This document shows positions 1 to 64,000 of a DNA stretch of 64,000 nucleotides, piece after piece. The notes beneath the pieces were generated by a model. The model searched no databases, was not told the DNA's origin, and saw only the letters and a program-made list of their open reading frames with translations. Origin of the DNA: a bacterium (lineage in GTDB: Bacteria; UBA8248). Each line of letters begins with the position of its first letter. The first letter of the stretch is position 1. The position numbers were made by a program, and so were the translations under genes. The stretch is taken from NCBI GenBank assembly GCA_965221165.1, contig CBDCRP010000003.1:1920001-1984000 (forward strand), given 5' to 3'.

Positions 1-339
1 GGATACCCGGAAGAGCAAAGAAACGTCATGGACCCCACCCTTCGCGAGACCATCAAGGAATTCAGCGCCATCGACGGCGCATTCGTCATTCGTGGGGACG
101 GGATAATCGAAGCCGCCGGCAGACACTTGAACGCGGCGCCCGAGAACGATTTGCCCCCCGGGCTGGGTTCGCGGCATATGGCCGCCGCGGGTATAACGGA
201 AGTAAGTACGGCCATATCATTTGCCATCAGCGAATCAACGGGCGGTGTTACCGTGCTGAAAGACGGCAAGGTATTCATGCAACTCAGCAAGTCGCAACCT
301 GCCAAAACACCAACAAAGGGAAAAAGTAAAAAGAAATAA
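1..339 (+). CDS. Diadenylate cyclase (DAC/DisA_N domain, DacZ-like), 5'-truncated by window edge
   Basis: Frame open from position 1; IDGAFVI and GLGSRHMAA match the DGA and RHxAA motifs of DAC domains. Confidence 0.85.
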   Translation, partial: GYPEEQRNVMDPTLRETIKEFSAIDGAFVIRGDGIIEAAGRHLNAAPENDLPPGLGSRHMAAAGITEVSTAISFAISESTGGVTVLKDGKVFMQLSKSQPAKTPTKGKSKKK

Positions 340-371
340 AAGCCGTTCTTACGGTCAGGAGAAATCACATT

Positions 372-479
372 ATGGTGTACGGAAAACTTTTCGGATTATT
401 GGCCCTCATCATTGGCGGCATCCTTGGATTGAGCACGATTATTCTGATGCTCGATTTAATCGGTCTTTCGATTTTTTAA
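372..479 (+). CDS. Small single-pass membrane protein (35 aa), below the ORF-track cutoff
   Basis: CAGGAGA RBS at 356-362, then ATG; MVYGKLFGLLALIIGGILGLSTIILMLDLIGLSIF is almost entirely hydrophobic. Confidence 0.6.
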   Translation: MVYGKLFGLLALIIGGILGLSTIILMLDLIGLSIF

Positions 480-499
480 ATCGACTTCAGAATCACTTT

Positions 500-1252
500 A
501 TGCAACTCGACCTGTTCGAGCGATTCAAACACAATCATTTCCTCGTTCCCATCTCCATAAATACACTGAAAAAGATTGGCGACCATATCGGCTTGTCTGC
601 GGATTTCTTGATTTTCGACGCATCCTGCGGCAAGGCGGGGAGCGTCATATCGCTCGCGCAGATGTTCGGTTGTTCGGCAATCGGATTGGATGATCGCCCC
701 GAGTTCGTGGAAGATGGAAGGCGGCGCATTTTCTTCGAGGACTTGTCCCATCTCATAGACTTATTGACTTACGCGGGCGAGAAATTCCCTTTTGATGATG
801 ATTACTTCGATTTGGCGCTCTTGTGTGGACCTGCGTATCCCTCGAATACCGCAAGCAAATTGAAGAGCTTGGCCCGGCTCGTGAAACCCGGGGGATGGAT
901 CGCGTATTCCGGCCTGGTCTGGAAATCAGAGGATGAAGACATCCCTTCCGAACGATTGACGAGATGGCTGGATACCTATCTTCCCTGTGAACCGGTCGAC
1001 GTAGAAGATTTCTGGGCCCATACCATCGAAGGGGGGTATGACGTCGAATTTGTAGAACATGAAACCGAGAGCGCCTGGGAAACCTTTCTCGCCCCCCAGG
1101 CACGCTCCATTCTGGAGAATCGGCATGAATTTGCGGACTCTCCTGAAGCCCAGAATATGCTGGACGGATGGCAACAAGACCTTGAAATTTACCACGACGG
1201 TGGCGGAAAGCAGCTTCTCGGTTACGCCACCTTTTTACTTAGGTGCCCATAA
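500..1252 (+). CDS. Class I SAM-dependent methyltransferase
   Basis: IFDASCGKAG motif I variant, FPFDDDYFDL and LVKPGGWI motifs. Confidence 0.8.
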   Translation: MQLDLFERFKHNHFLVPISINTLKKIGDHIGLSADFLIFDASCGKAGSVISLAQMFGCSAIGLDDRPEFVEDGRRRIFFEDLSHLIDLLTYAGEKFPFDDDYFDLALLCGPAYPSNTASKLKSLARLVKPGGWIAYSGLVWKSEDEDIPSERLTRWLDTYLPCEPVDVEDFWAHTIEGGYDVEFVEHETESAWETFLAPQARSILENRHEFADSPEAQNMLDGWQQDLEIYHDGGGKQLLGYATFLLRCP

Positions 1253-1515
1253 CGGAAATCGAAAGACCGCAAAGGGCCAGGCCGTATTTATTCCGGGGAA
1301 AAACAATTCCCGGAATGAAACAAGTGGTGAGGAATCGTATTCAGCCATATCGGACAAAAAAATCACCTCCCGCACCCGGATATTCTCACCGGAGAGTATT
1401 GATTTTTGATAGGCTCATGGAAAATTTCGACGGCGCCGGGTTTGACCATCCGTTCCCTGTTGATGTTTCCTCTGGAACCAACACCAGTTGATGGGCATAT
1501 AAACAAGGAGTACGA

Positions 1516-2988
1516 ATGAACGAGTTGCTCTATCTCACCGTTAAGGAAATCGGAGAAAACCTGAGGGCGAAAGAATTCAGTTCAGAGGAGTTGACCAGGG
1601 CGTATCTGGAGCGCATCGATGAAACGGAACAGAGGGTCAATGCCTACCTGAGCGTTCTTGGAGATGAAGCCATCCGCTCCGCCCGCGCCGCTGATGATAA
1701 AATCAGGGCCGGAGATCATGATTCTCCTCTTCTGGGCGTACCCCTGGCCGTGAAAGATCTCCTTTGCATGAAAGGCACAAAGACCACCTGCGCCTCGAGG
1801 TTTCTGGAAAATTTCGAAGCCCCTTACGACGCCACCGCAGTGGCCCGGCTAAAAAAAGCGGGCGCGGTCATACTCGGCAAATTAAATATGGATGAATTCG
1901 CCATGGGTTCATCTTGCGAGCAAAGCGCGTTTGGCCCGACCCATAATCCATGGAACCTGAAAACCATCCCCGGAGGCAGCAGCGGCGGGTCTGCCGCCGC
2001 AGTTGCGGCGCGATCTTGCGTCGTTTCTTTGGGATCGGATACCGGAGGCTCCATACGCCAGCCGGCGGCATGTTGTGGTGTAGTGGGAATGAAACCCACA
2101 TACGGACGTATTTCTCGCTATGGACTCATCGCTTTCGCCAGTTCTCTGGACCAAATTGGCCCTTTTGCAACGAATGTGGGAGACGCGGCCATTTTGTTGG
2201 GTGCAGTCAGTGGTCACGACCCTCGCGATTCCACCTCGGCCAACGAGCCGGTTCCCGACTACACGGAAAACCTGGAAAATGGCGTGGAAGGTTTGAAAAT
2301 CGGCATTCCCAAAGAGTATTTCATCGAGGGAATGGACCCCGACGTCGACACGGCGATTAGAGAGGCGATTGCCGTGTTCGAGGCTCAAGGAGCCGAAATT
2401 ATCGAAATCTCTCTCCCCCATACCGAATATGCGTTGCCGGTGTATTATATTCTCGCACCCGCGGAGGCGAGCAGTAACCTGGCGCGTTACGACGGTGTCC
2501 GCTATGGCGTGCGCAAAGAAGTCGATTCCACATACGGCTCTTTGTTCGGCATGTATGCGGCGAGCCGGGAAAACGGCTTCGGGGACGAGGTAAAGCGCCG
2601 AATCATGCTGGGCACCTATGCGCTGTCTTCTGGATATTACGATGCGTTTTACACAAAAGCGCAAAGGGTCCGCACGCTGATTTGCCAGGATTTCAAGGCC
2701 GCATTCGATAACGTCGACGTCGTGCTGTCGGCCACGGCGCCGACTCCCGCCTTCGAGATTGGTGAACGCCTCGATGATCCCATCAGCATGTATCTATCCG
2801 ACATCCTGACCATACCCTGTAATCTGGCCGGTCTTCCCGGCATCAGCCAGCCTTGCGGATTCACTTCGAGTGGCTTGCCGGTTGGACTTCAACTGGTGGG
2901 AAAACCATTTGGCGAGAAAACGATTCTTCAGGCGGCAGCGGCATTCGAAAGAGCAACGACGCACCACGAAGCGCTCCCGCCGCTGTGA
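1516..2988 (+). CDS. gatA: Glu-tRNA(Gln)/Asp-tRNA(Asn) amidotransferase subunit A
   Basis: Amidase signature [42 protein letters not shown]; AAGGAG RBS. Confidence 0.97.
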
Positions 2989-3011
2989 TGCGCACTTTCT
3001 GATTGAGGGAG

Positions 3012-4463
3012 ATGATGGCGTACGAAACGGTTATCGGTCTCGAAGTACATGCCCAGTTGAATACGAAAAGCAAAATCTTTTGCGGCTCGAGCTCCGCATT
3101 CGGGGGAGGGCCCAATGAACACACCTGTACGGTAGACTTGGGCCTCCCCGGCGTATTGCCGGTCTTGAACCGGGAAGTCATCGAATTCACCCTGAGGCTC
3201 GGGATGGCCGTCGGGGCGCATATCGCGCCGGTTTGCCGGTTTGCCCGAAAACATTATTTCTATCCCGACCTCCCCAAGGGATACCAGATCAGCCAGTACG
3301 AAGAGCCCATCTGCACGGGCGGACACGTTCATTTCGTAACCAGGGACGGGCGAGACGTGACCATCAACCTCACCAGAATTCATATGGAAGAAGATGCCGG
3401 CAAGCTGATTCATGGAGACGAGCTGGGAGACCCGAATCATTCGTATTCGGACCTGAACCGGGCCGGGGTGCCGCTGCTCGAAATCGTCTCCGAACCGGAA
3501 CTCAGAAACCCCGAAGACGCCGAATCCTATATGCGGAAATTCAGGACCCTGGTGCGCTATCTGGGGATATCCGACGGCAACATGCAGGAAGGCAGCTTGC
3601 GGTGCGACGCGAACATTTCCCTCAGGCCCCAAGGGTCGGAGGAATTCGGCGAGAAGGTGGAAATCAAGAACATGAACTCTTTCCGGAATCTCAGGCGGGC
3701 GCTCGAATTCGAAGAAAAGCGCCAGCGCGAAACCCTGGATTCCGGCGGCGCCATTCATCAGGAGACCAGGCTTTGGGATGAATCCGCCGGCGTGACGCGG
3801 GGGATGCGATCGAAAGAATACGCGCATGACTATCGTTATTTCCCGGACCCGGATCTGGTGCCGCTCACCGTGGACGCGAAGTGGCTCGATAAGGTGCGCG
3901 CGCAATTGCCGGAATTGCCCGACGCGAAGAGCAAGCGCTTTCAGGATGCGTTCGGCCTCCCCCGGTACGATGCGGAAGTTCTCACGGCGGAAAAAGAACT
4001 GGCGGCGTATTTCGATGAAGTCGTCGAGGCTGCCGGAAGGGAACAAGCCAAGGCGGCGAGCAACTGGGTGATGGGCGATATCTTGCGCCTGTTGAACGAG
4101 CAGAAAATAACCATCGACAAATGCCCCATCTCCCCCCAGGGGCTGGCCGGAATGATTTCGCTCATCACCGATGGCACCATCAGCGGGAAAATCGCGAAAA
4201 CGGTATTCGACTCCATGGCGGAGAGCGGAAAAGACCCCGAGGCCATCGTAGAAGAAAAAGGACTGAAACAAATCACGGACACGAGCGCGATTGAGAACGT
4301 CGTGGAAGAAGTGCTTGCGTCCAATCCAAAAGAGGTCGAAGCCTACCAAGGCGGAAAAACGAAGCTCATGGGCTTTTTCGTCGGCCAGGTGATGAAGGCG
4401 ACGGGGGGCAAGGCCAATCCCAAGGCCTTACAAGAAATACTAAGAGAAAAACTAACGCCGTAG
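3012..4463 (+). CDS. gatB: Amidotransferase subunit B
   Basis: VIGLEVHAQL, RKHYFYPDLPKGYQISQ, HMEEDAGK, RCDANIS, GFFVGQVMK. Confidence 0.97.
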   Translation: MMAYETVIGLEVHAQLNTKSKIFCGSSSAFGGGPNEHTCTVDLGLPGVLPVLNREVIEFTLRLGMAVGAHIAPVCRFARKHYFYPDLPKGYQISQYEEPICTGGHVHFVTRDGRDVTINLTRIHMEEDAGKLIHGDELGDPNHSYSDLNRAGVPLLEIVSEPELRNPEDAESYMRKFRTLVRYLGISDGNMQEGSLRCDANISLRPQGSEEFGEKVEIKNMNSFRNLRRALEFEEKRQRETLDSGGAIHQETRLWDESAGVTRGMRSKEYAHDYRYFPDPDLVPLTVDAKWLDKVRAQLPELPDAKSKRFQDAFGLPRYDAEVLTAEKELAAYFDEVVEAAGREQAKAASNWVMGDILRLLNEQKITIDKCPISPQGLAGMISLITDGTISGKIAKTVFDSMAESGKDPEAIVEEKGLKQITDTSAIENVVEEVLASNPKEVEAYQGGKTKLMGFFVGQVMKATGGKANPKALQEILREKLTP

Positions 4464-4493
4464 CCGGGGAGGCCACCCGGCCCGGGCAGCGTT

Positions 4494-5366
4494 TTACTGG
4501 CCGAACCCATAGAGGACTGCGGGATTTTCCACCAGTATCTTCCGGCGCACGCTCTCCTCGGGCGCAAACTCCGCGAGAAGATCCATCAAATCACCATCGT
4601 TGGGAATCGTGGGCTTCACGTTCGTATGCGGCCAGTCCGTCCCCCAGACCACCCGCTCGGGCGCGGCATCGATGAGGGCGCGCGCCACCGGGGTGGCGTC
4701 GTGGTAGGGAAACCCGCGCTTGGAAATGCGCTCCGCACCGCTGAGCTTCACCCAGGCGTTCCCTCTTTCGAGCAGGTTCAACAACAATTTGAAGTCAGGG
4801 TGCGAGAGGCTCAGGTCCGCGGGGAAAAGACCCATGTGATCGAAAACCACGTCGACGGGCAATTTCCTTATCTCCCCCTCATATTCGGGCAACTGCCCGG
4901 CGTGCATATGAAACTGGATGTGCCAGCCGAAACCTTTTATCTTGGCGGCCACTTCCCCCATCTGCTCGATTCCGCTTATCCCTCCCGAAGCCGCGTTGAT
5001 GCGCGCTCCCCGGATGCCGAGCCGGTTCAAGGCATCGAGCCGCGCCTCGGACACATTTGCGTCCACCACGCCTACGCCCACGTAGCCCGATCCCAGGACG
5101 CGAACCGCCTCGAGCACTCTCGCGTTATCCGCGCCATAAGGACTCGCCTGCACCACGACGCCCCGCTCGAGGCCCAGAACGTCGGCCATCCGCCGGTAGT
5201 CGCTCTCCAGCACCTGAACGGGGGTGTAGCGCCTGGTCTCGGCGTATGGGTAATCCGCTTCGGGCCCGAAGACGTGAAAATGGCAATCCGCCGCACCCTC
5301 GGGGGGCTTTAATTTCGGCGGTTTCGTATCCGGGTCGGGCCCTGGAACCGTGGGCCGGGTCGTCAA
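4494..5366 (-). CDS. Amidohydrolase family protein (LigI/2-pyrone-4,6-dicarboxylate lactonase-like)
   Basis: DCHFHVFG, VFDHMG, WVKLSG, VWGTDWPH, ILVENPAVLYGF. Confidence 0.88.
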   Translation of the reverse strand: MTTRPTVPGPDPDTKPPKLKPPEGAADCHFHVFGPEADYPYAETRRYTPVQVLESDYRRMADVLGLERGVVVQASPYGADNARVLEAVRVLGSGYVGVGVVDANVSEARLDALNRLGIRGARINAASGGISGIEQMGEVAAKIKGFGWHIQFHMHAGQLPEYEGEIRKLPVDVVFDHMGLFPADLSLSHPDFKLLLNLLERGNAWVKLSGAERISKRGFPYHDATPVARALIDAAPERVVWGTDWPHTNVKPTIPNDGDLMDLLAEFAPEESVRRKILVENPAVLYGFGQ

Positions 5367-5403
5367 TGCGCGCCCTCGAATCTATGTGTGAAACAGCCGG
5401 GAT

Positions 5404-5880
5404 TTATCTCCTTCTTCTCTTTTTCTTGCGGTACGGCTTGTGGCACTGCGTGCAACTCTCCGACAAGGCGCTGAACGTCTTCAGTACGGCGGCTTTATCC
5501 GCAGCCACGGCGGCTTTCACGACATTGCCCGCGATGCGGGCCGAACCCCTGGCTAATTTCGTGTAATCACCAAACCGGCTCCACACCTCGTCCTTTATCC
5601 GCGTCTTGGGCAAATTACTGCCCTTGGGGCTCAGGTAGGGAATCGCCGCGGAGAGCAGCGCGATTTCTTTCGCCGCGCTGATTACGCGCTTGTAGTTTCC
5701 CTTTTTCGTATACACCTTGATCCGGCGCATCGCGCGGCTGATGCTCTTCATCGTGCGCACGCGCACCCTTTGGACGCCGCGCAGGGTCTGCTCATCCTTG
5801 CCGGCGGAAAATGAGGGAAGAAAAAAAACCGTGACGATTACCGCGCAAAAAAACGCACACACCCATATCCTGGTCCGCAT
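5404..5880 (-). CDS. Cytochrome c' / class II cytochrome c
   Basis: Signal peptide, R..TMK start of helix A, C-terminal CTQCHKPYR heme motif. Confidence 0.85.
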   Translation of the reverse strand: MRTRIWVCAFFCAVIVTVFFLPSFSAGKDEQTLRGVQRVRVRTMKSISRAMRRIKVYTKKGNYKRVISAAKEIALLSAAIPYLSPKGSNLPKTRIKDEVWSRFGDYTKLARGSARIAGNVVKAAVAADKAAVLKTFSALSESCTQCHKPYRKKKRRRR

Positions 5881-6005
5881 ATCCACTCCTCGCCGATGGC
5901 TCACAAGCCTCTTCCCAAGAGTTTCCCCCATACTAGGAAGCGAGAGGCCGCGGTGTCAACGGAAGGCCTTATTTACGCGTATCTCTTTATAATTCAACGA
6001 GATAA

Positions 6006-6055
6006 ATTTTCACTTATTTTCAGATATTTTCACCTTTTTTCGCTTATTTTCACTT
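6006..6055. repeat. Five tandem 10-bp units, consensus ATTTTCACTT
   Basis: attttcactt attttcagat attttcacct tttttcgctt attttcactt. Confidence 0.8.
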
Positions 6056-6157
6056 ATTCCCTCAAGCCCCCGAAGAGCCTGGGCCGCCTCGCCACGATAC
6101 GCGAGTTTCCTCCATGCGCAGCAGCGGCAATTGCGGGCAGGTGCGGTGCCCAATCTC

Positions 6158-6309
6158 GACCGATGAGGGAGGGTCAAACCCGACTGAAGAGGGAGGGTCA
6201 AACCCGACTGAAGAGGGAGGGTTTGCCGACCGAGAAGGGAGTCGAACTTCCACGAGGAGGGGGGGTCAAACCCGACTGAGAAAAGAGGGTTTGACCGACC
6301 GATGAGGGA
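6158..6309 (+). repeat. Array of seven ~23-24-nt mini-hairpin units (13-nt GACYGAnnnRGGA motif separated by GGGTCAAACCC/GGGTTTGACC-type linkers)
   Basis: Motifs start at 6158, 6182, 6206, 6228, ~6251 (divergent), 6274 and 6297. Confidence 0.8.
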
Positions 6310-6319
6310 AGTGCTCGTA

Positions 6320-6537
6320 GTAGGGACAACCCCCTGTGGTTGTCCCTACCCCCTGTGGTTGTCCCTTGTCACGGCAGGCTTGGATGTCGGACAGGCGCGG
6401 GGGCCTGTCCCTACAAACAAAGGCTGATGCGGTGGGGGGACAATCGCGCGCCTTTCGTAGGGTCGGACATATATGTCCGACCCATGTGTCCGCCCGCGCA
6501 TACGTCGTCAGGGAGAACACACGGGTTCTCCCCTACG
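6320..6537. repeat. Cluster of GTAG-type REP palindromes (BIME-like)
   Basis: gtagggacaacc-ccctgt-ggttgtccctac; ggacaggc..gcctgtccctac; cgtagggtcggacatatatgtccgaccc; gggagaac..gttctcccctacg. Confidence 0.8.
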
Positions 6538-6564
6538 GATCCTGGCGACCGAAGAGGGATTGAT

Positions 6565-6594
6565 TTGACGAAACCTGGAATATCTTTTTATAGT
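6565..6594 (+). promoter_or_regulatory. Putative sigma70 promoter for the 6638 ORF
   Basis: TTGACG-N18-TATAGT. Confidence 0.5.
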
Positions 6595-6637
6595 TGTTTC
6601 AGAAGTGCCGGAGGACTCGATTCGAGAGAGAGAAAGA

Positions 6638-6865
6638 ATGATGACGAACTACGAATCCCTGAGTCTCCTCGCCGCCTATCTGAACCTCCTCGCCTCCTTC
6701 GGCGGTCTGGGGCTGATCTACTACGGCATTCGCGCGATGACGAAAGGCGCCGAAATGCGGGCGGCGGACTCCGAGCGCAAGCACAGTGAGACGATGACCG
6801 ACTCCGGGCGCAGGCACGACCAGTCGATGGCGGCGTTGCGCGAACTCATCGAACGAACCAGATAA
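6638..6865 (+). CDS. Small protein with one N-terminal TM helix and a short coiled-coil tail
   Basis: MMTNYESLSLLAAYLNLLASFGGLGLIYYGIRAM...HDQSMAALRELIERTR; purine-rich RBS and upstream promoter-like element. Confidence 0.65.
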   Translation: MMTNYESLSLLAAYLNLLASFGGLGLIYYGIRAMTKGAEMRAADSERKHSETMTDSGRRHDQSMAALRELIERTR

Positions 6866-7000
6866 TCAATTCCGACTGATCAAGGAGGAATTGCCGACTG
6901 AAGAAAGAGGAATTGCAAACGAGTACCCCGTCTCCCGTCGGGTAGCGTCTCCTGGTGGTGAATCGCGGGCAGGGATCGATCAGGCGCCACCCATTCACCT

Positions 7001-7135
7001 TCACGCCGCGCCTGTCTTATCGATCAACTGCGCGCGCATGTCCTTATCGCCAACCTTCTTTTCCACGACGATGAACAGCCCGCCGGATTCTCTTTCCCAT
7101 AGCGCGCCGATGGTTCGCTTCTCGGGTAGGGCGAC
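7001..7135 (-). pseudogene. C-terminal remnant of a type III-like restriction (DEAD/DEAH Res) subunit
   Basis: EKRTIGALWERESGGLFIVVEKKVGDKDMRAQLIDKTGAA* resembles the C-terminus of that family (recalled, not searched); no start codon or upstream body. Confidence 0.5.
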
Positions 7136-7220
7136 TTGAGGGCGATGGGCCGATTGTGAACCGCGCGGCGCATGGGTTATATCTTCGAGCATGACGTAAC
7201 TTAATAGCGGAGGATGGCGC

Positions 7221-10200
7221 GTGCTGGAAATCGACGAAAGGGAGCGAATCGTATCCGAACTGGCAGAGCAGCCCGGACACGAAAAAGTGCGCGCGCTGGT
7301 GCATCGCCTCCTCGTCGATGACCTTGGCGCTGATAGCCGGGACATTGATTTTGAAAAGCCGGTTCCTGAAGTGCGTGGCCGGATTGACGCCTTACTCGGC
7401 AGAACGGTGTTCGAGTTTAAGTCCAACCTAAAGCGTGAACGCGGGGACGCTGAAGAGGGGCTAACCCGATACCTCACCGAACGTGAGAGCCAGACTGGAG
7501 AGAAGTATGTCGGCATCGCCACCGACGGGGCCGATTTCATCGCCTATTTCCTCAAGGGAGACAATGTCGTCGAAGTCGGCGTTCATAAAGTAGATGCGGC
7601 GAAGTCATGGGAATTATCGGCATGGTTGCGAAGCGTCGTCGTACTTGGGGATGGTCTGTCTCCCGACCCGCAAACCATCAAACGCGAATTCGGGCGCGAG
7701 AGCCTCGCTGCGCGGCGCGCTATCGATGATCTCGACGAACTCTGGTCTCTCATCGGTCAAACGCCCGAGGCCTTGTTAAAGCGCGAATTGTGGGACAGAT
7801 TTCTCGGTCTTGCCTATGGCGCACGAGTCGGTGATGACGCCCTGTTCTTGCAACATACCTATCTCGCTGTCATCGCCAAGGCTATAGCATGGGCGGCGAT
7901 TATAGAAACCCCACCGGAGGATGCGAATGCTCTGCTGCATGGCGATGCGTTCTCGAATTTCGGAATCACCGGACAAAGCGAGCCTGATTTCTTTGACTGG
8001 GTGTTGGCAGCCGATGCGGGCGCAGAGCTAGTGATGCGGATTTACAGGCACGTGAACCGATTTTGTTTACAGGATATCAGCGTCGATATTCTGAAGGCCT
8101 TGTATGAGAGCCTCATCGATCCCGAGACCCGACACAAGCTCGGCGAATACTACACGCCGGACTGGCTCGCCGCTCGCATGGTCGAGGAAGTAGTGGACAA
8201 TCCGCTGGAGCAAAGGGTGATGGACCCCTCCTGCGGCTCGGGCACTTTCTTGTTTCACGCGGTGCGCACCTTGCTCAAGGCGGCGAGTGATTCAGGCCTA
8301 TCGGCGGCGAAAGCGGTTCGCCTCGCGGTCGAGAAAGTCGCCGGTGTAGACATTCATCCCGTGGCTGTCATACTCGCTCGCGTAACCTATCTACTTGCGC
8401 TCATGCCCGCCTTGCGTGAAGAGCATCCGGGAACGATTCCGTTGCCTGTATATCTGGGCGATTCATTGCAGTGGAATCTGGCCACTGGAAGACAAGGCGA
8501 CACGATCGATATGTTCAACGTCAAGGACACCTTGGAAATTAGCGTGCCTGCATTCGAAATTCCCGAACAGAAGAAAAGATACCAGCCGGAGACATTGCAC
8601 TTCCCTTCGGCAGTGGCCGCGAATGCGGCGCTTTTTGATCAGATGTTGGAGAGGATGATCGATCTCGGTGAACGTAACCGACCGCCGGAGGAGTTTGTGG
8701 TATGGCTCAGGAAAAATGCCGATCTACCGAATGTGGAACGCGATGCCCTAAAGAAAACTTATGAAGTAATGAGCCGTCTCCAAAACGAAGGGCGAAATCA
8801 TATTTGGGGTTATGTCGCAAGTAATCTCGCCCGGCCCGTCTGGCTCGCATCCGAAACACAGAAAGCCGATGTCGTAATCGGCAATCCTCCTTGGCTAGCT
8901 TACCGACACATGAGAGGTGATTTGCAGGAAAGGTACAAAAAGGAAGCCAGAACCGCCAAGGTCTGGTGGACCGGGAGAGGCACTTCTGCGAATGACCTAT
9001 CCGCTTATTTTTATTTCCGCGCAGCCTTGTTGTATATGCGGCGGACAGGGCGGATCGCACTGGTCATGCCCCATGCCGCCATGTCGGGTCAGCCCTACAA
9101 GCCGTTTCGAAAGGGTGAAGTCGCCCGTTTCAGTTCTGTGAGGTTCCGCCTGCGGTTTACGCAAGCCTGGGCGTTTGGTTACGAAGTGCAACCACTTTTT
9201 CCGGTTCCAAGCTGCGTTTTATTCGCCGAGGCGCATTCGGGCACAAGGAACGCCCCCTTGCCGGAAAAGATACTGGCGTTTTCCGGGGCTCTTCCTCGCC
9301 GAGACGCTGACGAAAACGAGGCCCGTGAAAATCTTGCCGTCCAAAAGGATGCGCCTTGGCCGACGGAAGCGAGCACCGAAATTCGCTCACACTACCGGAA
9401 GCTTTTTCGTCAAGGCGCTATTTTGGTACCGCGCCGCTTGATACTCGTGAAAAAAGAAGTCCCTATTGGTCGGCTTCCCGCGAATCCGCACGCTCCCTTG
9501 GTCGTGGGACGAACAGGCTCTCAAGATAAACCGCCTTGGAGAGACTTAACACCGCCCAGAGACACTGTGGAGGCGAAGTTTCTACGGACTATTCTTCTTG
9601 GGGAATCGATCGCTCCTTTTCGCGTTCTCATCCCGCTTCTGGGTGTCATCCCGTGGGATAAGGAAAGAGGCGACCTGATGAATGCAGATCGAGCGGAAAA
9701 GCGAGCTTACTCACACCTTGCTGCTTGGCTACGACAAGCGGAAACATTGTGGAACGAGAATGGAAAGGGGCAAAGAGCATTTTCGGAGCAGTATGATTAT
9801 TTTGGTCAACTTTCGGCGCAGTTCCCGATAGCTCCAATCCGCGTCGTGTATACGAAGGCTGGCACTAATCTCGCGGCTTGTGTAATTCGAGACGAAGCTG
9901 CGATCATCGATCATAAACTTTATTGGGCGCAAGTGGAGAGCTTGAACGAAGGGAAATACTTGTGCGGGATTCTAAATAGCGAGACCCTGAGAGCCGGTGT
10001 TGAGCAGTATCAATCTCAAGGCCAATGGGGTGCGCGGGATTTTGACAAATACGTGTTCAATTTGCCGATACCTAAGTTTGTCAAGAGCGATTCGCTTCAT
10101 CAAAAAATTGCCGAGGCGGCGAAGACGGCGGAGGATATCGCGCACATCGTCCCCGAAAAAGAAGGCGAATACTTCACCCGCACTCGCAGGCGCGTCCGTG

Positions 10201-10295
10201 ATGCACTCGCTGAAAACGGCGTCACCGAGGAACTCGAATCGCTGGTTGGTGAGTTACTCAATACCGCCGAACCCAACCCTCAACCCCCCCGTTGA
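7221..10295 (+). CDS. Fused restriction-modification enzyme (type IIG-like): N-terminal PD-(D/E)xK nuclease, N6-adenine methyltransferase, C-terminal target-recognition region
   Basis: GRIDALLGRTVFEFKS nuclease motif; LGEYYTPDWLA; VMDPSCGSGTFL (motif I); VIGNPPW (motif IV); more AT-rich codon usage than flanks. Confidence 0.88.
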   Translation: MLEIDERERIVSELAEQPGHEKVRALVHRLLVDDLGADSRDIDFEKPVPEVRGRIDALLGRTVFEFKSNLKRERGDAEEGLTRYLTERESQTGEKYVGIATDGADFIAYFLKGDNVVEVGVHKVDAAKSWELSAWLRSVVVLGDGLSPDPQTIKREFGRESLAARRAIDDLDELWSLIGQTPEALLKRELWDRFLGLAYGARVGDDALFLQHTYLAVIAKAIAWAAIIETPPEDANALLHGDAFSNFGITGQSEPDFFDWVLAADAGAELVMRIYRHVNRFCLQDISVDILKALYESLIDPETRHKLGEYYTPDWLAARMVEEVVDNPLEQRVMDPSCGSGTFLFHAVRTLLKAASDSGLSAAKAVRLAVEKVAGVDIHPVAVILARVTYLLALMPALREEHPGTIPLPVYLGDSLQWNLATGRQGDTIDMFNVKDTLEISVPAFEIPEQKKRYQPETLHFPSAVAANAALFDQMLERMIDLGERNRPPEEFVVWLRKNADLPNVERDALKKTYEVMSRLQNEGRNHIWGYVASNLARPVWLASETQKADVVIGNPPWLAYRHMRGDLQERYKKEARTAKVWWTGRGTSANDLSAYFYFRAALLYMRRTGRIALVMPHAAMSGQPYKPFRKGEVARFSSVRFRLRFTQAWAFGYEVQPLFPVPSCVLFAEAHSGTRNAPLPEKILAFSGALPRRDADENEARENLAVQKDAPWPTEASTEIRSHYRKLFRQGAILVPRRLILVKKEVPIGRLPANPHAPLVVGRTGSQDKPPWRDLTPPRDTVEAKFLRTILLGESIAPFRVLIPLLGVIPWDKERGDLMNADRAEKRAYSHLAAWLRQAETLWNENGKGQRAFSEQYDYFGQLSAQFPIAPIRVVYTKAGTNLAACVIRDEAAIIDHKLYWAQVESLNEGKYLCGILNSETLRAGVEQYQSQGQWGARDFDKYVFNLPIPKFVKSDSLHQKIAEAAKTAEDIAHIVPEKEGEYFTRTRRRVRDALAENGVTEELESLVGELLNTAEPNPQPPR

Positions 10296-10439
10296 CGCCG
10301 CGCATCGCTCGTGAAAACATCGGAAAACTTGGCGGAACGCCACGGCGGGAGAGAGGCCGTCTTGGACCAGGGCGGCTATTTCGGCTCACCCACGCCGACC
10401 GAGTAATGGATGACGCAACCACCCAAAAGGAGGAACGAC

Positions 10440-11552
10440 ATGAGAAAGAAACTTCGCATCTACGGCATTGCGGTCGCCGCGCTCGCGGCGTGCGTCGCGG
10501 GTTCTTCGCTCGCGGAGGCGGCCATGATCACCGCGCAGGAGAAAAACCTCATCCGGGCGGCGAAAAAAGAAGGCGGCGTCGTCATCATCAACCCGCTGTT
10601 CAGCGACCGCACCTCGAAGGTGATGAGACCCGCCTTCGTCAAGCGCTACGGCCTGGGGAGCGGCTTCAAGTTCCGCAACGTCCGCAAGGGAACCGGCTCG
10701 ACCGTCGCGCAGGTGCGCCAGGAGATCAAGGCGGGGAAATTCACGGTGGACGTCCACCTCGTGAGCGCGCCGGGGTTTTTCCACGCCGCGGTGAAGCGGG
10801 GCGCGTTCCTGAAGCTCGACAGCGGACAGTGGAAGAACCTCGTCAAAGTCGTGGAGGGCGCCGGTCAGTACCACAACTACCCCTACATCGTGACGCCGCT
10901 GGCATACAGCTTTCAGCCCGTCTGGAACAGTTCGTGTCCGGGCATGAAGAAGGACTTCAAGGTCACCTCGCTCTTCGACGTGGTCGACCCCTCACTCACG
11001 GGCAAGACCATCGTGACCGACATCACCAAGAGCTTCACGACCACCAACACCATCATCGGCCTCACCGAGGCGGGCGTGAACATGAGTGATTTCTGGAAAA
11101 GGATGAAGGCCACCAAGCCCATCGTCATGTTCCGCACCGAGCCGCGCATCCAGACGGTGATCAACTGCGAGCGCCCCGTCGACATGTTCAACCTCACGGG
11201 ACGCGTCTATCAGAACATCCTGAAAAAACCCGACCTCGCCAAGATCATCAAGATGAGCCACTACAAGGAAGGCCAGGTCATGCTCGGCAACCAGGCCGGC
11301 GTGCTCAAGGGCTCTCCGCACCCCAACGCGGGCAAGCTCCTCCTCGAGTTCCTCATGAGCAAGGAAGGCACCGACATCTACGTCGGGAACGAGGCCATCT
11401 ACTCCTTCCGGGCGAACTACACCCCACCGGCGAACGTGCGCCCCTTCCTGATGGACCTGAGCAAGGTCAAGCTGCTCGGCCTCAAGGACTGGGTGGCCGC
11501 CCAGCGCAGCTTCAAGAAAGTGCGCGGGGAGTGGATAAAGGTGTTCAAGTAA
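10440..11552 (+). CDS. ABC transporter extracellular solute-binding protein (Fe3+/thiamine/phosphonate-like cluster), orphan
   Basis: Signal peptide, LIRAAKKEGGVVI, PHPNAGKLLLEFLMSKEG; AGGAGG RBS. Confidence 0.85.
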   Translation: MRKKLRIYGIAVAALAACVAGSSLAEAAMITAQEKNLIRAAKKEGGVVIINPLFSDRTSKVMRPAFVKRYGLGSGFKFRNVRKGTGSTVAQVRQEIKAGKFTVDVHLVSAPGFFHAAVKRGAFLKLDSGQWKNLVKVVEGAGQYHNYPYIVTPLAYSFQPVWNSSCPGMKKDFKVTSLFDVVDPSLTGKTIVTDITKSFTTTNTIIGLTEAGVNMSDFWKRMKATKPIVMFRTEPRIQTVINCERPVDMFNLTGRVYQNILKKPDLAKIIKMSHYKEGQVMLGNQAGVLKGSPHPNAGKLLLEFLMSKEGTDIYVGNEAIYSFRANYTPPANVRPFLMDLSKVKLLGLKDWVAAQRSFKKVRGEWIKVFK

Positions 11553-11606
11553 CATAGGAACCGTCTCGCGCCCGTCTGCGAGGCAATTTTTTCGCAGGCG
11601 GGCCGG

Positions 11607-11720
11607 GCGCGTCTCGATTTTCGTAGGGTCAGACATATATGTCTGCCACCTGTGTGTCCGCCCGAAAGTCGTCCGTGTCGGCGGCGTGAGCGTAGGGGAA
11701 GTATATATGCGACCCCTGCA
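11607..11720. repeat. GTAG-type REP palindromes, second copy of the 6447-6503 element
   Basis: cgtagggtcagacatatatgtctgcc..tgtgtccgcccg matches cgtagggtcggacatatatgtccgaccc..tgtgtccgcccg; also cgtaggggaagtatatatgcgacccct. Confidence 0.75.
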
Positions 11721-11847
11721 AGGGCATCCATTCTCCTCGGGGTCGGGCTTCTCCTCCTCGGTCACGATTGACCCGTGGCGGCCTCCGCCCCGTCTATGAT
11801 AAGAAACACCTCGTTTCCCTATCTCACAGACCGCGCAAGGAGAGCGC

Positions 11848-12867
11848 ATGAGCGATACAATCCGCCTGCTCGTCACGGACGGGGCGTCGGGCAAATTTCT
11901 AAAAAGAGTACAAGCGAACCCCGCCTCCGCTCCTTTTACGATCATCGCACCGGATAGAGCGGACGAGGACGCCCTGCTGGCGCTGGCACCCGAGGCCGAC
12001 GCCATCCTCTGCTACAAGGCGGGGCTTTCGGCCGCCGTCATCCGCGCGGCGAGGAACGTGAAATACATCCAGAAACACGGGCTGAACTGTAAGAACATAG
12101 ACGTAGAAGCGGCGGCGAAGCGCGGGATTCGGGTCGGTACGCAATCGCTCATGCGAAACGCCACGGTGGCCGAGCAGGCCCTGACCCTCATGCTTTGCTG
12201 CGCGCGCAAGACGATTCCGGGTCAAAAGGCGGTCGAGGCCGCCGTTTACAAGGAGATGGGGCTGGAACCGGTCGCCACCAGCCAGTGGAACATCCGGCCC
12301 AACTGGCCCGAACTCGCGGGCGTCGGCGAGCTTTTCGGCGAGAGCGTCGGCATCATCGGCCTGGGCGACATCGGCATGGACATCGCCAAGCGCTGTACGG
12401 CCTTCGACATGAAAATCTACTACCACCAGCGCACGCGGCACACGCCCGATGTCGAGGCGGAGTACCAGGCCGCGTATCTCCCCTTCGATGAGTTGCTCAA
12501 GCGGGTCTCCTACCTCGTGCTCGTCCTGCCGCACACCGAGGAGAGTGCGGGGATGATAGGGGCTGCGCAACTCGCGCGCATGAAAAAAACGGCCACGCTC
12601 ATCAACGTGGGCCGGGGCGCGCTCGTCGATGAAGAAGCGCTCGTCCAGGCGCTCCGAGCAGGGGAGATCGCCATGGCGGGACTCGACGTCTACCGCTATG
12701 AACCCCTGCCTGCGGAGAGTCCGCTCCTCCACATGCCCAACGCCGTGCTTACCCCCCACAACGGCGGCGGCTCGAACCGCCAATGGGACGTGGACATCCC
12801 TGCGTCGCTGGGCAAGATCGCCGCTTTTTTCGGTGGGGAAAAAGAAGGGACGCCGGCGGGTGGATGA
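11848..12867 (+). CDS. D-isomer-specific 2-hydroxyacid dehydrogenase
   Basis: GIIGLGDIG, LINVGRGALVDE, AGLDVYRYEP, LTPHNGG. Confidence 0.92.
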   Translation: MSDTIRLLVTDGASGKFLKRVQANPASAPFTIIAPDRADEDALLALAPEADAILCYKAGLSAAVIRAARNVKYIQKHGLNCKNIDVEAAAKRGIRVGTQSLMRNATVAEQALTLMLCCARKTIPGQKAVEAAVYKEMGLEPVATSQWNIRPNWPELAGVGELFGESVGIIGLGDIGMDIAKRCTAFDMKIYYHQRTRHTPDVEAEYQAAYLPFDELLKRVSYLVLVLPHTEESAGMIGAAQLARMKKTATLINVGRGALVDEEALVQALRAGEIAMAGLDVYRYEPLPAESPLLHMPNAVLTPHNGGGSNRQWDVDIPASLGKIAAFFGGEKEGTPAGG

Positions 12868-13112
12868 GTGGTTTGGCGAGGGGGGAGTGCGGGGCGTAAT
12901 CCCTATACTCTCTCAGGCAGTTCAAAGTATTTTTCCAGCGCCGTTCCCGCCGTCCTCATGTTGCCGGGCATTTCAAAAGCAGTTATAAAGATGGGGCGCA
13001 ATTTCCAATCAGGGAGAATAAGAGGCCGGAGCAGTGGGATGGTTTCCCATGCGGAAAGAGAACCGCAGGAAGCGCTCCCCCGCTCCACGTCCCTCCCAGG
13101 CCCGTATAGCCG

Positions 13113-13482
13113 AAAAAGAGGGGGTTACTCATTATTCCCATTCCTCGCCAGAGGACCCAACTCGAACAGGGAATGGTACTTGCTACTCCACGAGGTTGAG
13201 CAGCCAATGAGTAACCCCCGATTTATTCACCTTCGCCTATATACCCTGAATGCGCCCTCGAAATTCGCCCCGCCATCCGGGAGCGATGCTCCGAAATAAA
13301 AAGAGGGGGTTACCCATTGCTTCCCATTCCGTGCCGGGGGACTCAGCCCCTACAAGGAATAGTGGTTGCGACTCCACGAGGTTGAACAGCCAATGAGTAA
13401 CCCCCAATTTCTTCACCTTCGCCTATGCGCTCCGAATGCACCCTCGAAACTCGCCCCGCCGGCGGCCGTCGAGACGCCGAAA
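13113..13482 (-). repeat. Imperfect tandem duplication (period 185-186 bp) of a lipoprotein 3' end plus a ~100-nt structured element
   Basis: Copy A 13113-13296 and copy B 13298-13482; each has GGGGGTTAC(T/C)CATT...AATGAGTAACCCCC. Confidence 0.9.
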
Positions 13483-14167
13483 GCACCCGCGACGGAGCCC
13501 GGGGCTTCTTTTGCTTCCGCATCCATCACTGAAGCCTCGCCGTAGAATTCACCGCTCCATTCTCCCGAGTATTCACTCCCGGATACGTCGCCCGCGGCCA
13601 CCCCGTGAAAGGGCTTTCCACGTCGCCGAATGCGGCCTCCATGAGAATGATTCTTCCGTCCGGCGTCTCATCGCCCTGAAGAGTGATTCCCGAGAGAACG
13701 CCTCCGATGGTTTTGCCGTCAAAATCAGCTTCAAGCCCTATCCTGGCATCGAAATGCCGGACTTCGCCCGCCCGGGTATGTGCGCCGAGGGCGCCTCCTT
13801 CGTAGGTTGCCGAACCTTCGATCCTGTCGGGCTCACCGCCCAAGTCGAAGGGAGTTCCACCAGGGAGGAGGGCGCCGGGATCGAATTCGGGATTCTCGGC
13901 GAGGAAGAAAGGCGCGCCGCCGAAGGCGACGGCGCCGAGATCGAAAGCGTCGCCATCGGGAGCGGACAGCCAGGCTCCGGCCGAGAGATAGTCCACGTCC
14001 GCGTCCGCAGACGTTTCTCTATCCGAGGCGACCGCGACGCCGCTCGCAAGCGCCTCGCCCGCGCCATAATTTCCGGCTTTCGGCACTGCGGCATGACCGC
14101 CGCTTCCGCCGCCGCAACCGGAAATCATGACTGCCTGCAAGACGAGTATGAGAAAGATGTAAGGCAT
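13413..14167 (-). pseudogene. TbpB/HupA-like beta-barrel surface lipoprotein, split by a 1-nt frameshift near 13600
   Basis: Lipobox MISGC followed by GGGSGG; GSATYEGGALG, LEADFDGKTIGG; continues in another frame as GEWSGEFYG..SVAGAFG..FEGAFGA; break falls in a G-run. Confidence 0.75.
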
Positions 14168-14318
14168 ATGGATTAAACCCTTACGAAATCGGCACGTATT
14201 CCCCTTTTCTGGTTCTCGCAAAAAAATGCTACCTCCCGGAACCATAGCGATGCGTACGAGGCCGACTTTGGCGGCATCTCCACTTCTTTGCCTCTGGCGA
14301 AACATTTTATTTACATAT

Positions 14319-14348
14319 TTGACTAAACGTTCATTTTAGTTTTATAAT
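14319..14348 (+). promoter_or_regulatory. Near-consensus sigma70 promoter with no recognisable protein gene downstream
   Basis: TTGACT-N18-TATAAT in an AT-rich context; overlaps a possible divergent TTGTAT-N18-TATTAT for the lipoprotein. Confidence 0.65.
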
Positions 14349-14354
14349 ACCCCT

Positions 14355-14640
14355 CTAAATTAGTTTCATACAAAAGCCGCTTTCGTATTTGAATTGTTGA
14401 ATTCGCTATGAGGCCAGATCACCCATACAATCCTCCCAAATCCACACGAGGATTGCTTTACCTCAAGCCCCTGGTCGAAATCCGGGCTGGTTGGCATACA
14501 ATCCACGATTTGGAAGAAAAGTGGGTTCCCGCCTATTCCAACTCTTGGGAAGAGTCGTCTTGTATTCAGCGGGCAGCCCGTGAGATCGACCACACATGGA
14601 TTGTATGCCGAGTAAAATAGTGGAGGATTGAATTTGACTT
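14355..14640 (+). ncRNA. Candidate structured ncRNA of unknown family
   Basis: Hairpins at 14428-14455 and 14466-14488; long stem 14493-14505/14597-14609 with nested helices; two loop-loop complementarities. Confidence 0.55.
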
Positions 14641-14924
14641 GTCAAGTGTGAAATGGGGCTTTTATACGAACCTTACAATATCTTTAAGAAAAAATTCGCT
14701 ATCCCCCGAGGAGGCGAAAAACAGGAAACACCACCTCTTCGATTCAGGGAATCCCCTCCAAATCATCTCTCTTTTCGCTCATCCGGCATCCGGTTTCCCG
14801 TCGTGTGTTAGGCCTGTCTTACTTGAAATTTTCTCCGCGGCAGGGTTCGGGGCACGCTCCGCCTGACTCTTTGAATCCACCTGCCTGCAAGCCCGGCGCG
14901 CGCCCATGACGCCCGGGCGGGACG

Positions 14925-15362
14925 CTACTTCTGCGCCCAGTCGGGAATTTCCTCGCCCTCGGGGACGTACTGCAACAGCTCTATCGCGAGGCCTCCCGTG
15001 GTGGCGGCGTTCGCGAAGGTGATGACGCCGCCGCGCGACCCGTAAGTGGGCGGAAGCGTGAACTCCACCCCCCTGGCCTCCCATTCGGCCATCGTGGCCC
15101 TCAGGTCATCGACGACGAAGCAGATATGGTGCAGCCCCTCGCCGCGCGCGGCGATAAACCGGTTGAGCGGGGCATCGGGATTGCTCATCTCCACGAGTTC
15201 CATCACGGCGCCTTCGGCCTCGTAGAAATCGAGACGGGCGGTGTTGCCGGGGCGCTCATAGACCTTTCTCTCCAGGAACCGAAAACCCAGCAAATCCTCC
15301 ATCACGTCCTTTTTCCCGTCCAGATTGCTGACGGCGTAGCCCAGGTGATCCACTTTCGGCAT
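14925..15362 (-). CDS. VOC family protein, methylmalonyl-CoA epimerase-like
   Basis: VDHLGYAV, MELVE, RGEGLHHICFVVDDL, GGLAIELLQ. Confidence 0.85.
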   Translation of the reverse strand: MPKVDHLGYAVSNLDGKKDVMEDLLGFRFLERKVYERPGNTARLDFYEAEGAVMELVEMSNPDAPLNRFIAARGEGLHHICFVVDDLRATMAEWEARGVEFTLPPTYGSRGGVITFANAATTGGLAIELLQYVPEGEEIPDWAQK

Positions 15363-15632
15363 TTTTCAAAACTCCTCCGGAATAAAGAAACGATCCTGCG
15401 AGAATCATCCACAGGCTAACCCGCGCCTCCGGGCGGGCGCAAATTCACCGCGGCCCGGGCGGTCTCCCCCGCGAACGTGATAGATCCCCGCCCGAAGAGG
15501 GGATTGTCCCAAAGAACGCCTCCCGGGAGAACACCCACCCGGCGTAGCAGCCACCCCTGCGGGGTAGCTACCCGAAGAAGCGATATGTATACTCAGCCTC
15601 TTTTGCGGAACAAAGGGGATTATCGAGAACGC

Positions 15633-16517
15633 ATGTCTGCCATTCTGCCGCTTTTGAACATCGTTTTTCCGGTCATGGCCCTGGTCGGCATCGGCTTCCT
15701 CTACGGCCGGTGGAAAAAGCTCGACCCCAAGGTGCTGGCCGAGATGGTGCTGTTCCTCCTCGCGCCAGCCGTGATGTTCGACGCCCTGGCGCGCCAGCAA
15801 ATCCAGTGGGAGGAACTGGTCAAGGCGGGCGTCTTCTCCATTCTGATTCATATCATCCCCGGGGCGGTCGCCTACGCCGTCAAGCGCGCGGCGGGCATGA
15901 CGCAGCGCTCCTTCGTGCCCAGCGTGATGCTCATGAACTCCGTCTCGCTGCCCTATCCCCTGGCGCTTCTGGCATTCGGCGAAGAGGGTCTGGCGCACTT
16001 GGTGCTGCTCTCCATCCCGAACGTCTTCATCACCTTTTCCTTGGGAATCATGGCCCACGGAGGCGGCACGAGCATCAAGGAGCCCCTCAAGATGCCCGCC
16101 CTCTATGCGGCGATAGCGGGCATCATCGTGGCGCTGGCGGCGATTCCCGTGCCCAGATTCATCATGCGCTTCGCGCACCTGACCGGACGCGGCATGTTTC
16201 CGGTGGAACTCTTCACGCTGGGCTACCGGCTTCGCTCCATCCGGGTGTCGGATTTCCGCCTAAGCCTCCTGGTGGCGGGTCTCAGGTTCGGGATCGGTTT
16301 CTCGCTGGCATGGGCGCTGTCCGAGGCCTTTGCGCTCACGGGCGTGTTCCGCGCGTCGCTCTTCCTCTTGTCGTGCAGCCCGCCCGCCGTGCTGAACTAC
16401 ATTTTCGCCGAGCGCTACGGGGACGAAGGCTCCCTCGCCGCCTCCATCGTATTCACGGGCACGGCGCTGAGCTTCATCACCACGCCCCTGCTTCTGCTGT
16501 ATCTGGGAGTGTCCTAG
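15633..16517 (+). CDS. AEC (auxin efflux carrier) family transporter
   Basis: ~10 TM helices, NSVSLPYPLALLAFGEEG, PPAVLNYIFAERY. Confidence 0.88.
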   Translation: MSAILPLLNIVFPVMALVGIGFLYGRWKKLDPKVLAEMVLFLLAPAVMFDALARQQIQWEELVKAGVFSILIHIIPGAVAYAVKRAAGMTQRSFVPSVMLMNSVSLPYPLALLAFGEEGLAHLVLLSIPNVFITFSLGIMAHGGGTSIKEPLKMPALYAAIAGIIVALAAIPVPRFIMRFAHLTGRGMFPVELFTLGYRLRSIRVSDFRLSLLVAGLRFGIGFSLAWALSEAFALTGVFRASLFLLSCSPPAVLNYIFAERYGDEGSLAASIVFTGTALSFITTPLLLLYLGVS

Positions 16518-16519
16518 AA

Positions 16520-16806
16520 TTTCCGGCAGGCAGGCTATATCTCCAAACGAGAGCCACCCGGCCGTTATAAGATCAGATCGGGCGCTTGGGCCGATGTTTC
16601 CGACCGGCAGGCTTTGTTCGCGCACCGGATCGGCGCAGCCGACTCGAAACGCGCGCCCGGACCGGTGTTTCTGACTGGCAGGCATCGTTTCCAAGCTGAA
16701 ACAATGCAGCCGTCATGAGATCGGCCGCTTCGGCCAGCGTTTCCTGCGGGCAGGCATCACCCGCGAACCGAAACCGCGCAGCCCGCATCGCCGACTCGAA
16801 GCGCGC
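16520..16806. repeat. Four degenerate ~72-nt tandem units between convergent genes
   Basis: RTTTCnnnnnGGCAGGC anchors with GGCAGGC at 16529, 16606, 16677 and 16749. Confidence 0.65.
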
Positions 16807-17520
16807 CTAGCCCCGTGTTTCCCCCTGGCCGACCTTGCCCTTGAGCCACAGCCTCAAAGGCTCCTGAAAATAGACCGCCGCCGCCGCGATGAGGACGGTG
16901 ACTACCAGCAGAGTGACCACCAGGCCGTAATGCCCCTTATACATCCCGGCTCCCTGGACCCCCAGCATGATGGTGCCGGGGATTCTGCCCAGAAAGGCGA
17001 TCAGCACGAAGGTCAATGTCTTGAGCGGACTCAGGCCCAGCAGGTAGCACATGTAGTCCTTGGGAAAGCCTGGAATCGAAAAGAATATAAAGGCGAGAAA
17101 CGCGCCCCTGCTCGTGATGAGGAAATCGAATTTCTCCAGAATCCCTGGCGGTATGAGCTTCTCCACGAAGGGACGGCCCAGCTTTCGCCCGAAGTAGAAC
17201 GCGAGGAAACTCCCCAGCGTCAAACCGATGGTGCTGAATACCGTCGCCACGAACGCGCCGTAGACGTAGCCGCCCAGAAACCCCGTGAGTTCGCCGGGTA
17301 TGGGAGAGAAAACCACCTGGAACACCTGCACCCCGATGAACACCACCGGACCCCAGTGGCCGAATGAGTGAATCCAGTCCCGGAACTTCTCTTTCTTGTC
17401 CTGGAGCTTCACCAGGTTCGCCCAGGCGGCGTCCAACTCGCCCCAGAAAAGGTAGACGAGCAGCGCGGTCGCCAGCAGGCAAAACCCCGCCGCCCATAGG
17501 ATTTTCGTCTTGCCGTTCAA
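16807..17520 (-). CDS. TVP38/TMEM64 (DedA/VTT domain) membrane protein
   Basis: QVVFSPIPGE, GLTLGSFLAFYFGR, IPGFPKDYMCYLLG, GRIPG; start codon uncertain. Confidence 0.9.
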   Translation of the reverse strand: MNGKTKILWAAGFCLLATALLVYLFWGELDAAWANLVKLQDKKEKFRDWIHSFGHWGPVVFIGVQVFQVVFSPIPGELTGFLGGYVYGAFVATVFSTIGLTLGSFLAFYFGRKLGRPFVEKLIPPGILEKFDFLITSRGAFLAFIFFSIPGFPKDYMCYLLGLSPLKTLTFVLIAFLGRIPGTIMLGVQGAGMYKGHYGLVVTLLVVTVLIAAAAVYFQEPLRLWLKGKVGQGETRG

Positions 17521-17769
17521 CTCGGGTATTCCTCTTGCGGGCGAATAAATACTTGGAACCAAAACGAACCATTACATACCATCAAATCACCCGCATGGGT
17601 AACAATAAAACCCTTTTCGGCGCAATTGTTGACATCGAAGCGCTCACCGCCCAAGATCGACCCTCCACGAGACATGTCCGGAGTCATTGGAGAAGACATG
17701 GCAAACGCCCGCCCGAACGCGCATCCCGAAAACTTGAACGCAGACTCCGCGCGCCCGGGGGAGAGCCGC

Positions 17770-18957
17770 ATGAGCGCGGGCGGCATCACAATTTCCGAAC
17801 TCACGAGCGCGGTCAAGGAATGCGCCCTCTCGCACGGTTTCGACGTTGCCGCGGTCGCCCCTCCCGGCCTGGGCCAAGCGCACGGGCGATACCTCGAATG
17901 GATCGAGCGAGGCTACGCGGGCGAGATGAGCTATCTGGGCAGAAACCCCTATGTGCGCGGCGATTTGCGCCGCCTCTGGCCGGAGACGCGCACAGCCCTC
18001 GTGGTCGCCATGTGCTACAAGCCCGAGGAGGAAACGCCCCACGGGCGCGGGCAGGGGAAAATCGCGCGCTACGCCCACGGCGGGGATTACCACAAGTTCA
18101 TGAAGAAAAGGCTGATTCGCGTTCTGCGCGACCTTAAAAGTATCGACCCCGGAATCGAGGGCAGAAGCTACGTGGACACCGGTCCCCTGCTCGAGCGCGA
18201 CCTGGCCGTCATCGCGGGCCTGGGCTGGAAAGGAAAAAACTCGCTCCTGCTCTCGCGTCGGCTGGGGAGTTATTTCTTCCTGGGATGCCTGCTCCTGAAC
18301 CGTGCGCTCGAGGCGGACCCGCCCTTCGTCGAGGAGCATTGCGGCACGTGTACGCGGTGTATCGACGATTGCCCGACGGACGCCATCATAGCGCCCGGCG
18401 TGGTGGATGCGCGGCGCTGCATCTCCTACCTCACCATTGAGCTCAGAGGCCCGATTCCCAGGGAGCTCCGCGCTCCGGTGGGCGCGCACGTCTTCGGCTG
18501 CGACATCTGCCAGGAGGTCTGCCCCTGGAACGATGACGCCCCCACCGCGCGCGAGCCGAGGTTCGCCCCCCGCCCGGCGGCGCGGAATCCGCAATTGCTC
18601 GATTTCCTTGCCATGAGCGAGACCGGGTTCCAAAAGACGTTTCGCGGCACGCCCGTCAGGCGCGCGCGCTACGGGGGTTTCCTGAGAAACGTCATCGTCG
18701 CGGTCGGCAACACGGGCGGCGCGGAGAGCATCGCACCTCTAAGCCGCGCCCTCGAGCACAGAGAACCCCTGGCGCGGGGCCACGCCGCGTGGGCGCTCGC
18801 CCAGGTCGGCAAACGTATCCGCGATGAGCGCGCGCGCTTCGCTCTCGAAGCCAGGCTCGAAGTCGAAAGAGACGCCTGGGTGCGCGAGGAGATCGAACTG
18901 GCCCTCGGCGAATTCGCCCTGCTGTCGCTTCCCGTCTACGGGAGCGAGGGGTCATAA
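17770..18957 (+). CDS. queG: Epoxyqueuosine reductase
   Basis: IARYAHGGDYH, VDTGPLLER, CGTCTRCIDDCPT, CISYLTIE, GCDICQEVCPWN, HEAT-like tail. Confidence 0.95.
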   Translation: MSAGGITISELTSAVKECALSHGFDVAAVAPPGLGQAHGRYLEWIERGYAGEMSYLGRNPYVRGDLRRLWPETRTALVVAMCYKPEEETPHGRGQGKIARYAHGGDYHKFMKKRLIRVLRDLKSIDPGIEGRSYVDTGPLLERDLAVIAGLGWKGKNSLLLSRRLGSYFFLGCLLLNRALEADPPFVEEHCGTCTRCIDDCPTDAIIAPGVVDARRCISYLTIELRGPIPRELRAPVGAHVFGCDICQEVCPWNDDAPTAREPRFAPRPAARNPQLLDFLAMSETGFQKTFRGTPVRRARYGGFLRNVIVAVGNTGGAESIAPLSRALEHREPLARGHAAWALAQVGKRIRDERARFALEARLEVERDAWVREEIELALGEFALLSLPVYGSEGS

Positions 18958-19191
18958 ACCAGCAGGTCAATGAAAGAAATCCCTCAAAAGCAAACTAATC
19001 CCTTACCTCAACCTGCCCGTCAGGCGCGATGCGCCGTTCTCTTCGGCCCTAAACAAGCAAGCACAATACCGCTCGATTCCTCATCTCAAACCCCGCCGGG
19101 CGTTCCGGCGCTTTCTCTCGTGTGCTAGAATCGGTGCTTCTAAAAACAACTCGGCGTCTTAAAGCCGGTTCAAACACGATGGGAGCGCGCC

Positions 19192-19995
19192 ATGAAGACC
19201 GTATCCGTAAACGGAATCGATATCGCCTACCAGGAATCTGGGAGCGGGGCGCCGCTCCTGCTCCTGCACGGGTTTTCCCTGGATCACACCATCTGGGGGC
19301 CCCAGGTCGAAGCGCTTGAGAGAAGCTACCGGGTACTGGCTCCCGATATGCGCGGCATGGGCAGAACGGCGCACTCAGGCGGCCCCATCACGGTCGAGAT
19401 GATGGCCGACGACATGGCGGCCTTCTTAGGCGCGCTCGATATCAGCGCCGCCGCCGTGGCGGGGTTTTCCCTGGGCGGCTACATCCTGCTCCAGATGGTG
19501 GTCCGCCATCCGCTGAAAGTCCGCGCGTGCGGTTTCATCAGCACCCGGGCGACGGCGGACTCAGAAGAGGGCAAAAAGGTGCGCCTACAGCACATGCAGA
19601 CCGTCATCAACGAGGGGATGGCGGGTTTCGCGGGGCATTTTCTGGAGAGCCTGTTTGCGCCCGCCTACATAGATGCCCATCCGCTAGAAATAGAGGCCAC
19701 GCAAAAGGTCGTGCTCTCACAAATCCCCGACTACATCGCCTCGCTCATCGACGCTCTGCGCACGCGCGAGGAGATGACGCCGCGCCTGGGCGAAATCGCC
19801 GTTCCATGCGCCGTGTTCGGCGGCACGGGCGATGCGCTGGTGCCGCACGCGCAGATGACCGCACTGCACGAGGGGCTGAGCGATTCCGTCATCGAGTTGG
19901 TCGAAGGTGCTGGCCACACGACGCCGTTCGAGTGCGCCGATCGCGTGAGCTTTCAGCTCGACCAGATGATGCAGCGCGCGGGCATGTGGATGTAG
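19192..19995 (+). CDS. Alpha/beta fold hydrolase
   Basis: LLHGF, DMRGMGRT, GFSLGG nucleophile elbow, GAGH. Confidence 0.9.
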   Translation: MKTVSVNGIDIAYQESGSGAPLLLLHGFSLDHTIWGPQVEALERSYRVLAPDMRGMGRTAHSGGPITVEMMADDMAAFLGALDISAAAVAGFSLGGYILLQMVVRHPLKVRACGFISTRATADSEEGKKVRLQHMQTVINEGMAGFAGHFLESLFAPAYIDAHPLEIEATQKVVLSQIPDYIASLIDALRTREEMTPRLGEIAVPCAVFGGTGDALVPHAQMTALHEGLSDSVIELVEGAGHTTPFECADRVSFQLDQMMQRAGMWM

Positions 19996-20006
19996 GCTTG
20001 GCGTAA

Positions 20007-20550
20007 GGGGATGTTGAAAAAACCCCAAAAAACAGGGAATGGATTTCTCAATCGACATACGCTAATGAAATGACTCCCCCCTTGAGGGGGTTGTTGAAAA
20101 ATCCGGTCCTGGGAGCGAGCGCAAATGCAGTTCCTCCTTTCTCAGTCGGAACTGACCTCATCGGTCGCGTCAAACCCTCGTTTGCATGGCCACCGTATCG
20201 ACCTCACCCTGAGTAGCCGCCGAAGGTCAAACGCGACTGAGAAAGGAGCGTTTGTATCGAAGGGCGCTACCTTTCGATGCGCCCCGTTTGACCCTCCCTC
20301 CTCGTAGGGTCAAACCCTCGATACGGCGCGCGAGCGCGCCTACTCGGGATGAGGGAGGTATTCGCCGCCAGGGCGGCGAATACGTCGTGGATCAAACGCG
20401 AGTGAGGAATGTCAAATCCGAGTGAGGAGCGAGGATTTGTTTGACGCGAGTGATGAACAAGCGTTTGCCGACCGACGAGAGAGGTATTACGCGCAAGGGC
20501 GACGAATGCGCCGCAGGCATTTTCCCTTGAGGGGGTTTTTCAACAACCCC
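20007..20550. mobile_element. Non-autonomous MITE-like element with IS5/IS1182-style ends and nested palindromes
   Basis: Left ends ggggatgttgaaaaa (20007) and ggggttgttgaaaaa (20087); right end tttttcaacaacccc (20536-20550); GTAA flanks both outer ends; no transposase ORF. Confidence 0.7.
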
Positions 20551-20555
20551 GTAAG

Positions 20556-21329
20556 CTACCCCCAGGAAACTTTTTCTCTCAGCCAGTCGATCTGCTTGAC
20601 GGGTGCTGCGAGTACGGGTTCAGGCGTCCGGCGTCCATCGGCCAGCGCCGCGTAGTCTATTTCCGCTCCTGAAAGATACGCCACGCTTCCCCCCGCGCGC
20701 TCGTAGATGAGTGCGGCGGCAGCGAAATCATACGCGCGTATCGGCTCCATCAGCGTACCAAAGCCCGAACCCGCCGCCGTGAGGCATACGTGGCAGGCGG
20801 CTGAGGCCAGCGCGAGAAAGCGTCCCGGATAGCGATGCGAGAGGCCTTTCACCTCGCCGCACGGGACGAAGAGATAATCGTGCGCGGTGGGAGCCTCCTG
20901 CCCGACTTTGGGGAGCGACGCACCATTTCTCATTGCGGGGCCTGAGATCGTAGCGGTGAAGGTATCGCCCATCGCGGGCATATGGACGACGCCCGCCTCC
21001 ACGAGAGCGCCTTTAAGACACGCGATGGAGACCGCCCAGAAGGGGAGTCCCTTCAAGTAGGGGCCGGTGCCGTCGATGGGGTCAATCGCCCACCAGCGGG
21101 TGTCGGGGCCGATCTCGCGTGCGCGGCTCACCCCGCTTTCCTCCGCCAGTACGGGGTCATCGGGCCAGGCCGCGCGAATTCGGGAGAGAATGATATCCTC
21201 CGCCTCCCTGTCGGCGCGCGAGACGATGCTCCGCCCCTTGGGTTCACTCTCCACGTGGCCAGCCAACTCCACCGCGCGCGCGCCAGCCTCCCGGGCGGTC
21301 TCCTCCATGAACGAAACGATATCGGACAC
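20556..21329 (-). CDS. Inositol monophosphatase family protein
   Basis: ADREAE, LAEESG, WAIDPIDGT, YDFAAAALI. Confidence 0.9.
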   Translation of the reverse strand: MSDIVSFMEETAREAGARAVELAGHVESEPKGRSIVSRADREAEDIILSRIRAAWPDDPVLAEESGVSRAREIGPDTRWWAIDPIDGTGPYLKGLPFWAVSIACLKGALVEAGVVHMPAMGDTFTATISGPAMRNGASLPKVGQEAPTAHDYLFVPCGEVKGLSHRYPGRFLALASAACHVCLTAAGSGFGTLMEPIRAYDFAAAALIYERAGGSVAYLSGAEIDYAALADGRRTPEPVLAAPVKQIDWLREKVSWG

Positions 21330-21542
21330 CCGGACTCCTTTTTCTCTTAAAGCTCCGGCTTGAGGGTTTGAGCCACGCGCCATGATGGGGGAGCCTCGGG
21401 CCGATGACAAGGGCGCAGCGGGCGCGAGGAGATTCGCTCCCTTTGAAAGGGAGACCCGAATCGTCGACAAAAGGCGGTTGAATTGTTACAAGGGGAAAAT
21501 TTTCTGCTTCACGGGAAGCCCACAGACACAGGAGACTTATCC

Positions 21543-21980
21543 ATGCCATTCGCCCGAACCCATCGACTCACCACCAAGGGGGCCAGATTGATGATGACGG
21601 CCGCCATCGCCAAGGCGGAGGAGTTCGGCATCCCCGTCACCGTGGCCATCGCCGATGCGGGCGGACACTTGGTCCTGCTCGAGCGGATGGACGGCGGGCG
21701 TTTTCATACCGTGCATTCCTCCACCACCAAGGCGGTGTGTTCGGCCTCGAACAAGCGGCCCACCACCACGCAGGGCGCGCAGGCCCAGCATCTCGATACC
21801 GCCCACGCCTTGGGGTTGGCCCTGGCCGCGGGTCCCGAGCGATGGACGGCGATGGAAGGCGGCTTTCCGATCCTCTATGAGGGCGAATGCCTGGGCGGCA
21901 TCGGCGTGAGCGGAGGCGACTGGGCGCAGGATGAGGCCATCGCGCGCGTCGCCGTCGAGGCGGTGGGCGCTTCTTTTTGA
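21543..21980 (+). CDS. GlcG/HbpS family heme-binding protein
   Basis: VTVAIADAGGHL, GGFPI..GGIGVSGG..QDEAIA. Confidence 0.9.
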   Translation: MPFARTHRLTTKGARLMMTAAIAKAEEFGIPVTVAIADAGGHLVLLERMDGGRFHTVHSSTTKAVCSASNKRPTTTQGAQAQHLDTAHALGLALAAGPERWTAMEGGFPILYEGECLGGIGVSGGDWAQDEAIARVAVEAVGASF

Positions 21981-22064
21981 TCCAAGGTGCGGTGCGCCTT
22001 TGCGAAAACCCGCAAAAAACAATTTTTATCCCCTATATCGGCATCATAAGGAGTCACTGGAAAA

Positions 22065-23078
22065 ATGAGTTCAAAACCCCTGAGGGTGGCCTCGCTCGGC
22101 ATGGGATGGTGGTCGGACGTTCTGGCCGATGCGATTCAAAAGAGCGATAAAATCGAGATTGCCGCCTGCTTCACGCGCTCAGAAGAGAAGCGCGCGGCCT
22201 TCGCGAAAAAATACAATTGTGAGGCGGCGGGGAGTTATGAGGAAATTCTGGTGGATGATTCGGTCGAGGCCATCATCAACACCACGCCCAACCACGTTCA
22301 CCTCGAATCCACGGAGGCGGCGGCGCGGGCGGGCAAGCACGTTTTTCTGGATAAACCCATCGCCCATACGGTCGCCGACGGCAAGGCGCTCACCCGCGCG
22401 TGCGCGGAGGCGGGCGTGGTTCTCGCCATCGGCTACCAGAGGAGGCGGGAGAACCATTTCCGCTGGATCAGGAACCGGATCGACGCGGGCGAATTCGGCA
22501 GGCTCGTGCAGGCGGAGTGCAACATCAGCAGAGACAGGGAGGGGCAGTTCGAACCCGGCCACTGGCGCTATCAGTCCGACGCCATGCCGGGCGGCGTCAT
22601 GCTCCAGATAGGCATCCACTACGCCGACGTGCTGACCTACCTGATGGGTCCCGTGGTGGCCGTTTCGGGAAGGACGGCCCAACTCGTCCTGCCCGGTGAG
22701 AACCCCGACGTGGCGAACCTGATCCTGGAGCACGAATCAGGCGCCATCTCGAACCTCACGGCGAGCTACGCCTCGGCTTCGGAGTATTACCTCATGAACA
22801 TTTACGGGAAAACGGCCACGGCCTACTACACGCTTTTTGACGGCCTGCGCGTCCTCTACCAGGGAGAGAGAGCGCCCAAGTCGGTGGCATGTGAGAAGAA
22901 CGACACCATCGTGGAGGAGATCGAAGAATTCGCGGACGCCGTTCGCGGAGGCGCGCGGCCGGAGATGGAAGGAGAGGCCGCCGTATCCTCTCTCGCCGTC
23001 ATCCGCGCGGGCGTACGCTCCGCGCGCGAGGGACGCCGCGTGGAGGTGGCCGAAATCCTCAATGACCCGAACGAATAA
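22065..23078 (+). CDS. Gfo/Idh/MocA family oxidoreductase
   Basis: GMGWW Rossmann start, TPNHVH, GKHVFLDKP, GGVMLQIGIH. Confidence 0.9.
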   Translation: MSSKPLRVASLGMGWWSDVLADAIQKSDKIEIAACFTRSEEKRAAFAKKYNCEAAGSYEEILVDDSVEAIINTTPNHVHLESTEAAARAGKHVFLDKPIAHTVADGKALTRACAEAGVVLAIGYQRRRENHFRWIRNRIDAGEFGRLVQAECNISRDREGQFEPGHWRYQSDAMPGGVMLQIGIHYADVLTYLMGPVVAVSGRTAQLVLPGENPDVANLILEHESGAISNLTASYASASEYYLMNIYGKTATAYYTLFDGLRVLYQGERAPKSVACEKNDTIVEEIEEFADAVRGGARPEMEGEAAVSSLAVIRAGVRSAREGRRVEVAEILNDPNE

Positions 23079-23104
23079 ATCATAAAATCTTAAAAGGAGA
23101 AGCC

Positions 23105-23902
23105 ATGCCACGCATTCAAGCCGGTGAGGTGCAACTGAACTACGCGGAAAGTGGAGAGGGGGAGGCGTTTTTGTTCATCCCCGGCCTCATGGGTCTTCTG
23201 GACGCCTGGGATTTCCAGATTCCCCATTTCTCGGACCGCTACCGCTGCATCACCTTCGACCACAGGGGCACGGGCGAGAGCGACAAGCCCAAAGACGCCT
23301 ATTCCACAGGCATCATCGCGCAGGACGCGGTCGCCCTGCTCGACGCGCTGGGAATCGAAAAGGCCCACGTGGCGGGCACTTCCACGGGCGGGTGCATACT
23401 GCAAAATCTGGCGCTCGACTACCCCGAGCGGATAAATTGTTGTGTTTTCACCAACACCTGGACGAAGGCGGACCCCTACATGACGCGCTTACAAACCTCG
23501 CGCAAGCAGATCGCCGAGGCCTACGGGCTGGAGGAATACATCAAGTTCAGCTCGCTGTGGACGTGCGGGTGGACGCAGTTCCGGAATATGTACGAGAACC
23601 TGCTCGACCTCGAATCGCGCCAGAAGGACACCATCGCGCCCGTGGAGGTCATCACCGCGCGCCTCGACATGACGCTCACCCACGACAGAACCGCAGAGAT
23701 TCAGGGCATCGACAAGCCTTCGCTCATCATCGCCGCGAAAGACGACGCCCTCACCCCGCCGTACTTCGCCCAGGACTTACAAAAGGCGATAGCGGGTTCC
23801 AGGCTCGTGATACTGGAAGAGGGGGGCCACTACAGCTACCGCCGCTCCCACGTGGAGTGGAACGCGGCCGTGGATGCGTTTTTAGTGGAAGCGGCCGGTT
23901 AG
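23105..23902 (+). CDS. Alpha/beta hydrolase (RutD-like)
   Basis: DHRGTGES, GTSTGG, DDALTP, EGGH. Confidence 0.85.
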   Translation: MPRIQAGEVQLNYAESGEGEAFLFIPGLMGLLDAWDFQIPHFSDRYRCITFDHRGTGESDKPKDAYSTGIIAQDAVALLDALGIEKAHVAGTSTGGCILQNLALDYPERINCCVFTNTWTKADPYMTRLQTSRKQIAEAYGLEEYIKFSSLWTCGWTQFRNMYENLLDLESRQKDTIAPVEVITARLDMTLTHDRTAEIQGIDKPSLIIAAKDDALTPPYFAQDLQKAIAGSRLVILEEGGHYSYRRSHVEWNAAVDAFLVEAAG

Positions 23903-26900
23903 TTCCCGGCTCTTGAGGGTTTTACGCGAGAAGCAGGCGCGCCGCTCGCACCGCTTGGCGCGGAAGCGGCCACTCCGGCCCGATTCGCCGAGGCGAAGCT
24001 GCGGGGCCGTAAGAAGGCCAGGAAATCCACCCACAAGGAGAAGACGACCGGTATCAGCAGCAGGGTGAACAGCGTGGACATGGCCAGTCCGCCCAGGACG
24101 GCCGAGCCCAGCCCCCGGTAGAGCTCGCTGCCCGAACCCGAGGAGAGGACCAGGGGCAGCATGCCGAGCACGGTCGTCGCCGTCGTCATGAAGATGGGGC
24201 GCATTCTGTCGCGCGCGCTCTCCAGGATGGCCTCGCGCATGGGGAGACCGGCGCGGAAATGGTTCAGCGCCTGGTGGACGAGCAGAATCGCGTTGTTCAC
24301 CACGATGCCCGTCAGGATGATGAAGCCCAGCATGGTGAGCGTATCCATCTTCACCGATGGTTCAATCGAGTTCATCACGCTCACCATCAGCACGCCGCCC
24401 GTGGCGGCGAAGGGTACGCTGAACATGATGATGAGCGGATAGCTCCACGCCTCGAACAGGGCCGCCATCAACAGATAGGTGATCAGAATCGCGAGCAAAA
24501 GCGACCACTTGAGCGACCCCCAGGTTCTCTCCAAATCTTTCGCCCGTCCGCTCACGTCCAGCGAATAGCCGAGCGGAAGCGTCTTGCGCATCGGACTGAT
24601 GACCTCTCGCTTCATTTTGTCGATCGCCACCTGAAGCGGAAGTTCGTTACCGATGTTGACCGTAAGCGACACGGAGCGGTCGCGGTCGATATGCTCGACC
24701 TTGGTCGGCCCCAGGGCCGCCCGCACCTCGGCGATGTCCCCGAGCGCGACGACCCGGCCCTCGGGCGTGTGCACCTTGATCTCCGATATCCGCTGCGTCC
24801 TCGTGAAATCGGAAAGCGGCCCGCGCAGTATGATGTCCAGTTCCTCGCCGCGATCCCGCAAAATCCCGGCCTTGGTCCCGTTTACGAGCGTTTCCACGAC
24901 CCCCCCGATCTCTGAGACCGAGAGGCCGAACTCCGCCGCCTTCTGGCGGTCCACGTGCACCTGAAGCTCGGGATTTCCCAGGTCGAAGCTCGAGTTCACG
25001 AAGCGCACGCCCTCGAGCCCGCGCGCGCGGGCGCCCACGTCGGCGGCGATACGCTGAATCTCGTTCAGGCTGTTTCCGGTGATGTCGACCTGTAAGTTGA
25101 TTCCTCCGATGAAGCCCGAACCGCGCCGCCTGAACAACGACGCCTGTGTGACGAACGCGCGCACTCCGGGTATGCCCTGGAGGGTTCCGAACAATTTGCC
25201 CACGAGGCGGCGCATGGAAGCGAGGTCGGAATGTTCTTTTTTGACGATCATGCCGATGATGGGGTTTTGCGCGCGCGCCACGGCGAAAAACCGATCGAGT
25301 TCCTCGACGCGCGCGAGTCTCGCCTCGAGACTCCGCACGATTCTGTCCATTTCATCGAGGTTCAATCCCGGAGAGGTGCGCATGAACGCGAAAATGAGGT
25401 TGCGGTTGCCTTTGGGCAGATAGTCGATGGGAGGAAAAAACTGAACCGCCAGGACGACGGCGCCCGCCGTGATGAGCGTGGCCACGAAGAGGCGCCTGAT
25501 CACCCCGCGCAGCAGCCAGCTCAGAACGCCCACGTAGATTCGCCGGCAAAGCCTCCCCAGCGCGTAAACGCCCATGAGCCGGAACAGGCGGGTCAGCGGG
25601 GATATTCTGCCCGCATCGCTCAGGATGCGTGAACTCAGCATCGGCACCACGGAGATCGACACTACGAGGGAGAGCGCCACCGCCACGCTGATGGCAATAG
25701 CGATGTCGCGGAACAACTGGCCCGATTCGTCCTGAACGAACACCACGGGGACGAAGACGGCCAGCGTGGTCAGCGTCGAGGCCAGCACCGCCCCCCAGAC
25801 CTCTTGAGCGCCGTCTACGGCGGCATCCCACTTGCTTTTTCCCATCTCGCGGTGGCGGAAGATGTTCTCCAGCACCACGACGGAGTTGTCCACCACCATG
25901 CCGACGGCGAACGCCATGCCCGCCAGGGAGATGATGTTGATGGAGCGGCCCAGCACGAAAATAAAAATGAACGTGGAGACGACGGTGACCGGTATGGCGA
26001 CGCCGATGACCATCACGCTCGAGAGGCTCCCCAGAAACAGGAGCAGCACGCCTATCGCCAGCGCCCCGCCCACGAAGATGTTGTTGATCACGAGAGAGCG
26101 GGACTGGTTGATGTAGTCGGTCTCGTCATAGACCTGCCTGAGCCTGATGCCGCGCCCCGCGTAGATTTCGTTGACCTCGGCGATCGCCTTTTTGACCCCC
26201 GCCATGACCTTGATGGTGTTGGCGCCGGTTTTCCTCAAAACCCCGAAACCCATGGTCGGCACTTGCCGGATTCGAATCCGCCGCTCGGGATCTCCGTAGT
26301 CGAAGGAAACCTTCGCGACGTCGCGCAGATAGACCGCGCCGCTCCCGTTTTGCGCGATGATGGTATTGCGCACCTGATCGAGCCGCGTGAAATTGCCCAC
26401 CGTGCGCACCGCGTAGCGGCGCTTGCCCTCGTCGATCCTCCCCGCCTTGGTGTTCTTGTTCTCGCGCCGCAGGGCTTCTCGCAGTGCGGTAACCGTGATG
26501 CCCCGCGCGCTCATGGCGGCGTAATCGAGCGTGACGCGAACCTCCCTGTCCTGGCCGCCGAACATCCATACCTGCCCCACACCCTCCACGCGCTCGAGCT
26601 TGGGCCGGATGACGGCGTCTCCCTCCACGCGAACGTCGTTGATGGGGAGTTTGGTTTCGACGATCACCCAGGCGATGGGGTTTTCCGAGTCGGAATTGAG
26701 CGCACTGATGGTGGAGCGGTCCGAATCATCGGGCAGGTTGCGGACGAGTCCCAGTTTTTCCGAGACGTCGAGGCGGGCCACGTCCTTGTCCACGTCCCAG
26801 TCGAACTCCAGCACCACGCGCGATTTGCCCTCCTCGCTGCGCGACGTCATCCGGTTGAGGCCCTCCACCGAGGTGAGCTTCTCCTCGACGGGTTTGGACA

Positions 26901-27087
26901 CCTCTTCTTCCACCTCGAGAGGCGCCGCTCCCTTGTATTCGGTTTCCACCGTGATGACGGGCCTGTCGACCGTGGGCGTCATCTGCACCGGAATCCGGTA
27001 GAGGCTGATGGCGCCGAAGAGCACAGCCAGTATGACGCCGACGGTGGTCGTGACGGGGTATTTGACGCTCGCGCGGGGCAGATTCAT
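23899..27087 (-). CDS. RND efflux permease (AcrB/AcrD/AcrF family)
   Basis: 1062 aa; GMVVDNSVVVLENI, GIVVNNAILL, RMRPIFMT, two 6-TM halves. Confidence 0.95.
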   Translation of the reverse strand: MNLPRASVKYPVTTTVGVILAVLFGAISLYRIPVQMTPTVDRPVITVETEYKGAAPLEVEEEVSKPVEEKLTSVEGLNRMTSRSEEGKSRVVLEFDWDVDKDVARLDVSEKLGLVRNLPDDSDRSTISALNSDSENPIAWVIVETKLPINDVRVEGDAVIRPKLERVEGVGQVWMFGGQDREVRVTLDYAAMSARGITVTALREALRRENKNTKAGRIDEGKRRYAVRTVGNFTRLDQVRNTIIAQNGSGAVYLRDVAKVSFDYGDPERRIRIRQVPTMGFGVLRKTGANTIKVMAGVKKAIAEVNEIYAGRGIRLRQVYDETDYINQSRSLVINNIFVGGALAIGVLLLFLGSLSSVMVIGVAIPVTVVSTFIFIFVLGRSINIISLAGMAFAVGMVVDNSVVVLENIFRHREMGKSKWDAAVDGAQEVWGAVLASTLTTLAVFVPVVFVQDESGQLFRDIAIAISVAVALSLVVSISVVPMLSSRILSDAGRISPLTRLFRLMGVYALGRLCRRIYVGVLSWLLRGVIRRLFVATLITAGAVVLAVQFFPPIDYLPKGNRNLIFAFMRTSPGLNLDEMDRIVRSLEARLARVEELDRFFAVARAQNPIIGMIVKKEHSDLASMRRLVGKLFGTLQGIPGVRAFVTQASLFRRRGSGFIGGINLQVDITGNSLNEIQRIAADVGARARGLEGVRFVNSSFDLGNPELQVHVDRQKAAEFGLSVSEIGGVVETLVNGTKAGILRDRGEELDIILRGPLSDFTRTQRISEIKVHTPEGRVVALGDIAEVRAALGPTKVEHIDRDRSVSLTVNIGNELPLQVAIDKMKREVISPMRKTLPLGYSLDVSGRAKDLERTWGSLKWSLLLAILITYLLMAALFEAWSYPLIIMFSVPFAATGGVLMVSVMNSIEPSVKMDTLTMLGFIILTGIVVNNAILLVHQALNHFRAGLPMREAILESARDRMRPIFMTTATTVLGMLPLVLSSGSGSELYRGLGSAVLGGLAMSTLFTLLLIPVVFSLWVDFLAFLRPRSFASANRAGVAASAPSGASGAPASRVKPSRAGN

Positions 27088-27291
27088 GCCCTCTCCTTCC
27101 TCGGCGGCCTTTCTTTGCGTCGCTCATGCGTGGAGCGGAGCCGGCAAAAATGGGCGGCCTCACGCAACCCGGCCAGATGAACTCGAACACATGCGTATGG
27201 CGGCATGAAACTCGGGTCCCCCCTGAACCCATCACGAGGCCGGGGATTCACACAGCCGCCGGATGACGAACCGCCCTCAGCCTGACGCGCC

Positions 27292-28653
27292 TCATCCACC
27301 GGCTCCTCGCCCGGGCGCAGCTTTCGCGGCGGGCTTCCCGCCTCTCGGGGGGCCTTGCCTCCCACCGGGGCCGCGCCAGCCGCCGCGTCCTCCGCCTGGC
27401 CGGCCGCCCCGGCCCCCAAGGCGAACGGGCATACCGGCCCTCAGGTTTTCGTTGCCCTTCACCACCACCTGCATGCCGGCTCTGAGCGCGCCGCCCGCCG
27501 CCTCCACGAAAGAATCCACGCTTCTGCCCTGTTCGAATGAAACCTCGCGAACGCGCCCTTTCCCGAAGACGAAAACAGAAGCCCCCCGCGCTCTTAAGAT
27601 CAGGGCGTCCTTGGGCACCAGAACCACCTTGGCCGCCTTTCCGTATTCGAGGCTCAGGCGGGCGAACATCCCCGCTTTCAGATCGTAGGATTTGGTGTTC
27701 TGTATCTCCACTTCCACCGGGAAGGTGCGGCTCTTGGGATCCGCCTTGGGGATGACGCCGCGCACCCGGCCCGTGAACGTCCGGCCCCCCAAGGCGTCGA
27801 TGACGACGCGCGCCTCATCTCCTACGCGCACCAGGGATATGCGCCGCTCCGGAATCGGGGCCTGCACCAGCACCCAGTCGAGTTCGATGACCTCGGCCAC
27901 GCGGCCCCCCTTGGTCAGCCACTGGCCGACCTCCACCCACTCCCGGGTGATGAAGCCGGTGAGCGGGGAGCGGATCTTCGTCTTGGTCAAGTCATCGCGC
28001 ACCCGGGCTATCCGCGCCCGCGCCCGGTTTACCTCCGCCCTGGCGCGGGCCTTTTCCTCATCCCTGGGTCCGAGCCTGGCGATTTCCAGATTGCGCGAGG
28101 CCTCTTCATACAACTGCCAACTGGCCTCGTAGCCGGCCGCGGCGCGATCGTGGCTGGCCTTGTCCAGCACTTTTTTTTCATACAAGTCCTGCGCGCGATT
28201 CAGTTCGAGCTCGTTGTTCCGCATCTGCGCTTCGCGCTCGCGCACCTTCGCCTGAAGGGCCGCTATCTCCTCGGGACGCTTGCCCCGTTTCAGGCGCAGG
28301 AGGTCCTGGCGCGCCTTCTCGAGTTCCGCCCGCAGGATGCGCAGTTCAATCTCAAGCCCCGAGCGCCCCACCGTGGCGAGCACGGTTTTGTTCGCGCGCG
28401 CGAAATCGCCCACCTTGAGCGGAGCCGACTGCACCCGGCCTTCCAATTCGCTGCTCACGACCGAGCGGCGGTAGGGCGCCACGCTGCCCACGACGGTAAG
28501 GCGGTTTCTCACCTCGCGCTCGATCACTTTCGCCACGGACACCAGAGGCGGCGGACGCTTTCGCGGACGACCGGCCTCGGATGTGGCGATATCCAAACCG
28601 AAACATGCAAGGGTGGTGACCAGGAGGATGGTTCGGGCGATGAGATGTCTCAC
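27292..28653 (-). CDS. RND periplasmic adaptor (membrane fusion protein)
   Basis: Lipoyl-like halves, long coiled coil, IRSPLTG, SRTFPVEV, LKAGMFAR, LVPKDAL; Gly/Arg-rich tail. Confidence 0.92.
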   Translation of the reverse strand: MRHLIARTILLVTTLACFGLDIATSEAGRPRKRPPPLVSVAKVIEREVRNRLTVVGSVAPYRRSVVSSELEGRVQSAPLKVGDFARANKTVLATVGRSGLEIELRILRAELEKARQDLLRLKRGKRPEEIAALQAKVREREAQMRNNELELNRAQDLYEKKVLDKASHDRAAAGYEASWQLYEEASRNLEIARLGPRDEEKARARAEVNRARARIARVRDDLTKTKIRSPLTGFITREWVEVGQWLTKGGRVAEVIELDWVLVQAPIPERRISLVRVGDEARVVIDALGGRTFTGRVRGVIPKADPKSRTFPVEVEIQNTKSYDLKAGMFARLSLEYGKAAKVVLVPKDALILRARGASVFVFGKGRVREVSFEQGRSVDSFVEAAGGALRAGMQVVVKGNENLRAGMPVRLGGRGGRPGGGRGGWRGPGGRQGPPRGGKPAAKAAPGRGAGG

Positions 28654-28889
28654 GATTTCCTCTTTGCACGAGGCGCGCGCTACCCGCGCGACGATTCCTA
28701 AGCGGCAACGCTTTGGGACATGATCCCAAAACCCTTGAAAAACCGCAACTAAGAAGCCGAGACATCGGGTGGGGACGCCGCGCGGGCGCACTCTCTCATT
28801 TTCCTCTTGATTCTTTGGCGGCCCAAGGTTCATAATGACGCCACCATACATTTTATAGAGTTCCCCCGCTCGGGAAACGGTTTTCTCCC

Positions 28890-30497
28890 ATGCGCATCGT
28901 TCTCGCCGGTCACAACGTAGACGTCGACGTCCTCCGCCAAATGAAAAAAGAGATACTCGAACCGGCCGCCCACGGCTGGGAGGAGAACCGCCTCGACGCC
29001 ATGAGCGAGGCCGAACTCAGAACGCAGGCGTCGGAACTCCAGCGAAGGGCCGCCGATTTTCTCGATCGCGACAACCTGACGCCCGAGCCCATCAGCGCGT
29101 CCTACGCGCGCATCAGCCGGGACCCCCGGCCCATCGACGAGTTGCGCGCCATCGCGCGCGTCGAGGTGGAAAAGGCGCGCAAGAGCAACCAGAACATCAT
29201 CTTCGGCTACGGGCACAGTTCCGTGGCCGAGCACGCGAGCTTCAACATCGACGTCATCGGCGTGAGCCGCTACGCGGTGGAGGAGATCCAGAAGTTCAGG
29301 CTTCTTGCCTACACGGAGAAAAGCCAGCGCTACATCCTACTCGAAGACGACTTCGTCGTGCCTGAGGAAATCGAAAAAACAGGCCTGAAAAGCCTTTTCA
29401 CCCGGACGATAAAAGCCCAGAACGCCTGCTACCACGCGCTTTACGGGAAACTCAGGCCCTGGGTGTTCGAGCAAAACCCCGAACTCGCCGCCAAGAAGAG
29501 GAACCACAAGACCCTCGAGGGCTGGGCCAAGGAGGACGCGCGCTACATCGTTTCTTTCGCCACGGAATCGCAAATCGGCATAACGCTCAGCGCCAGGAGC
29601 CTCGAGCACGTCGTCAGCCGCTGCGCCTCTCACCCTCTCGCGGAGGTTCGCGAATACGGGCGTCGCCTGTACGAGTCCATCGAGGGCGTCGCGCCCTCTT
29701 TGGTGAAATACACCGACCCCACCGAATACAACACCCACACCCGGGCGGCGCTGAGGGAAGAGGCGTCCGGCATCATCGGGCGAATGGGTGAGGAGACGAA
29801 ACCCGTCCCGCCCATCGCCCGGGAGAAAGACGTTTCCCTCGTCGACGCCACTCCCGATGCGGATGCGCTCATCGCCGCGGCGCTTCTGCATTCATCCTCG
29901 GGCGAGACGATGTCGCGCTGTAAGGCCGCGGCCCAGAAGATGAGCGAGGATGAGCGCGCGCGCTTCATCGCCTCCACGTTCAGGTTCATGCGCGGGCACG
30001 ACGCCGTCCTGCGCGAATTCGAGAACGTGCGCTGCGTGTTCGAGGTGACGCTCTCCGCCGCGTGTTTCGGGCAATTAAAACGCCACCGCATGTCCACCCT
30101 GAACACCCAGCCCTATGACATCACCCTGGGCGTAACCGTGCCCTCGGCGGTCGCCGAGTCGGGCGCAGCACCCGAATTCCAGGCCGCCGTCGATGAAACC
30201 AACGCCGCGTATGAGAAAATCGCCGCGCAAGCGCCGATGGCCGCGCCCTACGTGCTCACGAACGCGCACAAGCGGCGCGTGTTGTTCTCATCGAACGCGC
30301 GCGAGCTCTACCACGTATCGAGGCTCAGGGAAGACCCCCACGCGCAATGGGACATCCGGGATAAATCCACGCAGATGATAAAACTCGCGAAAAAGGTCAT
30401 GCCGGCCACGATGCAACTGGCCGTGGGGAAGCATCTGTTCGAGGAAACCCACGCGGCGCTCTTTCCCGAAGAGGCCGAAAAAGCGGGGGTCGAGTAG
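28890..30497 (+). CDS. thyX: FAD-dependent thymidylate synthase, tandem-domain type
   Basis: SYARISR, GYGHSSVAEH, EKSQRY, EDARYI, QLKRHR, HAQWDIR. Confidence 0.88.
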   Translation: MRIVLAGHNVDVDVLRQMKKEILEPAAHGWEENRLDAMSEAELRTQASELQRRAADFLDRDNLTPEPISASYARISRDPRPIDELRAIARVEVEKARKSNQNIIFGYGHSSVAEHASFNIDVIGVSRYAVEEIQKFRLLAYTEKSQRYILLEDDFVVPEEIEKTGLKSLFTRTIKAQNACYHALYGKLRPWVFEQNPELAAKKRNHKTLEGWAKEDARYIVSFATESQIGITLSARSLEHVVSRCASHPLAEVREYGRRLYESIEGVAPSLVKYTDPTEYNTHTRAALREEASGIIGRMGEETKPVPPIAREKDVSLVDATPDADALIAAALLHSSSGETMSRCKAAAQKMSEDERARFIASTFRFMRGHDAVLREFENVRCVFEVTLSAACFGQLKRHRMSTLNTQPYDITLGVTVPSAVAESGAAPEFQAAVDETNAAYEKIAAQAPMAAPYVLTNAHKRRVLFSSNARELYHVSRLREDPHAQWDIRDKSTQMIKLAKKVMPATMQLAVGKHLFEETHAALFPEEAEKAGVE

Positions 30498-30512
30498 CGC
30501 GCTCTCCGGAAC
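30475..30512 (+). repeat. Direct repeat copy 1 (thyX 3' end)
   Basis: ccgaaaaagcgggggtcgagtagcgc; 25/26 identical to 32256-32281. Confidence 0.85.
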
Positions 30513-30541
30513 TCCGCTTTATTCCGAGGGCGAGAAGGATG

Positions 30542-31237
30542 TTATTTTCGTCGCTCGATGATCAAAAACCGACGCGTGTCCCCATGCGGTGCGTCGATTA
30601 GCTCCTTCAGGAAAAACCTGTCTTTCCCCCAGGCGGCAATCAGATAGGGCATCGCCACGATATCCACCCCGAAGGGATCGAGCTCATTCTGAGTACGCGC
30701 ACTATGATGGAAGTTGTCATGTTCCAGAATGCAGAGGCCGCCCACCCGCAAGCTGTCGATCCACGTATTGAGGCACGTTTGCGGATCGTAGCTATGATCC
30801 AATGAATTGCTGTAGACGAAATCGGCCCTGTTCAACCATTCGGGGTTCTCCTCATGGAAATCCCATTGTACGGTATGCGGAAAATCCTTCGCTGAATCGG
30901 ATATCTCCGTTCCTATGACCTCACAGCCTAAGTATTTACGAAACCACGCTTGCTCCTCTCCTCGTCTCGTACCATGACAAATACCGAACGTCGGCGCGCC
31001 GATTTCGCCTTGAATGTAGCCGGCGAGGAATTCGACGTTCTCTTCCATCGCCCAGGTCTGCTGAATCTTTCTCAGGTTACCTTCCTGCTGGATTTTTCGG
31101 TATTCCGCGTAGTCGAACGCCCCGTTCTCGTCCGTGTAGGCGTAAAGGGCGTAAGGGGAATCAAAACCCGGACCCGCCTTGGCTATCTTGTAACCGCTGC
31201 CGGCGAGAAGTTTGTTGATCATGTTTCGGATTTTCAT
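30542..31237 (-). CDS. Putative SAM-dependent methyltransferase-like protein
   Basis: GICHGTRRG, IGTEIS, DFVYSNSLDH, LRVGGLCILE. Confidence 0.65.
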   Translation of the reverse strand: MKIRNMINKLLAGSGYKIAKAGPGFDSPYALYAYTDENGAFDYAEYRKIQQEGNLRKIQQTWAMEENVEFLAGYIQGEIGAPTFGICHGTRRGEEQAWFRKYLGCEVIGTEISDSAKDFPHTVQWDFHEENPEWLNRADFVYSNSLDHSYDPQTCLNTWIDSLRVGGLCILEHDNFHHSARTQNELDPFGVDIVAMPYLIAAWGKDRFFLKELIDAPHGDTRRFLIIERRK

Positions 31238-31314
31238 CGTTCGTCCTTTAATCTAACCGATGATGCCCGAGAAGAGAGCACCGATGAACAGGGATTCGCC
31301 GGCCGGAGCCACGC

Positions 31315-32109
31315 TCATGACTTGCGCCCGAAGAGGCCGACGCCGCTTCCGGTGCCCGCCTGCAATCGCTCGAATCCCGCCTTCCCGAGACCCGACACGA
31401 GAGCATCCACCCGCTCCCCTCCGAGGATGCGCGGATGAAATTCCACGAGTAGATACTCGACCCCGCCAAGATTCAGGGCGGGAATCAACTCCGCCTCGGT
31501 CCCTTCGGCATCCATGACGACCACGTTCGGGCGATGCTCCTCGACGACATCTCCAATCGCGTCGCTCCCGACCACCAGAGGGGCCGTTTCGAGGCCTTTG
31601 TCGAACATCGAGGAGCCGACGATATCGGCGTTCTGAAAAAACTCGACGTTTCGGCTGTCCGCGGTCACTGCTTTCATTCGCAGATTCGGCGTCAGGCCAT
31701 TCAACCGGAAGTTCGCTTCTATGACACGCCGCATTGCGGGGTTGGCCTCATAAGAAAGCACCCGGCCTTCACCGACAATCCTGGTCGCCAGCAGACTCGT
31801 CAGCCCGATGCCCGCCCCGATGTCCAGAACGCGATGACCCGGCCGCAGTATGGCCCTCAAAAGATGGAGTTCCCGCTCCTCGTAACTTCCCTTGAACAGC
31901 GCGGCCTGCACGGCTCGGGGGACGAAGTTCTCGCTCGCATGCACACGGACGCCGCCGATTCTGACGACCGCCGAGCGCAAGACGCGGTGCCACCCCAGTC
32001 TGAAGATTCTGAAGATGCGGCGTAGCGGCAGACGCACTAGTTCCCTGGCCAGGACACGCAAAAGCCCGCCTCGAAGGCGGAGTTGAAGTCGGAGTGTTTC
32101 GCTCTTCAT
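31315..32109 (-). CDS. FkbM family methyltransferase
   Basis: YEERE, VLDIGAGIG, YEANP, MDAEGTE, LVEFHP. Confidence 0.88.
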   Translation of the reverse strand: MKSETLRLQLRLRGGLLRVLARELVRLPLRRIFRIFRLGWHRVLRSAVVRIGGVRVHASENFVPRAVQAALFKGSYEERELHLLRAILRPGHRVLDIGAGIGLTSLLATRIVGEGRVLSYEANPAMRRVIEANFRLNGLTPNLRMKAVTADSRNVEFFQNADIVGSSMFDKGLETAPLVVGSDAIGDVVEEHRPNVVVMDAEGTEAELIPALNLGGVEYLLVEFHPRILGGERVDALVSGLGKAGFERLQAGTGSGVGLFGRKS

Positions 32110-32255
32110 GGGAGAATTTTACCAAGCAATGCCTGTGAGTGGAACACCGTACGCGTAGTTTCGGGTCGCCGAGGAATCTGTAGCGATAAAGGAGAAATCC
32201 AGGGGGATGTCGTCTTCGTCATGGGCGCGGAAGACCCGAACAAAGAGGCGCACCC

Positions 32256-32293
32256 CCGAAAAAGCGGGGGTCGAGCAGCGCCTCCTCCGGAGC
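32256..32293 (+). repeat. Direct repeat copy 2
   Basis: ccgaaaaagcgggggtcgagcagcgc..ctccgga. Confidence 0.85.
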
Positions 32294-32614
32294 GCAGCGC
32301 TCCCGATGCGAGGTGCGCAAGAGCGGCTCGCTCCCTCAAGCGTTGCCCGCCACATCCACATCCGTCTTTTGCCGGAACAAAGCCGCGCCCCCTGCGGCCA
32401 GCCCCAAAGCGTGCAGCCAGGCAGGCCCCGGGAACAGGAGCAGGGATGCGCCTATCATCACGGTTCTCAGGCCTGGGTTCATGGGCAAGGAAATTTTCGC
32501 TCGAAGGGGAAAATTGACGCGGCGCGGCAATGGGTTTAGTCTAGGAGGTGTTTTTCGACCTTCAGTCCTCGGCCCAAAAGCCGCCGGGAGAGGCCATTCA
32601 TTCGGGGGGTCGCC

Positions 32615-33130
32615 ATGACGACCTTCTTTCAGACGCTCATACGTCCCGATCGGGAGGAAAGCGCCCAGCGCGCGGAAGTCGCCAAGGCGGCGAACCTGCT
32701 GCAAGTGGGGGAGTTTCAGTTCTTACAACTCGCCTACAGCAAATGGCATTCCAAGGAGATGTCCGAGGAGCTCATCAACCGCCTGTTCATGGGCTATATG
32801 CTCTACGATCAGGTGCCCTACTGGGCGCGGCACCATGCCCACCACATACTGGCCCTGGACGAACAAGGCGAACTGAACGAAAACGACCCCGCGTATCACA
32901 GGTACGACAGGGATTACGGCAAAAAGCTCCCCCGGGACATCAAGCGCTTCATCGTGACCGCCGCCATCATGGTGTCGGTGATGACAGGAATCCTCTGGCT
33001 CAGCCATCTGGCCGCAGGGGAGAGCACCTCTTTTCTGCCGCCCTATTTCACGAAAAAAGAAATGAAGGCCATGGCGGAGAAGCGCAAAGTCGAGGAAACA
33101 TCCCTCGCGCCGGGCCGTTACAGCAGATAG
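32615..33130 (+). CDS. Hypothetical protein with one C-terminal TM helix
   Basis: Host-like codon usage and RBS; EFQFLQLAY, VPYWARH. Confidence 0.75.
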   Translation: MTTFFQTLIRPDREESAQRAEVAKAANLLQVGEFQFLQLAYSKWHSKEMSEELINRLFMGYMLYDQVPYWARHHAHHILALDEQGELNENDPAYHRYDRDYGKKLPRDIKRFIVTAAIMVSVMTGILWLSHLAAGESTSFLPPYFTKKEMKAMAEKRKVEETSLAPGRYSR

Positions 33131-33160
33131 CGTGGAACAAACTTTCTACACGAGGTCGTC

Positions 33161-33361
33161 ATGTTCGAATTCACAGGCGAGTATCAACAAGCCGTAAACT
33201 TCATCTTCCTGTTCACCACGGGCTTCATCGCCATCAAGGCCATCCGCACGCGCAATCCCGACGGCGGGTCGGATTTCATCCACCTGCTCTTCGGCTGCAT
33301 CGCCGCGGTGTTCTTCTTTCTGGTCCTGTTCCAGGACGTGCTCGGCGTCATCCGTTTCTAA
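33161..33361 (+). CDS. Small two-TM membrane protein
   Basis: GAGG RBS; two hydrophobic segments. Confidence 0.75.
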   Translation: MFEFTGEYQQAVNFIFLFTTGFIAIKAIRTRNPDGGSDFIHLLFGCIAAVFFFLVLFQDVLGVIRF

Positions 33362-33404
33362 CGTAAAGGACCACTGATACGCCGAGCCGTTTCGATACGA
33401 ATGC

Positions 33405-34058
33405 TCAGGGTTTGTGCATGCGCTGCTCCGCGTCGATTTCAGGCACGCGCAACAGGCGTTTTTCCGGCGGGAGCGCGAGTTGTTCTTTCAGGTATATGGC
33501 GCGCTTGCGCACAGAGGACGGGTTCGACGTGCCGTAGACCACCTTGTCGATGATGCCCGGCCCGTCCACCGCTCCCTGGTCGGTCTTGAGCGCCTCGATA
33601 TAATCGGCGAGCGCCTCCTTGTAGCGGCCCTTCGTGTCGTGGACGATGCCCCGGTTGGCGTATGCCGCCGCAATCGTGGCGGTGCCCGTCGCGTCGGTGA
33701 GGTCCAAGTTTTTCTTGAGATAATCTATGAGGTAGGTGAGTTCGGCCGAGGCCTTGTCGTATTGCTTCGTCTGGATGAACACCAGCGCGCGGCCCATCAG
33801 CGCGCCCCGGTGGTTGGGCCTCTCGCGCAGCGCCCGGTTGAAGCTCGACAGCGCTTCCTCGAAGTTCCTCTCGCTCAGCCGGATGTCGCCCTCGCGGGTG
33901 GCGTAATCCCCCGGCTGCTCGTCGGTATACATCTCCCACACCGCCCACGCGGAAAACATGACGAAGATGAGAATCGCCATGTTTTTGATAAAGCGCTTGA
34001 GCACTCGCGAACGAGGATCGCCTTGTTCTTGATGAAGCTCTTGGTTCATCAGGGTCAC
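33405..34058 (-). CDS. Membrane-anchored tetratricopeptide repeat protein
   Basis: N-terminal TM; FEEALSSFNRAL, AYANRGIV..GRYKEALADY. Confidence 0.85.
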   Translation of the reverse strand: MTLMNQELHQEQGDPRSRVLKRFIKNMAILIFVMFSAWAVWEMYTDEQPGDYATREGDIRLSERNFEEALSSFNRALRERPNHRGALMGRALVFIQTKQYDKASAELTYLIDYLKKNLDLTDATGTATIAAAYANRGIVHDTKGRYKEALADYIEALKTDQGAVDGPGIIDKVVYGTSNPSSVRKRAIYLKEQLALPPEKRLLRVPEIDAEQRMHKP

Positions 34059-34288
34059 CGGAAAAGATGGTTCATGTAGAAATAGGCGAACACGAAGCAG
34101 AGCAGCAGCGCCGTCATGCCCGCGCGTTTTTTGAGCGCAAAGCGTTCTTCGTCCGAGCTCTCCTCCCCATCTTTTTCCGCGCGCCGGACGTAGAGCACCC
34201 AGATGAGCCTGCGCACGGGCAGGTACAGCGCGGCGACCATCGCGAGCGTCCAGAGCAGCGTGTATTTTGCGGTGAACAATTCAGCCAT
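34055..34288 (-). CDS. Small two-TM protein, probably associated with the symporter
   Basis: Two TM helices; overlaps the TPR gene start by 4 nt. Confidence 0.75.
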   Translation of the reverse strand: MAELFTAKYTLLWTLAMVAALYLPVRRLIWVLYVRRAEKDGEESSDEERFALKKRAGMTALLLCFVFAYFYMNHLFR

Positions 34289-34383
34289 GGGGTCATTCAG
34301 CCATCAGGGCGGCGGAAAAACAACACGGGGGAGGAACTCGCGCTCCTCCCCCGCATGGCGATACTCTTACATCACGGTCTCGT

Positions 34384-36357
34384 CTAGGACGATCCCGCCT
34401 GCTGCGGAACCACGTCGCCGATGTCCTCCACGAGCGCCTCGATCTCCGTATCCGGCACCGTGGACATTTCCATCTTGTAGGCGAGCATCCACATCATACC
34501 CACGCCAAGGGCCCAGAAGAGAATCTGCCAGGCCCAAATAGAGGGCATGCCGAACGTCCATCCTGCCCGCCCCGCGTCGGGAGCGCCGAAGATCCAGTTG
34601 CCGATGACGGCGCCCGGGCCGATGCCGAAGAACATCCAGGCCAGCGTAACGCCCCATGCCACGGGTACGAGACCCTGTTTTTCCGGCGAGAGCGAAGCGT
34701 GCTCGGCCAGGAAGTCGTGGTACTTCTGCCGGTGGGCCGCCGACGCCGCGTCCTGCGTTTGCGCGGAGACGATCCAGCACACCGCCACGTTGAAGAGAAT
34801 GCCCCAGCCAGCGGAGTGAATCGTCCACGGCCAGCGGCCCCAGATGTCGATGCCGATTCCCTTGAGAATCGTCAGACCGAAGTTCTCCGTGAAGATGACG
34901 GCCAGCAGGCCGGCCGCCAGTCCCCAGGTGGCGCCTTGTCTCGTAATCTTCGGGTACCAGCAGACCGCCACCAACGGCGGCCACATCTGGAAGCCGAAGG
35001 CGACGGCAAGTCCTCCAAGCAACACCAGCGCGTCTCTTGAGAACGTCGCCACGAGTAGCGCTGAGACCACGATGATCAAAACGCCGATCCGTCCCGCAAC
35101 CTTCTGGGTTTCATGCGAGGCGCCGGGGTTCAGATACCTCTTGTACAGATCGCGGGTGAGCATGCCGCCCGCCGTGGACATGTACGCCGCCCCCGTGGAC
35201 TGCATGGCGGCCAGCGCGCAGACGGCCAGAAGACCGACCAGCCAGGGCGCCGCGTCCGCAATGTAGTTGAAATAGTACGGCACCAGCGAGTCGGGCTTTT
35301 TCGCAATGGACGCGGCGAGCACGTCCGATATCGCAAGTCCCGCTTTGGTCACCGCCGGGTTCGCACCGAGAAGATGCGCTCCCATTCCCTGGAACGCGGT
35401 GAAGAAGAACAGGATGAACCCGATGCCTGCCGAGGACGCCCAGACCTGCTGGGGCGCGAAGGGGCGCGGGTTGTTGTTCGAGAACGCCCACATGGAAAAC
35501 GCCGGGGAAGACTGGATACCCATGAGCGCGAACATGTAGGTCAGGCACATGACGCCCGTCCACAGACCTCCAACCGGGGTTTGCTTGCCCAGGCCGGCCG
35601 TGAACTGGATGACGCCGGGGATGGCGAAGTAGGCGTTGTAGTCGCCGCCGCCGTATCCTTTCGTCGTCCCCCACTTGCCCACCGAGGAGGCCGCCAATTT
35701 GGCGAGGCCATCGTTCAGAGGGCCCCATCCGCCTGCGATGTTCAGAGCGATGAAGCCCGTAATCATGATGCCCAGCGCGAGGAGAATACACTGGAGCGTA
35801 TCCACGTAGGCCACGGCGCGCAGACCTCCTGCCGCGACGTATATCAGCACGACGGCCGAGAGCAGCCACATGCCCACGTTGATGCTGAAAGCGCCATCGG
35901 TCAGCACGTTGAACAAGAAGCCCGAGGCTCCCAACTGCACGCCGAGGTAGGGAATCGAGAACAACAGGGCCACGATGACCGTGAGGATGCGAATCGCGTC
36001 CCCCTGGAAGTAGTCGGCGAACATTTCACCGGGCGTGACATATCCGTAGCGTTTGCCCAGCATCCACTGGCGCTTCAGGAATATCACCCCGGTAAAGGGG
36101 ATGGTGATGGTGTAGAAAGAAGCGTAGGCGTACTGGAAGCCGTCGCGATAGACGAGTCCCGGGTGTCCCATGAACGTCCATCCCGAAAACGACGTCGCCG
36201 TCGCCGCCAGGACGAACACCCACATCGATAGCTGGCGACCCGCGATAAAGTAGTCACCAGCCGTTCTCGCCATTTGCGCGCACTTGAGGCCCCAGAAGAT
36301 ACAGTAGGCCCAATAGAGCACGACGAAGGCGAACAACCAGAAAATCTTGGCATTCAT
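34384..36357 (-). CDS. Sodium:solute symporter family protein
   Basis: DYFIAGR, ATSFSGWTFMGHPG, GGLRAVAYVDTLQ, LAAMQST, TRDLY. Confidence 0.93.
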   Translation of the reverse strand: MNAKIFWLFAFVVLYWAYCIFWGLKCAQMARTAGDYFIAGRQLSMWVFVLAATATSFSGWTFMGHPGLVYRDGFQYAYASFYTITIPFTGVIFLKRQWMLGKRYGYVTPGEMFADYFQGDAIRILTVIVALLFSIPYLGVQLGASGFLFNVLTDGAFSINVGMWLLSAVVLIYVAAGGLRAVAYVDTLQCILLALGIMITGFIALNIAGGWGPLNDGLAKLAASSVGKWGTTKGYGGGDYNAYFAIPGVIQFTAGLGKQTPVGGLWTGVMCLTYMFALMGIQSSPAFSMWAFSNNNPRPFAPQQVWASSAGIGFILFFFTAFQGMGAHLLGANPAVTKAGLAISDVLAASIAKKPDSLVPYYFNYIADAAPWLVGLLAVCALAAMQSTGAAYMSTAGGMLTRDLYKRYLNPGASHETQKVAGRIGVLIIVVSALLVATFSRDALVLLGGLAVAFGFQMWPPLVAVCWYPKITRQGATWGLAAGLLAVIFTENFGLTILKGIGIDIWGRWPWTIHSAGWGILFNVAVCWIVSAQTQDAASAAHRQKYHDFLAEHASLSPEKQGLVPVAWGVTLAWMFFGIGPGAVIGNWIFGAPDAGRAGWTFGMPSIWAWQILFWALGVGMMWMLAYKMEMSTVPDTEIEALVEDIGDVVPQQAGSS

Positions 36358-37003
36358 CTAAGCGCCTCCTTATTGATAGGAACCAACCCAACTATGCCGC
36401 ACACACTGAACGCGGGATTTGGAAACCGCATCCCGCGCTGCAAACATTGAGCATCCTCCGATAAAGATTCCTCCCTCGTTACGATACTGCTAAACATGCA
36501 CAGGGCGAAATTTTTATTGGCGCATATCTAAATACGGTCTTTAAATATATCGCGTATTGTAACCTTTTCGTAACAAAATGCAAAACACAAAAAAACGGAG
36601 TACTTTCCCGGAATCCTCCATATAGCGTTATTTCCTGCAAATTCAATCCTCTCGCGAGAGGGTGGTCGGTGGAAGATTTCCCGGCGAGCGGCTTCTTTTT
36701 CACGGGTGAATCAGGTGAAATCCTTACATGGGCGAGGGGAGCGATGCCAGACGCCAACAAGTGGCACGCGCCGGAACGATGAAGACCGTATGCGTATTGT
36801 AGAAGCATATCCCAAGAAGAAGCAAGGGGGGTTTTGGGGGGGGGGGGAGGTGAACTTTATCTCTCACACTTTCGCGTCCATTCATGCCATTACCTTGGTG
36901 CTACCCATACGATTTGGATTTCATCAAAACCACATTGTGGTTGCTCAACCAAATAAATCAGGCTACATTCCAAGGAGATGTAAATATTGTCGATACGAGA
37001 GAG

Positions 37004-37435
37004 ATGATGGCAAGCGTTCACGATGTAAGTAAATATATCCTGAAAAAAAGCGGACCTCTGACTACCTGGAAGCTGCAAAAACTCGTTTATTATTGCCAGG
37101 CGTGGTCATTGGTGTGGGATGAGACTCCTTTGTTCCAAGCGAGAATCGAAGCCTGGGCGAATGGTCCCGTAGTGCCTGAATTGTATCGCTTTCATAAGGG
37201 CAAGTTTCAGGTTTCCGATTGGCCGCGCGGGAAAATCGGCAATCTTACGAAGGATGAAAAGGAAACCATAGACGCCGTTCTTGAATACTATGGCGACAAA
37301 CCTTCTCAATGGCTCAAGGATTTGACCCACCTCGAAGCGCCATGGAAGGATGCCAGAAAAGGCATTCCACCGGGCGAGCGCAGTACGAACCCGATTTCTC
37401 ACGAATCAATTTTCGAATACTACGACAGTCTCTAG
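37004..37435 (+). CDS. Panacea-domain (DUF4065/SocA-like) antitoxin
   Basis: KLQKLVYYCQAW, EAWANGPVVPELY, LTHLEAPWKDAR. Confidence 0.9.
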   Translation: MMASVHDVSKYILKKSGPLTTWKLQKLVYYCQAWSLVWDETPLFQARIEAWANGPVVPELYRFHKGKFQVSDWPRGKIGNLTKDEKETIDAVLEYYGDKPSQWLKDLTHLEAPWKDARKGIPPGERSTNPISHESIFEYYDSL

Positions 37436-37451
37436 TTCCATCATTTCATAG

Positions 37452-37607
37452 ATGACCATGTCGAAACGGGTACGCCGGCGGGAACAGCCATCTACGGGAA
37501 AAACGCCCAAGACTGCCGAAAATCCAGACTTTGGAGGTTACTCTCCGCTTCGCATTCTTCACCTCCGAGACCTTTCCCATGCCTTGTATTTTTCGTTTGC
37601 CTCCTGA
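37452..37607 (+). pseudogene. Probable truncated partner (toxin) gene
   Basis: Starts 16 nt after the Panacea stop; basic N-terminus MSKRVRRREQPSTGKTPKTAENPD, then runs into the convergent gene. Confidence 0.4.
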
Positions 37608-37936
37608 AGCAAGTCCATTTCCCTTAATTCAAGCGCTTCAACACCTCCAAGAGTAATGGCCCATTGACCATTGTTTTTTGTCAAAAACCCCGCTTTTACA
37701 AACTCGGTGCTTCTTATAAAAGAACCTTCCCATCTGGGATAACGCCTTGTCGTCCCAATAATTTCCGTCTCCAATTCGGTTAGGGTAGGCCCAATCCTTT
37801 CCTCCACAAGCTCCATTACCCTCTTCCGGGGAAGAGAACCGCCATTCTCACGAAGGACGCTGAGCGCGGCGTAAAGAACCTTCGCATCCGTCGCTTTAAT
37901 GTTCAGCTTTCCGCGTTCTGAAGACGCCATAACCAA
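37559..37936 (-). CDS. Stand-alone Mrr N-terminal-like winged-helix domain protein (possibly truncated)
   Basis: LRENGGSL, PRWE..VKAGFLTKNNGQWAIT..G..AL; no catalytic domain. Confidence 0.7.
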   Translation of the reverse strand: MVMASSERGKLNIKATDAKVLYAALSVLRENGGSLPRKRVMELVEERIGPTLTELETEIIGTTRRYPRWEGSFIRSTEFVKAGFLTKNNGQWAITLGGVEALELREMDLLQEANEKYKAWERSRR

Positions 37937-37994
37937 CCCCCCTTTTTAGCTTCACACGAAAAATCGCGCCGCTAGGCACCCCCCCCCACGAACC

Positions 37995-38022
37995 AAAAAA
38001 GCCGGGGCCTGATGGCCCCGGC
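37995..38022 (-). terminator. Rho-independent terminator downstream of tRNA-Arg
   Basis: gccggggcc-tgat-ggccccggc with an A6 run on + (U6 on -). Confidence 0.8.
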
Positions 38023-38035
38023 CTCTTATAATAGA

Positions 38036-38112
<77 letters not shown>

Positions 38113-38410
38113 TCGCCGTTTCTTTTATAGCCTGCAAGACGCGCACCTTGCAAACAAAAGCGGAGAAACTACCCCCTGCCGGAACTCGAAGTCAAGGAGC
38201 GGCGCGCTCTTTCATCCTCCTCCCGATGGCGGGGTCTGCGCCTGTGCCCCGGATGCGAAAAGTTTTCCCGCGCGCGCTTGAAAAAACATCCGCTTATCCT
38301 TTAGACTCGCCTTGCGTTTATTACGGCAACCATTTATTTTTCGCGGTTTCGGGGGAATGTGACGCCCCGATCCACTTTTCACAAGGCAAGCACCGGAGGA
38401 TACGCTTCTC

Positions 38411-39079
38411 ATGATGAGTTGGCTCCCGGAGAACATTTCTCTCGAAGGAGAGGAAATCGACTTTCTCTTCTATATCTCCTACTATCTGACGGCGGTCGTC
38501 TTCATCCTGGTCGCCGCCGCGATGATCTATTTCCTCATCAAATACCGCGCCAAACCGGGCGTGAAGGCGAAATACGTGCACGGCAACAACACCCTGGAGA
38601 TTCTCTGGACGGTGATTCCCGCCTTCATCCTGCTCGTATTCGTCCTGATGACACAGACCTCCTGGGCGAAGCTCAAGCTGGCGATTCCCCAGAACCCCCA
38701 CGTGCGCGTCGAGGTGACCGGCAAGCAGTTCAACTGGATCGTGCGCTACCCCGGAGACGACGACAAATTCGGCACCAAGGACGACCTCGTGCTCGACAAC
38801 CAGTTGAACGTGCCGGTGAACAAGCAGGTGCTCATCTCGCTGAAAGGAACCGACGTCATCCATAGCTTCTTCATTCCGCATACCCGCATGAAGCAGGACG
38901 TGGTTCCGGGCCGGACGATTCCGCTGTGGTTCACGCCGATCAAGACGGGCAAATACGAGATACCGTGCGCCGAGCTTTGCGGCTTCGGGCATTCGGGCAT
39001 GAAAGGGGAACTCGTCGTTCATTCGGCGGCGGACTATGCGAAATGGCGCAAGGAGGCCTGGGAGAACAAGGATAAATAG
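38411..39079 (+). CDS. coxB: Cytochrome c oxidase subunit II
   Basis: LEILWTVIP, DVIHSF, CAELCGFGHSGM CuA ligands. Confidence 0.96.
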   Translation: MMSWLPENISLEGEEIDFLFYISYYLTAVVFILVAAAMIYFLIKYRAKPGVKAKYVHGNNTLEILWTVIPAFILLVFVLMTQTSWAKLKLAIPQNPHVRVEVTGKQFNWIVRYPGDDDKFGTKDDLVLDNQLNVPVNKQVLISLKGTDVIHSFFIPHTRMKQDVVPGRTIPLWFTPIKTGKYEIPCAELCGFGHSGMKGELVVHSAADYAKWRKEAWENKDK

Positions 39080-39206
39080 ACGCTATCCATAAGCGCTGTA
39101 TTACATGAGAGCCATGAGGGCGTAAAAGTCCTCGTTCATATCTTGAAACGTGTCGGAAGGAAGAAAAAGTCTTTCGTCCTTTAATCTACGAGGGATGCAG
39201 GAAACC

Positions 39207-41168
39207 ATGAGTGAAACCACGGCAGATGCACACGGCGCTCACGTCCACCACGAGGGTGGATTCTGGAGCACATACGTCTTCTCGACGGATCACAAGATGA
39301 TCGCCAAGCAGTTCCTTTGGCTCGGCCTCATCATGATGGTCGTCGGCGGAATCCTCGCCCTGATCTTCCGCTGGCAGCTCGCCTGGCCGGAAACCCAGGT
39401 CTGGGGCTTCGAGTGGATATCGGACGAGAGCGACGGGATGCCCGAGGGCTACGTCACGCCGAGCTTCTACAACATGGCGGTCACCATGCACGCGACGATC
39501 ATGGTATTCCTCGTCGTGATGCCGATTCTGGTGGGCTGTTTCGGGAACTTCCTCATCCCCCTGATGATCGGCGCGCGCGACATGGCGTTCCCGCTGCTGA
39601 ACATGCTTTCGTTCTGGGTCGCCGTTCTGGGCGCCGTCATCATGACCGCGGGATTCCTGGTCGAGGGAGGACACGCCGCTTCCGGCTGGACCGGCTACGC
39701 GCCCTTATCCACCGTGCCGGAATACACCGGCGTCTTCATGGGACAGACGTTATGGGCGATGAGTCTGTTCGTGCTGAGCTTCTCCTCCCTCATGGGGTCG
39801 ATCAACTACATCACCACGCTCATCAACATGCGCACGGAGGGCATGACCTGGTTCCGGGTGCCGCTCGTCGTGTGGTCTTTGTTCGTCACGGCCATCCTCG
39901 GCCTGCTGGCGCTGCCCATCCTGGGCTCCGCGGGCGCGATGATGATCTTCGATCGCGTGTTCGAGACGAACTTCTTCAACCCTCTCAAAGGAGGCGAACC
40001 CCTCCTGTGGCAGCACCTGTTCTGGTACTTCGGCCATCCTGAGGTCTACATCCTCATTCTGCCGGGCATGGGAATCGCCTCGGAACTTCTGAGCGTTTAC
40101 TGCAGAAAACCGATCTTCGGCTACCGCGCCATGGTGTACTCCATGCTCTCCATCGCCTTCTTGTCGTGGATCGTATGGGGCCACCACATGTTCCAGTCCG
40201 GCATGAACCCCGCCCTGGGGTCGGCCTTCATGATGACGACGCTCGTCATCGCGATACCCTCGGCGATCAAGACATTCAACTGGCTGGGCACCCTCTGGGG
40301 CGCCTCGATTCGCTTCACCGTACCGATGCTCCACGCCCTGGCCTTCGTCATTCTGTTCGTCATCGGCGGGTTGAGCGGCATATTCATGGCCTCGAACGTG
40401 GTGGACATCTACATTCACGACACGTATTTCATCGTGGCGCATTTCCACTACGTCATCTTCGGCGGCAGCGTCTTCGCGCTCTTCGGCGGCATACAGCACT
40501 GGTTCCCGAAAATGTTCGGAAAAGCCATGGACGAGGCGCTGGGCAAGGTGCACTTTTGGCTCACGTTCATCTTCTTCAACATGGTGTTCTTCCCGATGCA
40601 CATCCTAGGCGTGGGCGGCCACATGCGGCGCATCTACAACCCCATGCAGTATGAATTCTTACAAGGCATGCAGCCGATGAACGTGATGATCACCCTCTCG
40701 GCCCTGGCCCTGGGACTCTCGCAGATTCCCTTCGTGTTCAATTTCTTCGCCACCGTCTTCCGCTGGAACGCGAGGTGGTTCCGGGTTCTCACCCAGGCGG
40801 TTTCGGCCCTCGTCGTCGGCTTCATCGGCTACAAGAGCACGGCGGCGTTGATAGAGGGCTTCATGGAGCCCGAACCCTCCACGGGCGGACGCATTCTCGG
40901 CGCGATCGTCTTCGTCGTTCTGGCGGCCTTGATATACCGCTATCTGGAGAAGAACATGGCCCCGCTGGGAGCCGACGCGCCCCAGAATCCATGGGACGCC
41001 AACACGCTCGAATGGGTCGCGCCCACGCCAGCGCCTCACGGCAACTTCGGCCCCACGCTGCCTGTGGTCCGGCGCGGGCCCTATGAATACAGCGTCCCCG
41101 GCGAGAGCGCGGACTGGGCGCCGCAGACGGAAGCCATAGACCCTGCGCTCGCCGAATCCGGACACTAG
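39207..41168 (+). CDS. coxA: Cytochrome c oxidase subunit I (A1 type)
   Basis: TMHATIM, WYFGHPEVYI, VWGHHMF, VAHFHYV, MRRIY. Confidence 0.97.
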   Translation: MSETTADAHGAHVHHEGGFWSTYVFSTDHKMIAKQFLWLGLIMMVVGGILALIFRWQLAWPETQVWGFEWISDESDGMPEGYVTPSFYNMAVTMHATIMVFLVVMPILVGCFGNFLIPLMIGARDMAFPLLNMLSFWVAVLGAVIMTAGFLVEGGHAASGWTGYAPLSTVPEYTGVFMGQTLWAMSLFVLSFSSLMGSINYITTLINMRTEGMTWFRVPLVVWSLFVTAILGLLALPILGSAGAMMIFDRVFETNFFNPLKGGEPLLWQHLFWYFGHPEVYILILPGMGIASELLSVYCRKPIFGYRAMVYSMLSIAFLSWIVWGHHMFQSGMNPALGSAFMMTTLVIAIPSAIKTFNWLGTLWGASIRFTVPMLHALAFVILFVIGGLSGIFMASNVVDIYIHDTYFIVAHFHYVIFGGSVFALFGGIQHWFPKMFGKAMDEALGKVHFWLTFIFFNMVFFPMHILGVGGHMRRIYNPMQYEFLQGMQPMNVMITLSALALGLSQIPFVFNFFATVFRWNARWFRVLTQAVSALVVGFIGYKSTAALIEGFMEPEPSTGGRILGAIVFVVLAALIYRYLEKNMAPLGADAPQNPWDANTLEWVAPTPAPHGNFGPTLPVVRRGPYEYSVPGESADWAPQTEAIDPALAESGH

Positions 41169-41201
41169 TTCCGAAGCACGCTACCCCGGGAGAGAACGCG
41201 C

Positions 41202-42146
41202 ATGGCATCTACCCGCCGCGACGGCCTCCCCGCCACGAACGGGGGAGTCTGGCCGCATCGTTTCGCCCTGCTCACCTGCATCTTCACCGTCGCCCTCATT
41301 CTCGCCGGCGGCCTGGTGACGAGCACGGGTTCGGGTCTGGCCGTTCCCGACTGGCCCACCACGTTCGGCTACAACATGTTCCTCTTCCCGTGGTCGAAGA
41401 TGGTGGGCGGCATCTTCATCGAACACTCACACCGCCTGCTCGGCTCGCTGGTCGGGCTCCTCACCATTCTGACGGCCGCCTCCATCTGGAAAACGGATGA
41501 GCGCAAATGGATGCGCAGGCTGGGCGCGTTCGCGGTCGGCCTGGTGATTTTGCAGGGCGTGCTCGGCGGCATGCGGGTGGTGCTCATCAAACTCAACCTG
41601 GCCATCGTCCACGCCTGCGTCGCCCAGATTTTCTTCGGCCTCATGGTGAGCATGGCTCTGTTCACTTCTCGCGGCTGGCGGGAGGATACCGGAGAAATGG
41701 GCGATAAGAGCCTGGCGAGATTGAGTCTCATCACGGTCTTGCTGCTCTACGTCCAGATCATCTTCGGCGCGGTGCTCCGCCACACCGGAAACAGGCTGGA
41801 CGCCCACCTGCTCTTCGCCGTTTTGAGCAGCGTACACGTCATCCTCCTCGCCTACCGGGTATTGAAGCTGCCGAACCCCGGCGCGCTCGCGAAAGAGGCG
41901 AACTGCCTCTGGGTCTTGCTGCTCGTACAACTCGCGCTCGGCGGCGCTTCGTGGTTCGGAAAATACGCCGCCCTGGGCGACGCCTTCACTCCCGGCCTCA
42001 TCATCGCGCTCACGTCTTCGCACGTCGTGGTGGGAGCGATGCTGTTCGCGACTTCGCTCGTCGTGGCCCTTCGTCTTAATACAGGCGCTTTGTTTGCCTT
42101 CAAGACCCCCGAAGCGCCGGTTGCGGCGGGAGGTGCTCGCGCATGA
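41202..42146 (+). CDS. ctaA: Heme A synthase (COX15/CtaA)
   Basis: GGLVTSTGSGLAVPDWP, EHSHR, QGVLGG, conserved TM histidines. Confidence 0.92.
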   Translation: MASTRRDGLPATNGGVWPHRFALLTCIFTVALILAGGLVTSTGSGLAVPDWPTTFGYNMFLFPWSKMVGGIFIEHSHRLLGSLVGLLTILTAASIWKTDERKWMRRLGAFAVGLVILQGVLGGMRVVLIKLNLAIVHACVAQIFFGLMVSMALFTSRGWREDTGEMGDKSLARLSLITVLLLYVQIIFGAVLRHTGNRLDAHLLFAVLSSVHVILLAYRVLKLPNPGALAKEANCLWVLLLVQLALGGASWFGKYAALGDAFTPGLIIALTSSHVVVGAMLFATSLVVALRLNTGALFAFKTPEAPVAAGGARA

Positions 42147-43033
42147 CGAATTTCCGCACCGATGCGATAAATCTGGGCAGCGCCAAAAGAAGGGCGGTGG
42201 ATTATCTGGAACTCACGAAGCCGCGCATCCTGCCGATGGTGCTGGTCGTCACCGCCGCGGGGTTTTACCTCGCCTCGGACGCAGGCGTTCAAATCGTCCT
42301 GCTCATCCACACGCTCATCGGCGCAGCGCTTGCGACGGGCGGCGCGCTGGCCCTGAACCAGGCGTCCGAAGAAGACCTGGACGCGCGGATGATCCGCACG
42401 CAAAAGCGCCCGCTGCCCGCCGGACGCCTCCTGAAGCTGGACGCCCTGCTGTTCGGCTCCGCCATCACGCTTTTGGGCGTGGCCTATCTGGCCGTTTTCG
42501 TGAACCCCTTCACCGCGCTTCTCATCGCGGCCACCGGCGGGCTCTATCTGTTTTTATACACGCCGCTCAAGCGAACGACCTCGCTGAACAGCGTGGTGGG
42601 CGCGGTTCCGGGAGCCATGCCCCCGCTCATCGGCTGGGCGGCGGCCACGGGCGCGCTCTCGATTGAGTCGTTCGTGGTCTTCTCCATCATGTTTCTCTGG
42701 CAGATCCCCCATGCGCTGGCCATCGCCGTGATGTACCGCGAGGATTTCGAGAGAGCCGATATCAAGCTCCTGCCCGTCGAGGACCCCGGCGGCGCGAGCA
42801 CGGGCAGGCAGGTCCTCTCGTATTGCATGGCCCTCATTCCCGCAGGCATGGCCCCGGCCATCATCGGCATGGCGGGCCCGGTTTATTTCGTGGTCTCCAC
42901 GGTCCTGGGAATCATCTACCTGGGTTACGGGGTTCACATGGCCAGAGGAAAAGGCGTCGCGTCCGCAAGGCGGCTGTTCTACTATTCTCTGGTTTATCTG
43001 CCGGCTCTATTGCTGGCGATGATTTTTGGTTAA
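42143..43033 (+). CDS. ctaB: Protoheme IX farnesyltransferase
   Basis: LTKPRI, DARMIRTQKRPLPAG, YTPLKR, PPLIGW, LWQIPH. Confidence 0.95.
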   Translation: MTNFRTDAINLGSAKRRAVDYLELTKPRILPMVLVVTAAGFYLASDAGVQIVLLIHTLIGAALATGGALALNQASEEDLDARMIRTQKRPLPAGRLLKLDALLFGSAITLLGVAYLAVFVNPFTALLIAATGGLYLFLYTPLKRTTSLNSVVGAVPGAMPPLIGWAAATGALSIESFVVFSIMFLWQIPHALAIAVMYREDFERADIKLLPVEDPGGASTGRQVLSYCMALIPAGMAPAIIGMAGPVYFVVSTVLGIIYLGYGVHMARGKGVASARRLFYYSLVYLPALLLAMIFG

Positions 43034-43040
43034 GACGCCG

Positions 43041-43151
43041 ATGGACAAAACCCAAACCAGGAGCAAGAACCGGCGCACCGGAATTCTTCTTTTTCTCTTC
43101 ATCGTGTGTCTGGCCGGTTTTGCGTGGACGATGGCCCTCATCAGAAATTAA
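43041..43151 (+). CDS. Small (36 aa) single-TM protein within the cox cluster, below the ORF-track cutoff
   Basis: MDKTQTRSKNRRTGILLFLFIVCLAGFAWTMALIRN fills the ctaB-coxC gap. Confidence 0.65.
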   Translation: MDKTQTRSKNRRTGILLFLFIVCLAGFAWTMALIRN

Positions 43152-43166
43152 AGCGGGAGCACTCCC

Positions 43167-43868
43167 TTGAATCCGGTACTCGAAGCGCCACCTAAAAAAG
43201 AAACCCCGGAGCAATGGGGGGGAGGCGCGCCCCCGCCTCCGCCGGAACCGCCTGAGGACAACGGAGGAAACGGGGGAGGCGGAGACGATTCTTCGGATTC
43301 ACCTTCCGCCGGAAAACCCCTGCTCGGAAACACCCAACTCGCCATGCTGGTGCTCATCGCGGCGGAAGTCATGTTCTTCTCGGGCCTCGTGGGCGCTTTT
43401 CTCGTCTTTCGCTTCAGCGGAAAACCCTGGCCGCCGCCCTTTCAGCCGCGCCTGCCCGTGGAAGTCACCGCCGTCAACACGGCCTTCCTGCTGCTGAGCA
43501 GCTACACCATGGCCCGCGCGCAGCTTTCGCTCAAAAGAAACGACGCGAAGGCGCTACCGCGACTCCTCACCATCACGGGCGCTTTGGGGGTTTTGTTTCT
43601 CGCGATACAGGGCTACGAGTGGATTCGGCTGGTCAATTTCGGCCTCACCGCATCGGCGAACGTCTACGGCTCGATCTTCTACACCATCATCGGCACGCAC
43701 GGGGTTCACGTACTGAGCGCCGTCGTCTGGCTGGTCGTGGTTCTGGTTCACGCGCATATGGGCAAGTATTCCGCACAAAAGCCCGCCGGCGTCGTCGCGT
43801 GCGCGATGTACTGGCATCTGGTGGTGGGGCTGTGGCCGATCCTGTTCTATCTGGTCTACCTGCTGTAA
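43167..43868 (+). CDS. coxC: Cytochrome c oxidase subunit III family protein (copy 1)
   Basis: EVMFFSGL, NTAFLLLSS, FYTIIGTHGVHV, YWHLV. Confidence 0.92.
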   Translation: MNPVLEAPPKKETPEQWGGGAPPPPPEPPEDNGGNGGGGDDSSDSPSAGKPLLGNTQLAMLVLIAAEVMFFSGLVGAFLVFRFSGKPWPPPFQPRLPVEVTAVNTAFLLLSSYTMARAQLSLKRNDAKALPRLLTITGALGVLFLAIQGYEWIRLVNFGLTASANVYGSIFYTIIGTHGVHVLSAVVWLVVVLVHAHMGKYSAQKPAGVVACAMYWHLVVGLWPILFYLVYLL

Positions 43869-43939
43869 TGGTTCCGGAACCGCCGAAAACGTTGACACTT
43901 TCCCGAGGCGGGTGGCATACTCGCCTCAAGGAGATTCAA

Positions 43940-44176
43940 GTGAAACCAGTCGTTACCATGCTCGCCGCCGCTGCCTTGGGGATTGAATTCCTGCTCCAGC
44001 GCTCCGCCTTCGCCTGCGCGGTGTGCGGTGTGGACGGCGAGCCGGGTTTTCTGTGGAGCATGGGCTTTCTGATCAGCATGCCGTTCGTGATCGCCATGAT
44101 TACGGGCGGTTATTTCGTATACAGTTCCCGGCGGGAAAAGAGGCCGCCGGTGAATAAACGCATTTTTTCTGAATAA
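43940..44176 (+). CDS. Small membrane protein with a CxxC after the signal peptide
   Basis: AAGGAG RBS, GTG start, SAFACAVCG, then a TM helix. Confidence 0.7.
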   Translation: MKPVVTMLAAAALGIEFLLQRSAFACAVCGVDGEPGFLWSMGFLISMPFVIAMITGGYFVYSSRREKRPPVNKRIFSE

Positions 44177-44191
44177 GAAGGAGAAGGCGCA

Positions 44192-44815
44192 GTGAGTGAA
44201 GCCGCCGCCGTGGATCACGCCCACGGAGTGGAACCAGCGGAAACCCCGCTTACCCCCGAGAGCTGGGGCAAGCTGGGAATGTGGGTATTTCTGGCGGGCG
44301 ACGCCATGTCGTTCGGAACCCTGTTGGCGGGCTACGCCATCATGCGGGGCAACAGCGCGAACTGGCCGGTGCCCGTGGACGTGCTGGGCATTTCGCTCAC
44401 CGCGTTCATGACGTTTTTGCTCATATGCAGCAGCGTCACGATGGTGAAGGGCCTGGACGCCATCAAAAGGGGAGATCAGGCGAGCCTGGTCAAATTTATG
44501 TGGCTCACCGTCGGCGGTGGCCTCATATTCCTGGGCTTACAAGCCTATGAGTGGACCCACCTGATCCACGAGGGTCTCCACCTTTCCGGCAACAAGTGGG
44601 GCGACAGCCTCTTCGGCACCACCTTCTACATCATCACGGGCTTCCACGGGATGCACGTGACGGGCGGCGTCATCTACCTGTCCGTCATCGCGATGCGCGG
44701 CAAAAAGGGCGTTTATTCGACGACGAACTGGAACGAGGTGGAAATCGCGGGCCTCTACTGGCACTTCGTGGACCTCGTCTGGATTCTCGTATTCACGTTC
44801 ATCTATCTATTGTAA
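44192..44815 (+). CDS. coxC: Cytochrome c oxidase subunit III family protein (copy 2)
   Basis: KLGMWVFL, ITGFHGMHV, GLYWHFVDLVW. Confidence 0.93.
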   Translation: MSEAAAVDHAHGVEPAETPLTPESWGKLGMWVFLAGDAMSFGTLLAGYAIMRGNSANWPVPVDVLGISLTAFMTFLLICSSVTMVKGLDAIKRGDQASLVKFMWLTVGGGLIFLGLQAYEWTHLIHEGLHLSGNKWGDSLFGTTFYIITGFHGMHVTGGVIYLSVIAMRGKKGVYSTTNWNEVEIAGLYWHFVDLVWILVFTFIYLL

Positions 44816-44872
44816 CCATCCCGGGCGCGTCCTGGGCGCGCTCGGGTTCGTTCGAGGGAGAGCACATACATC

Positions 44873-45169
44873 ATGGCCAGCGCAAGCCACACGAACCACG
44901 ACGATCATCACGTGAGCTACATGACCATCTTCTGGTGGCTCCTGGCGCTCACGATACTCGAAATCATGGCAGGCTTGCCCCAGGCGAGTCCCGCCTATCC
45001 GCAGCTTTTGAAGGGAGCGCTCCTCGTCGGCATGGCCGTGGCCAAGGCGGCGTTGGTGGCCCTTTACTTCATGCACCTCAAATTCGAGAAAGTGGCGCTG
45101 GGCTTCATCGCCATGATACCGCTCGTGCTGTGCGTGTTCGTCGTGTTGATGGTGCTGCCTGATTTTTAG
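44873..45169 (+). CDS. coxD: Cytochrome c oxidase subunit IV family protein
   Basis: LLALTILE, KAALVALYFMHLKFE. Confidence 0.9.
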   Translation: MASASHTNHDDHHVSYMTIFWWLLALTILEIMAGLPQASPAYPQLLKGALLVGMAVAKAALVALYFMHLKFEKVALGFIAMIPLVLCVFVVLMVLPDF

Positions 45170-45200
45170 GCCGCCGCCGCCGGACGTTTCAAAAAAATTC

Positions 45201-45626
45201 ATGTCGCTTCGAGATCTGCCCACCCTGAACGCCTTGTTGAACGCCACGAGCGCGGCTTTGCTCATGCTGGGCGTGAAGCAGATTTACGCCAAAAACGTGG
45301 AAGCCCACAAGCGCTTCATGGTGAGCGCATTTCTCGTATCCACCCTGTTTCTCGTTTCTTATCTCGTCTATCACTTCAACGTGGGTTCGGTGGGCTTCAC
45401 CGGCACGGGCTGGATTCGCCCGGTGTATTTCTTCATCCTCATCACCCATTCGGTGCTGGCCGTCCTGGTGCCGCCCATGGCGATCGTCACCCTCTACAGG
45501 GCGTGGCGGGGGGATTTCGAGCGGCACCGCCGCATCGCGCGCTGGACGTATCCCGTCTGGCTCTACGTTTCCCTCACCGGCGTCATGGTCTATCTGCTCC
45601 TCTACGTCTTCTACCCGAGGGCATGA
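45201..45626 (+). CDS. DUF420 (CtaM/YozB-like) membrane protein
   Basis: LPTLNALLN, HKRFM, YFFILITH, HRRIARWTYPVWLYVSLTG. Confidence 0.92.
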   Translation: MSLRDLPTLNALLNATSAALLMLGVKQIYAKNVEAHKRFMVSAFLVSTLFLVSYLVYHFNVGSVGFTGTGWIRPVYFFILITHSVLAVLVPPMAIVTLYRAWRGDFERHRRIARWTYPVWLYVSLTGVMVYLLLYVFYPRA

Positions 45627-46000
45627 GAGGGTTCCTGCGCGCCATAAGGCGCGGGAGCATGCTGGTGTGCCCGAGATGTCCCGAACCCCTTTTCACCGGT
45701 CTTTTCCAAATGCACAAAAGATGCCCGGGCTGCGGCTACCTCATCGAGCGTGAGCAGGGCTATTTCATCGGCGCCATCTACATCAACTACGCCATCACGA
45801 TCATCATCTGTCTGAGCGGTTATTTCCTGACCGAAATCTTCATCGCCCCGGGACTCGCGGCGCAGCTCATCATCTGGGGTGGGCTTTGCATTCTGATTCC
45901 GCTATTCTCGTTTCGCTACTCGCGCGCCATCTGGCTGAACGCGGATTATTTTTTCAGCCGGAAATTCTCACCCGACGATGATGAGGATTCAGCGAATTGA
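45623..46000 (+). CDS. DUF983-like protein
   Basis: CPRC..LF..CPGCG..ERE.GYF, two TM helices. Confidence 0.8.
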   Translation: MRGFLRAIRRGSMLVCPRCPEPLFTGLFQMHKRCPGCGYLIEREQGYFIGAIYINYAITIIICLSGYFLTEIFIAPGLAAQLIIWGGLCILIPLFSFRYSRAIWLNADYFFSRKFSPDDDEDSAN

Positions 46001-46962
46001 ACCCGAATCCCGCCCTCTCCGTCCAAGGCGTCACCCACCGCTACGGAAATCGCGTGGCGCTCAAGGACGTGCGCTTCGAGGTTTCAGAGGGTGAGATTTT
46101 CACGCTCCTGGGTCCTAACGGCGGCGGCAAGACCACCTTGTTCCGCATCATCACCACGCTCATGCGCGCGACGTCGGGCGACGCCCGCGTGTTCGGCCAT
46201 TCGGTGCGGGATGCGCCCCACGCGGTGCGAAAGAGAATCGGCGTCGTCTTTCAGCAACCAAGCCTGGACCCGAAGCTCACCGTGTTCGAAAACATGGTCC
46301 ACCACGGAAGGCTCCACGGGATGCTGGGGGCTCCTCTGCAAAACGCCGCAGCCGCGCTCCTCGCGCAATTCGGCCTGAGCGAGCGGAAAAAGGATTACGT
46401 CGAAACCCTCTCCGGCGGGCTGCAGCGCAGGGTGGAACTCGCCAAGGCGCTCCTGCCCCGGCCCGAGATATTGTTCCTGGATGAACCCAGCACGGGGCTC
46501 GACCCCGGAGCCAGAATCGATTTCAGGAACGAACTAAAGCGCCTGCGCAGCGAGACGAATACCACGGTCGTGCTCACCACGCATTTCATCGAGGAGGCCG
46601 ACCATGCGGATCGGGTGGGCGTCATCCACGAGGGCAACCTCGTCGCCATCGGCGCGCCCGACGCCCTCAAAAAAGAAGTGGGCGGCGAGGTGCTGACCAT
46701 CGAGGCGCAAGATCCCGAATCCCTGCACCCGAAGTTGGCGGAAATGTTCTCTTGCGAGGTGAAGAGCGTGGACGGCTCCCTGCGCGCCGAGATGCGCGAC
46801 GCCCACGCGGCCATCCCGAAAATCGCAGAGGCGTTCCCCGGCGAGGTGCGCTCCATCACGCTGGGCAAGCCCACGCTCGAGGACGTTTTCATCAACCAGA
46901 CGGGAAAGCGCTTCGTCGACGCGGACGAGGACACCCCCGATCCGAAGGCGCGAAAGTCATGA
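45997..46962 (+). CDS. ABC-2 exporter ATP-binding protein
   Basis: GPNGGGKT, LSGG, LDEPSTGLDP, PTLEDVF. Confidence 0.95.
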   Translation: MNPNPALSVQGVTHRYGNRVALKDVRFEVSEGEIFTLLGPNGGGKTTLFRIITTLMRATSGDARVFGHSVRDAPHAVRKRIGVVFQQPSLDPKLTVFENMVHHGRLHGMLGAPLQNAAAALLAQFGLSERKKDYVETLSGGLQRRVELAKALLPRPEILFLDEPSTGLDPGARIDFRNELKRLRSETNTTVVLTTHFIEEADHADRVGVIHEGNLVAIGAPDALKKEVGGEVLTIEAQDPESLHPKLAEMFSCEVKSVDGSLRAEMRDAHAAIPKIAEAFPGEVRSITLGKPTLEDVFINQTGKRFVDADEDTPDPKARKS

Positions 46963-47738
46963 CTCCCTATCTGCTGTGCACGGGAACGATTTGGCAGCGC
47001 GAGATCATCCGCTTCTTGCGCCAGAGAAGCCGCATCATCGGTGCGTTCGGCCAGCCCATCCTGTTCTGGCTCCTGCTGGGCAGCGGCTTCGGGCGGAACT
47101 TCCGCTACGCGGGCGGCGGCGGGGAGGGATACCTGGAATACTTCTATCCGGGCATCATCGCCATGGTGGTGCTCTTCACGGCCATCTTCTCCACTTTCGC
47201 CGTGGTGGACGACAGAAAGGCGCGCTTCTTACAAGGCGTGCTCGCAGCCCCCGTTCCGCGTTCGGCCATCGTGCTGGGACAAGTGATGGGCGGGGCGACG
47301 CTGGCGCTCCTACAAGGCGTTCTCCTGCTCGTCGCCACGCCTCTGGCGGGCGTTCCGCTCACGCTGGAAGCGGCCCTGGCCTCCATATTGGTGATGGGCC
47401 TGATCGGCTTCGCGCTGACTGCGCTCGGCCTTTTGCTCGCCTGGCGAATCGAATCCACCCAGGGTTTTCACTCCATCATGAACCTGCTGCTCATCCCCTT
47501 GTGGCTGCTCTCGGGCGCGGTGTTCCCGGTTGCGGGCGCGCACCCGCTCATCGGACTCATCATGCAGGTAAACCCGCTCACCTACGGCGTGGCGGCTCTG
47601 AGAAGAACGCTGTACCTGAGCGCGCCGGACGCCGTGGCCACCCTGCCGGGGCTTTGGATCTCCCTCCTCATCATGCTCCTCTTCGGCGGCGTCGCCTTCG
47701 TTCTCGCGGTGCGAACCGCCGAGAAAAGCGAGGGCTGA
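46959..47738 (+). CDS. ABC-2 exporter permease
   Basis: YFYPGI, LSGAVFP, NPLTYGV. Confidence 0.92.
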   Translation: MTPYLLCTGTIWQREIIRFLRQRSRIIGAFGQPILFWLLLGSGFGRNFRYAGGGGEGYLEYFYPGIIAMVVLFTAIFSTFAVVDDRKARFLQGVLAAPVPRSAIVLGQVMGGATLALLQGVLLLVATPLAGVPLTLEAALASILVMGLIGFALTALGLLLAWRIESTQGFHSIMNLLLIPLWLLSGAVFPVAGAHPLIGLIMQVNPLTYGVAALRRTLYLSAPDAVATLPGLWISLLIMLLFGGVAFVLAVRTAEKSEG

Positions 47739-47823
47739 GCCCGAGGCTCAAAATCCAGACCTCAAGATAGATGGGGATGACGGCAAAGCAGGGAAAGCGC
47801 AGCATAACGCGCAAGCCTGAAAC

Positions 47824-48147
47824 TCAGGGCAGACGATTCACATACCCCGCCACGTTATCGAGCGCCTCGCCCCTGACGTGGGGCAGGGCGGGCATTTTAT
47901 TTTTGCCCTGCTTCACGACCTCTTTAATATAGGCGCGAGGAAGCGCGCGGCCGCGCAGGGGGTTTCCCAGTCCACCTTTTCCCTCACCATGCGCACCATG
48001 GCAGGCGGCGCACGTCCGAGCGTAGACCGTCCCGCCGTCGCCCGTGGTGAGGGACGTCTCTTTTCGCTCCGGGTTTTGAAAGACGAGCAAAAAAGCGACA
48101 AACGCGCCGCCCAAGGCGAGAAACGAAACGACGACCCATTTGCCCAA
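47824..48147 (-). CDS. Monoheme cytochrome c with N-terminal anchor
   Basis: CAACHG and distal KMPA. Confidence 0.88.
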   Translation of the reverse strand: MGKWVVVSFLALGGAFVAFLLVFQNPERKETSLTTGDGGTVYARTCAACHGAHGEGKGGLGNPLRGRALPRAYIKEVVKQGKNKMPALPHVRGEALDNVAGYVNRLP

Positions 48148-48169
48148 GTTCCAAGGCGTCCTGAGCGCT

Positions 48170-49483
48170 CTATTCGTTCAGGGGGAGCGGCCTGTGGAGA
48201 AACGCGCGCGCATCCGCCCCCTCGTAGTCGGAGACCAAGTGGCCGTTTCCCTCGAGCTGGTATTTATAGGTCACCAGGCCATCGAGACCCACGGGACCGC
48301 GCGCGTGTATCTTATCCGTGGCGATTCCCACTTCCGCGCCGAAGCCGTAGCGGAAACCGTCCGCCAGGCGCGTGGATGCGTTCCACATGACGCTGGCGGC
48401 ATCCACCCTCGACAGGAAAGTCCGCGCCGCCGCCTCGTCCGAGGTGACGATGGCGTCGGTGTGGCGCGAACCATAGCGGTTGACGTGATCGACGGCTTGG
48501 GCCAGGGATTCCACCACCCGCACGGAGAGGATGAGGTCGAGATATTCCGTCTTCCAGTCCTCCTCGTTCGCTGCGCCCGCATTTTGGAGAATCGCCCGCG
48601 TCGCATCGCAGCCCCGGATGGCCACTCCCTTTTCCTTAAGCGCCCCGGCGGCCAGGGGGAGGAATTCGCCCGCTTTTTTCTCATGCACCAGAAGCGTTTC
48701 TATCGCGTTGCAGACGGCGGGGTACTGCGTTTTGGCGTCCAGGGCCAAGCGCACGGCCATCTCCGTCTCCGCCGCTTCGTCCACGTATAAATGACAGACC
48801 CCGTCCGCGTGGCCCAGAACCGGGATGCTCGAATGCTCCTTGATGTAGCGGACGAACTCGTTGCTCCCGCGCGGGATGAGCAGGTCGACCGCATCGTCGC
48901 GCGAGAGGAGGGCCTGCACGTCCTCGCGCGCCTCGACGAGTTGCAGAGCGGCCGGCGGAATCTCCCCGGCCGATGACGCCGCGTCTCTCAACAACTCCGA
49001 CAAGAGGCGGTTCGTGTGCGCGGCCTCGCGGCCCCCCTTGAGGATGGCGGCGTTTCCCGATTTGAGACACAGCGAGGCTATCTGCACCAGCGCATCGGGT
49101 CTCGATTCGAACACGGCGGCGACCACGCCCAAGGGACACGTGACCCGCCTGAGCGTGAGTTCCTCATCGAGCAGGGTCGCCATGCGCGCCACGCCCAGCG
49201 GATCGGGCAGAGCGGCCACCGCGCGCACGCCGTCCGCCATCTGCGTGATTTTGCGCTCATCGAGCGCCAGGCGTTTGAGCAGCGGCTCGGACATCTCTCC
49301 GCTCGCCACGAGTGGCTTCGCCTCGGCTCCGTCCTCTTCGTTCGCTTCGAGGATTCGCCGCGCGTTCTCATCAATCGCGTCCGCCACGGCGAGCAATGCG
49401 CGATTCCGCACCTCATCGCTCAAGGGCGCCAGCGCGAGCGCGGCACTCCTCGCCGCCCGGCATATGGAGTCTATATCGCTCAA
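48170..49483 (-). CDS. proA: Gamma-glutamyl phosphate reductase
   Basis: FESRPD, LKSGNAAILKGG, IPRG, CNAIETLL, NASTRLADG, HARGPVG. Confidence 0.97.
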   Translation of the reverse strand: MSDIDSICRAARSAALALAPLSDEVRNRALLAVADAIDENARRILEANEEDGAEAKPLVASGEMSEPLLKRLALDERKITQMADGVRAVAALPDPLGVARMATLLDEELTLRRVTCPLGVVAAVFESRPDALVQIASLCLKSGNAAILKGGREAAHTNRLLSELLRDAASSAGEIPPAALQLVEAREDVQALLSRDDAVDLLIPRGSNEFVRYIKEHSSIPVLGHADGVCHLYVDEAAETEMAVRLALDAKTQYPAVCNAIETLLVHEKKAGEFLPLAAGALKEKGVAIRGCDATRAILQNAGAANEEDWKTEYLDLILSVRVVESLAQAVDHVNRYGSRHTDAIVTSDEAAARTFLSRVDAASVMWNASTRLADGFRYGFGAEVGIATDKIHARGPVGLDGLVTYKYQLEGNGHLVSDYEGADARAFLHRPLPLNE

Positions 49484-49556
49484 GGTGAATCTCCCTCATC
49501 AAATCTTTCAGACCGGCTGTGGATTATAGGCCGACGCGAATACACCGGCAAACGAA

Positions 49557-50453
49557 TCATGCTCTTTTCTTCTTCCATTCCTCATGACGCCGCTCGACGT
49601 AATCGAGGATGACGGGCGCGACCTCGGGACCGCCTGCGCGCTCCACGCCCTCGAAGCCGGGGGCGGCGTTCACCTCCAAAACCAGGGGGCCTCGCCTGGT
49701 TTCCAGCAAATCCACGCCTGCGATTTCGAGACCGCACAGTTTCGCGGCGCTTTTCGCGAGTTCCGAGGCTCGTTTGGTGGGGGCGGCTTTTCGGACGGAG
49801 CCGCCGCGATGCAAATTCGTGCGAAACTCGTTTCTGGAAGCACTCCTCCTCACGGCGGCCGCCACTTCGCCGCCGACGACGATGACGCGCAAATCCCCCT
49901 TTTTTGCCTCCTCCACGTATTCCTGAACGATGGCGTCTCGTTGCAGGTTCCACATCACGTCGGAGATGGCTTGCGCTTCTTCGACGTCGTGGGCGCGCAT
50001 GACGCCCTTGCCCTGCGTGCCGCGAGGCAGCTTCATCACGACGGGCGCGCCGCCCACGCTCTCGAGCGCCGCGCGCAGATACTCCGGGTCCGGGGCGAAC
50101 GCCGTCTTCGGCACCGGCAAGCCGTTTTGCGCCAGAAGCTGTAAGGTGCGGAGCTTATCCCGCGCCGTCTCGAGCGCGTGAGAGCCGTTGACCACCAGGG
50201 AGCCTGCCGCTTCCAGGTGACGGATAAGCGCCAGGGAATGCTCGGATATGTTCGCTCCCAGACGCGGGAGAAAGACATCCGCCCCCGGGAAGGATTTGCC
50301 CCGAAACTCGAGCGAAATTTCTCCCTCGTTTATTTTGAGTAAAAACCGGTACGGGTCCAGAACGCGCACCCGGTGCTTTCTGCGCCTGGCGCTCTCTGAA
50401 ATTCTCCGCACGCCGTGTAAGGTCTCGTCTCGACACAAGATTCCGATTCTCAC
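49557..50453 (-). CDS. rimK: RimK family alpha-L-glutamate ligase
   Basis: ARDKLRTLQ, GTQGKGV, DLRVIVVG, FRTNLHRGG, LEVNAAPG. Confidence 0.88.
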   Translation of the reverse strand: MRIGILCRDETLHGVRRISESARRRKHRVRVLDPYRFLLKINEGEISLEFRGKSFPGADVFLPRLGANISEHSLALIRHLEAAGSLVVNGSHALETARDKLRTLQLLAQNGLPVPKTAFAPDPEYLRAALESVGGAPVVMKLPRGTQGKGVMRAHDVEEAQAISDVMWNLQRDAIVQEYVEEAKKGDLRVIVVGGEVAAAVRRSASRNEFRTNLHRGGSVRKAAPTKRASELAKSAAKLCGLEIAGVDLLETRRGPLVLEVNAAPGFEGVERAGGPEVAPVILDYVERRHEEWKKKRA

Positions 50454-50644
50454 CCTTCACTCCCGCCCAATTCATGAATGAGCAGAGATTCTAGCATCCA
50501 GGAGGATATATGCGCAGTGAGGTTCGACCGAGAAGACCATGAAAGTGGGGATTCCCCTCCCGGCGGCCCTTTGCCGGATGGCGTGGGCCACCAGGGGGGA
50601 GGTATGTGGGGCGCGGCCCATTGGTTGGGCCACGGCAGGATTTC

Positions 50645-51121
50645 CTACGCGGCTCTCTGAAGAGCCTCTTTCGGTTGCACCCGCTCCTGCTTCTGAACCA
50701 GCAGGACATGGACGTTCAGTCTTTTCACAAGACGGGGGGCGAGGCGCGCCAATCCAAAGCGGCGTCCCAGCCATCCTTCTTCCCCGGCGCCGATGAGAAT
50801 GAGGTCGGCTTCGAGCTTCTCCGCCCTTTTAGACACCTCATGCAACGGAGCGCCGTTGGTGATGGAAACCTCCACGCGCAGGCCCCTGTCTTCGAGTTTT
50901 CGCCGCAAGGGCTCTAAATACCCTTCGCCCGAGCGGGTGCGCGCATCGTGAATCTGATCGGCGTATAACGTGTAGCCTTCCAGTTGCCTCGACTGCATGA
51001 CGCCGCTTTCCAGCAATTGCAGATGAATGATCTTCGGGCTCGCCGAGAGATGAGCCACCTCATGCACGGCGGCTTCCGCCTCTTGCGAGCCATCCAATGG
51101 AATCAAAATTCGCTCATACAT
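50645..51121 (-). CDS. Universal stress protein
   Basis: MYERILIPLDGS..A, ADLILIG, VHVLLV. Confidence 0.85.
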   Translation of the reverse strand: MYERILIPLDGSQEAEAAVHEVAHLSASPKIIHLQLLESGVMQSRQLEGYTLYADQIHDARTRSGEGYLEPLRRKLEDRGLRVEVSITNGAPLHEVSKRAEKLEADLILIGAGEEGWLGRRFGLARLAPRLVKRLNVHVLLVQKQERVQPKEALQRAA

Positions 51122-51158
51122 TGTTTCTCTCCGTTTCCTGAACTCGTAAACCATTTTT

Positions 51159-51359
51159 CTAGGCGGCTTTCCGCAGTTCCGTTTGTGGGGTGATGGCGTA
51201 GAGCAATTTCGAATCGACCAAATCCGCCTTGGCGTCATTCGAAAGCGCGGCCTTCGCCGGAGGATGATGGATGATGCTGATAGTCATGAACCACCAGATC
51301 GCGGCGAATGCGAAAAACACGGGGATAGCCGTCATCGCGTACACCTTGAGAAATTCCAT
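51159..51359 (-). CDS. Small single-TM protein
   Basis: AGGAGG RBS; MEFLKVYAMTAIPVFFAFAAIWWFMTISII. Confidence 0.7.
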   Translation of the reverse strand: MEFLKVYAMTAIPVFFAFAAIWWFMTISIIHHPPAKAALSNDAKADLVDSKLLYAITPQTELRKAA

Positions 51360-51419
51360 CTCTCGCCTCCTTTCCCTCGTCATAACGGTACTCAGGAAAC
51401 AACCTTTACCTATTTAATA

Positions 51420-51436
51420 AGCAAAAACCGTGCCAA
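51420..51436 (-). promoter_or_regulatory. Sigma54 (-24/-12) promoter
   Basis: TTGGCACG-GTTT-TTGCT, a consensus match, followed upstream by an AT-rich region. Confidence 0.85.
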
Positions 51437-51674
51437 AACGAGAGAATTCCATGAACCATCAAATTTACAAGGGGTTATCAGATTATATCCGGCAGGAAGG
51501 AGATCAAAAAGAAGTTATATTCAACGAAATATCGTTATTTTATTATTTATCGCGCGCCTTTTGTCAAAAACAACCAGAACGGGGAATGCGGGAAGAGGAT
51601 GAAAAGGCGAGGCCATGGAGGACTGAGGGTGGCGGCTTCATCCATCAATCCCCTTGAATCCCTCAAGCGACTCC

Positions 51675-52331
51675 TCATTTGTTCAGGCGGCCGAAAAAAT
51701 AGCCCGCGCAAAGACCCAGAACGACCCAGAACACCAACGAGCCCACGAGCGCCGTGAGGATGAAACTGTTCACGAGCGCCTCGGGAGCCAGGCCGCCGCC
51801 CGCTTCGGGACGCGGGGGGCCGATTACGTGCGGCAAAATGAGGAGGACGACCCCCAATGCCTTGAAGAGCGCCCCCGGCTTGAAGGCCAGCAAAAGGAGC
51901 CCTGCGGCCGTGCCCGCCACGGTGAGAATCCACCAAAGCTGCCTGTGCGGCAGGGGCGCGGCGGCGGTTCCGGGGAGTTCGGGCGGCAGGCCCACCGAGG
52001 GCGCGAGAGCGAAGACGATGAATCCGCCCACCCCCCAGAGGATGCCCCGCCGCCAGTCCACGTCCCCGCGAAGGGCGAACCCGCCGACGAGCAAAAGCGC
52101 GAAACCAATCGCCGAGACGACGTTCGAGACCAGGGTGAGCGCCAAGCGCGAGAGGCCATCCCCCTCATCCGCATGGTCTTCATGGGTCTGGGGAATGGGG
52201 ATGGGTTCTCGCCTCTCGTATTTTTCCGCCTCGTATATCAAGGGGATGACGCGAACCGACTGGACGGCGGTGGCGAAAAGCCCCGCGATTACGCCCGAGA
52301 CCACGGCCGCAAAAAAGATTCTCTGGAACAC
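51675..52331 (-). CDS. cbtA: CbtA family putative cobalt transporter
   Basis: PLIYEAEKYE, His-rich loop, GILWG, LAPSVGLPPELPGT, RQLWW, LPHVIGPP. Confidence 0.9.
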   Translation of the reverse strand: MFQRIFFAAVVSGVIAGLFATAVQSVRVIPLIYEAEKYERREPIPIPQTHEDHADEGDGLSRLALTLVSNVVSAIGFALLLVGGFALRGDVDWRRGILWGVGGFIVFALAPSVGLPPELPGTAAAPLPHRQLWWILTVAGTAAGLLLLAFKPGALFKALGVVLLILPHVIGPPRPEAGGGLAPEALVNSFILTALVGSLVFWVVLGLCAGYFFGRLNK

Positions 52332-52376
52332 CTCAGCTCCCCCGGTCGTCCGTAAACGCAGGGCGCGGCTCGGTTT

Positions 52377-52760
52377 TTACTTCATCTCCATCATCTCGAC
52401 GACGACGCCGTCGGGGCCTTCCACGTAGGCGAAATAGAGCTCGTCCGCCTCGCCTTCGGCGATGACGTTTCCGCCACGGGAGCGGACCTCTGCGACCGCA
52501 TCGCCGATTTTGCCCTCCACGCAATACGCATAGTGGTCGATGCTGTAGCGCGGCCAGCCGCCCGGCCTCGCCGCGAGTTCCTCGCCGTCCCGCTTGCCGC
52601 GAATGATGATGCTCGCCCCGTGAACGTCGAGATAGACCTGCGGCGCGCCGCCTCTGTCGATGCGGTTGGTCTCGGTCGCTCCGAAAACGTTCATGTAGAA
52701 GGCCACCGCCTCGTCCACGTCGGTGTGCACGCAATGAATATGATCGAACGTCAGCTTCAT
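52377..52760 (-). CDS. VOC family protein
   Basis: FDHIH, IDHYAY, GPDGVVVE. Confidence 0.88.
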   Translation of the reverse strand: MKLTFDHIHCVHTDVDEAVAFYMNVFGATETNRIDRGGAPQVYLDVHGASIIIRGKRDGEELAARPGGWPRYSIDHYAYCVEGKIGDAVAEVRSRGGNVIAEGEADELYFAYVEGPDGVVVEMMEMK

Positions 52761-52812
52761 TTCTTCTTATCTCCCGTTGGGTATGGATTGAAAAACCTGC
52801 GTTTCGCTTCCT

Positions 52813-53250
52813 TCAAGCCGCCGGGTCCACCCAGTTGAGTTCGAGCAGATTTCCGTCGGGGTCCTTGAAAAAAATCGTTTTTCTCTCGGGCACGCGGGAC
52901 AATATGCCGGAGAGCAACTCCACGCCCGCATCGCGCAGGTGCGCCACGGCCGCTTCCATGTCCTTCACCCAGAAGGTGAGGTAGCGAAAACCCGCCGCCG
53001 AATCCGCCGGCCCATCGCTTGCGGCGGGACTTTCGCCGAATTCGAGCAGCTTGATCAGGATATCGCCCGATTTCAAGGCGTGGAGCTTCACGCCGTCTCG
53101 CGCAAAACCCGCCGCGCGCACGAAATCGCCCGGCACCTCGATAGTCGCCACCTCTTCCAAGCCGAGCACCTCGGTGTAGAATTTTTTCATCTTACGTAAG
53201 TTTCTCGTCGAAAGCCCTATGTCCACACCGCCGCGCGTGGTCTCGAACAT
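52813..53250 (-). CDS. VOC family protein
   Basis: FYTEVLGL, FFKDPDGNLLEL. Confidence 0.88.
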   Translation of the reverse strand: MFETTRGGVDIGLSTRNLRKMKKFYTEVLGLEEVATIEVPGDFVRAAGFARDGVKLHALKSGDILIKLLEFGESPAASDGPADSAAGFRYLTFWVKDMEAAVAHLRDAGVELLSGILSRVPERKTIFFKDPDGNLLELNWVDPAA

Positions 53251-53488
53251 ACCCCTCTCCTCATGGACGCTCCCCGAAAAGGGAGTGAACCTCCTTATTC
53301 GCGTTGCGCAAAATAAAGGTCGAAGATACATTATTTCCACATAAAGAGAAAATATACCGGAGGGTGCGCGCCGCGCGAGAGAGAACGATCCATAGGCGCT
53401 CTTCTCCGCAAGGGAGCGGTTTCATCGGCAAGGGTAAGTGGAGAGTGAACCAGGTATGCGCAAGGCCCCGGCGTTTTCTCTATAACGT

Positions 53489-54223
53489 TTAAGAATCCGC
53501 CACCGGCGGCCAGATGCGCCTCCCCGTACTCGGGGATCCGGGCGCATGCACGAGACTGCCCACCATCTCGCGCGACCAGTCCTCGCTTTCGAGCTCTTTT
53601 TGAAAATAATGCTCGACCGACGAGTTCAGGTCGAACTCATAGAGCACGGCGTGCTTGGCCCATCCGTACACCGAAACCAGCTTGCGCATGCCCACGCAGC
53701 CCTCGAGCGTCCGCATCCGGGGAAAGCGAAGCTGCACGTACCACGCGCCCATGCCCTCCTCGTTGGCGAGCGCGTTGATGTTGAAACTCCCCATCTGGAT
53801 TCTCGGGCCCGGCGTGATGCCCGGAGCGCGCTGCGCAATCTCGGGGCCGTCGATGCGCCCCGTTTCCACGAAAACACACGCGCGCGCGCCCAAGCGCATC
53901 CCCAGCATCTCGCGCTCATCCGGTCCCCAGCCCTCGGCCAACTGCGCAGGAGAGGGGTTCAGGAACGTGTGTACGCTCTCGGCGCCGAAAAGCATCAGAT
54001 ATCCGTTGCCCTCCGGCACGGAGGGGTCTTCGGTATGCGTGAGGCGCCTGTTCACGTTTTGCTTGCGCTCCTCGCTCTTGTCGTTGTCCACGTGCGCCGC
54101 CCACAGGTAGCCGGGCCGCTCCAGCATTTCCGGCAGATGCACGTCGTGAAGCCATGCGATGTACTCTTTCGCCCCCTCGGCGGGCAGGTCGTACCACGTC
54201 GCCCAAATTGCTCTATCCATCAA
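53489..54223 (-). CDS. Hypothetical protein, possibly a tandem dimeric alpha+beta barrel (EthD-like)
   Basis: Two related halves: YIAWLHDVHLPEMLERPG and MGAWYVQLRFPRMRTLEG. Confidence 0.6.
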   Translation of the reverse strand: MMDRAIWATWYDLPAEGAKEYIAWLHDVHLPEMLERPGYLWAAHVDNDKSEERKQNVNRRLTHTEDPSVPEGNGYLMLFGAESVHTFLNPSPAQLAEGWGPDEREMLGMRLGARACVFVETGRIDGPEIAQRAPGITPGPRIQMGSFNINALANEEGMGAWYVQLRFPRMRTLEGCVGMRKLVSVYGWAKHAVLYEFDLNSSVEHYFQKELESEDWSREMVGSLVHAPGSPSTGRRIWPPVADS

Positions 54224-54258
54224 AATTCTCCATGTGCGTCATATCCCCACCCATCGAC

Positions 54259-55821
54259 TCATCTTGTGTTTCCATTCGATCTCTTGTACTCGCGGCGGGG
54301 TTCTATCCCCAGTTTCTTCATCCGGCTCTGAAGCGTCGTGGGCTTCATCCCCAAGATGCGAGCCGCTCCCCTGTCTCCGGAAACCCGCCCGCCGGTATGC
54401 TCCAGCACCTGCAGAATATAGCGTCTGTCATACTCTTCGAGCGACGTGAAGTCACCCTCTTTCGCCGAGGGGGGAGGCTCGCCCAAAAGCTGCTTGTCGA
54501 ACCGGAGAACCGGGCCGCGCCCCAGGACGAGCCCGCGCTCCACCACGTTCTCGAGTTCTCTGATGTTTCCGGGCCAATCGTAGCGCATGAGACGTTCCAG
54601 AGCCTGAGGGTCCACGGATTTGATCTGCCGGTTCATGCGGCGTCCATGCTTCCCCACGAAATAATCGACCAGTTCGGGAATATCCTCCTTGCGGTCCCTG
54701 AGCGGCGGGGTATCGATGGGTATCACGTTCAGGCGAAAGTAAAGATCGTCGCGAAACCGGCCCCGGCGGACTTCTTCCTCCAGATCCCTGTTCGTGGCGG
54801 CGATGATTCTCACGTCCACCTTGAGCGTCTGGTTGCCGCCGACCCTCTCGAACTCCCGCTCCTGCATGACTCTGAGAATCTTCACCTGCGCCTCGGGGGA
54901 TATTTCGCCTATTTCATCGAGAAAAATCGTGCCCTTGTCCGCAATCTCGAAGCGGCCCTGTTTTCTGCCCACGGCTCCGGTGAACGCGCCCTTCTCGTAG
55001 CCGAACAACTCGCTCAGCAGCAGCGTCTCCTGCAAAGCCGCGCAGTTCACCTTCACCAGCACGCGGTTTCGGCGCGCGCTCATGTTGTGGATGCCCCGCG
55101 CGACGAGTTCCTTGCCGGTTCCCGTCTCGCCCAGGATGAGCACCGTGGCGTCGGTGGGCGCAACCCGGCCAATCAGTTCCCTGACTTCCTCCACTGCCCG
55201 GCTCGAGCCGGTGAGTTCATCCGGATTGTGGATCTCCTTTATCTGATCCCGCAGATGAAGCGTTTCCTGGTGAAAATCATCCTTTATCTCTTCGAGTTGG
55301 GCGTAGGTCCGCGCGTTCGCCACGGCCGTGGCGATGGCCGGCGTGAGTTCACAGAGAAACTCGGCCATCTCCTCGGTAAACTGGTCGGGCATACTGCTGG
55401 CCACGGCGATTTCGCCGAAAACGTCATCGCCTATGACGAGTGGAGCGCGAATGCCGCTCCTCAGGCCGCGCCGGAAAACGCCTTCATCCTCGGCGAAAAA
55501 GCGTTCCCTGTCCAAATCCCTGTAAATGACGTAGGGTTCTTCTCGATGCTCGATGAGCCAGCCCAGCGTACCGCCCTCGAGCGGTATGTCTTCACGAGGC
55601 GCTTCTAGTATCTCGTCACTCGAAGCGAGCGCCCGGATGGTGTAGGTCTTCTTGTCCGGGTTGACGAGATAGAGCACGAAATGCTCCAGCGGGAATATCG
55701 CCTTCGCCTCGTGCGCCACGCGGCTCAAGACGACTTCCAGGTCCAGGCTCGAATTGAGCACGTGGCCCACCCGCTGGATGACGCGCAGTCTCTCTTCGGT
55801 GGATAGTGTGTGAACAACCAA
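54259..55821 (-). CDS. Sigma54-dependent activator (GAF-AAA+-HTH, FhlA/NifA-like)
   Basis: GETGTGKE, GAFTGA, FLDEIGE, DLYFRLNV, WPGNIRELEN, C-terminal HTH. Confidence 0.95.
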   Translation of the reverse strand: MVVHTLSTEERLRVIQRVGHVLNSSLDLEVVLSRVAHEAKAIFPLEHFVLYLVNPDKKTYTIRALASSDEILEAPREDIPLEGGTLGWLIEHREEPYVIYRDLDRERFFAEDEGVFRRGLRSGIRAPLVIGDDVFGEIAVASSMPDQFTEEMAEFLCELTPAIATAVANARTYAQLEEIKDDFHQETLHLRDQIKEIHNPDELTGSSRAVEEVRELIGRVAPTDATVLILGETGTGKELVARGIHNMSARRNRVLVKVNCAALQETLLLSELFGYEKGAFTGAVGRKQGRFEIADKGTIFLDEIGEISPEAQVKILRVMQEREFERVGGNQTLKVDVRIIAATNRDLEEEVRRGRFRDDLYFRLNVIPIDTPPLRDRKEDIPELVDYFVGKHGRRMNRQIKSVDPQALERLMRYDWPGNIRELENVVERGLVLGRGPVLRFDKQLLGEPPPSAKEGDFTSLEEYDRRYILQVLEHTGGRVSGDRGAARILGMKPTTLQSRMKKLGIEPRREYKRSNGNTR

Positions 55822-55914
55822 CGCTGCTCCCCCCGGCTTACAAAATGAGAAAGGAAGGCTATCATATAAAAAAGATTTTGGGATTCATAATTCTACCGAT
55901 AAAAAGATCATGCC

Positions 55915-57078
55915 ATGAAACCGCTATCACTTTACATCCACATTCCCTTTTGCATCGCCAAGTGCGGGTATTGCGATTTCAACTCCTACGCCCTCGATAC
56001 CCTCCTGGAGAAGGGCCACGTCGACGACGACTGGGCGGGCCGCTATGCGGATGCGCTGATGGAGGAAACGAAAGGCCGCGTCGAGGAATTTTCCCTGGAA
56101 GACCGGAGGGTGGAGACGATATTTTTCGGCGGGGGCACGCCCTCGCTCTTTCCGCCCGAGGAGACGAAGCGCGTTCTGGACCTCGTCACCGGGTCGTTCG
56201 ACCTGGATGCCGATTGTGAAATCACGCTGGAGGCGAACCCCGGGGCGGCGGAGGCCGAGCGCTTCGCCGCATTGCGCGAGGCGGGCATCAACCGCATCAG
56301 CATCGGCGTGCAGACGTTCGATGACGGGGCGCTTAAAAGACTCGACCGGGTTCACTCGGGCGATGACGCCCAAAAAGCGTTTCGCGCGGCACGCAAAGCC
56401 GGGTTTTCCAACGTTTCGCTCGACCTCATGTTCGGCATTCCGCACCAGACGATGGCCATGGCCAGGCGGGACATCGAATGCGCCATCGGTCTCGGGCCCG
56501 AGCATCTCTCCGCCTATGAACTCACCATCGAGCCGGGCACGGCGTTTCATGCGCAACAGGCGCGGGGAGAATTGAGCGGCCTTCCCGACGAGGAAACGGC
56601 CCTGCTCATGTGGACGCTCAGGGATTCGACCCTGGCCGCCGCCGGTTTCGAGCGCTATGAGATCAGCAATTTCGCAAAACCCGGGTTCGCGTGCAGGCAC
56701 AACCTGAATTACTGGCGGCGGGGGGACTATCTCGGCCTCGGCGCAGGCGCGCATTCTCTCATGGAGGGGGAGCGTATATGGAACCACGCCAGGCCCGACG
56801 TCTACGCGCAGAGCGCGAGCGGCCCCACCGCCGGCGCCGAGCGTGTGGATGAACCGCAAAAAGCGATTGGCGAGTCCTTGATGCTCGGACTCCGCATGAA
56901 AGAGGGCGTTTCGCTCAAACGAATCGCGCAGGAATGCGGCGCAGACCCCGAGGAGGAGTTCGGGGAGTTGTTTGAAGAGCTGGAGAACTCCGGCCTGGTG
57001 GCGAGGCGGAACGGCCACCTTCTCTTGTCGGAAAAAGGAACGCTTCTGGCCAATCAGGTATTGGCGAAATTCTTGTAG
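55915..57078 (+). CDS. hemW: Radical SAM heme chaperone
   Basis: LYIHIPFCIAKCGYCDF, GGGTPS, EANPG, YEISNF, HNLNYW. Confidence 0.93.
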   Translation: MKPLSLYIHIPFCIAKCGYCDFNSYALDTLLEKGHVDDDWAGRYADALMEETKGRVEEFSLEDRRVETIFFGGGTPSLFPPEETKRVLDLVTGSFDLDADCEITLEANPGAAEAERFAALREAGINRISIGVQTFDDGALKRLDRVHSGDDAQKAFRAARKAGFSNVSLDLMFGIPHQTMAMARRDIECAIGLGPEHLSAYELTIEPGTAFHAQQARGELSGLPDEETALLMWTLRDSTLAAAGFERYEISNFAKPGFACRHNLNYWRRGDYLGLGAGAHSLMEGERIWNHARPDVYAQSASGPTAGAERVDEPQKAIGESLMLGLRMKEGVSLKRIAQECGADPEEEFGELFEELENSGLVARRNGHLLLSEKGTLLANQVLAKFL

Positions 57079-57090
57079 AGGAGAGCGATT

Positions 57091-57510
57091 ATGCCTCCCG
57101 TGGCGGTCATCGAAAAAATACGCGCGCCCGCGGAAAAAGTGTTCGATTTCATCGGCCACGTGCAAACGCATCCCGAAATCGCGGATTTCAGCCAGAGCGT
57201 AAAAATCATATCCGAGCGAAAAAGCGGGGTGGGTATGCGCTTTCACCAGGTCTACACGAGCGGGGCCGAGCACGTCTCGGAAATCATGGTCTGGGAGCCG
57301 AACAGAAAAATCGTGTGGCACAATTTCGAGGACGATGCGAAAACGCCCGTCATGATCATCAGCTACTACTTCGAGGAAGAAGGCCCCTACACCCACGTTC
57401 TACACACGGTCGAGACCGATGAATACGAAAACCAGGCCAAACACCGCGACGGCACCTTGAGAAACATCCGCGAACTCACGAACCTGAAGAGGATTCTGGA
57501 GGGGACTTAA
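57091..57510 (+). CDS. SRPBCC family protein
   Basis: IRAPAEKVFDFI..HPE, GVGMRF, WEPNRKI, C-terminal helix. Confidence 0.8.
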   Translation: MPPVAVIEKIRAPAEKVFDFIGHVQTHPEIADFSQSVKIISERKSGVGMRFHQVYTSGAEHVSEIMVWEPNRKIVWHNFEDDAKTPVMIISYYFEEEGPYTHVLHTVETDEYENQAKHRDGTLRNIRELTNLKRILEGT

Positions 57511-57540
57511 GTCGATTATCCCGTTGAGAAACCCACGGGA

Positions 57541-57957
57541 CTATAGTTCCTTGGGAGATGACTTGTAGAATCTGAAGACCCTAGGTGTTGTATGTTCTGA
57601 TGATTCAAGGCCCTGACAAATTTTCGATAATATTGATTCGCTTATAGGCGTGTGTGACTGAAATTTATTTTCGTGGATGCCCTTTGTGAGTTTATTTACC
57701 TCCTCTATTCGGGCTTTTCGGTAAACGACGAAGCTTTTACGTTTCACAAATCTATGCTCGCCAGGTTCCAGAACACAGGCGGGATCATGATTTTTATGGT
57801 CATAAATGGTTGAAAGACTTACAAGCAACACTCTCTTAACGCCATCGCCCATATCGTCAAATGGATTCGTGAGAACAACGAACAAGTGCATCCGATCAGG
57901 GTCATCATCAGGCCCGGATGGAATAAGGAGAGTAGCTCCTGGATATGGCAGGAACAT
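57541..57957 (-). CDS. Putative toxin, possibly PemK/MazF-like fold
   Basis: Starts 2 nt after the Panacea stop; HLFVVLT, LLVSLST, LEPGEHRFVKRKSFV; AT-rich. Confidence 0.6.
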   Translation of the reverse strand: MFLPYPGATLLIPSGPDDDPDRMHLFVVLTNPFDDMGDGVKRVLLVSLSTIYDHKNHDPACVLEPGEHRFVKRKSFVVYRKARIEEVNKLTKGIHENKFQSHTPISESILSKICQGLESSEHTTPRVFRFYKSSPKEL

Positions 57958-57959
57958 TC

Positions 57960-58514
57960 TTACAGAGACTGAAAGATTCTGTCGATCTTTATTTCATCAT
58001 CAATCTCATTGGATAATTGACTTGCTTGCTGTTCTTCATATCCAAGAGCCAAAAAGATGTCTTTGTATGCTATGGGCAATGATGTTCCTCGTGGATCTTT
58101 CCATTCTTGAAGGGAGTGGGTGTAGTCTCTAATTTGCCATTTATCAAAATCACCGAATTCTTTCCAAATATGTTCAAGAATATCCTTATCAGCTTTGCTT
58201 AGTTCATCAAAATCGTCATCACTTACCTGTTTTTCGAGCACGACATCATATCTCTGTCTAGGGGGTATCCACGAATCCCAACCATCTTCAACGGAGTCGA
58301 TAGCCGCACCATTGGCGAGGTCAAGCGTATTCGACAAGACTGGCCCATGATCCATCGAAACCACACGGTCGCCAGTCATCGGCATCCCGTAGCGCTTCAA
58401 TGACTCTCGCTCGGCGAGATATAAAAGCTTCATTAGCTTGAGTATCGCCATTTTCCCGCCTTCACATTGGAGAAAATGTGCGGCCATTTGTGCGACTTTT
58501 CGCTCGTTAAACAT
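57960..58514 (-). CDS. Panacea-domain (DUF4065/SocA-like) antitoxin
   Basis: LKLMKLLYLAER, MDHGPV, IRDYTHSLQEW. Confidence 0.9.
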   Translation of the reverse strand: MFNERKVAQMAAHFLQCEGGKMAILKLMKLLYLAERESLKRYGMPMTGDRVVSMDHGPVLSNTLDLANGAAIDSVEDGWDSWIPPRQRYDVVLEKQVSDDDFDELSKADKDILEHIWKEFGDFDKWQIRDYTHSLQEWKDPRGTSLPIAYKDIFLALGYEEQQASQLSNEIDDEIKIDRIFQSL

Positions 58515-58671
58515 TATGATGTCCCCACCTGAATGAGGTTTGCTTCTTCACTGGTGTCTTCTTCTTTGGAAATGTCTTGTTAGTTGAAGCATGGTTTCAC
58601 CCCGCACTCAGGGCATTTCTTGATATCTAGTTCGCCCCCTCCCGCGTATAAAAAGAGAAAGGACGGTATAA

Positions 58672-58747
58672 ATCCCCGACGCTAGGTGGCCCACGGCACC
58701 CCTCTTGAAAAGGGGGATTTCGGGTTCAAATCCCGACTTGGGCAACA
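58672..58747 (+). pseudogene. Degenerate tRNA or tRNA-like element (anticodon loop reads UGA)
   Basis: Intact anticodon arm CCCCT-CTTGAAA-AGGGG and T arm TCGGG-TTCAAAT-CCCGA; D arm and acceptor non-canonical; ends ACA. Confidence 0.65.
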
Positions 58748-59026
58748 TGAATTCTGTATGATTGACTAATGGTTATAGATTACATGAGATGTTACGGTAA
58801 ATACAAGGAAAGCCAGGGCGCGCTCCATCACTGAGAATTCCTCCTTGGGGTTTCGGGGGGATTTGCCATGAGGCGGAAGGAATTTATCGGCACCATCTTG
58901 TGCCATATCAACTGCATTTAGCCATACTCTAATGATGCATTGCAAGTCAAGCGTTTTCCGAATGAATACCGTATCTCCATCATCCAGTGTTGCACGTCAC
59001 CAAGGGCACATGTATCCCGCCGGATA

Positions 59027-60808
59027 TTATGAGGAAACCTCCTCCCATTCCTCACAAAGGCGTTTTCCTAAATCCGGCGAGACGAGAATCGTCTCGTGCC
59101 CCCCGATAAGCACCTGCCCGGGGCGACCCCCCTTCGGCCTCCTTAAACGCGAGAACCGAAGATAGGCGACGGCGAGTTTGGAATCCGTCCTGCCCCGGCT
59201 GAAATACGCCGCGAACGCCGCCGCCTGGGCGAGAATTTCCCCGTCCGGCTCCACTACCGGCCCATCGTCGGCGCGGCGAAGGAGCACGTGGCTTCCCGGA
59301 ACACCCCGGGCGTGAAACCACGTGTCGCTCGCGCGGCCCACGCGCCGGAGCAACTCGTCGTTGCCCATGGCGTTCTTGCCGACGATGGCCTCCCAGCCCG
59401 CAGGCGAAACGAACCGCCTGTAGGGCCTGGTGCGCACGGCCTGCCTGCCCTTCGTCCGCGCGTCTTCTTTTCGTTTTTTCTCTCTCCCCCGCCCGGCGTA
59501 GCCCGCTTGCGCCAACGCCTCTTCCACACCGTCCAGGTCCTCCACATCATCCGCCGTTTCCAGATCGAAGGTCAGCGAGCCTACGAACGCCTCCTCATCC
59601 TTCATTTCCCCTAAGCGCGCCAGCCCGGTCGAGGCCCGGCGCTTGAGTTTCTTGTAGCGGCGGAAATATTTTTGCGCATTCTCGGAGGGCGTGAGCTTGG
59701 GGTCGAGCGCGATTTCCACCGGCCCATCCGGGGTCCGGGCGGAGAAGATTTTTGCTTTTTCCTTCACCTCGCCCAGATGCTCGAGCAGCAACTCTCCTTT
59801 TCTCAAAACCGCTTCGGCCTCGCCTGCGGATTCCAAATCCCCCCGCACCGCCTCTATCGACCCGCGTATCCGCTCCTGCACGCGGCGGAGCATCTTGGAG
59901 ACTTTTCTTTTCCGCTCACCCAGCCGGGCGCCCTTCACGAGCCTTCCGTAAAACGCATCCGCCGCATCGTTCATGGAATCAAAAACACGGTATGAAGCCG
60001 CATCGCTACCTGCGATTCGGGCCGCGCTCAGCCCCACGGGGTCACCGCCTTCTCCCAGCAGCCAGGCGGGGGTGAATTCTTTTTTCCGGTAGCTCTCGAT
60101 CGCCCCCATCAGCGCATCCGCCGCCCCCGCCCATTCCTCATCGGCTGAAGAGGCGCGAGCGAGCTCCCGGGCGAGGGCCGGGCTCACGCCCGTGACCGAG
60201 CGAACGAGCCACCCGGCGAACTCCTCCCGGGTGGCGGAGCGCAGGTCCGCTTCGCGCATCATCTCTAGAATCGCTTCTTTCGTGAGCACGCCCGGGCTTG
60301 CCTTTTTTTGCTCGGGCGGCAGTCGATACCTGCCCCCCCTCTCGAGCGGACGCGCGGTGTGGGGAGCGGGCGGAACCAGCCTCTTGGCTTCCAGAATCTC
60401 GCCCGTAGCGCCGTTTAAGAGCACCAGATTGCTCCACCGGCCCATCACTTCGGCCATCAGCGCGAAGGAATCGCCCCCCCCGGGGCCGCGCCCCCGCTCG
60501 AAGGAAAACTGCAAGACGCGCTCCCAATCTCCGGCCGCCGCGCGGGTGAGGCGCAATCCGCCGAGATACTTTCTGAGCGTTCTACAAAACGTGGGCGCCT
60601 CGGGCAGGCTCTGCGGAGGGTCTGCGGTCAAGTGAACGCGCGGGTGTGCGGGGTCCGCGCTCACGAGGAGGCAGCGTCCCCTTTTTCCGGAGCCCGAGAA
60701 AAACAGAGTGACCGTATGCGGGTCGACCTGAGAGATTCTCTCGAGGCGCGCGCCCAGAATGTTTCCGTTTAATTCCGCCGCTATCGCCTGAAGCACGAAA
60801 GTATCCAT
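59027..60808 (-). CDS. rqcH: RqcH/Rqc2 (NFACT, FbpA-like) ribosome quality-control factor
   Basis: MDTFVL, FCRTLRKYL, EVMGRWSN, ENAQKYFRRYKK, VGKNAMGNDEL, WFHARGVPGSHV. Confidence 0.93.
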   Translation of the reverse strand: MDTFVLQAIAAELNGNILGARLERISQVDPHTVTLFFSGSGKRGRCLLVSADPAHPRVHLTADPPQSLPEAPTFCRTLRKYLGGLRLTRAAAGDWERVLQFSFERGRGPGGGDSFALMAEVMGRWSNLVLLNGATGEILEAKRLVPPAPHTARPLERGGRYRLPPEQKKASPGVLTKEAILEMMREADLRSATREEFAGWLVRSVTGVSPALARELARASSADEEWAGAADALMGAIESYRKKEFTPAWLLGEGGDPVGLSAARIAGSDAASYRVFDSMNDAADAFYGRLVKGARLGERKRKVSKMLRRVQERIRGSIEAVRGDLESAGEAEAVLRKGELLLEHLGEVKEKAKIFSARTPDGPVEIALDPKLTPSENAQKYFRRYKKLKRRASTGLARLGEMKDEEAFVGSLTFDLETADDVEDLDGVEEALAQAGYAGRGREKKRKEDARTKGRQAVRTRPYRRFVSPAGWEAIVGKNAMGNDELLRRVGRASDTWFHARGVPGSHVLLRRADDGPVVEPDGEILAQAAAFAAYFSRGRTDSKLAVAYLRFSRLRRPKGGRPGQVLIGGHETILVSPDLGKRLCEEWEEVSS

Positions 60809-60928
60809 GAGCCCGCCTCCATCCGCACATTTTTCCCGGAGCCGCATAAATTGACAGGCCCCGGCCGGAAAATTATTGTAGACTCTTTCAGGTGGACTGT
60901 TAATGACGAACGCATCGCGGAGCGAACC

Positions 60929-61801
60929 ATGATAGACAGCATGACGGGTTACGGGGCGGGAGAGAGGCCGCTGGGAGACGCATCCATCAGCGTGGAGGCG
61001 CGCTCGGTGAATCATCGCTACCTGGAGGTCTCCTGCAAAGGGCCGCGCTGGTCGCTCCCGCTGGAGGGCGAAGTGCGCGAGGCGGTGAAAAAGCGCTTCT
61101 CCAGAGGGCGCTTCGACATTTATATCCGCCTGGGCGAGGGTGCGAAGGACGTGTCGCCCATCGACGCGGGCGCCGCGAAATCCCTCCTCGTGAACCTGAA
61201 ATCCCTGAAAGATGAACTGGGAATCACGGGCGAGGTGGACTTTTCGATACTCGCCGGCTTCAGGGACCTGCTCAAAAGCGCAGACCCCGAGCCGGACAAA
61301 GACGACGTTCAGGCCGTCTTGATGGAATCGCTCGACGATGCGCTCGCCGCTCTGGGGAGTATGCGCGAAAAAGAGGGGAGCGCGCTCGCGAAAGACCTGG
61401 GCGACCACCTCGGGGCGGTGCAGAGACAATGCGGGGAAATCCGCGAACGCCTGCCCGAGGCGCGAAAAATGCTCACCGCGCGGATGCGCGAGCGCATTCT
61501 CGAAATCGCCGACGGGATCGAGGTGGACGAAGGGAGGCTCGAGCAGGAAATGATCCACGCCGCCGAGCGCGGGGACATCAGCGAGGAGCTCAGCCGTCTG
61601 GACAGCCACATCGTCCAGTTCCGGGAGATGCTCGAAAACAAAGGCCCCATCGGCCGCAAACTCGATTTCCTCACCCAGGAGATGAACCGCGAGGCCAATA
61701 CGATTTCGTCGAAATCCATCGACCTCACCCTCACGCAAAGCGCGGTCGAGGTGAAAAGCGCCATCGAGAAAATCCGCGAACAAGTGCAGAACGTGGAATG
61801 A
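60929..61801 (+). CDS. yicC: YicC/YloC family endoribonuclease
   Basis: SMTGYG, SVNHRYLE, DISEELSRL, GRKLDFLTQEMNREANT, IREQVQNVE. Confidence 0.95.
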   Translation: MIDSMTGYGAGERPLGDASISVEARSVNHRYLEVSCKGPRWSLPLEGEVREAVKKRFSRGRFDIYIRLGEGAKDVSPIDAGAAKSLLVNLKSLKDELGITGEVDFSILAGFRDLLKSADPEPDKDDVQAVLMESLDDALAALGSMREKEGSALAKDLGDHLGAVQRQCGEIRERLPEARKMLTARMRERILEIADGIEVDEGRLEQEMIHAAERGDISEELSRLDSHIVQFREMLENKGPIGRKLDFLTQEMNREANTISSKSIDLTLTQSAVEVKSAIEKIREQVQNVE

Positions 61802-62379
61802 TGAGAAGCCGGGGCCATCTTTTCGTTCTCTCCGCTCCTTCGGGGGCGGGCAAATCCACGCTCATAGAACGCTCATGCCAGGAACTCCCGGACATCTGGC
61901 ACTCGATAAGCGCGACGACGCGGTCAAAGCGCGATTACGAGGAAGACGGGATTCACTACCATTTCATGGAGCAGGCGAAGTTCGACGAGATGATCGCCAA
62001 AAACGAATTTCTCGAATGGGCGCGGGTTTTCGACGAATGCTACGGAACGCCTTCAGACGACGTCGACGCGCATCTGGTAAGGGGAAACGACGTCATCATG
62101 GACTTGGACGTGCAGGGAGCACTACAGGTCAAGCGAAGGCGAACGGAGGCGAGCCTCATCTTCGTCATGCCGCCCTCACTCGATGAGTTGTCCAATCGCC
62201 TCAAGCGCCGGGCGACGGAAACCGGTGAGGATGTCGCATTCCGGCTCTCGAGAGCAGAGGAAGAGATGGCGCAAAGCTATCAGTACGACCACGTCATCAT
62301 CAACGACGATCTCGACCTGGCCTTTCAGGAACTGAAAAAGATTATTCTGGAACAACGAGGGGAGGTCCCTTCCTGGTGA
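61798..62379 (+). CDS. gmk: Guanylate kinase
   Basis: SAPSGAGKST, SISATTR, FLEWA, YGTP, DVQGA. Confidence 0.96.
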   Translation: MMRSRGHLFVLSAPSGAGKSTLIERSCQELPDIWHSISATTRSKRDYEEDGIHYHFMEQAKFDEMIAKNEFLEWARVFDECYGTPSDDVDAHLVRGNDVIMDLDVQGALQVKRRRTEASLIFVMPPSLDELSNRLKRRATETGEDVAFRLSRAEEEMAQSYQYDHVIINDDLDLAFQELKKIILEQRGEVPSW

Positions 62380-63617
62380 GCGAACACTCCCCGCCCCCTC
62401 TTGCGGACAAAAAAACGGTCTTAGGCGTATCGGGCGGAATCGCCTCCTATAAATCCATCGACCTGGCGCGCCTCCTCGTCCTCGATGGCGCGGAGGTGCA
62501 GACGGTTCTGACCCAAAGCGCCGCCTCCTTCGTTCAGCCCCTGCCCTTCGAGGTGCTCACCGGCAAGACGCCCATCCAGAGAATGTTCCCTATGGAGGGG
62601 GGCGGGTTCACGGGAGACATGCCCCACATCTCCCTGACGGAGGGCGCGGACCTGATACTCATCGCGCCGGCCACGGCGAACGTCATCGCCAAGTTCGCGC
62701 ACGGGGTGGGGGATGATTTTCTCTCCACTCTTCTACTTTCCGCAAAGCCGCCGGTCTTGATCGCGCCCGCCATGAATCCGCGCATGTGGGCCTCCCCGGC
62801 CGTTCAGGAGAACGCAGGAAACCTGCGCGAGAGAGGCCACGTCGTCATGGAGCCGGGCGCCGGCCGCATGGCCCGCGCAGAAGAAGGAACCGGCAGGGGA
62901 CGGATGCCCGAACCACAGGACATACTTCTGGCCGCGCGCCGTATTCTCGTGCCGAATCCCGATCTCTCGGGCATGAAGCTGCTGGTTACGGCGGGACCTA
63001 CGCGCGAAAGATGGGACGCCGTGCGTTATCTCTCGAACCGCTCGAGCGGGAAGATGGGCTTCGCCCTCGCGCGAGAAGCCGTCCGCAGGGGAGCGGACGT
63101 CGTTCTCGTGAGCGGCCCCGCCGCCCTGCCCGACCCGCAGGGGGTGCGGGTGGTTCGCGTGGAATCGGCCGCCGACATGTATGAGGCCGTGAAAAGCGAA
63201 TGGCCAGACGCGCACGCCCTCGTCATGGCCGCTGCCGTGGCGGACTATCGCCCGCTCGCTCCATCGGCGCAGAAACACAAAAAAGGCGACGCTCCCCTCG
63301 CCATAGAACTCACGCGAACGACCGACATACTCGCCGAACTTGGGACGCGCAAGGGAAGCAGAATCCTCGTCGGCTTCGCCGCTGAAACCGAAGAGGTGCT
63401 CGAGCGCGCAAAAGACAAGCTCAAGCGCAAGGGGCTCGACTTCATCGTGGCGAACAAGGTCGCGGGCGAAGAGGACGCGATGGGCGCCGACGCTTCGCGC
63501 GCCTGGATCATCGACGCCGGGGAGGGAACGCAAGAACTCCCGGCGCTCGAAAAAGGGCTTCTGGCGGGCCGCATCCTCGACCGCCTCGCAAAAATGTGGC
63601 AAAACATTTCATCATAA
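62376..63617 (+). CDS. coaBC: Bifunctional phosphopantothenoylcysteine decarboxylase/ligase
   Basis: GVSGGIASYK, APATAN, PAMN, TAGPTRE, NRSSGKMG, AAAVADY, GFAAET. Confidence 0.96.
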   Translation: MSEHSPPPLADKKTVLGVSGGIASYKSIDLARLLVLDGAEVQTVLTQSAASFVQPLPFEVLTGKTPIQRMFPMEGGGFTGDMPHISLTEGADLILIAPATANVIAKFAHGVGDDFLSTLLLSAKPPVLIAPAMNPRMWASPAVQENAGNLRERGHVVMEPGAGRMARAEEGTGRGRMPEPQDILLAARRILVPNPDLSGMKLLVTAGPTRERWDAVRYLSNRSSGKMGFALAREAVRRGADVVLVSGPAALPDPQGVRVVRVESAADMYEAVKSEWPDAHALVMAAAVADYRPLAPSAQKHKKGDAPLAIELTRTTDILAELGTRKGSRILVGFAAETEEVLERAKDKLKRKGLDFIVANKVAGEEDAMGADASRAWIIDAGEGTQELPALEKGLLAGRILDRLAKMWQNISS

Positions 63618-63650
63618 ATCTTTTTTCCGACGCGCCCGCCGGTCGAGACG

Positions 63651-64000
63651 ATGAACCATCGCGCAGAACTGATTCAGGGAATTCTGGGACATCTTAGAAA
63701 CCAGAAGGCCGCAGGCGTCGAATACGTGAGCCTGGGAACTCCCCGGAATATCGCTCCCGAGGTCACGCACGCCACGGAAGCTCCTCCTGCACGGGCGCCT
63801 GAACCCGTCGAAAATCCCGGGCAGCAAGCCCTGATTCCCCAGGCTGCGCCTGCGCCCGAACCCACTCTGGCCCCCATGGCGAAGCGCAGAGACCCCGGCC
63901 CCGAGCCGCCGCCCCTGCCCTTCGATCCGGATGCCGAGATGTCGCTCGACGGGTTATTCGCCGCCGTGGACGGCTGCCTGCGCTGCAAGCTGGGAGCCGG
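63651..64000 (+). CDS. Probable family-4 uracil-DNA glycosylase, 3'-truncated by window edge
   Basis: Pro/Ala-rich linker followed by CLRCKL (first Fe-S cysteines); usual position after coaBC. Confidence 0.7.
   Translation, partial: MNHRAELIQGILGHLRNQKAAGVEYVSLGTPRNIAPEVTHATEAPPARAPEPVENPGQQALIPQAAPAPEPTLAPMAKRRDPGPEPPPLPFDPDAEMSLDGLFAAVDGCLRCKLGA

Follow-up and report, generated by a model that had tools for sequence, protein, structure and literature searches.

A conserved structured RNA with its own promoter, a probable leader of exported-protein genes, in uncultured sponge-associated bacteria

The closest described systems to the RNA reported here are orphan riboswitch candidates and the c-di-GMP-I (GEMM-I) riboswitch. 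Genes for surface or exported proteins and for exopolysaccharide lie downstream of GEMM-I, as they do in the present family. The likeness extends to the architecture: a promoter-proximal 5′ leader in which covarying helices surround conserved unpaired letters, together with a variable hairpin. As with GEMM-I, a long-range pairing competes with a local helix, and the copies are many per genome and partly in tandem. Unlike these riboswitches, the present family has no match among the 4227 models of Rfam, many of its copies lack an adjacent gene, and no clear terminator or SD-sequestering switch could be linked to its aptamer-like part. Putative mobile promoters, which are homologous promoter regions upstream of unrelated genes within one genome, offer a second comparison. 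Here, too, a unit of promoter and leader appears before different genes, as many as 16 times in a genome, but most of what is conserved is a transcribed, covarying RNA structure and not just a promoter. The ompA-type 5′-UTR is a 5′-terminal stem-loop that stabilises an envelope-protein mRNA. Our element likewise has a predicted 5′ end buried in a long helix before envelope-protein genes, yet it is much larger, its internal loops are invariant and it has an alternative long-range pairing, features for which a plain protective hairpin has no need. The phage P1 C4 and P4 CI RNAs, to which an earlier sequence-only reading had likened this locus, are also small, structured and promoter-proximal. 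However, Rfam searches up to E 10 (this region) and up to E 0.1 (twelve family loci) returned no C4 antisense match, the proposed guide loops are not conserved, and no phage context was seen around the present copy among the ORFs or by Pfam scan.

The window analysed is the whole stretch of 64,000 nucleotides. Its copy of the RNA lies in an A+T-rich gap (GC 0.39-0.52 versus about 0.62-0.69 in the surroundings), flanked by two minus-strand genes, one of the glyoxalase family and one for a predicted lipoprotein (Table 1). The 213-aa lipoprotein is without a Pfam match, and its gene starts 326 nt past P1, the closing helix of the RNA. The sequence-only reading had proposed for this gap a non-coding structured RNA of no known family with competing or tertiary pairings, and our results support that proposal. 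The structured RNA is real; the strand, the promoter, the two kissing-loop contacts and the G-U argument assigned to it are not supported.

Table 1. Features of the locus, in the order in which the minus-strand RNA meets them (window coordinates)
Feature	Position	Strand	Remark
Glyoxalase/VOC family gene	14925..15362	-	Pfam; syntenic, upstream of the RNA; 16/16 orthologous loci
Terminator-like site	14724-14699		With the upstream glyoxalase/VOC gene
-35 box TTGACA	14640..14645 (14645-14640)	-	TGTCAA as plus-strand letters; sequence and family conservation
-10 box CACTAT	14617..14622 (14622-14617)	-	17 nt past the -35 box
P1 5′ strand (GGCAUACAAUCCAUG)	14595..14609	-	At or beside the predicted RNA 5′ end
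CGGGCUG	14574..14580	-	P2a 5′ strand (GGG with CCC 14525-14523) and 5′ strand of the long-range pairing
P2b 5′ strand CCCGC	14569..14573	-	Partner GCGGG 14532-14528
Internal-loop strand UGAAUACAAGA	14558..14568	-	Conserved across the family
P3 hairpin (CGACUCUU CCC AAGAGUUG)	14539..14557	-	Length differs across the family
GGAAUAG loop strand, P2b 3′ strand GCGGG, AACCC (P2a 3′ strand)	14523..14538	-	
P1 3′ strand	14493..14507	-	Partner of 14609-14595
3′ tail CAGCCCG	14483..14489	-	Three bases past P1; partner of CGGGCUG 14580-14574
P4 hairpin	14466..14488	-	Window copy; hairpin H2 of the sequence-only reading, as minus-strand RNA
H1 hairpin	14428..14455	-	Follows P4; no covariation
6-codon ORF AUG GGU GAU CUG GCC UCA UAG (MGDLAS)	14406..14426	-	5 nt past the SD-like box
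Promoter-like site TTGACT-N18-TATAAT	14319..14348	+	11/12 positions match; converges on the RNA
Predicted lipoprotein gene, 213 aa (MPYIFLILVLQAVMISGCGGGSGG...)	13526..14167	-	Likely start 14167; next gene on the RNA strand

The helices that had been read from the single sequence, namely H1 (14428-35/14448-55), H2 (14466-70/14484-88), a perfect 13-bp helix (14493-505/14597-609) and the helices nested in it, are all present in the sequence and in minimum-energy folds. The long rod among them covaries across 63 distinct relatives. In the window, P1 has 15 bp on the minus strand, one U-G among them; inside it P2 joins GGG-U-CCCGC to GCGGG-A-CCC, and P3 pairs 14557-14550 with 14546-14539. Reading the minus strand, we made an independent MAFFT alignment of 30 copies (A3). 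It gave three helices with 95.4% of the cells paired and 9 pairs changed on both sides, and 0/500 shuffles were as good. With the covariance model built from A3 we then aligned 64 matches, which represent 63 distinct sequences (A4). This alignment was fitted to the model and hence leans towards the modelled structure; in it, 93.0% of 1896 cells are paired and 29/31 pairs changed on both sides, which 0/500 shuffles reach, while partners slid by 1-3 columns are 35-50% paired.

All three parts of the rod contribute. In P1, 13/14 modelled pairs changed on both sides and 95.1% of the cells are paired family-wide, with variants such as GGCAUAC/GUAUGCC, GCGACAC/GUGUCGC, GCCACAA/UUGUGGC and GCCAGAU/GUCUGGC among the A4 rows. 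The figures are 5/5 pairs and 96.2% for P2b, and 8/8 pairs and 91.3% for P3, whose pairing is kept despite its variable length. The most conserved letters are unpaired: GAAUACA-A-AC in the internal-loop strand (kept in at least 90% of the 64 aligned members), GGA-AUA-G flanking P3, and C-R-G-CCCG in the tail. The element thus has a structured domain with covariation as well as conserved unpaired letters, as expected of a riboswitch or cis-regulatory leader. The alignments show a rod fold beyond chance and point to a folded RNA that is strongly conserved.

We compared the two strands. The claim that G-U pairs favour the plus strand was reversed by the counts: the same 31 pairs give 858/899 canonical cells with 85 G-U when read as minus strand, and 789/899 with 16 G-U when read as plus. 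For P1 alone, 400/406 cells are canonical on the minus strand versus 356/406 on the plus strand. The promoter agrees. Directly upstream on the minus strand, 61/73 distinct family members carry TTGAC[AT]-N17/18-nAnnnT, while an inward-pointing promoter at the opposite end of the element, sought within 60 nt as a control, was found in 0/73. The -10 hexamer varies across the family (CACTAT is the commonest at 18/61, beside GATCAT, CAAGAT, CAGGAT, CAATAT and others) and ends 1-2 nt ahead of model position 1, that is, about 7 nt before P1. From this spacing we infer that transcription starts at about 14611-14609, with the 5′ end within P1. Because two independent lines, wobble asymmetry and a conserved promoter, agree, we take the minus strand as the RNA strand, and we hold with high confidence that the structured RNA is real and transcribed from it.

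Single-sequence folding gave -94.5 kcal/mol (z -3.8) for the minus strand and -89.7 kcal/mol (z -2.5) for the plus strand, and the described rod forms on either. Two positions speak against the minus strand. One P2a position is an invariant C-A there and a U-G if read as plus, and a change in H1 in four orthologues is a G-U on the plus strand alone. The plus-strand promoter-like site, from which the sequence-only reading had the RNA transcribed, is present and well kept among the orthologues, as TTGACC-N17/18-TAnAnT in 13/17 and TTGACG-N18-TATATT in 4/17 (by eye). It faces the RNA gene from its 3′ side and was not found in other subfamilies (0/73 within 60 nt). Given so well-kept a convergent promoter, an antisense or plus-strand transcript may also be present.

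The tail offers the rod a second partner. The CGGGCUG/CAGCCCG helix is 91.7% paired over 63 sequences; its pair 53/198 is UA in 36, CG in 15, UG in 7 and other in 4, and its pair 47/205 takes four standard pair types. Since this long-range covariation follows a deep subfamily split, it may rest on few independent events. Performing RNAalifold on the plus-strand alignment A2, we obtained the same GGGCUG/CAGCCC pairing; the closing helix was missed owing to alignment gaps. The G run of CGGGCUG is also the P2a 5′ strand, and therefore P2a and the long-range pairing are mutually exclusive. The pairing may be a pseudoknot or a switch, as both fit the sequence. In 35/67 members the minimum-energy fold of the next 42 nt also places the CCCG of the tail in a local hairpin, as its 5′ arm. 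In the window subfamily the stem of P4, put forward earlier as H2, is complete in just 9/17 orthologues, and the remainder have a shifted CGGAC/GUCCG hairpin. Some copies close to lipoprotein genes allow the P1 3′ strand to pair with a segment directly ahead of a short U-run (by eye), and RNAalifold on the region from the P1 3′ strand to the ATG of seven such copies gave no usable consensus.

The loop-loop contacts fared differently from the rod. Both 7-nt loop complements are in the window sequence, as are the repeated CATACAATCC and the segment GGAGGATTG that had suggested a competing fold. The pairing 14436-42/14507-13 is 7/7 in the window only, with 4-6 of 7 in the other 16 orthologues, and 14472-78/14586-92 is likewise 7/7 in the window only, with 3-6 of 7 elsewhere. 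Neither shows a compensating change, and we take both as chance complements of one sequence.

Within the family, the window copy falls in the subfamily with the highest conservation (about 160-171 bits). Sixteen loci are orthologous to it, with the same glyoxalase gene adjoining. The 132-nt core (14481-14612) has 96.9% identity over 16/16 orthologues, the neighbouring glyoxalase gene has 89.3% mean identity, and the intervening spacer is alignable in 1/16. Of the orthologues, only the window copy and its closest relative (L006) have the lipoprotein gene downstream. In 15/17 orthologues the start of a signal-type ORF was sought by script within the next 420 nt and not found, and for this reason a cis role of the window copy itself is uncertain. 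A model search with filters off found no degenerate second copy ahead of the window lipoprotein gene, and the minus strand of 14300-14490 holds no clear intrinsic terminator.

Past P4 lies H1. When 14349-14470 of the orthologues was submitted to RNAalifold, H1 alone appeared, with zero pairs changed on both sides. An SD-like GGGAGGA (14437-14431) overlaps the 3′ arm of H1 (GGAGGAUUG), an arm that closely repeats the P1 3′ strand. Extended to the AUG this arm reads GGGAGGAUUGUAUGGG, so that SD-like box, start codon and near-copy lie in one segment, which by its letters has two alternative candidate partners: the 5′ arm of H1 (CAAUCC) and the 5′ strand of P1 (CAUACAAUCC). In 16 distinct orthologous copies the mini-ORF that follows is MGxxxS-stop in 14 (three by eye), MG-stop in 1 and 32 aa long in 1, and its inner residues vary. 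Past it comes a small purine/U hairpin around an invariant GCGGC, and then the plus-strand promoter site.

A 70-aa ORF also runs across the RNA on the plus strand (14408..14620). It has no Pfam match above noise and is not conserved as a gene: its frame is kept in the window and the closest relative only (2/17), and among the 17 orthologues 6 stop after 2 codons, 8 are in another frame and 1 is mixed. Because the frame is broken in this way and paralogues carry 1-nt indels, we regard the region as not coding.

Short contigs of 152, 185 and 214 nt from three runs, at 90-97% identity, cover 14408-14609. Two of these runs are labelled RNA and the RNA label of the third is a guess; they share 0.04-0.05 of words. 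Among the contig ends, one falls exactly on 14609 and another close to the start predicted for the plus strand; a fourth contig continues into the glyoxalase gene. Such contigs give neither strand, ends nor level, and the uncovered parts of the stretch carry no meaning. They hint weakly at transcription of the region in relatives, with DNA carry-over or read-through possible.

Searching with the model (E up to 0.001), we find 147 matches in 21/23 genomes of one genus, all from uncultured, Nitrospinota-labelled MAGs, with at most 16 matches per genome and 4 in the window genome. By DNA search the three further copies in the window genome are 73-78% identical, and matches occur in 18/22 of the genus's other genomes and in 0/18 genomes outside it. 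A class-wide model search over 51 genomes found matches in 3/28 genomes outside the genus, in three genera (87, 53 and 43 bits). An exact-pattern scan of 185,579 species genomes yielded 35 loci, all in MAGs titled Nitrospinota bacterium, uncultured Nitrospinaceae bacterium or 'bacterium'. In metagenomes, the same kind of scan contributed 8 more loci, of which the model confirmed 7; because such an exact pattern is strict, the yield says little on abundance. The host lineage is one of uncultured sponge-associated bacteria, almost only a single genus.

No Rfam family covers these sequences. We used Rfam 15, whose 4227 models include c4 antisense RNA, 6S, c-di-GMP-I/II, ZTP/pfl, EAR and HEARO. 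At gathering thresholds the whole window gave only two tRNA matches, both elsewhere. Up to E 10, the region 14150-14950 gave eukaryotic lncRNA and miRNA models and SgrS/Pseudomonadales-1, all below half the cut-off, and twelve diverse family loci, searched up to E 0.1, gave one unrelated mir-188 match. The listings and abstracts returned by a full-text literature search contained no RNA elements of Nitrospinota or of the sponge-symbiont lineage. The RNA family is previously undescribed. Its kind is known, that of structured 5′ leaders and orphan riboswitch candidates, and the data require no categorically new mechanism. Its unusual traits are a promoter inside the conserved cassette, units arranged in arrays, and most conserved members that are orphans.

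The genes that follow other family copies are informative. A script found an SD, an ATG and a signal peptide or lipobox 26-157 nt downstream in at least 18/73 members, a 19th match being doubtful. In 14 of the 18 products the lipobox Cys is followed by a Gly run. Members in this leader position include one from another genus (L111) and one from another family (L110). We saw two further signal peptides by eye (L053, L112), and the ORF adjacent to a 33-bit copy (L109) has no signal peptide, again by eye. The script sought signal-like ORFs only, and its counts show association, not that neighbours are always exported. Pfam identified a CsgG domain (E 2e-20) and, below the cut-off, a TbpB_B_D beta-barrel domain (E 7e-4) among the leader-proximal products; the remaining products scanned had no Pfam match. 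Many diverged copies run through a hairpin, a short pyrimidine run and a GAGGAG-type SD to the ATG.

The neighbours differ in other subfamilies. In one, a sugar-transferase gene follows the RNA at 270-440 nt and an O-antigen-ligase-like gene lies opposite; in another, the RNA adjoins an integrase gene. In several genomes, 3-4 units form co-oriented arrays, certain of them only 50 nt apart, each with its own promoter; some units carry a truncated signal-peptide stub, and the last copy directly precedes an intact lipoprotein gene. A U-run comes shortly past the structure in the EPS-type paralogues, and U-runs follow only some subfamilies. By its sequence, the family looks like a promoter-plus-5′-leader cassette. 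Sigma-54 promoter, CsrA-site and k-turn readings of the conserved stretches were tried by eye and misfit the consensus.

A truncated copy of the element also lies on a repeat of about 2.2 kb, which has at least 7 near-identical copies. We considered a transposon guide or scaffold RNA here and rejected it: the repeat encodes an HTH_17 protein, and the five ORFs scanned show no TnpB, IscB or IS110-type domain.

We propose the following working. The RNA would be at least 145 nt long, read from the minus strand (window 14645-14466 onward, the promoter included in the unit). A sigma-70-type promoter (TTGACA-N17-CACTAT) would start it near 14611, so that its extreme 5′ end forms P1. Within P1 lie the G+C helix P2, a conserved asymmetric internal loop (UGAAUACAAGA opposite GGAAUAG) and the variable hairpin P3. 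CGGGCUG can pair either with AACCC in the rod or with the tail CAGCCCG, which overlaps P4. The family's basic form would be a 5′ leader ahead of genes for exported envelope proteins: lipoproteins that begin with Cys-polyGly, a CsgG-like protein and further products with signal peptides. Judged by its letters, the leader is probably a conformational, riboswitch-like regulator: it would change between the exclusive pairings on binding a small molecule or a protein, and would thereby set read-through or translation of the downstream gene in cis. In the window subfamily, the adjacent full gene would have been lost in most species and the SD and 6-codon ORF kept; this copy may act on the mini-ORF, on downstream read-through, or as a free RNA. 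Taken as a whole, a minus-strand promoter with a structured RNA whose family serves as leader or regulator of exported-protein genes is the account we favour, with moderate confidence.

The most serious alternative concerns the window-type subfamily, which could be a small RNA that stands alone and acts in trans, such as a decoy titrating the binder of the leaders. Such an RNA would account for the promoter of its own, for the want of a signal-type ORF within 420 nt in 15/17 orthologues, and for a sequence nearly invariant throughout, loops included (96.9%). Strong copies, moreover, often stand in co-oriented arrays upstream of a weaker lipoprotein-proximal copy, and the EPS-type paralogues have a U-run soon after the structure. 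However, no recognisable terminator lies past the window copy, and the conserved SD and 6-codon ORF resemble an expression platform or a gene stub. We give this alternative perhaps one chance in a few, and it is compatible with a cis role elsewhere in the family.

Conservation might instead act on the DNA, the element being a mobile cassette that carries a promoter, or a site at which recombination shuffles surface-protein genes, and the RNA fold incidental. Many copies do stand ahead of unrelated genes, co-oriented arrays hold truncated signal-peptide stubs, one subfamily lies beside an integrase, and the truncated copy sits on the 2.2-kb repeat. Against this, an inverted repeat predicts no strand asymmetry, yet the G-U cells number 85 versus 16; the length of P3 varies while its pairing is kept; and the unpaired loop strands are the most conserved letters. 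MITE or transposon ends were rejected by the strand bias of P1 given above. We consider DNA-level conservation improbable as a full account, and cassette mobility is in any case compatible with RNA function.

A plus-strand RNA starting near 14355 and held by two 7-bp loop-loop contacts is the least credible of the three, a shade below even that: its promoter matches at 11/12 positions and is kept in orthologues, the window does fold on the plus strand (z -2.5), H1 tolerates a G-U there in four orthologues and one RNA-library contig ends near its predicted start, but each loop pairing is complete in 1/17 orthologues, the family helices lose 69 canonical cells, an inward promoter occurs in 0/73 members within 60 nt versus a minus-strand promoter in 61/73, and the score falls to 23.5 bits from 169.4 on the minus strand, a weak point given that minus-strand sequences were used to build the model.

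A correct call of 'structured RNA' from a single sequence can thus still carry the wrong strand and the wrong tertiary contacts. If our favoured account of a promoter-plus-leader family is true, it adds a large structured RNA class that combines a candidate switch with downstream genes consistently for surface or exported proteins, in sponge bacteria that cannot be cultured. As an orphan riboswitch candidate, its ligand could be sought in vitro without culture. More speculatively, and in our view unlikely on present evidence, a new riboswitch-like class would sense one signal, and up to 16 leaders per genome would control how the cell surface is composed (polyGly-linked lipoproteins, a CsgG-like secretion component and exopolysaccharide genes), with the conserved orphans as decoys or a master copy. 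If true, the favoured account would also open a way to study how these symbionts control their surface, the part of them that is seen by the host.

The near-consensus promoter on the plus strand, which the sequence-only reading had proposed to drive the RNA, faces the minus-strand RNA gene. We found it in one of two forms in 17/17 orthologues (the window copy and 16 other loci). In most of the 17, this promoter overlaps an inverted repeat (TGACC-N4-GGTCA) that has a run of T after it. The site may be the source of an antisense transcript, or may act as a bidirectional stop.

Positions of two features in the window and of the repeat carrying a partial RNA copy
Feature	Location	Strand	Remarks
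Near-consensus promoter	window 14319-14348	+	points toward the RNA gene from its 3′ side
Direct repeat, 162 nt, two units	window 13135-13296 and 13321-13482		186-nt spacing, 79% identity
~2.2-kb repeat	L126:1251-3595 (G002:C1, about 1029450-1031800); also L119-L125

The 162-nt direct repeat is intergenic, with a dehydrogenase-like gene on one side and, on the other, the lipoprotein gene that lies next downstream of the RNA. Translations of the ORFs suggest that a weaker third unit lies upstream of these two. Elsewhere in the window, a candidate tRNA (58681-58744, plus strand) is a weak match, scoring 32.7 bits vs a gathering score of 29.

The window's genome also has an RNA paralogue (L002, G000:C3:743069-746256) situated immediately downstream of another gene of the glyoxalase family. 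This gene encodes 194 aa and is different from the one beside the window RNA; the gene and RNA pair may reflect a segmental duplication.

In one subfamily (loci L026, L004, L028, L029 and L033), the long closing helix P1 is extended by 5 bp. At L026 (G020:C1, about 4430313-4433425), the RNA precedes a phage-type integrase gene (Arm-DNA-bind_3, Phage_integrase) by ~520 nt, and the RNA copy is followed by a second, partial one. The ~2.2-kb repeat occurs in at least seven near-identical copies across three genomes. The RNA copy inside it is truncated, with neither the promoter nor the 5′ strand of P1; the opposite strand bears an ORF encoding an HTH_17 domain. This repeat is probably a mobile element that has captured part of a leader.

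At seven loci (L099, L100, L101, L102, L103, L106 and L107), the promoter-plus-leader units form co-oriented arrays of 3-4 units each. Some units are just 50 nt apart, and some carry short signal-peptide stubs. Each array ends in an intact polyGly lipoprotein gene. The arrays look like 5′ ends, decayed or reshuffled, of genes from a surface-protein family.
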